Origin: an uncultured virus (IMG/VR IMGVR_UViG_3300026549_001681)
Lineage: Duplodnaviria > Heunggongvirae > Uroviricota > Caudoviricetes
DNA: 20,000 nt
Virus record (IMG/VR): IMGVR_UViG_3300026549_001681
Direction: 5' to 3' (one strand)
Within the stretch, counting starts at the first letter, position 1. Each line of letters opens with the position of its first letter. Under the pieces are notes generated by a model. That model saw only the letters and a list, made by a program, of their open reading frames with translations, had not been told where the DNA came from and ran no database searches. This document shows, in pieces, positions 1 through 20,000 of this stretch. The translations under genes and the position numbers were made by a program.

Positions 1-498
1 GTTGGTGCAGTTTGGAGCTCAAGGGCATGGCTGAGAATATTTGAAGCACAGAAATCCTTAAACAAATATCTCAGACAGGTCAGGCAACTTCTTGAAGAGC
101 AGGCCAATGTCACAATGGAGATAAGACAGTTATATCTTCCGTGGGTTCTTGATACTAAGGGCTTTGAGAGGACGGTTAACTCGGAAATGTTCTTGGAAGA
201 AGGCGAGATAGCAATAAAGATCAAAGCAGCCTATGACACATTGCAAGAATACAAAAACGAGTATTCAGATGACATTGCCGAATACGAGTCTTCTAACGGT
301 GTGTTTTCGTACTATAACAAGGAAGGCGGTATCTATTATGCAGCTCAGGATCATATCGACTCTGCGGTAAGCAAGATATACAAAGACAGAAAGTCTTTGG
401 AAGATGCCGGGCTGTGGGAAAGTGTACGTAAGATGATAGACGAGTTAAATGACATGGTCTTGATGAGAGCTCGTTACGAGGATTGGCCAAGCCTGTAA
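1..498 (+). CDS. hypothetical protein, 5'-truncated by window edge
   Basis: The frame of ORF 115..498 is open back to base 1; no recognisable motif. Confidence 0.7.
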   Translation, partial: VGAVWSSRAWLRIFEAQKSLNKYLRQVRQLLEEQANVTMEIRQLYLPWVLDTKGFERTVNSEMFLEEGEIAIKIKAAYDTLQEYKNEYSDDIAEYESSNGVFSYYNKEGGIYYAAQDHIDSAVSKIYKDRKSLEDAGLWESVRKMIDELNDMVLMRARYEDWPSL

Positions 499-523
499 AT
501 AACCATAAGGGGATCTTTGACAC

Positions 524-1057
524 ATGAAACTCCGCAATGATATAAGACAGAGAATGGAACCGCACTTCAAGCCTGGTGATACCGAGTATGACAAGATCGT
601 CAAGGCAGCGACAGTCCTTAATACCCAAGTCAGTGAAGTGATAGACTTTTCCGAAAGAAACTGGGAAGAAGACAAGTTCAGATTTAACGACGAGAAGGAA
701 GTCTTGGAAGAAATATACATCAACTATCTTCCGGATGAAGAAGATAAGCCCTCTGCCGTAGTCATGAAGTTCGAGTATCCGTACCTGGACATAGCAACAG
801 CCATGTCTCTTTATTCCGACAGGGATCCGTACGACATGGCAGACGAAGTATGGACCTATGTTACAGAGAGAGCAGACTTTCCTAAAAGCGCTGCGATAAA
901 CGAACCCGAGTTCGGAACAGCAGAGGAGCTCTTTGCGGAGTTCAAAGCCGACTTTTCCAACATTTCCTCGGATGGTCCCGGTTTTTGCAAAGACCACATC
1001 AAGAAATTAACAACGCATTTGACAGAGCTCGGATATTTCCCGGGCAGAAGTGTATAA
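524..1057 (+). CDS. acidic hypothetical protein (177 aa)
   Basis: ORF with AAGGGG RBS, co-directional with neighbours. Confidence 0.75.
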   Translation: MKLRNDIRQRMEPHFKPGDTEYDKIVKAATVLNTQVSEVIDFSERNWEEDKFRFNDEKEVLEEIYINYLPDEEDKPSAVVMKFEYPYLDIATAMSLYSDRDPYDMADEVWTYVTERADFPKSAAINEPEFGTAEELFAEFKADFSNISSDGPGFCKDHIKKLTTHLTELGYFPGRSV

Positions 1058-1078
1058 GGCCTAAAGCCCTTGATATTC

Positions 1079-1114
1079 TTGACTTTGATACAATATCGTT
1101 GTATAATGACATTG
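1079..1114 (+). promoter_or_regulatory. sigmaA-type promoter, element-repeated type
   Basis: TTGACT-N17-TATAAT followed by GACATTG. Confidence 0.75.
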
Positions 1115-1139
1115 TAAGAAAAATAAGGAGAATAAGGCT

Positions 1140-2087
1140 TTGATCGAGATGTACCCGGGCAGCAGTGAATACCTTTTCGAAGGATACAACGGTATCGGCG
1201 AACAGGACTACGAAGAGCAGGCTCGTGCAGGCTTTGGCGAGTTTGGTTATCTTGAGCAGGGATACTATGACCTGGGTGATGACGAAGAACTGTCTGAACA
1301 GGACATCTACGACGGCGAAGAAAGACTGCTCCTTGATTTCTATGGTGATTACTATGCTTCAGGCGAGTATCTCAGAGACGGGCTTTCGAGAGAAGACCTC
1401 GTCGCTGATGCGATCGAATACTTCGACTATAACGGCTGCGACCTTTCCGATTACTTCGGAGAAGACTACGGATATAATTATGGCTATGGATACTACGGCG
1501 GATATTCTTACTATGACAGTGAGGAATATCAGAAACAGTTAGAGGAACTCGACAGCGTGGGTAAGAAAAAGCCTGAACATTCCATCAACAATCCCGTTGA
1601 CATCAAGAGCCAGAAAGGCCCTAAATGCTCTGCTTATTCTTCGTCCTGTCTCCTGCGTTACTATGGACAGGAATCCGATCCGTCCGAGCTCTATGATAAG
1701 TTTTTCAAACTTCCCGACGGCTCTGCCGTTCCGTCCTCGGTCGGTAAGGTCATCGGAGCAAGACTTCACAAGAACGGCAAGCTCAGCGACATCAAGGCAA
1801 TGATTGACGAAGGCAAGCCCGTACTGGTACTCATCTACTATGATGAAGAGCCCGGCTGGGACAATCTTCACTATGTGCTTGTAACAGGCTATGATGACGA
1901 GAATATCTATATCGCGGACTCGCTGCACCGTTCAGGCAAGAGATACTACAACAGAGCAGTAAAGACCAAGCTCTTCAAGAAGATGTGGAATACTTCCAAG
2001 AGCCTTCCCGTTAAGCTCGTTTACGGCAAGAACCTTTACTTCGAATATAACCTTTCAGACAAAGGAGAAAGGCCGAAACACATCTGA
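1140..2087 (+). CDS. C39-like (papain-fold) cysteine peptidase with acidic Tyr/Gly-rich N-terminus
   Basis: QKGPKC ... LHYVLVTGYD ... IADS (Q/C/H/D catalytic pattern); AAGGAG RBS, TTG start. Confidence 0.75.
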   Translation: MIEMYPGSSEYLFEGYNGIGEQDYEEQARAGFGEFGYLEQGYYDLGDDEELSEQDIYDGEERLLLDFYGDYYASGEYLRDGLSREDLVADAIEYFDYNGCDLSDYFGEDYGYNYGYGYYGGYSYYDSEEYQKQLEELDSVGKKKPEHSINNPVDIKSQKGPKCSAYSSSCLLRYYGQESDPSELYDKFFKLPDGSAVPSSVGKVIGARLHKNGKLSDIKAMIDEGKPVLVLIYYDEEPGWDNLHYVLVTGYDDENIYIADSLHRSGKRYYNRAVKTKLFKKMWNTSKSLPVKLVYGKNLYFEYNLSDKGERPKHI

Positions 2088-2108
2088 GTCTTATCTTGAC
2101 TAAGCAAA

Positions 2109-2163
2109 ACAACACCCGCTTTGGCTCAATGAACCTCAAAGAAAGAGCCGGGGCGGGTGTTGT
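2109..2163. terminator. long hairpin between convergent genes, probable bidirectional terminator
   Basis: ACAACACCCGCTTTGGCTC / GAGCCGGGGCGGGTGTTGT inverted repeat. Confidence 0.6.
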
Positions 2164-2227
2164 CTGTCAAATACATATATGGGTATCTTCTACCCAAGGT
2201 CATTATAACCTTGCGTTTATTTCACGG

Positions 2228-2608
2228 TCAAACCCTTCCGTTGAATCTGTCTGCGAAGATGTCCGCGAACTCACCGAAGAAGTCCCTGTACGCATCGATC
2301 GTGCCGAGTTTCATATCACGCCCGGGATCATCTTTTGCGATCCGGGCCTTCTCAGCTTCCCAGTCTTTGCCAATGAAAGCGAGAATGTAAAACTCAACCT
2401 GATCTATCGTACCCCGGTGAAAATATTCTTCGAACGAATGAAGGATCTTCGTGTAAGTCGGCACATAACTTGCTTGGTAGAAGAAACCCTTGTTACCGCT
2501 TTTCTTTTCCCAGTCTTCCCTCTGCGCATCGTAACACCACTCGTTGATATCGTAGAGTCGGAATTCGATCTTTTCTCCGAGCTCCCTTCTTCTTGTTGAT
2601 TCATCCAT
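2228..2608 (-). CDS. hypothetical protein
   Basis: AAGGAGG RBS 8 nt before ATG at 2608. Confidence 0.7.
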   Translation of the reverse strand: MDESTRRRELGEKIEFRLYDINEWCYDAQREDWEKKSGNKGFFYQASYVPTYTKILHSFEEYFHRGTIDQVEFYILAFIGKDWEAEKARIAKDDPGRDMKLGTIDAYRDFFGEFADIFADRFNGRV

Positions 2609-3101
2609 AAGCATTTCCTCCTTGTTTTTGGATTTCTATTTATATGATGCCGAGCAAGACTCAAAATCGGACTGATTTATCGAACAATGTATGGGAGTTG
2701 TGTTACAAAATACAAAGTATGTCAAACAATTCTTTTTCCCAGACGTGAACAGGAAAACGGTGTATCGCGCCGTGGATACACGCTTAAACTGCAAAAATAA
2801 GCCCGTACCGTGCCCAAGCAAAAGGAGCGATACGGGTTTATCTCATTGTTCCTGTCGGTGAATACCGTGTTATATTCGCTGACATTTCGATTATACGACG
2901 ACCAAAATAGCAAGGTCAATGAATTTGGGATGTTACATACAGAGTTAGCAAAAAACGGAGTAATAGGAGTAGTAGCAAACTTTGCGGGAATGTGGTAATG
3001 GACAAAGAAATTATCTGTGAAATAATGCTTGAATTATATTGAAGATTCAATACTAAAGGAATAATATTATTCTGTAAATCATTTGTATGAGAGGTGTTCA
3101 C

Positions 3102-4916
3102 ATGCCTAAGTTTTTGACTGAAGATGAAGTAAGAGATGCTGATAAGATCGCTCTTGGTTTTGATAATGTTTTAGAGGTTGGTGTCAAACAAGGAACCGGT
3201 CAGATAACCACATTTAAGCAGTTGGGTATTGTTGGAGACGGTGATAACCATAAGCCTGACGGTTGGCGTATTCCTGAAAACAAAAATGATGTGGCGATTT
3301 TGCTTGAAACTAAAAATAGCAATGAAGATGTTGGTGCTAAGAAATGGATCCTCGAAATAATGAAAAATTGTGAGATCCTTTCCAATGCCGGTTATAAGAA
3401 AATCATTGGTATCCTTCACAATGGCTATAAAGCTATTGGTTTTTACAATGGAGAGCCCATTGATATTCCGGATGAAATACAGAACAAGCAGTTTTATATC
3501 GATCTGGTGAACAATCAGGGAATTGATCAGAAGAAGATTTATGATACTACAAGACGTATTAACAATAATCTTCATGTCAATTTCGGTGTTAAGAATTTGT
3601 ATCATAGAATGATTTTTACTGCTTGTGCATTAGTTGCAGAGAGATACGGTGCTAACCTTGAGACCTTAAAGGGTAGAGCATTTTCAATGCTTCACACTCA
3701 GATATTAAGCACGATCAACAAATCATTAGAGAATGATAAAAAACAGAACGGCAAGCTTAAGATTCTGGAAGATGTATATTCAAAGATAGAAATGAATTAT
3801 ACAGAGAATCAGGATGCTATTGATAGTTTTATCGATGACGTTTGTGAGATATCTGATTGTATCAACTCGAATGAATGGCGTGGAGAAGATGTTATGGGTA
3901 TCTTCTTTAATGAGTTCAATCGCTATAAGAAGAAGTCTGAAGCTGGTCAGATCTTTACACCTGAACACATCACATCGTTTATGTATCGGTTGATATGTGT
4001 AACTGAGAATGATTATGTTGGTGATTTCTGCTGTGGATCCGGTGGATTTCTTGTTAAGTCTATGAGTAACATGATGCGGTCTGCTGGTGGTTATGATACC
4101 AATAAGGCAAAGGATATTCGTAAAAATCATTTATTTGGTATCGAATGGGATAAGGAAATTTATGCGCTTGCTTGTGCTAATATGCTTATCCATAAAGACG
4201 GTAAGACCAATCTGGATCAGAATGATATGAGAAGTGAGTCAGCTTGTGAATGGGTTAAATCTAAGCCTATTACAAAAGTTCTGATGAACCCGCCTTATGA
4301 GAATAAGTATGGCTGCATGACTATTGTCGAAAATGTTCTTGATTCAGTCAAGGCAGGAACAGATTGTGCATTTATCTTACCTGATAAGAAACTTGAAAAG
4401 GCTTCAAAAGCACAGATTAAGCGTATCTTATCAAATCATACACTTACGAAGATTATTAAACTGCCTGAGCCGTTATTCTTTGGTGTAGGCGTTACTACTT
4501 CTATCTTTGTATTCAAGACAGGACAGCCTCAGAACGGTGCTGAAATCTTCGGATGCTATATCGAAGATGACGGCCTTGAAACTGTTAAGAATGAAGGCAG
4601 ACAGGATATTAAGCATAAGTGGAAGGATATCGAAGATTATTGGATTGACAGTATCGGTAAACTCCGTGACACCGAGCATAATACAGCACAGTGGATAAAC
4701 CCTAAAGAACATCTGTCATATCAGATGCCTGAAAAGCCTTTTGAGATTTCAGAGGAAGATTTCAAGAAAACTGCTATGGATTATATCTGCTTCAAGAATG
4801 GTATTGATACCAAAGAGTTCGGTGAGAAACTGCTTAATTCTGCTCTGTATGGTAGTGAAGTTACATCTGATGATACTGGCGTTCATATCAAGATAGGCGG
4901 TGGTTCAAATGATTGA
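3102..4916 (+). CDS. BcgI-like (type IIB) restriction-modification alpha subunit: nuclease plus N6-adenine methyltransferase
   Basis: N-terminal PDG...LLETK PD-(D/E)xK motif; GQIFTP; motif I DFCCGSGGFL; motif IV NPPY; GAGGTG RBS. Confidence 0.85.
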   Translation: MPKFLTEDEVRDADKIALGFDNVLEVGVKQGTGQITTFKQLGIVGDGDNHKPDGWRIPENKNDVAILLETKNSNEDVGAKKWILEIMKNCEILSNAGYKKIIGILHNGYKAIGFYNGEPIDIPDEIQNKQFYIDLVNNQGIDQKKIYDTTRRINNNLHVNFGVKNLYHRMIFTACALVAERYGANLETLKGRAFSMLHTQILSTINKSLENDKKQNGKLKILEDVYSKIEMNYTENQDAIDSFIDDVCEISDCINSNEWRGEDVMGIFFNEFNRYKKKSEAGQIFTPEHITSFMYRLICVTENDYVGDFCCGSGGFLVKSMSNMMRSAGGYDTNKAKDIRKNHLFGIEWDKEIYALACANMLIHKDGKTNLDQNDMRSESACEWVKSKPITKVLMNPPYENKYGCMTIVENVLDSVKAGTDCAFILPDKKLEKASKAQIKRILSNHTLTKIIKLPEPLFFGVGVTTSIFVFKTGQPQNGAEIFGCYIEDDGLETVKNEGRQDIKHKWKDIEDYWIDSIGKLRDTEHNTAQWINPKEHLSYQMPEKPFEISEEDFKKTAMDYICFKNGIDTKEFGEKLLNSALYGSEVTSDDTGVHIKIGGGSND

Positions 4917-5961
4917 TACAAGCACTTGGAAAGAGTTCAGGGTTGGTACTTTGTTTGATGTAAGCAGACCTTCTTCAAGAAGTTCACAGAATTATGATGA
5001 AGGCGATATGCCTTTTGTAGCATCTGGAAATTTCAATAATGGGGTTACAGCCTACTTACAGCCGAAAGACGATAATGATTACGATGAAGGTGGCTGTATT
5101 ACTGTGAGTGCTGTTGATGGTTATGCTTTCTATCAAAAGGATAAGTTTCTTGGTCGTGGCGGTGCAGGTTCCTCTATAATGATGTTAAGGAATGACAACC
5201 TTAATGAATTAAATGGAAAGTATATTTGTACTTTAATTCGCAAGGCTTGTAATGATTGGGAATATTCCAATATGGGTAATAAGGACAAACTTGCTGATAC
5301 TATGATATGGCTCCCCATTACATCTACAGGTGAACCTGATTGGCAGTATATGGAAGATTATATGAAGGCTGTCATGGAAGAATCAGAAAAAAGCCTTGAG
5401 AATCTGAGAAAAACCGATGATACAAAACATCTGATTGATATGAGCGGATGGAAAAGATTTCATTTATATGATGATTGTATGTTCGGTATTGACATGGGAA
5501 CGAAGATGGACAAGGCTAAGATGAAAGAAATTCACCCTTCTGTCAACTTCGTAGGTAGAGCAAATGCAAACAACGGTATTACTACTTGTGTTGATAAAAT
5601 AGATGATATTGAACCTTATCCTTCTGGCTATATGACATTATCATTGGGTGGTGAATATCTTGGTTCTTGTTTTATTCAACCTAAACCATTTTACACAAGC
5701 CAGAATGTAATTGTGTTAATACCTAACGATAATATGACGGATAATGTTAAAAGGTTTATAGCGACTATGATATTCAAAGAAAGTCGTTCAAAATATAAGG
5801 CTTTTGTAGATGAGTTAAATCGTCATATTAAAACTGATTTTTCAATTCCACTTCCTATCACCTCAACAGGCGAACCTGATTGGCAGTATATGGAAGATTA
5901 TATGCAAAGAATAATGGATAAATCAGAGCAGATTATATCTGATTTGCAGATTGGAGCGTAA
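4909..5961 (+). CDS. restriction-modification specificity subunit (two TRDs, BcgI beta/HsdS-like)
   Basis: Overlaps the stop of the MTase gene; duplicated LPITSTGEPDWQYMEDYM and WK(E/R)F repeats bound two TRDs. Confidence 0.85.
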   Translation: MIDTSTWKEFRVGTLFDVSRPSSRSSQNYDEGDMPFVASGNFNNGVTAYLQPKDDNDYDEGGCITVSAVDGYAFYQKDKFLGRGGAGSSIMMLRNDNLNELNGKYICTLIRKACNDWEYSNMGNKDKLADTMIWLPITSTGEPDWQYMEDYMKAVMEESEKSLENLRKTDDTKHLIDMSGWKRFHLYDDCMFGIDMGTKMDKAKMKEIHPSVNFVGRANANNGITTCVDKIDDIEPYPSGYMTLSLGGEYLGSCFIQPKPFYTSQNVIVLIPNDNMTDNVKRFIATMIFKESRSKYKAFVDELNRHIKTDFSIPLPITSTGEPDWQYMEDYMQRIMDKSEQIISDLQIGA

Positions 5962-5962
5962 T

Positions 5963-6127
5963 ATGCCACGCCCTAAGAAAGATGGTAAAGTAATAAACTA
6001 TTATGTACGGAAGGACTTGGTTGATCGCCTTGACGCTTATTCTGAGAAGTCGATGATACCCAAAACTTCTATTGTCGAAGCAGCGCTTCAGGACTATTTG
6101 GATAACGCAGAAAAGAACAAGAGATGA
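5963..6127 (+). CDS. ribbon-helix-helix DNA-binding protein (54 aa, not in ORF track)
   Basis: MPRPKKDGKVINYYVRKDLVDRLDAYSEKSMIPKTSIVEAALQDYLDNAEKNKR; GGAG RBS; strand-helix-helix pattern. Confidence 0.75.
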   Translation: MPRPKKDGKVINYYVRKDLVDRLDAYSEKSMIPKTSIVEAALQDYLDNAEKNKR

Positions 6128-6130
6128 GCT

Positions 6131-6364
6131 ATGCCAAAAGAAATTCGTGATGCAATACACGAAATGAACCTGTTTGTCCTGTCTCAGAAAGGCGTGTCGT
6201 ATTACGATGTGAAAAACTACGCTTTGCAAAACGATAAGCAGAACTGGTTGTCAGCGCTAAAAAACAAGAGTGTCCGCACAGGAATATCCGAGTTGTGCAG
6301 ATCTAAGAGGAAGAAAGACAACGTACCATACAACACGTTTTTCGGCGAACCATATACACAGTGA
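6131..6364 (+). CDS. hypothetical protein
   Basis: ORF starts 3 nt after the RHH gene. Confidence 0.55.
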   Translation: MPKEIRDAIHEMNLFVLSQKGVSYYDVKNYALQNDKQNWLSALKNKSVRTGISELCRSKRKKDNVPYNTFFGEPYTQ

Positions 6365-6380
6365 CAGGAGGTAACATACT

Positions 6381-6611
6381 ATGCGTAAATTACTTGAAGA
6401 ATATAACACCGGCAAGATTACCTGGGATGAAGCGTACCGGATCGCCAATAATAACGCAGCAACCGCTTCTGAAGTCGGCAATACCGAAGAAGTGGAATAC
6501 TGGACACACTTGATGAATGAACTTGGCGTAGAACTCGCTGACCAGTTCATGAAGACGCTCGGCTATAAGCAGAACAAAAGTGGTGCGTTCTTTAAGCCGG
6601 GCGATAATTAA
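6381..6611 (+). CDS. hypothetical protein
   Basis: AGGAGGT RBS. Confidence 0.7.
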   Translation: MRKLLEEYNTGKITWDEAYRIANNNAATASEVGNTEEVEYWTHLMNELGVELADQFMKTLGYKQNKSGAFFKPGDN

Positions 6612-6741
6612 ACAGCGTTGAACAAGTTTCAACATAGTGCCTGGGCATCCTCTTTCTCTGTCGCCCGACGAGGAGAGGATGTCTGTCTTTTCTCTGCCGG
6701 CATCTACTTATAGTATTCCGTTCACTTTCCGAGAACAGAAA

Positions 6742-6858
6742 CCACTATGTATAGTCGGATACGGTTTTGTGGCTAAATTTAGCCAGCACAACCACAATAT
6801 GTGGACAACGTAGTGTTTCGTCCTTGACAAAAATCAACTTAACCCCAATATGTAGAGC
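6742..6858. promoter_or_regulatory. three NrdR-box-like motifs around a TTGACA
   Basis: ccaCtAtGTaTaGtcg (6742), ccaCaAtATgTgGaca (6792), cccCaAtATgTaGagc (6843) versus consensus acaCwAtATaTwGtgt. Confidence 0.45.
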
Positions 6859-6964
6859 ATTACAAAACCCCGGACAGACTAACTCGATCCGGGGCTCAGT
6901 GTGTGCAAACTAATCTCAATAATTTTCGTGGCGGATACCACACTATAATTATAATTCTCAAAAC

Positions 6965-6992
6965 AATAAAAAGCAAACAAATTTTCGTTTTT
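6965..6992. repeat. 28-bp direct repeat, copy 1
   Basis: AATAAAAAGCAAACAAATTTTCGTTTTT, identical at 9194-9221. Confidence 0.9.
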
Positions 6993-7095
6993 ATACACGC
7001 ACTTACAGACACACCAAAAGTCACCCAGAGCGAACGAAATGTCAGTTGAAATGTCCGCTTCGTTGTCGGTATATTGAGGAGAACAGGAGGTTACT

Positions 7096-9186
7096 ATGCT
7101 CGTTGACTCTATATTGAATGAAACATTAAACATCACTGATACTTCTACCATGAAAGAGTTTGCTGAACGGGTTGGTGTCAGCGAACGGCAGATATTACGC
7201 TGGAGAAAAGAAAGGTGCGTGCCTCGTACCCGCACGATCAACGAAGTATATGACCGACTACGCAGTATGTGTCCTGAACAGTCCCAAAGGCTCTCAGAAC
7301 TCGAAAAGGAGATGATTAAGGTCTGTATTCACCTGAGAGGCGAGCCGTTCGTTAGAAGTGAACACAGAGCTAAAGGCGATAATGATGTTCTCCAGAGGGC
7401 TGACAATGATTTTATACTCGGTAAGAAATTCAGGTTTAATACCAAGATTTTAGGCCACGCAAGGAACAATAACGTCTTCGTGGTTGGAATGAGCGGAAAA
7501 GGTAAGACTTCGTGTATCGTCGAACCTAATCTGTTACAGCGTAATGCGTCCTATATCGTAGCAGATGCAAAGGGCCAGATTGTCAATACGGTTGGAGGAC
7601 TGTTGCAAATGCCCGGTACATCTGACGATGGTTATAATATTAGGATACTGAATCTCAAGGATCCGTCCTGCTCATTCCATTACAATCCTTTCCGTTATAT
7701 CAGAAATGAAAATGACTGCGTGGTTTTGGGAAGAATAATCGCATTACACGATTGCGATGGTAACAAAACCAGTAGTGTTGATGCTTTTTGGGATAATACG
7801 AGCAGTCAGCTTATCACTGCGTTGATTTACTTCCTCTGGAAATATGGTTCTAAAGAAGAACAGAACTTTGTTAATTTGCTGAGCTTGTTAAAGCTAAGTA
7901 GTGAAGGCTTAGTAGGAAGAAATTGTTATCTTAAAGAGATGTTTCGCTTGCACTCTGACGATTTGTTTTTGATGGCACAAGCGGGATGTATGTTAGCAGC
8001 AAGCGAAAGAACACTTGATAGTATTATCAGTATTACCTACTCCTGCGTAGCACCTTTAGCAGAACCGGCGGTGTCCGAGATGATGTTGTACGATGAACTG
8101 CATTTGGAGGACTTTGCGGAAAGAAAGACAGCCGAGATACCGTCTTTGTTTGTTGTATGTGATGATATTCTGTCCAACAAAAACTTTATTGCTTGTATGT
8201 TATATAAGCAGTTGTTTGAACTGCTTTGTGAACACGCTGATCGCAGTCCGCTTGGAAGACTGCCGTTCCCGGTACGGTTTTTCCTTGATGATTTTACTAC
8301 GCTTGGACAGATACCTGATTTTAGTAATCTGATGTCTAATATGAGGTCAAGGAATATTTCCGTTGTCTTGATGGTGCAAAACGAAAATCAGCTTCAGGCT
8401 GTCTATGGAAATCAGTCAGAGAATATTATCGAGAACTGTAACTACTATGTTTGCTTGGGCGGGAACAGTTTAGACCAACAGGATAAGACCAAGAGGCGTT
8501 TTGGCAGGCGTATGTTTGAGAGAAACCGTGACAAAGGGTTTTATTTGGTGGATAACACTAAACGGCTTTACAATATCCGTCCGCTTCATTATCAGGAACA
8601 CCCCAACTGGTTTAATTATCCCTTTAATTATGTTGACTATATTCAGAGTAGGAAGAGGAAGGAAAGTCCTGCTTCGTTAATTGACATAGAAGAATTACAG
8701 CTTTGTTGTGAAATAAACAGCGAAGAACTCGGTAAGATTAAGCGTAAGACTAATGTATTGGATAGTTTTGCGGAAAAAGAACTTTATTCCGTTGTTGCAA
8801 GAACTGTGAAAAGCAAGTATTTAGTTGTTCCGCACTGTCATCTAAACGAGTTAGTGGATCTGAGTCATATTCGTTCCTTGGTTGTAAAGAAGAGACTGTC
8901 AATGATGCACTGTGATCTGATGGTCTTTGATAAAGATAATGTTAAGCCTGTTTGCGGTATTGAATGTGACGGGCCTTCGCATGATGAATCAGAGCAGAAA
9001 GTTCTCGATGAATATAAAGACATGGTATTTGAGCAAATAGGAATACCTCTACTGAGATTGAAATTGAATGGTCTTGGTGACGTTGCGGATTACGATGCAA
9101 TTTGCTCTAAGGTGCTGGAAATGGTAAAAGAATACGAAGAGCATAAGGCCGAGAATGATAAAGAGGCTTTGTTGACAGCATTATAA
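7096..9186 (+). CDS. VirD4/TraG-family coupling-protein-like ATPase with N-terminal HTH and C-terminal DUF2726-like nuclease fold
   Basis: FAERVGVSERQILRW (HTH); GMSGKGKT Walker A; YNPF; FFLDDF Walker B; SRNISVVLMVQNENQL; HCDLMVFD...IECDGPSH; AGGAGG RBS. Confidence 0.8.
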   Translation: MLVDSILNETLNITDTSTMKEFAERVGVSERQILRWRKERCVPRTRTINEVYDRLRSMCPEQSQRLSELEKEMIKVCIHLRGEPFVRSEHRAKGDNDVLQRADNDFILGKKFRFNTKILGHARNNNVFVVGMSGKGKTSCIVEPNLLQRNASYIVADAKGQIVNTVGGLLQMPGTSDDGYNIRILNLKDPSCSFHYNPFRYIRNENDCVVLGRIIALHDCDGNKTSSVDAFWDNTSSQLITALIYFLWKYGSKEEQNFVNLLSLLKLSSEGLVGRNCYLKEMFRLHSDDLFLMAQAGCMLAASERTLDSIISITYSCVAPLAEPAVSEMMLYDELHLEDFAERKTAEIPSLFVVCDDILSNKNFIACMLYKQLFELLCEHADRSPLGRLPFPVRFFLDDFTTLGQIPDFSNLMSNMRSRNISVVLMVQNENQLQAVYGNQSENIIENCNYYVCLGGNSLDQQDKTKRRFGRRMFERNRDKGFYLVDNTKRLYNIRPLHYQEHPNWFNYPFNYVDYIQSRKRKESPASLIDIEELQLCCEINSEELGKIKRKTNVLDSFAEKELYSVVARTVKSKYLVVPHCHLNELVDLSHIRSLVVKKRLSMMHCDLMVFDKDNVKPVCGIECDGPSHDESEQKVLDEYKDMVFEQIGIPLLRLKLNGLGDVADYDAICSKVLEMVKEYEEHKAENDKEALLTAL

Positions 9187-9193
9187 TTCAAGT

Positions 9194-9221
9194 AATAAAA
9201 AGCAAACAAATTTTCGTTTTT
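9194..9221. repeat. 28-bp direct repeat, copy 2
   Basis: Identical to 6965-6992. Confidence 0.9.
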
Positions 9222-9224
9222 CTG

Positions 9225-9260
9225 TTGCAATCCGTTGCAAATGAGAGTATAATGACATTG
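9225..9260 (+). promoter_or_regulatory. sigmaA promoter of tRNA array leader
   Basis: TTGCAA-N17-TATAAT-GACATTG. Confidence 0.75.
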
Positions 9261-9262
9261 AT

Positions 9263-9331
9263 GAAGGAAGTGCCTGTCCTTTATCTGGTGCAGAAGATAA
9301 CTGTATTCAGATAGACGGCACTTCTTTTTTT
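9263..9331 (+). ncRNA. 5' leader structure closed by GAAGTGCC/GGCACTTC with U-tract
   Basis: GAAGTGCC(T)GTC / GACGGCACTTC closing stem, inner hairpins TTATCT/AGATAA and CTG/CAG, then a T run. Confidence 0.5.
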
Positions 9332-9363
9332 ATGACTACAACGAAAGGACAAGGAAACATTCT

Positions 9364-9513
9364 ATGAAGTTTATGTTTACACAACTGAATTGGCAGAGAA
9401 TAGTCGCTGAGAAGGCGTCATATTCAGTATGTTCCTTGTTCCCGTCACGCTCTCATAGTGAGAACTATGCCATTGAAGGCAAAGATACAGGACATGGGGG
9501 ACGATCACAATGA
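9364..9513 (+). CDS. putative attenuator leader peptide (49 aa)
   Basis: MKFMFTQLNWQRIVAEKASYSVCSLFPSRSHSENYAIEGKDTGHGGRSQ; AAGGA RBS; last codons overlap the antiterminator strand. Confidence 0.55.
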   Translation: MKFMFTQLNWQRIVAEKASYSVCSLFPSRSHSENYAIEGKDTGHGGRSQ

Positions 9514-9556
9514 AGTGATTAGTTTTTGTTAGGCACAACAAGAGTTAATGCTGATT

Positions 9557-9602
9557 GAGGATCGTCCCGGAAGAGAACAAACCGAGGCGATCCTTTTATT
9601 TT
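9557..9602 (+). terminator. intrinsic terminator/attenuator ahead of the tRNA array
   Basis: GAGGATCGTC-C-CGG / CCG-A-GGCGATCCTT stem followed by TTATTTT. Confidence 0.7.
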
Positions 9603-9636
9603 GTTCTCACGCACCTTGACAATTTAATCTCAATAC

Positions 9637-9710
9637 ACCCTTGTCATTCAAAGGTAGGATAACTGACTGTTAATCAGATAATACAGGTTCAACTCCTGTC
9701 GAGGGTGCCA
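9637..9710 (+). tRNA. tRNA-Asn(GTT)
   Basis: ACCCTTG/CGAGGGT acceptor, loop CTGTTAA, GGTTCAACTCC, CCA. Confidence 0.9.
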
Positions 9711-9802
9711 ATAAAGAAGTTCTGTAAGGAAACAGGCACTCCTTACAAAGCCTCTTACAAAGGGGCAAAAGGAAACCAGGCACTTCCTTTGTCCCTCCTT
9801 AT

Positions 9803-9880
9803 GGAGAGTTAGCTGATCCGGTGAAAGCTCCAGGTTGAAGCCCTGGGTACAGGTTGGTCCGACACCAACACTCCCCACCA
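9803..9880 (+). tRNA. tRNA-Phe(GAA)
   Basis: CCAGG-TTGAAGC-CCTGG, atypical T-loop TCCGACA, CCA. Confidence 0.85.
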
Positions 9881-9895
9881 TCAAGTGCCTGACAT

Positions 9896-9970
9896 GGATC
9901 TCTGGTGCAACGGTAGCACTCCAGACTTTTAATCTGCGTAATGTGAGTTCGAATCTCGCGGGGTCCACCA
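9896..9970 (+). tRNA. tRNA-Lys(TTT)
   Basis: loop CTTTTAA, GTTCGAATC, CCA. Confidence 0.9.
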
Positions 9971-9974
9971 AAAT

Positions 9975-10050
9975 GGGTATGTAACTCAATCGGCAGAGTA
10001 CCGGTCTCTTAAACCGGGAGTTGCAGGATCGTTGCCTGTCATGCCCACCA
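9975..10050 (+). tRNA. tRNA-Lys(CTT)
   Basis: CCGGT-CTCTTAA-ACCGG, CCA. Confidence 0.9.
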
Positions 10051-10054
10051 ATAC

Positions 10055-10132
10055 GGCTCTGTGGGAAAGTAGCGCTAATCCGCCTGCCCGTCACGCAGGA
10101 GATCGCCGGTTCGAGTCCGGTCAGAGTCGCCA
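10055..10132 (+). tRNA. tRNA-Asp(GTC)
   Basis: CCTGC-CCGTCAC-GCAGG, GCCA end. Confidence 0.9.
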
Positions 10133-10134
10133 GA

Positions 10135-10205
10135 AAGTCTTTGTCTGTGGTGTAAACGCAAGCATCTGTCAGGGCTCCGGTTGGATTCCGGACAGACAAG
10201 GACTT
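10135..10205 (+). ncRNA. tRNA-like RNA without proper anticodon stem, 13-bp closing stem, no CCA
   Basis: AAGTCTTTGTCTG/CAGACAAGGACTT; D-like arm; TCCGG-TTGGATT-CCGGA T-like arm. Confidence 0.6.
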
Positions 10206-10212
10206 AACCTAT

Positions 10213-10286
10213 CGGGGTGTCGTATAACGGTAGTATCCGTGGCCTGGGACCACGTGGCGAGGGTTCGACTCCTTCTACTCCGACCA
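10213..10286 (+). tRNA. tRNA-Pro(TGG)
   Basis: CGTGG-CCTGGGA-CCACG, CCA. Confidence 0.9.
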
Positions 10287-10292
10287 ATAAAT

Positions 10293-10368
10293 GTCCTCAT
10301 AGTCAAGTTGGCCAAGACGGTGGAACTTCACTCCACAGGCGAGGGTTCGAATCCCTCTGAGGGTACCA
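10293..10368 (+). tRNA. tRNA-Glu(TTC)
   Basis: GTGGA-ACTTCAC-TCCAC, CCA. Confidence 0.85.
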
Positions 10369-10371
10369 AAT

Positions 10372-10446
10372 GGCGCTTTCTTCTATCGGCCAGGAAAACG
10401 GGTTCTCAGCCCGTGAAGCAGGGTTCAACTCCCTGAAGCGTCACCA
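10372..10446 (+). tRNA. tRNA-Glu(CTC)
   Basis: ACGGG-TTCTCAG-CCCGT, CCA. Confidence 0.9.
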
Positions 10447-10508
10447 GACCGAAGACCTGTTCGACTCAGGAAGGCGCCCTTGATTAGTGTAACGGAGAGC
10501 ACGCGGTC
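10447..10508 (+). ncRNA. circularly permuted tRNA-like RNA (T-arm, closed acceptor hairpin, D-arm)
   Basis: GACCG/CGGTC closing stem; CCTG-TTCGACT-CAGG; AAGG-CGC-CCTT; TA-GTG-TAACGGAGAG-CAC. Confidence 0.6.
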
Positions 10509-10515
10509 CTAACAT

Positions 10516-10593
10516 ATCCTTGTGGCGGAATAAGGCAGACGCAGACGGTTCAGATCCGTAAAGTTGGAGGTTCGAGTCCTCTCAGGGATACCA
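10516..10593 (+). tRNA. tRNA-Leu(CAG), short variable loop
   Basis: ACGG-TTCAGAT-CCGT, Leu-type D arm, ACCA. Confidence 0.85.
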
Positions 10594-10597
10594 ACAT

Positions 10598-10676
10598 ACC
10601 TTCGTAGCAGAACTGGCGTATGCGCTGGACTAAGGATCCAGGTCTTTTGTGGGTTCGACTCCCACCGGAGGTACCA
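10598..10676 (+). tRNA. tRNA-Leu(AAG), short variable loop
   Basis: CTGGA-CTAAGGA-TCCAG, ACCA. Confidence 0.85.
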
Positions 10677-10679
10677 AAC

Positions 10680-10756
10680 GCGCTTGTAGTAGAACGGCAT
10701 ATACGGCGGGTTTAAGCCCCGTGTCACTCCCGGTTCGAATCCGGGCTGGCGCACCA
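10680..10756 (+). tRNA. tRNA-Leu(TAA), short variable loop
   Basis: GCGGG-TTTAAGC-CCCGT, ACCA. Confidence 0.85.
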
Positions 10757-10761
10757 AATAC

Positions 10762-10837
10762 ACTCGCATAGCACAACCGGACAGTGCAGCGGTCTTCTAA
10801 ACCGCGTATCGGAGTTCGAGTCTTCGTGCGAGTGCCA
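10762..10837 (+). tRNA. tRNA-Arg(TCT)
   Basis: GCGGT-CTTCTAA-ACCGC, GCCA. Confidence 0.9.
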
Positions 10838-10840
10838 ACA

Positions 10841-10927
10841 CAGATGATAGGCAAAAGGAAGTAGGTACTGAGATTTCGGTACATGAAAACAAGTAGCCGA
10901 AGAGCAGAATCGCGACTGTTTCATCTG
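10841..10927 (+). ncRNA. structured non-tRNA RNA with two AGUA/GAA motifs
   Basis: CAGATGA/TCATCTG closing stem; GTACTGA-GATT-TCGGTAC hairpin. Confidence 0.5.
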
Positions 10928-10935
10928 ATCTATAT

Positions 10936-11012
10936 GTCTGGTTGATGCAGATGGCAGACATGGCTGACTCAAAATCAGTCTTTCCCGGGTTCGAGCCCCG
11001 GATCAGACACCA
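10936..11012 (+). tRNA. tRNA-Leu(CAA), short variable loop
   Basis: GCTGA-CTCAAAA-TCAGT, ACCA. Confidence 0.85.
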
Positions 11013-11124
11013 GCTGGGGATACCCAAGTCACCCAAAGGGGCCGGCGCGTAACCCGGTGTCCAAAGGACGGTGTGCACCTTGCGTCCCGGACTGCGCAGG
11101 TATGGAATCCTGCTCCCCGCACCA
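11013..11124 (+). tRNA. aberrant 112-nt tRNA-Tyr-like RNA
   Basis: GC(T)GGGGA/TCCCCGC-ACCA; 8-nt anticodon loop CGCGTAAC; multi-hairpin variable region; GCAGG-TATGGAAT-CCTGC. Confidence 0.6.
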
Positions 11125-11127
11125 AAT

Positions 11128-11202
11128 GCTTCTCTGGCACAATGGGACTGCGCCTGCCTTGTAAGCAGGAATGAGTGAGTTCGATTCTCACGGGAAGCTC
11201 CA
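11128..11202 (+). tRNA. tRNA-Thr(TGT)
   Basis: CCTGC-CTTGTAA-GCAGG, TCCA. Confidence 0.9.
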
Positions 11203-11210
11203 CTAAAAAG

Positions 11211-11289
11211 GCTCAGACGAGGCCTGTAATGCGTCCGTAGAAAAATTCTTATACGGTTAAGGTCTGAGCGACAGGAACGCAGCACAGGC
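11211..11289 (+). ncRNA. pseudoknotted structured RNA
   Basis: GCTCAGAC/GTCTGAGC, CCGTA/TACGG, crossing pairs GCCTGT/ACAGGC and TGCGT/ACGCA. Confidence 0.55.
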
Positions 11290-11296
11290 AAGATAT

Positions 11297-11372
11297 GGGC
11301 CAGAAGTCGCAATGGGGTGACGTGAGTTTTGCAAACTTGAGATGGCGGGTTCGATCCCCGTGTGGTCCACCA
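11297..11372 (+). tRNA. tRNA-Ala(TGC)
   Basis: loop TTTGCAA, G3:U70 pair, ACCA. Confidence 0.85.
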
Positions 11373-11412
11373 GGGTTCTTCAAAACTTCTCCTGACAAAA
11401 GAAGCGCACCAT

Positions 11413-11489
11413 ACCCGGATAACTCAGCTTGGGAGAGTGCCTGTCCTACAAACAGGAAGTCGTGGGTTCGATCCCCGCTCTGGGTACCA
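11413..11489 (+). tRNA. tRNA-Val(TAC)
   Basis: CCTGT-CCTACAA-ACAGG, ACCA. Confidence 0.9.
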
Positions 11490-11496
11490 AAGGCAC

Positions 11497-11581
11497 GGTC
11501 AGCGAGTAGCCTGGCCACGGTGGATAAGCCGGAAACGGAGTGTATCGGAGGTTCGAATCCTTCGCCGGGGAAAAGCTGACC
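11497..11581 (+). ncRNA. tRNA-elbow mimic with GAAA hairpin in place of anticodon arm and AGUA/GAA internal loop
   Basis: GGTCAGC/GCTGACC; CCTGG/CCGGG; CCG-GAAA-CGG; CGGAGG-TTCGAAT-CCTTCG; no CCA. Confidence 0.6.
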
Positions 11582-11593
11582 TAAACCTTATAT

Positions 11594-11668
11594 GCAGGCA
11601 TCGTATAGCGGCAATTACACCGGCTTGCCAAGTCGGATACACGGGTTCAAATCCCGTTGCTTGCTCCA
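11594..11668 (+). tRNA. tRNA-Gly(GCC)
   Basis: CCGGC-TTGCCAA-GTCGG, TCCA. Confidence 0.9.
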
Positions 11669-11672
11669 ACAC

Positions 11673-11748
11673 ATCAGGATAGTTTAATTGGTAAAACAGC
11701 GGTCTCCAAAACCGCACGATCAGGGTTCGAGTCCTTGTCTTGGTGCCA
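11673..11748 (+). tRNA. tRNA-Trp(CCA)
   Basis: GCGGT-CTCCAAA-ACCGC, GCCA. Confidence 0.9.
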
Positions 11749-11752
11749 ATAT

Positions 11753-11825
11753 TGCGGAGAGGTACGGAAACCACGCAGGCCTCATAAGCCTGACCTTTCG
11801 AGTTCGACTCTCGGCTCCGCAACCA
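11753..11825 (+). tRNA. tRNA-Met(CAT), initiator-like acceptor, reduced D arm
   Basis: TGCGGAG/CTCCGCA-ACCA; CAGGC-CTCATAA-GCCTG. Confidence 0.8.
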
Positions 11826-11827
11826 AA

Positions 11828-11897
11828 TGCAGTCAGTTCAGAGGTCGGGAGCTGATTAAATGCCGTACCCTTGAGGATTCCCCGGCAGCTGGCTGCG
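11828..11897 (+). ncRNA. rod-like structured RNA with bulge and large apical loop
   Basis: TGCAGTCAGTT/AGCTGGCTGCG, bulge CAGAG, GTCGGG/CCCGGC. Confidence 0.5.
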
Positions 11898-11903
11898 AAA
11901 TAT

Positions 11904-11978
11904 GAGGTCGTTAGTGTAATGGCAGCACGGCAGTTTGTGGCACTGCAAGCAAGAGATCGATACTCTTACCTCCTCCCA
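11904..11978 (+). tRNA. tRNA-His(GTG)
   Basis: GCAGT-TTGTGGC-ACTGC, G-1:C73, two acceptor mismatches. Confidence 0.85.
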
Positions 11979-11983
11979 AATAT

Positions 11984-12057
11984 GCTTCGTTGGTGTAACG
12001 GTAGCACGCCTTCCTTCCAAGCAGGCAATGAGGGTTCAATTCCCTTACGGAGCTCCA
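11984..12057 (+). tRNA. tRNA-Gly(TCC)
   Basis: loop CTTCCAA, TCCA. Confidence 0.9.
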
Positions 12058-12063
12058 ATAAAT

Positions 12064-12151
12064 GCCGTCGTAACCCGTTAAGGAGGCGGAACGGACTGTA
12101 AATCCGTTACTTAGTAAGTTCGAGTGGGTTCGATACCCTCAGGCGGCACCA
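12064..12151 (+). tRNA. tRNA-Tyr(GTA)
   Basis: ACGGA-CTGTAAA-TCCGT, long variable arm, ACCA. Confidence 0.85.
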
Positions 12152-12155
12152 ATAT

Positions 12156-12229
12156 CGTAGCATCTTTCAAAGGTAGGAAACGCGTCTGATAAGCGTGTAA
12201 TGGTAGTTCGATTCTATCTGCTACGACCA
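12156..12229 (+). tRNA. tRNA-Ile(GAT)
   Basis: CGCGT-CTGATAA-GCGTG, ACCA. Confidence 0.9.
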
Positions 12230-12233
12230 ATTT

Positions 12234-12308
12234 CGGAATATAGCGCAACGGTAGAGCAGGCGGCTTATATCCGTCAGGTTCAAGGTTCAAATCCTTGTGT
12301 TCCGACCA
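12234..12308 (+). tRNA. tRNA-Ile(TAT)
   Basis: GGCGG-CTTATAT-CCGTC, ACCA. Confidence 0.85.
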
Positions 12309-12313
12309 ACAAC

Positions 12314-12387
12314 GCATCGTTTGTCTCCGGCGAGGCAACCGGTCTGCAAAACCGACAAGATCAGTTCGACTCTGATACGATGCTCCA
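12314..12387 (+). tRNA. tRNA-Cys(GCA)
   Basis: loop CTGCAAA, U73-CCA. Confidence 0.85.
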
Positions 12388-12391
12388 ACAT

Positions 12392-12467
12392 GCTCTCGTA
12401 AGCCAATCGGAAGACTACCTCGCTACGAACGAGTCAGTTGCAGGTTCGAGCCCTGTCGGGAGTACCA
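12392..12467 (+). tRNA. tRNA-Arg(ACG)
   Basis: CTCG-CTACGAA-CGAG, ACCA. Confidence 0.9.
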
Positions 12468-12471
12468 ACAT

Positions 12472-12545
12472 TGTCCTTTAGCGTAACGGTAGCGCCGGGG
12501 CCTTTGACACCTTAGGAGAAAGTTCGATTCTTTCAAGGACAGCCA
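12472..12545 (+). tRNA. tRNA-Gln(TTG)
   Basis: loop CTTTGAC, U1:A72, GCCA. Confidence 0.85.
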
Positions 12546-12550
12546 ACTTT

Positions 12551-12626
12551 GCCGGATTAGCACAACCGGTCGTGCAACGGTTCCGTAAACCGTGTGATGA
12601 GGGTTCGAGTCCCTTGTTCGGCTCCA
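12551..12626 (+). tRNA. tRNA-Thr(CGT)
   Basis: ACGGT-TCCGTAA-ACCGT, TCCA. Confidence 0.9.
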
Positions 12627-12631
12627 TTTAT

Positions 12632-12725
12632 GACTATGTAAGCCTAACTGGTAAGGCACTTGCTTGGAAAGCAAGGAGTAATCGTGACGAGCGGTGTGCT
12701 GGTTCGAGTCCGGTCATAGTCGCCA
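12632..12725 (+). tRNA. tRNA-Ser(GGA)
   Basis: CTTGC-TTGGAAA-GCAAG, long variable arm, GCCA. Confidence 0.9.
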
Positions 12726-12727
12726 AT

Positions 12728-12817
12728 GACAGACAAACTCAGACGGCTCTGAGCGCAGTTTCGAAAACTGATGGCACGGGAAACCTGTGTGGGGATCGAC
12801 ACCTCTGTTTGTCGCCA
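12728..12817 (+). tRNA. tRNA-Ser(CGA)
   Basis: CAGT-TTCGAAA-ACTG, long variable arm, GCCA. Confidence 0.85.
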
Positions 12818-12821
12818 AAAT

Positions 12822-12897
12822 GCTTGCATAGTTCAGAAGGCAGAACGTCTGCTCGGTAAGCAGAAGGTGGACGGTTCAATTCCGTCTGTAAGCTCCA
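12822..12897 (+). tRNA. tRNA-Thr(GGT)
   Basis: TCTGC-TCGGTAA-GCAGA, TCCA. Confidence 0.9.
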
Positions 12898-12902
12898 ATT
12901 AC

Positions 12903-12987
12903 GCCGTGTGTCCGGGAGGTGAGGAAGGTGCCTTGAAAGCATTTGACCGGAAACGGTTTGCAGGTTCGAATCCTGTGCACGGCGCCA
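12903..12987 (+). tRNA. tRNA-Ser(TGA)
   Basis: GGTGC-CTTGAAA-GCATT, long variable arm, GCCA. Confidence 0.9.
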
Positions 12988-12992
12988 AATAC

Positions 12993-13066
12993 AGAGGTCT
13001 GGTGAAACGGCATCCCGTCCGGCTCTGAACCGGAAGTACAAAGTTCGACTCTTTGGATCTCTGCCA
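12993..13066 (+). tRNA. tRNA-Gln(CTG)
   Basis: TCCGG-CTCTGAA-CCGGA, GCCA. Confidence 0.85.
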
Positions 13067-13071
13067 CGAAT

Positions 13072-13166
13072 GTTGGTCTAAGCCTAACAGGTAAGGCAGC
13101 GGTTTGCTAAACCGTAAGTAACCGTAGATATACGGTGTCTGAGTTCGAGTCTCAGGATCAACGCCA
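13072..13166 (+). tRNA. tRNA-Ser(GCT)
   Basis: GCGGT-TTGCTAA-ACCGT, long variable arm, GCCA. Confidence 0.9.
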
Positions 13167-13230
13167 AAGACAAAGCCCTCAGTATCAGAAATCAACCTGA
13201 GGCTTAAGCCACCTCGCACAAACGGCATAG

Positions 13231-13263
13231 AAAAACCCAGAGGGTGCGACCTCTGGGTTTTTT
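13231..13263. terminator. bidirectional intrinsic terminator ending the tRNA array
   Basis: AAAAACCCAGAGG-GTGCGA-CCTCTGGGTTTTTT. Confidence 0.85.
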
Positions 13264-13359
13264 GTTGCCGTGAATAAGCGATATTCTCTCTTTTCGCTTG
13301 CATTGATTATAGTATATTTTCAGGATGCTTTCCAGCAATTACGGGGTGAAATTAGACCA

Positions 13360-13632
13360 TTAACCACCAAAACCCGTCGGCTGGGTAAATTCGTCTTCAG
13401 TATTGTCAGGGTTATATAACCCGAGTCTGGTCATTGTTTCAACATAAGAATCGAACCATTCTTCACCGTCATATTCTGCCATTGCTTCTAATCGTTTGTG
13501 TCTCCATATCTCGTGTTTTATTATCAAGATAGTCAGGCATATCTCTGCAATAAACAGCAAAATAAATAGCACGGGATGGTCATGTCCCCAGGCTTCGATT
13601 CTGCTCTCCATCTCACATAGCCAGGACCACAT
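13360..13632 (-). CDS. small membrane protein, one TM segment
   Basis: Hydrophobic stretch VLFILLFIAEICLTILII; start overlaps the upstream stop. Confidence 0.65.
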   Translation of the reverse strand: MWSWLCEMESRIEAWGHDHPVLFILLFIAEICLTILIIKHEIWRHKRLEAMAEYDGEEWFDSYVETMTRLGLYNPDNTEDEFTQPTGFGG

Positions 13633-13853
13633 TACGCGCTCTCTTTAGAACAGCTGGAATCTATCCATGCCAGGAACAATTCTTTTGAGACCAGCAATTT
13701 GCGTTTGCCGATCCTTAGAGTCGGAAATCCTTCGCTGTGCATCAGGTCGTATGCCTTGGAGCGGGATATTCTCAAGATAGCAGCGACATCTTCCGCACGC
13801 AGCATGACGGGATAACTGCTGATGGGTTTATATTCATGGTTCTTCATAGACAT
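13632..13853 (-). CDS. excisionase-like HTH_17 DNA-binding protein
   Basis: MLRAEDVAAILRISRSKAYDLM...FPTLRIGKRKLLVSKELFLAWI; AAAGGAG RBS. Confidence 0.8.
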   Translation of the reverse strand: MSMKNHEYKPISSYPVMLRAEDVAAILRISRSKAYDLMHSEGFPTLRIGKRKLLVSKELFLAWIDSSCSKESA

Positions 13854-14035
13854 TCTCGCTCCTTTCAACTATTATGTCCTTTTTTTTATCAAGCGGAAAA
13901 AGGCTTGTCAACGCACATTTTTACACCATGGAAAGAATGATACTAAACAGGACAAAACTAAACAGAATGTCACGAAAGTTTACATCGCTGCCACAATTCA
14001 ACTCAAAGTTGAAATTCACAATCTCACTTAAATTG

Positions 14036-14221
14036 TCAGCTCCCTGTATTACGCATATCCATACGGCATCCGGGACATGTCGAGTATTGCCTTATCGCAG
14101 TCGGCTTTGCCTCTGTACTGACGCTATAACCACAATAAGGGCACACATAGCACCATCTTTCGATTATGTGTTTTCTGGTACTGTCATGTACTTTGGTGTA
14201 ACCGTCATACTTCCATTTCAT
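14036..14221 (-). CDS. small zinc-ribbon protein, phage-like
   Basis: CPYCG ... CPGCR; GAGGA RBS. Confidence 0.7.
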   Translation of the reverse strand: MKWKYDGYTKVHDSTRKHIIERWCYVCPYCGYSVSTEAKPTAIRQYSTCPGCRMDMRNTGS

Positions 14222-14309
14222 GTGCTTATCCTCTTATCTTCTTCAACATCATTAGAATAAAGTTTTGAAATCTACATTTCCCTCAGCAAGTCATCAATGC
14301 AAGCTGGAT

Positions 14310-14666
14310 TTATTGGACATTGCGTGCGATCGCGCTCCTGAAGTAATCAATAGCGTCTTCCAAAGTATCGCAAGGCGCATCACCGCCTGACATTTCTTTT
14401 TTGTTCTCCCAACCGACAGAGATAAAAGGCTTGCCATTATCCTCGTCACAGGTCTCAAAATAATCGAGTCCGAGTGTAAAGAACAACTTGCTCGTGTAAT
14501 AAGCGATGTATTCGTTGTATTCGCCGTGAAATCTTGTGTCAGGAATGAACAGGAGACCTGTCTGCTCACTGATGTAAGCGGCAAGCTGCTTCAAAGTCAT
14601 CTCTGTCCACGAAGGTCTTGGCAGCAAATCGAAAATTGTCATTTGATAACTTGTATTCTTCGGCAT
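14310..14666 (-). CDS. hypothetical protein
   Basis: ORF downstream of the MTase in the same orientation. Confidence 0.7.
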   Translation of the reverse strand: MPKNTSYQMTIFDLLPRPSWTEMTLKQLAAYISEQTGLLFIPDTRFHGEYNEYIAYYTSKLFFTLGLDYFETCDEDNGKPFISVGWENKKEMSGGDAPCDTLEDAIDYFRSAIARNVQ

Positions 14667-14693
14667 AAGGGAGCACCATTCCTTTCCGCTTAA

Positions 14694-15665
14694 TCAAATA
14701 GCCAACGAGAGCTGACCATTGCGGTCGATTCTGAAAGAGACAACTTCTGCCTCTGCCTCATAGAGCTTAGCAAGTCCGAATCTGTCAGCTGCGTTCATGA
14801 TATAATCCTTGGCTATTTCGTACACGATAGCAAACCTGTTGGTATTTACGGCAGCCTGAAGCATGTTGCAGGAACCTCCGAACTGGTCCAAGCAGACTTC
14901 GTTTTCCTCTGTGAACTGCTTAATGAGATATTCATAAAGTTCAACAGGCCTTTCTGCCGGATGATTTCTATACTTCGCCTGAGACGGAACATGGTATTCG
15001 AGCTCGTAGGGAAGGATAGTATGTGTCTGATAGCCCTGTACGGAAAGGGAAGAGAGTTTTCTCGGTTTCCCCTTTGAAAATACGATTATCTGCTGTACGC
15101 CCTTGGTCGTTCTGCCTGTGTTCTTTGTACCCTCGGGAGCAGAACGCCAGATAAGAGAAGCATAGTAATTGAGTCCTGCCTCTTCGGCGTAAGTCTTAAT
15201 AGCATAGAGGTACTTCCAGTTGTTAGCACTCTCGACAGGGAGGAATTCGCAAAGATAAGCACCGTTCTTGAGGACTCTGGCCTTGGCCTGAAAATCAGCT
15301 GCTTCATACTTGAACGTGTCGTATGTGGCAAAGTCCCTGTTGCCGCCTTTATTGGAAGAAGCGCAGTCCCACGGATGATCGGTTATGATACAGTCAACGG
15401 AGTCGTCTTCGATTTCTTCCAGCTCGCGTCCGGAGCCTTCGATAAGGACCGATGTACTATGCTCGCCTGTAAGCATATATACGCCCCTTACAACGCGTCT
15501 GAAAGTGTCCTGGTTAGTATAGAGCGAGCGTCTTACGGAGTTGTGCCATGTCTCCGCCTGATATTCGCAGTTACCCTCAGCAACCGCACGATAGATTTCG
15601 GAAAGTGTTGCACAAAGCCCGGTGCAGCCCTGCAAGAAACTCACGATCGTATCTTTCATAGTCAT
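14694..15665 (-). CDS. beta-class N6/N4 DNA methyltransferase with N-terminal winged-HTH-like domain
   Basis: SVDCIITDHPW (motif IV variant), HPAERP, CLDQFGGS (motif I); GAGGT RBS. Confidence 0.85.
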   Translation of the reverse strand: MTMKDTIVSFLQGCTGLCATLSEIYRAVAEGNCEYQAETWHNSVRRSLYTNQDTFRRVVRGVYMLTGEHSTSVLIEGSGRELEEIEDDSVDCIITDHPWDCASSNKGGNRDFATYDTFKYEAADFQAKARVLKNGAYLCEFLPVESANNWKYLYAIKTYAEEAGLNYYASLIWRSAPEGTKNTGRTTKGVQQIIVFSKGKPRKLSSLSVQGYQTHTILPYELEYHVPSQAKYRNHPAERPVELYEYLIKQFTEENEVCLDQFGGSCNMLQAAVNTNRFAIVYEIAKDYIMNAADRFGLAKLYEAEAEVVSFRIDRNGQLSLAI

Positions 15666-15680
15666 AACGGATTACCTCAC

Positions 15681-15869
15681 TTAACTGATAAGGCCCAAAG
15701 CCTTGTAATGCTCCCTGACAGACGGGTAAATGGTAAGAGTGACATGGTCAACATCAGGTGTCTTATCGACTCGCGCCATGCAAGCATTAGCCTTACGTTC
15801 ATCATCAAATCTGAAATGCTCACAACCGGCACAGCTTCCTTTTGGTCTCATACAGATATATGCTGCCAT
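15681..15869 (-). CDS. small Cys-rich hypothetical protein
   Basis: C-x6-CAGC...C; GGAGG RBS. Confidence 0.65.
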   Translation of the reverse strand: MAAYICMRPKGSCAGCEHFRFDDERKANACMARVDKTPDVDHVTLTIYPSVREHYKALGLIS

Positions 15870-15887
15870 ATTGCACCTCCGGAAGAA

Positions 15888-16271
15888 TCAAGACAAAGCC
15901 TTGTACTTTTCCCACAACGACTCATAATCAAAAGCAAGGGTTGCGGAGTAGTCATAACCTTCAAAGCGACCGTCTTCCCAGTATTCCTCGAAACAGGCTT
16001 CTTTAATTTCAACCATTTTAAGCTCGACAGCCTTTTCGAGATATTTCCAGACAAAATCCTCAAACTCAGAGTCATTTCCGGCTTTGGAAAAATCGCCGAG
16101 ATTCAGGCCTTCGCCGATCTCGATGCGGTAAGAGATGTCGTTAAGCAAATCCGAAAGGGGATTGATTGATTTTTTACCTTCCTGGAGTTCTTCTCCGGTC
16201 ATCTTTCCGGCAAGAGAATATCTGTTGCCCAAAAAGCCTGAAATCTTAACACAACACAAAGTCTCTGTCAT
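15888..16271 (-). CDS. acidic hypothetical protein
   Basis: GAGG RBS before ATG at 16271. Confidence 0.65.
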   Translation of the reverse strand: MTETLCCVKISGFLGNRYSLAGKMTGEELQEGKKSINPLSDLLNDISYRIEIGEGLNLGDFSKAGNDSEFEDFVWKYLEKAVELKMVEIKEACFEEYWEDGRFEGYDYSATLAFDYESLWEKYKALS

Positions 16272-16402
16272 AATCTTGCCTCTTCTTTCTGGTATCTCTC
16301 CCGGTCGTCCCCTCTCTGAAATGGGCTTAACAGGGAGGGGACTTGATTGGAGGGTATTGGGGAAGTATCTTGTCAAACTCAAAAACTAACGTGATTTCTT
16401 TA

Positions 16403-16438
16403 CAATGTCATTATACTACGACACAGAACAAAAAGCAA
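16403..16438 (-). promoter_or_regulatory. repeated sigmaA promoter
   Basis: TTGCTT-N17-TATAAT-GACATTG. Confidence 0.8.
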
Positions 16439-16525
16439 GGAAAATCAGCAAATTTGCAAGAAAAAATGCCCGGTTCTTCATACAAAGAAAGGGGCATTTC
16501 CGGGCCGAAACTCAATATGTCCTGA

Positions 16526-16846
16526 TTACTTCTTATTCTGCTTTTTGAGATAGAGTCTCAGAGCTTCCCTGATAAGTCCGAGCTTGTTGTCGGAGGCATC
16601 GAGCATTTCGATCAGCTCCGCATCAGTGGTTCTGTTCAAAGACAGGTTATAGTGCCAGTAACTCTTCTTGTGATACTTGGCAACAGCCTTGTTATGAGCA
16701 GCCCTCATACTCTCGGGATTCTTATTCTTGTATCTCCAGGAACTAAGAGTGTTGACCGAGATACCGAGTTCTTCGGCAGCCTGTTTAACTCCTATCTTAT
16801 CGGACAGTTCGATTGCGTCCGTTTTGAATTTAACATCGTAGTCCAT
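16526..16846 (-). CDS. HTH DNA-binding protein with RHH-like C-terminus
   Basis: GVKQAAEELGISVNTLSSWR; YNLSLNRTTDAELIEMLD...LIREALRLYL; GAGGTG RBS. Confidence 0.7.
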   Translation of the reverse strand: MDYDVKFKTDAIELSDKIGVKQAAEELGISVNTLSSWRYKNKNPESMRAAHNKAVAKYHKKSYWHYNLSLNRTTDAELIEMLDASDNKLGLIREALRLYLKKQNKK

Positions 16847-16873
16847 GTATATCTCACCTCGGGTATTGTTATC

Positions 16874-16907
16874 TGTCATTATACAACTACGGTGCGATAC
16901 ACGGCAA
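16874..16907 (-). promoter_or_regulatory. repeated promoter, divergent copy
   Basis: TTGCCG-N18-TATAAT-GACA. Confidence 0.55.
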
Positions 16908-17065
16908 GAGTTACGAGTCATTCGTAGAAAATTGTGTGGTTCAAATTCATAGTAAAGTCTCCTTACAGATATAGGATTATAAATATATTTCCGCCTGTCA
17001 CATTGCTCTTGACACGGATTCCTCACGGAGCCCGGCATACTCTTCGAATTTCTGAATTATCCTCC

Positions 17066-17551
17066 TTACTCCTCGTCGTCATAATCACCATCTTCGCTCT
17101 CATCGACATCAGCGTTTGAACCGATGACAACGAAAGCGTAGTGATGAACACGGGGTCTTTCTTTAACAGAGACAACGGCAATGCCGTCACGGAAAGAAAT
17201 GTCTGTAATGTCCATGTCTTCCAACTCGTCATTGATGTTCTCGTCCAGGTATCCGTCAAAAACGATCTCCCCGGAAGGAAGTTTTGCGACGGTTCTGATG
17301 TCGCCCTTGATAGCAGAGATAAAGTCAGATACCGAACCGAGAACCTTCTGCTGTGACTCAGGCTGAGTATTTACTGGCTCTGCAACCTCCAGGACAGGTT
17401 CCTCGTTGCTCCTGATGTAAGGCGCAGACTTAACAGCCTTTCTGAGCGATTTGGCAAAGAACTTGCTTTCTTTTGTATCATTGATCCTTGCAATAGACTC
17501 TGCGATCTCGCAGACGAGTTTTGCGCTTACATACTTTCTTTTAAGTCTCAT
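17066..17551 (-). CDS. hypothetical protein, acidic C-terminus
   Basis: AAGGAG RBS. Confidence 0.7.
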   Translation of the reverse strand: MRLKRKYVSAKLVCEIAESIARINDTKESKFFAKSLRKAVKSAPYIRSNEEPVLEVAEPVNTQPESQQKVLGSVSDFISAIKGDIRTVAKLPSGEIVFDGYLDENINDELEDMDITDISFRDGIAVVSVKERPRVHHYAFVVIGSNADVDESEDGDYDDEE

Positions 17552-17577
17552 ATCATGTCTCCTTTTACTAATAATGA

Positions 17578-18009
17578 TTATCCGCAATATTCTGCCGAGA
17601 AATAATCCTGTGTCTCAGTGATGCCGAGTTCTTTGGCAAGGGAAGTAAGGAACGCGTCAATCTCTTCCCGGGTAAGATCGTCATGCTCTTCCCAACCGTA
17701 CCGCGGCTCAAACCCGATCATGAATACCTGGTCTGTATCACCGCAACTGTCATAACCGATAAAGGTCTTGAGCTTGTATGCCTCTCTGACGACAGTGGCG
17801 ACCATTTCAGCCACATTTGAGTAACCAAGGCACTCGGAAATGTCTTCAAGAGTGATCTCGACACCTTCACCGTTCTCTTCTGTCAATTCCTTGTATTTTT
17901 CTGAAATTTCCGCAGAGTGACTGATACAGTAATCCTTAACGGTATCAGCGTTGTTATAGTTAAACAGGGGATAGCCGTATCCCGATTCAGTCCATGCGTG
18001 CCAGCTCAT
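17578..18009 (-). CDS. acidic hypothetical protein
   Basis: GGAGG RBS, overlaps the upstream stop. Confidence 0.75.
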   Translation of the reverse strand: MSWHAWTESGYGYPLFNYNNADTVKDYCISHSAEISEKYKELTEENGEGVEITLEDISECLGYSNVAEMVATVVREAYKLKTFIGYDSCGDTDQVFMIGFEPRYGWEEHDDLTREEIDAFLTSLAKELGITETQDYFSAEYCG

Positions 18010-18272
18010 GTAAGCACCTCCAGATCCGCATATTCCTCATTACCGTCTTCATCGAGAACATTCCTGCAAGAAAGTTTAATATCCGACGGTTTTACTTCTT
18101 TGACGATGTCGTACTCGAAATAACGCCAAGCCGAATCACATTCGGAATAGAGCTTTGCTTTCGCATCTTCCTCGCTTTCCGCAACGATAAGGAAGTGTTC
18201 GTCTCTGCCGGGCTCGACTCTGTCTCCTGTCACAGTCAACTCGGCTCCGACACCGATAAAATACTTAGACAT
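18006..18272 (-). CDS. hypothetical protein
   Basis: AAGGAG RBS before MSKYF. Confidence 0.7.
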   Translation of the reverse strand: MSKYFIGVGAELTVTGDRVEPGRDEHFLIVAESEEDAKAKLYSECDSAWRYFEYDIVKEVKPSDIKLSCRNVLDEDGNEEYADLEVLT

Positions 18273-18273
18273 A

Positions 18274-18597
18274 TCAGACTCCTTCCTTCTTAAACTTCTC
18301 AACGATCGCTTTTGCGATACTCGTAAAGTACCAGCCGGTAAGAGCAGAACAGGCGATGTCGATGCCCTTTCTGACCTCTTCAGATGCGCTCTGATAATCA
18401 GACGCAAGAGACTCGAACATCTCGTAGGTGGAATAGTCAACGTCTGTCAGAAGTTCGCTCATGTGGTTTGAGGACAACTCGCGAAACTCGTCATAATGCT
18501 CATCAGCAAGATCCAGAGCCTCGGCAACATATCCGGCATTTTCTTTTGTAGCAGAAGACACATAGTCAAAATCTTTCTGAACAACATCAGTCATCAT
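18274..18597 (-). CDS. hypothetical protein
   Basis: AGGAGG RBS directly behind the repeated promoter. Confidence 0.75.
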   Translation of the reverse strand: MMTDVVQKDFDYVSSATKENAGYVAEALDLADEHYDEFRELSSNHMSELLTDVDYSTYEMFESLASDYQSASEEVRKGIDIACSALTGWYFTSIAKAIVEKFKKEGV

Positions 18598-18623
18598 GGT
18601 CAAAACCCTCCTTGTCTTATCTA

Positions 18624-18659
18624 CAATGTCATTATACTACGACACAGACACAAAGTCAA
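18624..18659 (-). promoter_or_regulatory. repeated sigmaA promoter
   Basis: TTGACT-N17-TATAAT-GACATTG. Confidence 0.8.
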
Positions 18660-18673
18660 ATAAAAAAGGGCTT

Positions 18674-19045
18674 TTAATGGGACTTTTTGTATTGGAAATG
18701 GATATTTTCGATATAGTTATATGCCATAGGAAAATCTCCTCTGCAAAGTTCAAGGATCTGGTGATAGATCGACTCGTCTTCCATGACGGCTGCGGTAATG
18801 ACACGGCTCGCAATACGCCTTGCAACAGCATTGCACTCGTTGTCAAAGTTTGTCAGGGCGGAGCAGGAGAGACCGTATCTGCAATTCGAATGGACATAGA
18901 GTCCGAGATCAGGACTATGCCTGACATCGTGATTTTCTTCCAGAGCAGAACAAAGTTGCTCCATTCTCAGAAGTTTAGACTTTTTCATATAATCGCCCTG
19001 ATTATGACAAGCGATGCAAGGGGACAGAACGCCTGAAAATGTCAT
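18674..19045 (-). CDS. hypothetical protein
   Basis: GGAGGT RBS before MTFSG. Confidence 0.55.
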   Translation of the reverse strand: MTFSGVLSPCIACHNQGDYMKKSKLLRMEQLCSALEENHDVRHSPDLGLYVHSNCRYGLSCSALTNFDNECNAVARRIASRVITAAVMEDESIYHQILELCRGDFPMAYNYIENIHFQYKKSH

Positions 19046-19112
19046 GTCAATTACCTCCAAAAGAAAAACGGAAATATAATTCCTATTTAATATATTTGTC
19101 CTCGACAGGCTT

Positions 19113-19415
19113 TCAGGCCACGAGCCTTACCATGACTGAAATGCCTCTGTCTTGGTCATTGGCAATGATCTTGTCGTAAGATTTGACAGCATTACCGGGA
19201 ACAGTCCAGATGATGTACTGGTCATAAAAGAGAATGTCGAGTTCTTCCTGCCCGGGATCGCCTGATACGGCACGCTCACAGTTGAGCAGAGCACGGATAT
19301 TATCTTCGACAACGCCTTCTTCCATGTTGGTGTCATAGCCGACAGGGAGGAAGACATCGGAGACCGTTTCCGTTTTGAAGTTCAGGAACCTGAATCTGAT
19401 CTTGGGTTCACGCAT
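19113..19415 (-). CDS. hypothetical protein
   Basis: AAGGAGG RBS before MREPK. Confidence 0.7.
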   Translation of the reverse strand: MREPKIRFRFLNFKTETVSDVFLPVGYDTNMEEGVVEDNIRALLNCERAVSGDPGQEELDILFYDQYIIWTVPGNAVKSYDKIIANDQDRGISVMVRLVA

Positions 19416-19426
19416 AGACGCCTCCT

Positions 19427-19660
19427 TTACCATTCCAAAAATCTTACAAAATTCTCATCAGGAGTCCAGAAGATTTTGATACCCGGGTACTTTGCACGAA
19501 GCAGAGCATCAACAATATCGCAAGTATAACCCGGCTCCTCCTTAGCTTCATAAATCACATTTTGGATTTCTTCCGCAGAAGGATTACACTTAATCGAATC
19601 GCACAAAATGACTGCGCTGATGCTGTTATTGTCTTCGTGATCTGTCAAAATATAAATCAT
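19427..19660 (-). CDS. hypothetical protein
   Basis: GAGGAGG RBS behind the repeated promoter. Confidence 0.75.
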   Translation of the reverse strand: MIYILTDHEDNNSISAVILCDSIKCNPSAEEIQNVIYEAKEEPGYTCDIVDALLRAKYPGIKIFWTPDENFVRFLEW

Positions 19661-19688
19661 ATTCTCAAATCCTCCTCGTTAATTGCGA

Positions 19689-19724
19689 CAATGTCATTAT
19701 ACTACGACACAGACAGAAAAGCAA
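19689..19724 (-). promoter_or_regulatory. repeated sigmaA promoter
   Basis: TTGCTT-N17-TATAAT-GACATTG. Confidence 0.8.
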
Positions 19725-19869
19725 GAAAGAACACGAAAAAATGCCGTATTTATAGGGGATGTGTCGGGAATTTGAGTGATGAAATGAGTGATAAGGCAAA
19801 AATAAAAGGAGCGGGCACCCAGAGAAGCCCGTCCTTTCACAATTTTAGTCTATTGTCATAATTGTCGTT

Positions 19870-19918
19870 ACCGCTCCTAAGCGGTAGGCCAGCGGTTCGA
19901 ATCCGCTCACGATCACCA
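19870..19918 (+). mobile_element. att site: 3' part of tRNA-Arg(CCT) lacking its 5' half
   Basis: ACCGC-TCCTAA-GCGGT, AGCGG-TTCGAAT-CCGCT, CACGATC-ACCA; no D arm or 5' acceptor strand upstream. Confidence 0.75.
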
Positions 19919-19925
19919 GTAAATT

Positions 19926-19954
19926 CAAGGGGTTTGGGGTTTCCAGACCCCTTG
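19926..19954 (+). terminator. hairpin after tRNA fragment
   Basis: CAAGGGGTTTGG/CCAGACCCCTTG then TTTATT. Confidence 0.7.
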
Positions 19955-20000
19955 TTTATTATTTCCATACTGGTTGTAAATGGTTGTAAATCCCAACTAT

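Follow-up and report, generated by a model that had tools for sequence, protein, structure and literature searches.

The Leader and Its tRNA Array

The window, a stretch of 20,000 nucleotides from an uncultured virus, carries a long tRNA array preceded by a compact leader (Table 1). From 5' to 3', the leader comprises a promoter-like site, a predicted hairpin with a U-run (T1), a short open reading frame (ORF) behind a Shine-Dalgarno region, a small hairpin (H), and an intrinsic terminator (T2) that stands before a tRNA-Asn gene. The products under the proposed control are tRNAs only. In the nearest genome (G001), about 19 of the 60 tRNA hits lie on the array contig and about 41 elsewhere; the array is an extra tRNA set. 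A preliminary description of this DNA had taken the region for a backup tRNA operon behind a leader-peptide attenuator, and the array itself is real. Accessory tRNA arrays are widespread on mobile DNA and have been proposed as a backup or anti-defence measure. One relative (L007) has RtcB directly upstream.

Table 1. Features of the leader and array, with positions in the window
Feature	Position	Strand	Remarks
Promoter-like site	9225-9253	+	TTGCAA-17-TATAAT; 10/12 matches; predicted start near 9260
Invariant 5' box	9260-9286	+	GATGAAGGAAGTGCCTGTCC..ATC; 5' arm of T1; invariant in 35/35 aligned leaders
T1	9264-9332	+	Long imperfect hairpin, then U7, 5' of leader ORF; predicted fold
Shine-Dalgarno region	9343-9356	+	GAAAGGA, AAGGAA; GAAAGGA nearly invariant in family
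Leader ORF	9364-9513	+	49 aa (MKFMFTQLNWQRIVAEKASYSVCSLFPSRSHSENYAIEGKDTGHGGRSQ, then stop); ATG to TGA
Mid-ORF segment	9429-9442	+	Able to pair with SD-to-start spacer (9347-9360); minimum-energy fold
A, antiterminator 5' strand	9498-9506	+	GGGACGATC; within last codons of ORF, stop codon 4 nt 3'
H	9525-9542	+	Small hairpin at antiterminator apex; conserved loop AGGCAC; 6 pairs, 97.6% of cells paired
T2, intrinsic terminator	9559-9602	+	Stem B 9559-9570, C 9582-9593; U-run 9594-9602
TTGACAA box	9616-9622	+	Between T2 and tRNA-Asn; invariant or nearly so in family
tRNA array	9637-13166	+	33 ARAGORN calls, 19 isotypes; 27 calls at Rfam gathering score
Weak tRNA-Ala(tgc)	about 11297-11372		Additional to the 33 calls

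The leader belongs to a family. The exact 20-mer of the 5' box (at 9260) was found at 48 genome loci and 92 metagenome loci, and the carriers are rumen and gut Clostridia. The comparison, built on G001 and its relatives, holds 44 unique leaders; among the 59 motif-bearing entries, a tRNA array lies 326-530 nt downstream in all 54 that have enough DNA. BLAST of 9190-9900 against plasmid and phage collections gave no match, and neither did a search for the 20-mer in viral contigs. Over 9200-9640, an Rfam scan with permissive settings (E up to 10) returned no known family, the best hit reaching 22 bits against a cut-off of 43, and no T-box match.

Candidate Transcription Signals and RNA Cover

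The candidate promoter lies just upstream of the 5' box. Promoter-like sites as a whole are not enriched in the scan that found it (3 found vs 4.7±2.2 expected). Most relatives have TTGCRC-17-TATCTT at an equal distance from the invariant box. In the window, the sequence around the -35 position shows TTGCAA..TTGCAA, and the spacer of the relatives holds a CATC..GATG palindrome. The preliminary description had named a promoter of the array's own downstream of 9602 as evidence that would speak against its reading; the scan found none that is convincing there, the -35-like TTGACA at 9616-9621 being without a -10 partner.

T1 recurs across the family with 16 consensus pairs and 95.0% of cells paired, and a T-run of at least 5 follows it in 44 of the 44 unique leaders. 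The AGGCAC loop of hairpin H is, read from the sequence, complementary to GUGCCU of the 5' box. A T-box-like pairing of such loops with the tRNA 3' end was considered and dropped, because the loop complements this GUGCCU and not the GUGCCA of a tRNA.

Rumen metatranscriptome contigs from two studies begin at 9274 and run unbroken through the leader and T2 into the tRNAs. Depth from 9274 is 110 and 17.5, against at most 3.9 and 0 upstream, in contigs that show neither transcript ends nor levels and may include DNA; stretches upstream of 9210 that lack cover are no finding by themselves. Read-through RNA is present in these rumen samples, so T2 is at least leaky.

A Short ORF Maintained in Frame

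A script count agrees with the earlier count for the leader ORF, which has 20 distinct amino acids and 37 distinct sense codons. The probability of seeing all 20 amino acids is 0.034 in random draws from the codon usage of the window and 0.010 among real 49-codon windows, and that of at least 37 codons is 0.0097 and 0.0045, respectively; these chance figures are modest, and they concern a feature that was picked out post hoc.

A homologous ORF could be assigned in 40 of the 44 unique leaders. It lies 3' of the conserved GAAAGGA, with 8-20 nt between this motif and the ATG, and mostly ends in GRLRC before the stop. Every indel within the ORF is a multiple of 3 (12/12 distinct blocks and 179/179 gap runs), whereas this holds for only 8 of 29 and 5 of 24 blocks in the two flanking leader segments. 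Entropy at the three codon positions is 0.99, 1.09, and 1.17. Because the third position is only slightly above the others, protein-level selection on the ORF appears weak. Across the family, conservation of the peptide is fair in its N-terminal half and exceeds what a pure codon meter would require. A family hairpin within the ORF (H0, 91.9% paired) maps to no good helix in the window and was excluded from the parts.

Two Alternative Helices with One Strand in Common

The fold of 9255-9640 has an energy of -113.8 kcal/mol (z -4.42), and none of 100 shuffles was equally stable. Strand A is the exact reverse complement of GATCGTCCC (9560-9568), as the preliminary description had stated; the match is perfect over 9 nt and extends neither way. 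Its complement falls within T2, which consists of GGATCGTCCCGG (strand B), an 11-nt loop, CCGAGGCGATCC (strand C), and TTTTATTTT up to 9602. Strand B is common to the terminator and the antiterminator. A simple terminator scan does not list T2, since that scan accepts only loops of 3-8 nt; a terminator before the array had nevertheless been proposed in the preliminary description, and its stem and U-run are found here, the stem recurring in the relatives.

Both helices recur in the structure alignment (A2), which holds 35 leaders and omits nine of the 44 that are of divergent length (L010, L016, L019, L024, L028, L043, L056, L057, and L059). The A:B helix has 8 pairs with 95.7% of cells paired, and three pairs show compensatory changes, in 3, 12, and 6 sequences. 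The B:C helix has 10 pairs with 94.0% of cells paired and compensatory changes at two, one in 9 sequences and the other in 1 sequence. The covariation score of the switch was matched by 0 of 500 shuffles, slid control helices were 32-54% paired vs 90%, and the RNAalifold consensus picks the A:B helix unprompted. Compensatory changes occur at three pairs of hairpin H as well.

The geometry of the ORF with respect to these strands is also conserved. The stop codon lies 4-7 nt 3' of A in 31 of the 35 leaders; in the other four it lies 22 nt 3' of A, so that A would not be covered by a terminating ribosome there. In calculations that concern folding only, a footprint mask from stop-15 to stop+14 yields B:C in 35/35 leaders. 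RNA that ends at B, taken as a co-transcriptional snapshot, yields A:B in 35/35. The antiterminator hairpin has a mean energy of -22.3 kcal/mol and the terminator -17.8 kcal/mol. At equilibrium, the full naked leader adopts the terminator in 25 of 35 cases and the antiterminator in only 10, and a ribosome mask 12 codons 5' of A still leaves the terminator in 24 and the antiterminator in 11. Because equilibrium folds favour the terminator, an attenuator built on these strands needs kinetic, co-transcriptional trapping of A:B.

The preliminary description had further proposed that the ribosome-binding region pairs with a segment inside the ORF. Such a pairing, with bulges, is part of the minimum-energy fold of 9255-9640, but GGACAAGGAAACAT at 9347 and ATGTTCCTTGTTCC at 9429 are not exact complements. 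In the family, this helix between the SD spacer and the middle of the ORF has only 68.3% of cells paired and compensatory changes at three central pairs, which is partial support, and no conserved upstream partner for A (a segment 1, or anti-antiterminator) was identified. The architecture and direction that the preliminary description gave to the switch agree with the comparative data, in which the ORF is kept in frame, A:B and B:C covary, and the stop codon appears to be placed to mask A.

Leader Codons Follow the tRNAs Downstream

In the preliminary description, the leader was pan-codon by design and served as a general sensor of translation damage. The family as a whole does not share this property: only 3 leaders in 40 contain all 20 amino acids, and the number of distinct amino acids shows a mean excess of -0.24 relative to the null, so that the full set of amino acids was rejected as a selected family trait. 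The alignment of leaders that it had suggested retains the conserved ORF and the covarying terminator and antiterminator but not this diversity.

The codons of a leader are related to the tRNAs of its own array. Collapsing redundant leaders at a similarity of 0.7 left 24 lineages, and simple wobble rules were used. Arrays read a fraction of 0.524 of the codons in their own leaders, compared with 0.425±0.012 for shuffled leader-array pairs, and 0 of 20,000 shuffles reached this value, although permutation p-values of this kind overstate independence because the lineages are related. In 9 lineages, the own leader scored best of all 24 on the array, and when shuffling was confined to clades defined from non-coding DNA, the codon match was still reached in 0 of 5,000. 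These tests omit four leaders without an assigned ORF (L019, L024, L028, and L057, tested separately) and three with truncated arrays. The lineage of L062, L063, L064, and L118, with other ORFs, has no codon match (ranks 11-16 of 25 and 11 of 11), and the match is absent in L044 and L175.

Two simpler causes were examined. The match has a z of 8.5 in frame, -0.7 and -0.3 in the other frames, and 1.0 on the reverse strand, and these frame controls reject base composition as its cause. Genes flanking the leader at the same 21 loci give a z of -0.4 vs 7.6 for the leaders, with the leader above the flanking gene at 19 of the 21; host codon usage is rejected because the flanking genes show no match.

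The correspondence extends to single isotypes. For 19 of 19 testable isotypes, the leader codons are commoner where the array holds that tRNA, as in Pro CCR (1.30 with the tRNA vs 0.06 without) and Trp (0.98 vs 0.09). An array of Tyr, Ile(tat), Asp, and His tRNAs has a leader that reads ..IDIYHYDYD.., and one of Asn, Tyr, Gln, and Cys has a leader with five Asn, four Tyr, and four Cys, three of the latter before the C-terminal GRSRC. Along the ORF, the match peaks immediately 5' of A (z 7.5), is present in the first half (4.7), and is weak from A to the stop (1.9). It was replicated in 11 new metagenome lineages (0.433 vs 0.359±0.019, p 0.00015), with no signal in other frames; of the 80 metagenome loci, 43 could not be used, as 9 showed no array, 32 had a truncated one, and 2 yielded no ORF by the rule.

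The more isotypes an array holds, the more diverse are the codons of its leader (rho 0.69), and the window combines the largest array with the most diverse leader. The near-complete codon sampling of its leader is therefore the top end of this rule, its array being the fullest. The same fullness makes this leader uninformative about matching, because its array reads almost everything (92% of any leader); its own score is 0.92 vs 0.91, at rank 13 of 24.

A Proposed Attenuator of Accessory tRNAs

The leader is likely to control an accessory tRNA operon as a ribosome-mediated transcription attenuator, with a peptide spelled in codons that the operon's own tRNAs read. The comparative case for it comprises the ORF and its frame conservation, two alternative helices with covariation, their geometry, and the codon match between leader and array. 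From these we infer that the ORF is translated, that stalling leads to read-through, and what kind of shortage is sensed, be it in the amount, integrity, or charging of tRNAs.

Transcription would begin near 9260, and the leader ORF would be translated while RNA polymerase advances. A ribosome that arrives promptly at the stop codon would lay its footprint over A; B would then pair with C, and T2 would halt transcription before tRNA-Asn. If the ribosome is slowed 5' of A, with tRNAs for the leader codons scarce, damaged, or uncharged, A could pair with B once B is made, which would block T2 and let the array be transcribed. The outcome would be negative feedback on decoding capacity, in which the tRNA cluster is probably switched on when ribosomes run short of its own tRNAs.

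A more tentative extension views the leader as an evolvable meter of decoding capacity, a test gene rewritten codon by codon as tRNAs are gained and lost. The spare set might then stay off unless the cellular tRNAs for exactly those codons fail, as they might in the rumen under attack by anticodon nucleases or by other toxins that target tRNAs. The 5' box, T1, and the box-complementary CAGGCAC loops may form a second layer, through which the leader would be coupled to the processing of the array transcript.

Other readings are less probable. The first is a general sensor of translation stress, in which any slowing of the leader ribosome opens the array, codon identity is irrelevant, and all codons are sampled by design. 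The leader in the window, with its 20 amino acids and 37 codons, fits this reading, as does the induction of the Anabaena trn array by translation inhibitors in the available text of PMC8421152. The folding snapshots also favour it: A:B forms in 35/35 whenever A is free, so any early stall or failed initiation would give read-through. It is nonetheless unlikely, given the rarity of complete leaders in the family (3/40, with the negative mean excess), and a codon-blind sensor does not predict that leader codons track their own array in a frame-specific manner. The two readings are not exclusive, and a codon-matched leader would also answer global inhibition.

A second alternative, that the attenuator senses amino-acid starvation and reads tRNA charging rather than amount or integrity, is still less probable. 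Its architecture equals that of the trp, his, thr, and ilv leaders, and the codon match alone cannot separate charged from total tRNA. However, the regulated products are tRNAs only, and the codons that would be sensed change as tRNA genes are gained and lost. Extra tRNA does not relieve an amino-acid shortage, so feedback on starvation would lack purpose.

It is very improbable that the ORF is an independent small-protein gene ending at T2, with the array driven by its own promoter at TTGACA (9616-9621): the conserved N-terminal half of the peptide and the invariant TTGACAA between T2 and tRNA-Asn are in keeping with this, but the scan gave TTGACA no -10 partner, protein-level selection is weak by the entropy values above, the RNA contigs are continuous across T2, and both the A:B covariation and the codon match would be left without a role or explanation.

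Codon-matched attenuation would explain how accessory arrays could be kept silent and still respond when particular tRNAs are lost. The way in which leader codons co-evolve with tRNA gene content would also allow prediction, from sequence only, of which tRNAs an array is meant to buffer.

Comparison with Known Systems

T-box riboswitches bind uncharged tRNA directly, without an ORF, and control aminoacyl-tRNA synthetase and amino-acid genes. They resemble the present system as Firmicutes leaders in which a terminator/antiterminator switch reads the state of tRNA. Unlike a T-box, the leader here has an ORF, and it has no Rfam match.

The Anabaena trn L-array, as far as the available text of PMC8421152 and PMC10272220 describes it, is likewise a long array of accessory tRNAs that accompanies a housekeeping set. 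Arrays of this type are thought in these texts to serve under translational stress and to have spread horizontally, and rtcB is co-regulated with the trn array, which may be compared with the RtcB upstream in L007. Control in Anabaena is by a DNA-binding repressor, TrcR, at direct repeats over the -10 box and start site in the same portions of those papers, whereas here it would lie in the RNA leader. The available text of PMC8421152 has 0 occurrences of 'attenuat', 'leader', or 'terminator'.

The proposed mode of switching resembles that of antibiotic-responsive attenuators in Gram-positive bacteria. For bmrCD (PMC4191407), mef/mel (PMC4335068), and yxjB (PMC6851288), the accessible parts of the papers describe a Firmicutes leader ORF on which a stalled ribosome flips a terminator to an antiterminator, with read-through as the default when leader translation falters, as is proposed here. 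By the same partial sources, what is sensed there is a ribosome that has bound a drug and sits at a specific peptide motif, and the genes under control confer resistance. The property that is conserved in the present family is, in contrast, the codon match to the downstream tRNAs.

Amino-acid operons have leader-peptide attenuators such as trpL, hisL, leuL, and pheL, and the multivalent thrL and ilvL (PMC1183508, PMC3082878). As here, their 5' leader holds a small ORF preceded by a Shine-Dalgarno sequence. Other shared elements are regulatory codons cognate to the product of the operon, a terminator and an antiterminator with a common strand, and a proposed direction of control in which a ribosome that has come to the end of the ORF tips the balance to termination and one stalled upstream tips it to read-through. 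The systems differ in that an extra U-run hairpin, T1, precedes the ORF here, long single-codon runs are rare, and a segment 1 was not identified. Here the set of codons covers between 2 and about 20 amino acids, and it changes with the loss of tRNA genes. A literature search found no published account of leader-peptide attenuation controlling tRNA genes. Unlike the biosynthetic enzymes of amino-acid operons, the regulated genes here are tRNAs, so the sensed molecule would be the product itself. Textbook leader-peptide attenuation reads charged tRNA to control enzymes; here it appears to control the tRNA genes themselves, which would close a feedback loop on decoding capacity.

Reading frame of the leader

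The leader ORF of the window encodes 49 amino acids, and a script count confirms that, as reported in the preliminary description, all 20 amino acids and 37 different sense codons are represented. For a single ORF, the chance of containing all 20 amino acids is ∼0.01–0.03, and that of at least 37 codons is ∼0.005–0.01. The ORF is conserved in the leaders of homologous arrays: among the 44 distinct leaders in the family, an ORF of 21–61 codons following a near-invariant GAAAGGA can be assigned in 40. In an alignment of 35 leaders, with 9 divergent ones left out, gap lengths within the ORF are multiples of three in 12/12 distinct blocks and 179/179 gap runs, as against 8/29 blocks before the ORF and 5/24 after it. 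Column entropy rises slightly at the third codon position (0.99, 1.09, 1.17). Translation of the leader appears to be under selection, and the peptide sequence weakly so. Most assigned ORFs end in Gly-Arg-Leu-Arg-Cys-stop (9499–9513 in the window), conservation explained at least partly by the antiterminator strand and its neighboring bases. Arg-Leu-Arg resembles the +x+ motif at which ErmDL undergoes macrolide arrest.

Features of the leader, the tRNA array and their surroundings in the window
Feature	Position	Strand	Remarks
Type I restriction-modification M and S subunits	within 3087–9186		upstream of leader
VirD4/TraG-type T4SS coupling protein	7096–9186		fused to C-terminal DUF2726 nuclease-like domain; directly upstream of array
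C39 peptidase			upstream of leader
Promoter-like TTGCAA-17-TATAAT	9225–9253	+	promoter scan
Invariant 5' box	9260–9286
T1, terminator-like hairpin and U7	9264–9332	+	starts ∼4 nt after predicted transcription start, before leader ORF
Leader ORF	9364–9513	+
A, antiterminator 5' strand	9498–9506
Hairpin, loop A(A/C)CAGGCAC	9525–9542		in leader
T2, hairpin and U-run	9559–9602	+	between ORF and array; arms B, 9559–9570, and C, 9582–9593
TTGACAA, invariant	9616–9622	+	15–20 nt before tRNA-Asn
tRNA array	9637–13166	+	33 calls (ARAGORN)
Hairpin, loop A(A/C)CAGGCAC	within 9711–9802		in tRNA-Asn to tRNA-Phe spacer
Weak tRNA-Ala(tgc)	∼11297–11372		only under relaxed ARAGORN settings
94-nt "tRNA-Gly"	11478–11571		ARAGORN; overlaps tRNA-Val
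DNA methylase and HTH proteins			downstream

A covarying terminator and antiterminator

The complementarity on which an attenuator had been proposed is exact: strand A is the reverse complement of 9560–9568, over 9 nt that cannot be extended. Both strings of a second proposed pairing, between the RBS region and the ORF, are present (9347 and 9429); they pair only with bulges. The fold of 9255–9640 is more stable than shuffled sequences (z −4.42, 0/100), and the RNAalifold consensus of the 35 leaders pairs the 3' end of the ORF (A) with the left arm of the terminator (B).

Covariation across leaders is found in both alternative structures. A:B comprises 8 pairs with 95.7% of cells paired, three of the pairs showing compensatory changes (in 3, 12 and 6 sequences), and B:C comprises 10 pairs, with 94.0% paired and compensatory changes at two (in 9 sequences and 1 sequence). 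The covariation score was matched by 0/500 column shuffles for each whole structure, and sliding the partner columns lowers pairing from 90% to 32–54%. At one B position, A tracks B via Watson-Crick changes whereas C tolerates G-U, an indication that the antiterminator is itself under selection.

The distance from A to the stop codon is 4–7 nt in 31/35 leaders, the window having 4 nt, and 22 nt in 4/35. When positions from stop−15 to stop+14 are forced to be unpaired, folding yields B:C in 35/35 leaders, and RNA ending at B yields A:B in 35/35. Mean hairpin energies are −22.3 kcal/mol for A..B and −17.8 kcal/mol for B..C. At equilibrium the terminator is preferred in 25/35 full naked RNAs, and still in 24/35 when a ribosome mask is placed 12 codons before A. 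Because equilibrium folding favors the terminator, the switch must act kinetically, as in classical attenuators. Taken together, the conserved frame, the covarying A:B and B:C pairings and the stop-codon geometry support the attenuator reading; the ORF, terminator, antiterminator, ribosome geometry and cognate codons, as checked in silico, are those expected of a leader-peptide attenuator.

Leaders match the codons served by their own arrays

The preliminary description had called the leader pan-codon. As a family trait this does not hold: all 20 amino acids occur in 3/40 leaders (those of the window, of its near-copy L001 and of L058), and the mean excess over a composition null across the 40 is −0.24 distinct amino acids and +2.4 distinct codons. 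What stands is that leaders are more diverse where the array holds more isotypes (for codons rho 0.69, p 0.0002; for amino acids rho 0.53), the window pairing the largest array (19–20 isotypes) with the most diverse leader. "Pan-codon" is refined to a match in codons between the leader and its own array.

Individual loci illustrate the match. Two arrays carry Tyr, Ile(tat), Asp and His; in one leader (L016) 22/44 codons specify these amino acids and the Ile codons are ATA in 4/4 cases, and the other (L043) reads ..IDIYHYDYD... An array with Asn, Tyr, Gln and Cys (L010) follows a leader with N5, Y4 and 4 Cys, 3 of them ahead of a C-terminal GRSRC, and an array that includes Thr(tgt) (L033) follows a Thr run, mostly ACA.

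The match was scored as the fraction of leader codons that the tRNAs of the own array can decode, with simple rules for wobble. Among 24 lineages (leaders <0.7 similar, complete arrays only) it is 0.524, versus 0.425±0.012 in shuffled leader-array pairs, with 0/20,000 shuffles as high; across all 37 complete loci it is 0.515 versus 0.422±0.009. In 9 lineages the top-ranked of the 24 leaders on an array is that array's own, and shuffles restricted to clades drawn from non-coding leader DNA gave 0/5,000 as high. The signal is confined to the reading frame (z 8.5 versus −0.7 and −0.3 in the other frames and 1.0 on the reverse strand). Flanking protein genes of the same loci score z −0.4 versus 7.6 for leaders, the leader exceeding the flanking gene in 19/21 loci. 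Moreover, cognate codons are more frequent when the array holds that tRNA for 19/19 testable isotypes and 13/14 anticodon classes. The match peaks over the ∼20 codons that immediately precede A (z 7.5; first half 4.7; weak from A to stop, 1.9), where stalling would free A.

The window leader has 92% of its codons covered by its own array (the four uncovered are GTC and three Ala codons) and ranks 13/24 on it; the window is uninformative for this test because its array decodes nearly all codons. L060, a divergent leader, takes first place of 25 for its own array, and no codon match was found in the L062/L063/L064/L118 lineage (94-codon or 24-codon ORF) or between L044 and L175 and their arrays. 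The same rule-based pipeline applied to 11 new metagenome lineages gave 0.433 versus 0.359±0.019 (p 0.00015), with no signal in other frames. For example, an array with Asn, Phe, Lys, Thr and Val accompanies a leader with many N, F, K, T and V residues, and two related leaders differ by a tRNA-Asp in the array and by D4 versus D1 in the leader.

The leader is probably a ribosome-mediated attenuator that gauges reading speed on array-served codons and opens the array when the ribosome fails to read them. A sensor of translation stress that is blind to codon identity would agree with the default-on folding, but it is at odds with the leader-array codon match and is unlikely. A sensor of amino-acid starvation, inseparable by sequence from the reading-speed attenuator, would imply a purposeless feedback loop and seems quite improbable. 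A small-protein gene with a separate array promoter is hardly credible, as it accounts for neither the A:B covariation nor the codon match.

Distribution and other conserved elements

A BLAST search of 61 related genomes with the leader matched 10, all of one genus (10/37; 0/24 in three sister families). In 9/10 the leader adjoins a tRNA array starting with tRNA-Asn(gtt); at the tenth locus (L009) the contig ends just past the match. A 20-mer from the invariant box occurs at 48 loci in a species-representative genome collection, rumen and gut Clostridia by their titles and many named Saccharofermentans, and in 92 metagenome stretches, with no match among viral contigs. A tRNA lies 326–530 nt downstream of the motif in 54/54 entries with enough downstream DNA (59 entries in total). 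The flanking genes vary from locus to locus, so the promoter, the leader and the array move together as a unit.

The promoter scan of the window shows no overall enrichment (3 sites versus 4.7±2.2 expected). The window and L001 share a direct repeat, TTGCAA-TCCG-TTGCAA, and TATAAT, and most relatives have TTGCRC, a spacer palindrome CATC..GATG and TATCTT; homology begins precisely at the invariant box, which coincides with the predicted start of the transcript. The repeats and palindromes may be operator sites. The 5' arm of T1 is invariant in 35/35 leaders, its 3' partner varies and it has no upstream competitor. Hairpins with the A(A/C)CAGGCAC loop follow tRNA-Asn in nearly all arrays, their stems covarying and the loop kept, and GGCAC reaches 3.9 per kb in spacers versus ∼1 per kb expected. 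This loop exactly complements GUGCCUG of the 5' box. TTGACAA resembles a −35 hexamer; the promoter scan of the window found no −10 partner for it.

The array and its surroundings

The Rfam gathering score is reached by 27/33 calls of the window array. The weak tRNA-Ala(tgc) scores 18 bits in Rfam and has 85% identity over 41 nt with a relative's tRNA-Ala; if it is counted, none of the 20 isotypes would be missing from the array. The "tRNA-Gly" call contains a GGTTCGAATCC T-loop and has no Rfam hit. The nearest genome (G001), whose leader is 98% identical to that of the window, has 60 tRNA hits, ∼19 on the array contig and ∼41 scattered elsewhere, so the array is an additional tRNA set. Its tRNAs score below the others against the tRNA model.

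Arrays of the family hold 2–33 tRNAs in a common order (Asn, Phe, Lys, Lys, Asp, Pro, Glu, Glu, Leu.., Arg, Leu, Thr, Val, Gly, Trp, Met, His, Gly, Tyr, Ile, Ile, Cys, Arg, Gln, .. Ser in arrays L060–L102), as if derived from a long array through repeated differential loss. Asn, Asp, Tyr, His and Ile(tat) are abundant in the smallest of these sets. The gene context of the window looks like that of a conjugative or mobile element.

RNA evidence

The leader-array stretch is present in 14 RNA runs, of which four from four studies were examined. Contigs from two (X1 and X3) start at 9274, continue past the T1 U-run and across the ORF and T2, reach the tRNAs and end at 10512 and 10051, at depths of 110 and 17.5; the upstream gene has a depth of at most 3.9 and 0, respectively. 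In a third (X6), a relative's contig spans 9325 to beyond 10800. Continuous leader-plus-tRNA RNA (or DNA) is present. The contigs give a faint indication of a 5' end close to the predicted start and are uninformative on termination efficiency.

Relation to known systems

The leader is not a T-box: a permissive Rfam scan (E up to 10) of 9200–9640 yielded no match to that family. Directly upstream of one leader, on the same strand, lies an RtcB RNA ligase gene (L007:128–1363 (+), Pfam E 6e-57), in 1/27 upstream neighbors examined; according to excerpts of PMC8421152, rtcB is co-regulated with a tRNA array in Anabaena. That trn array is described there as repressor-controlled, unlike the RNA-leader control proposed here, and the excerpts contain no mention of leaders, attenuation or terminators. 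Searches at the level of titles and abstracts turned up no account of tRNA genes being controlled by a leader peptide. Relative to classical leader-peptide attenuators, the present leaders differ in that their target is tRNA genes, up to ∼20 amino acids would be sensed and the codon set gets rewritten.
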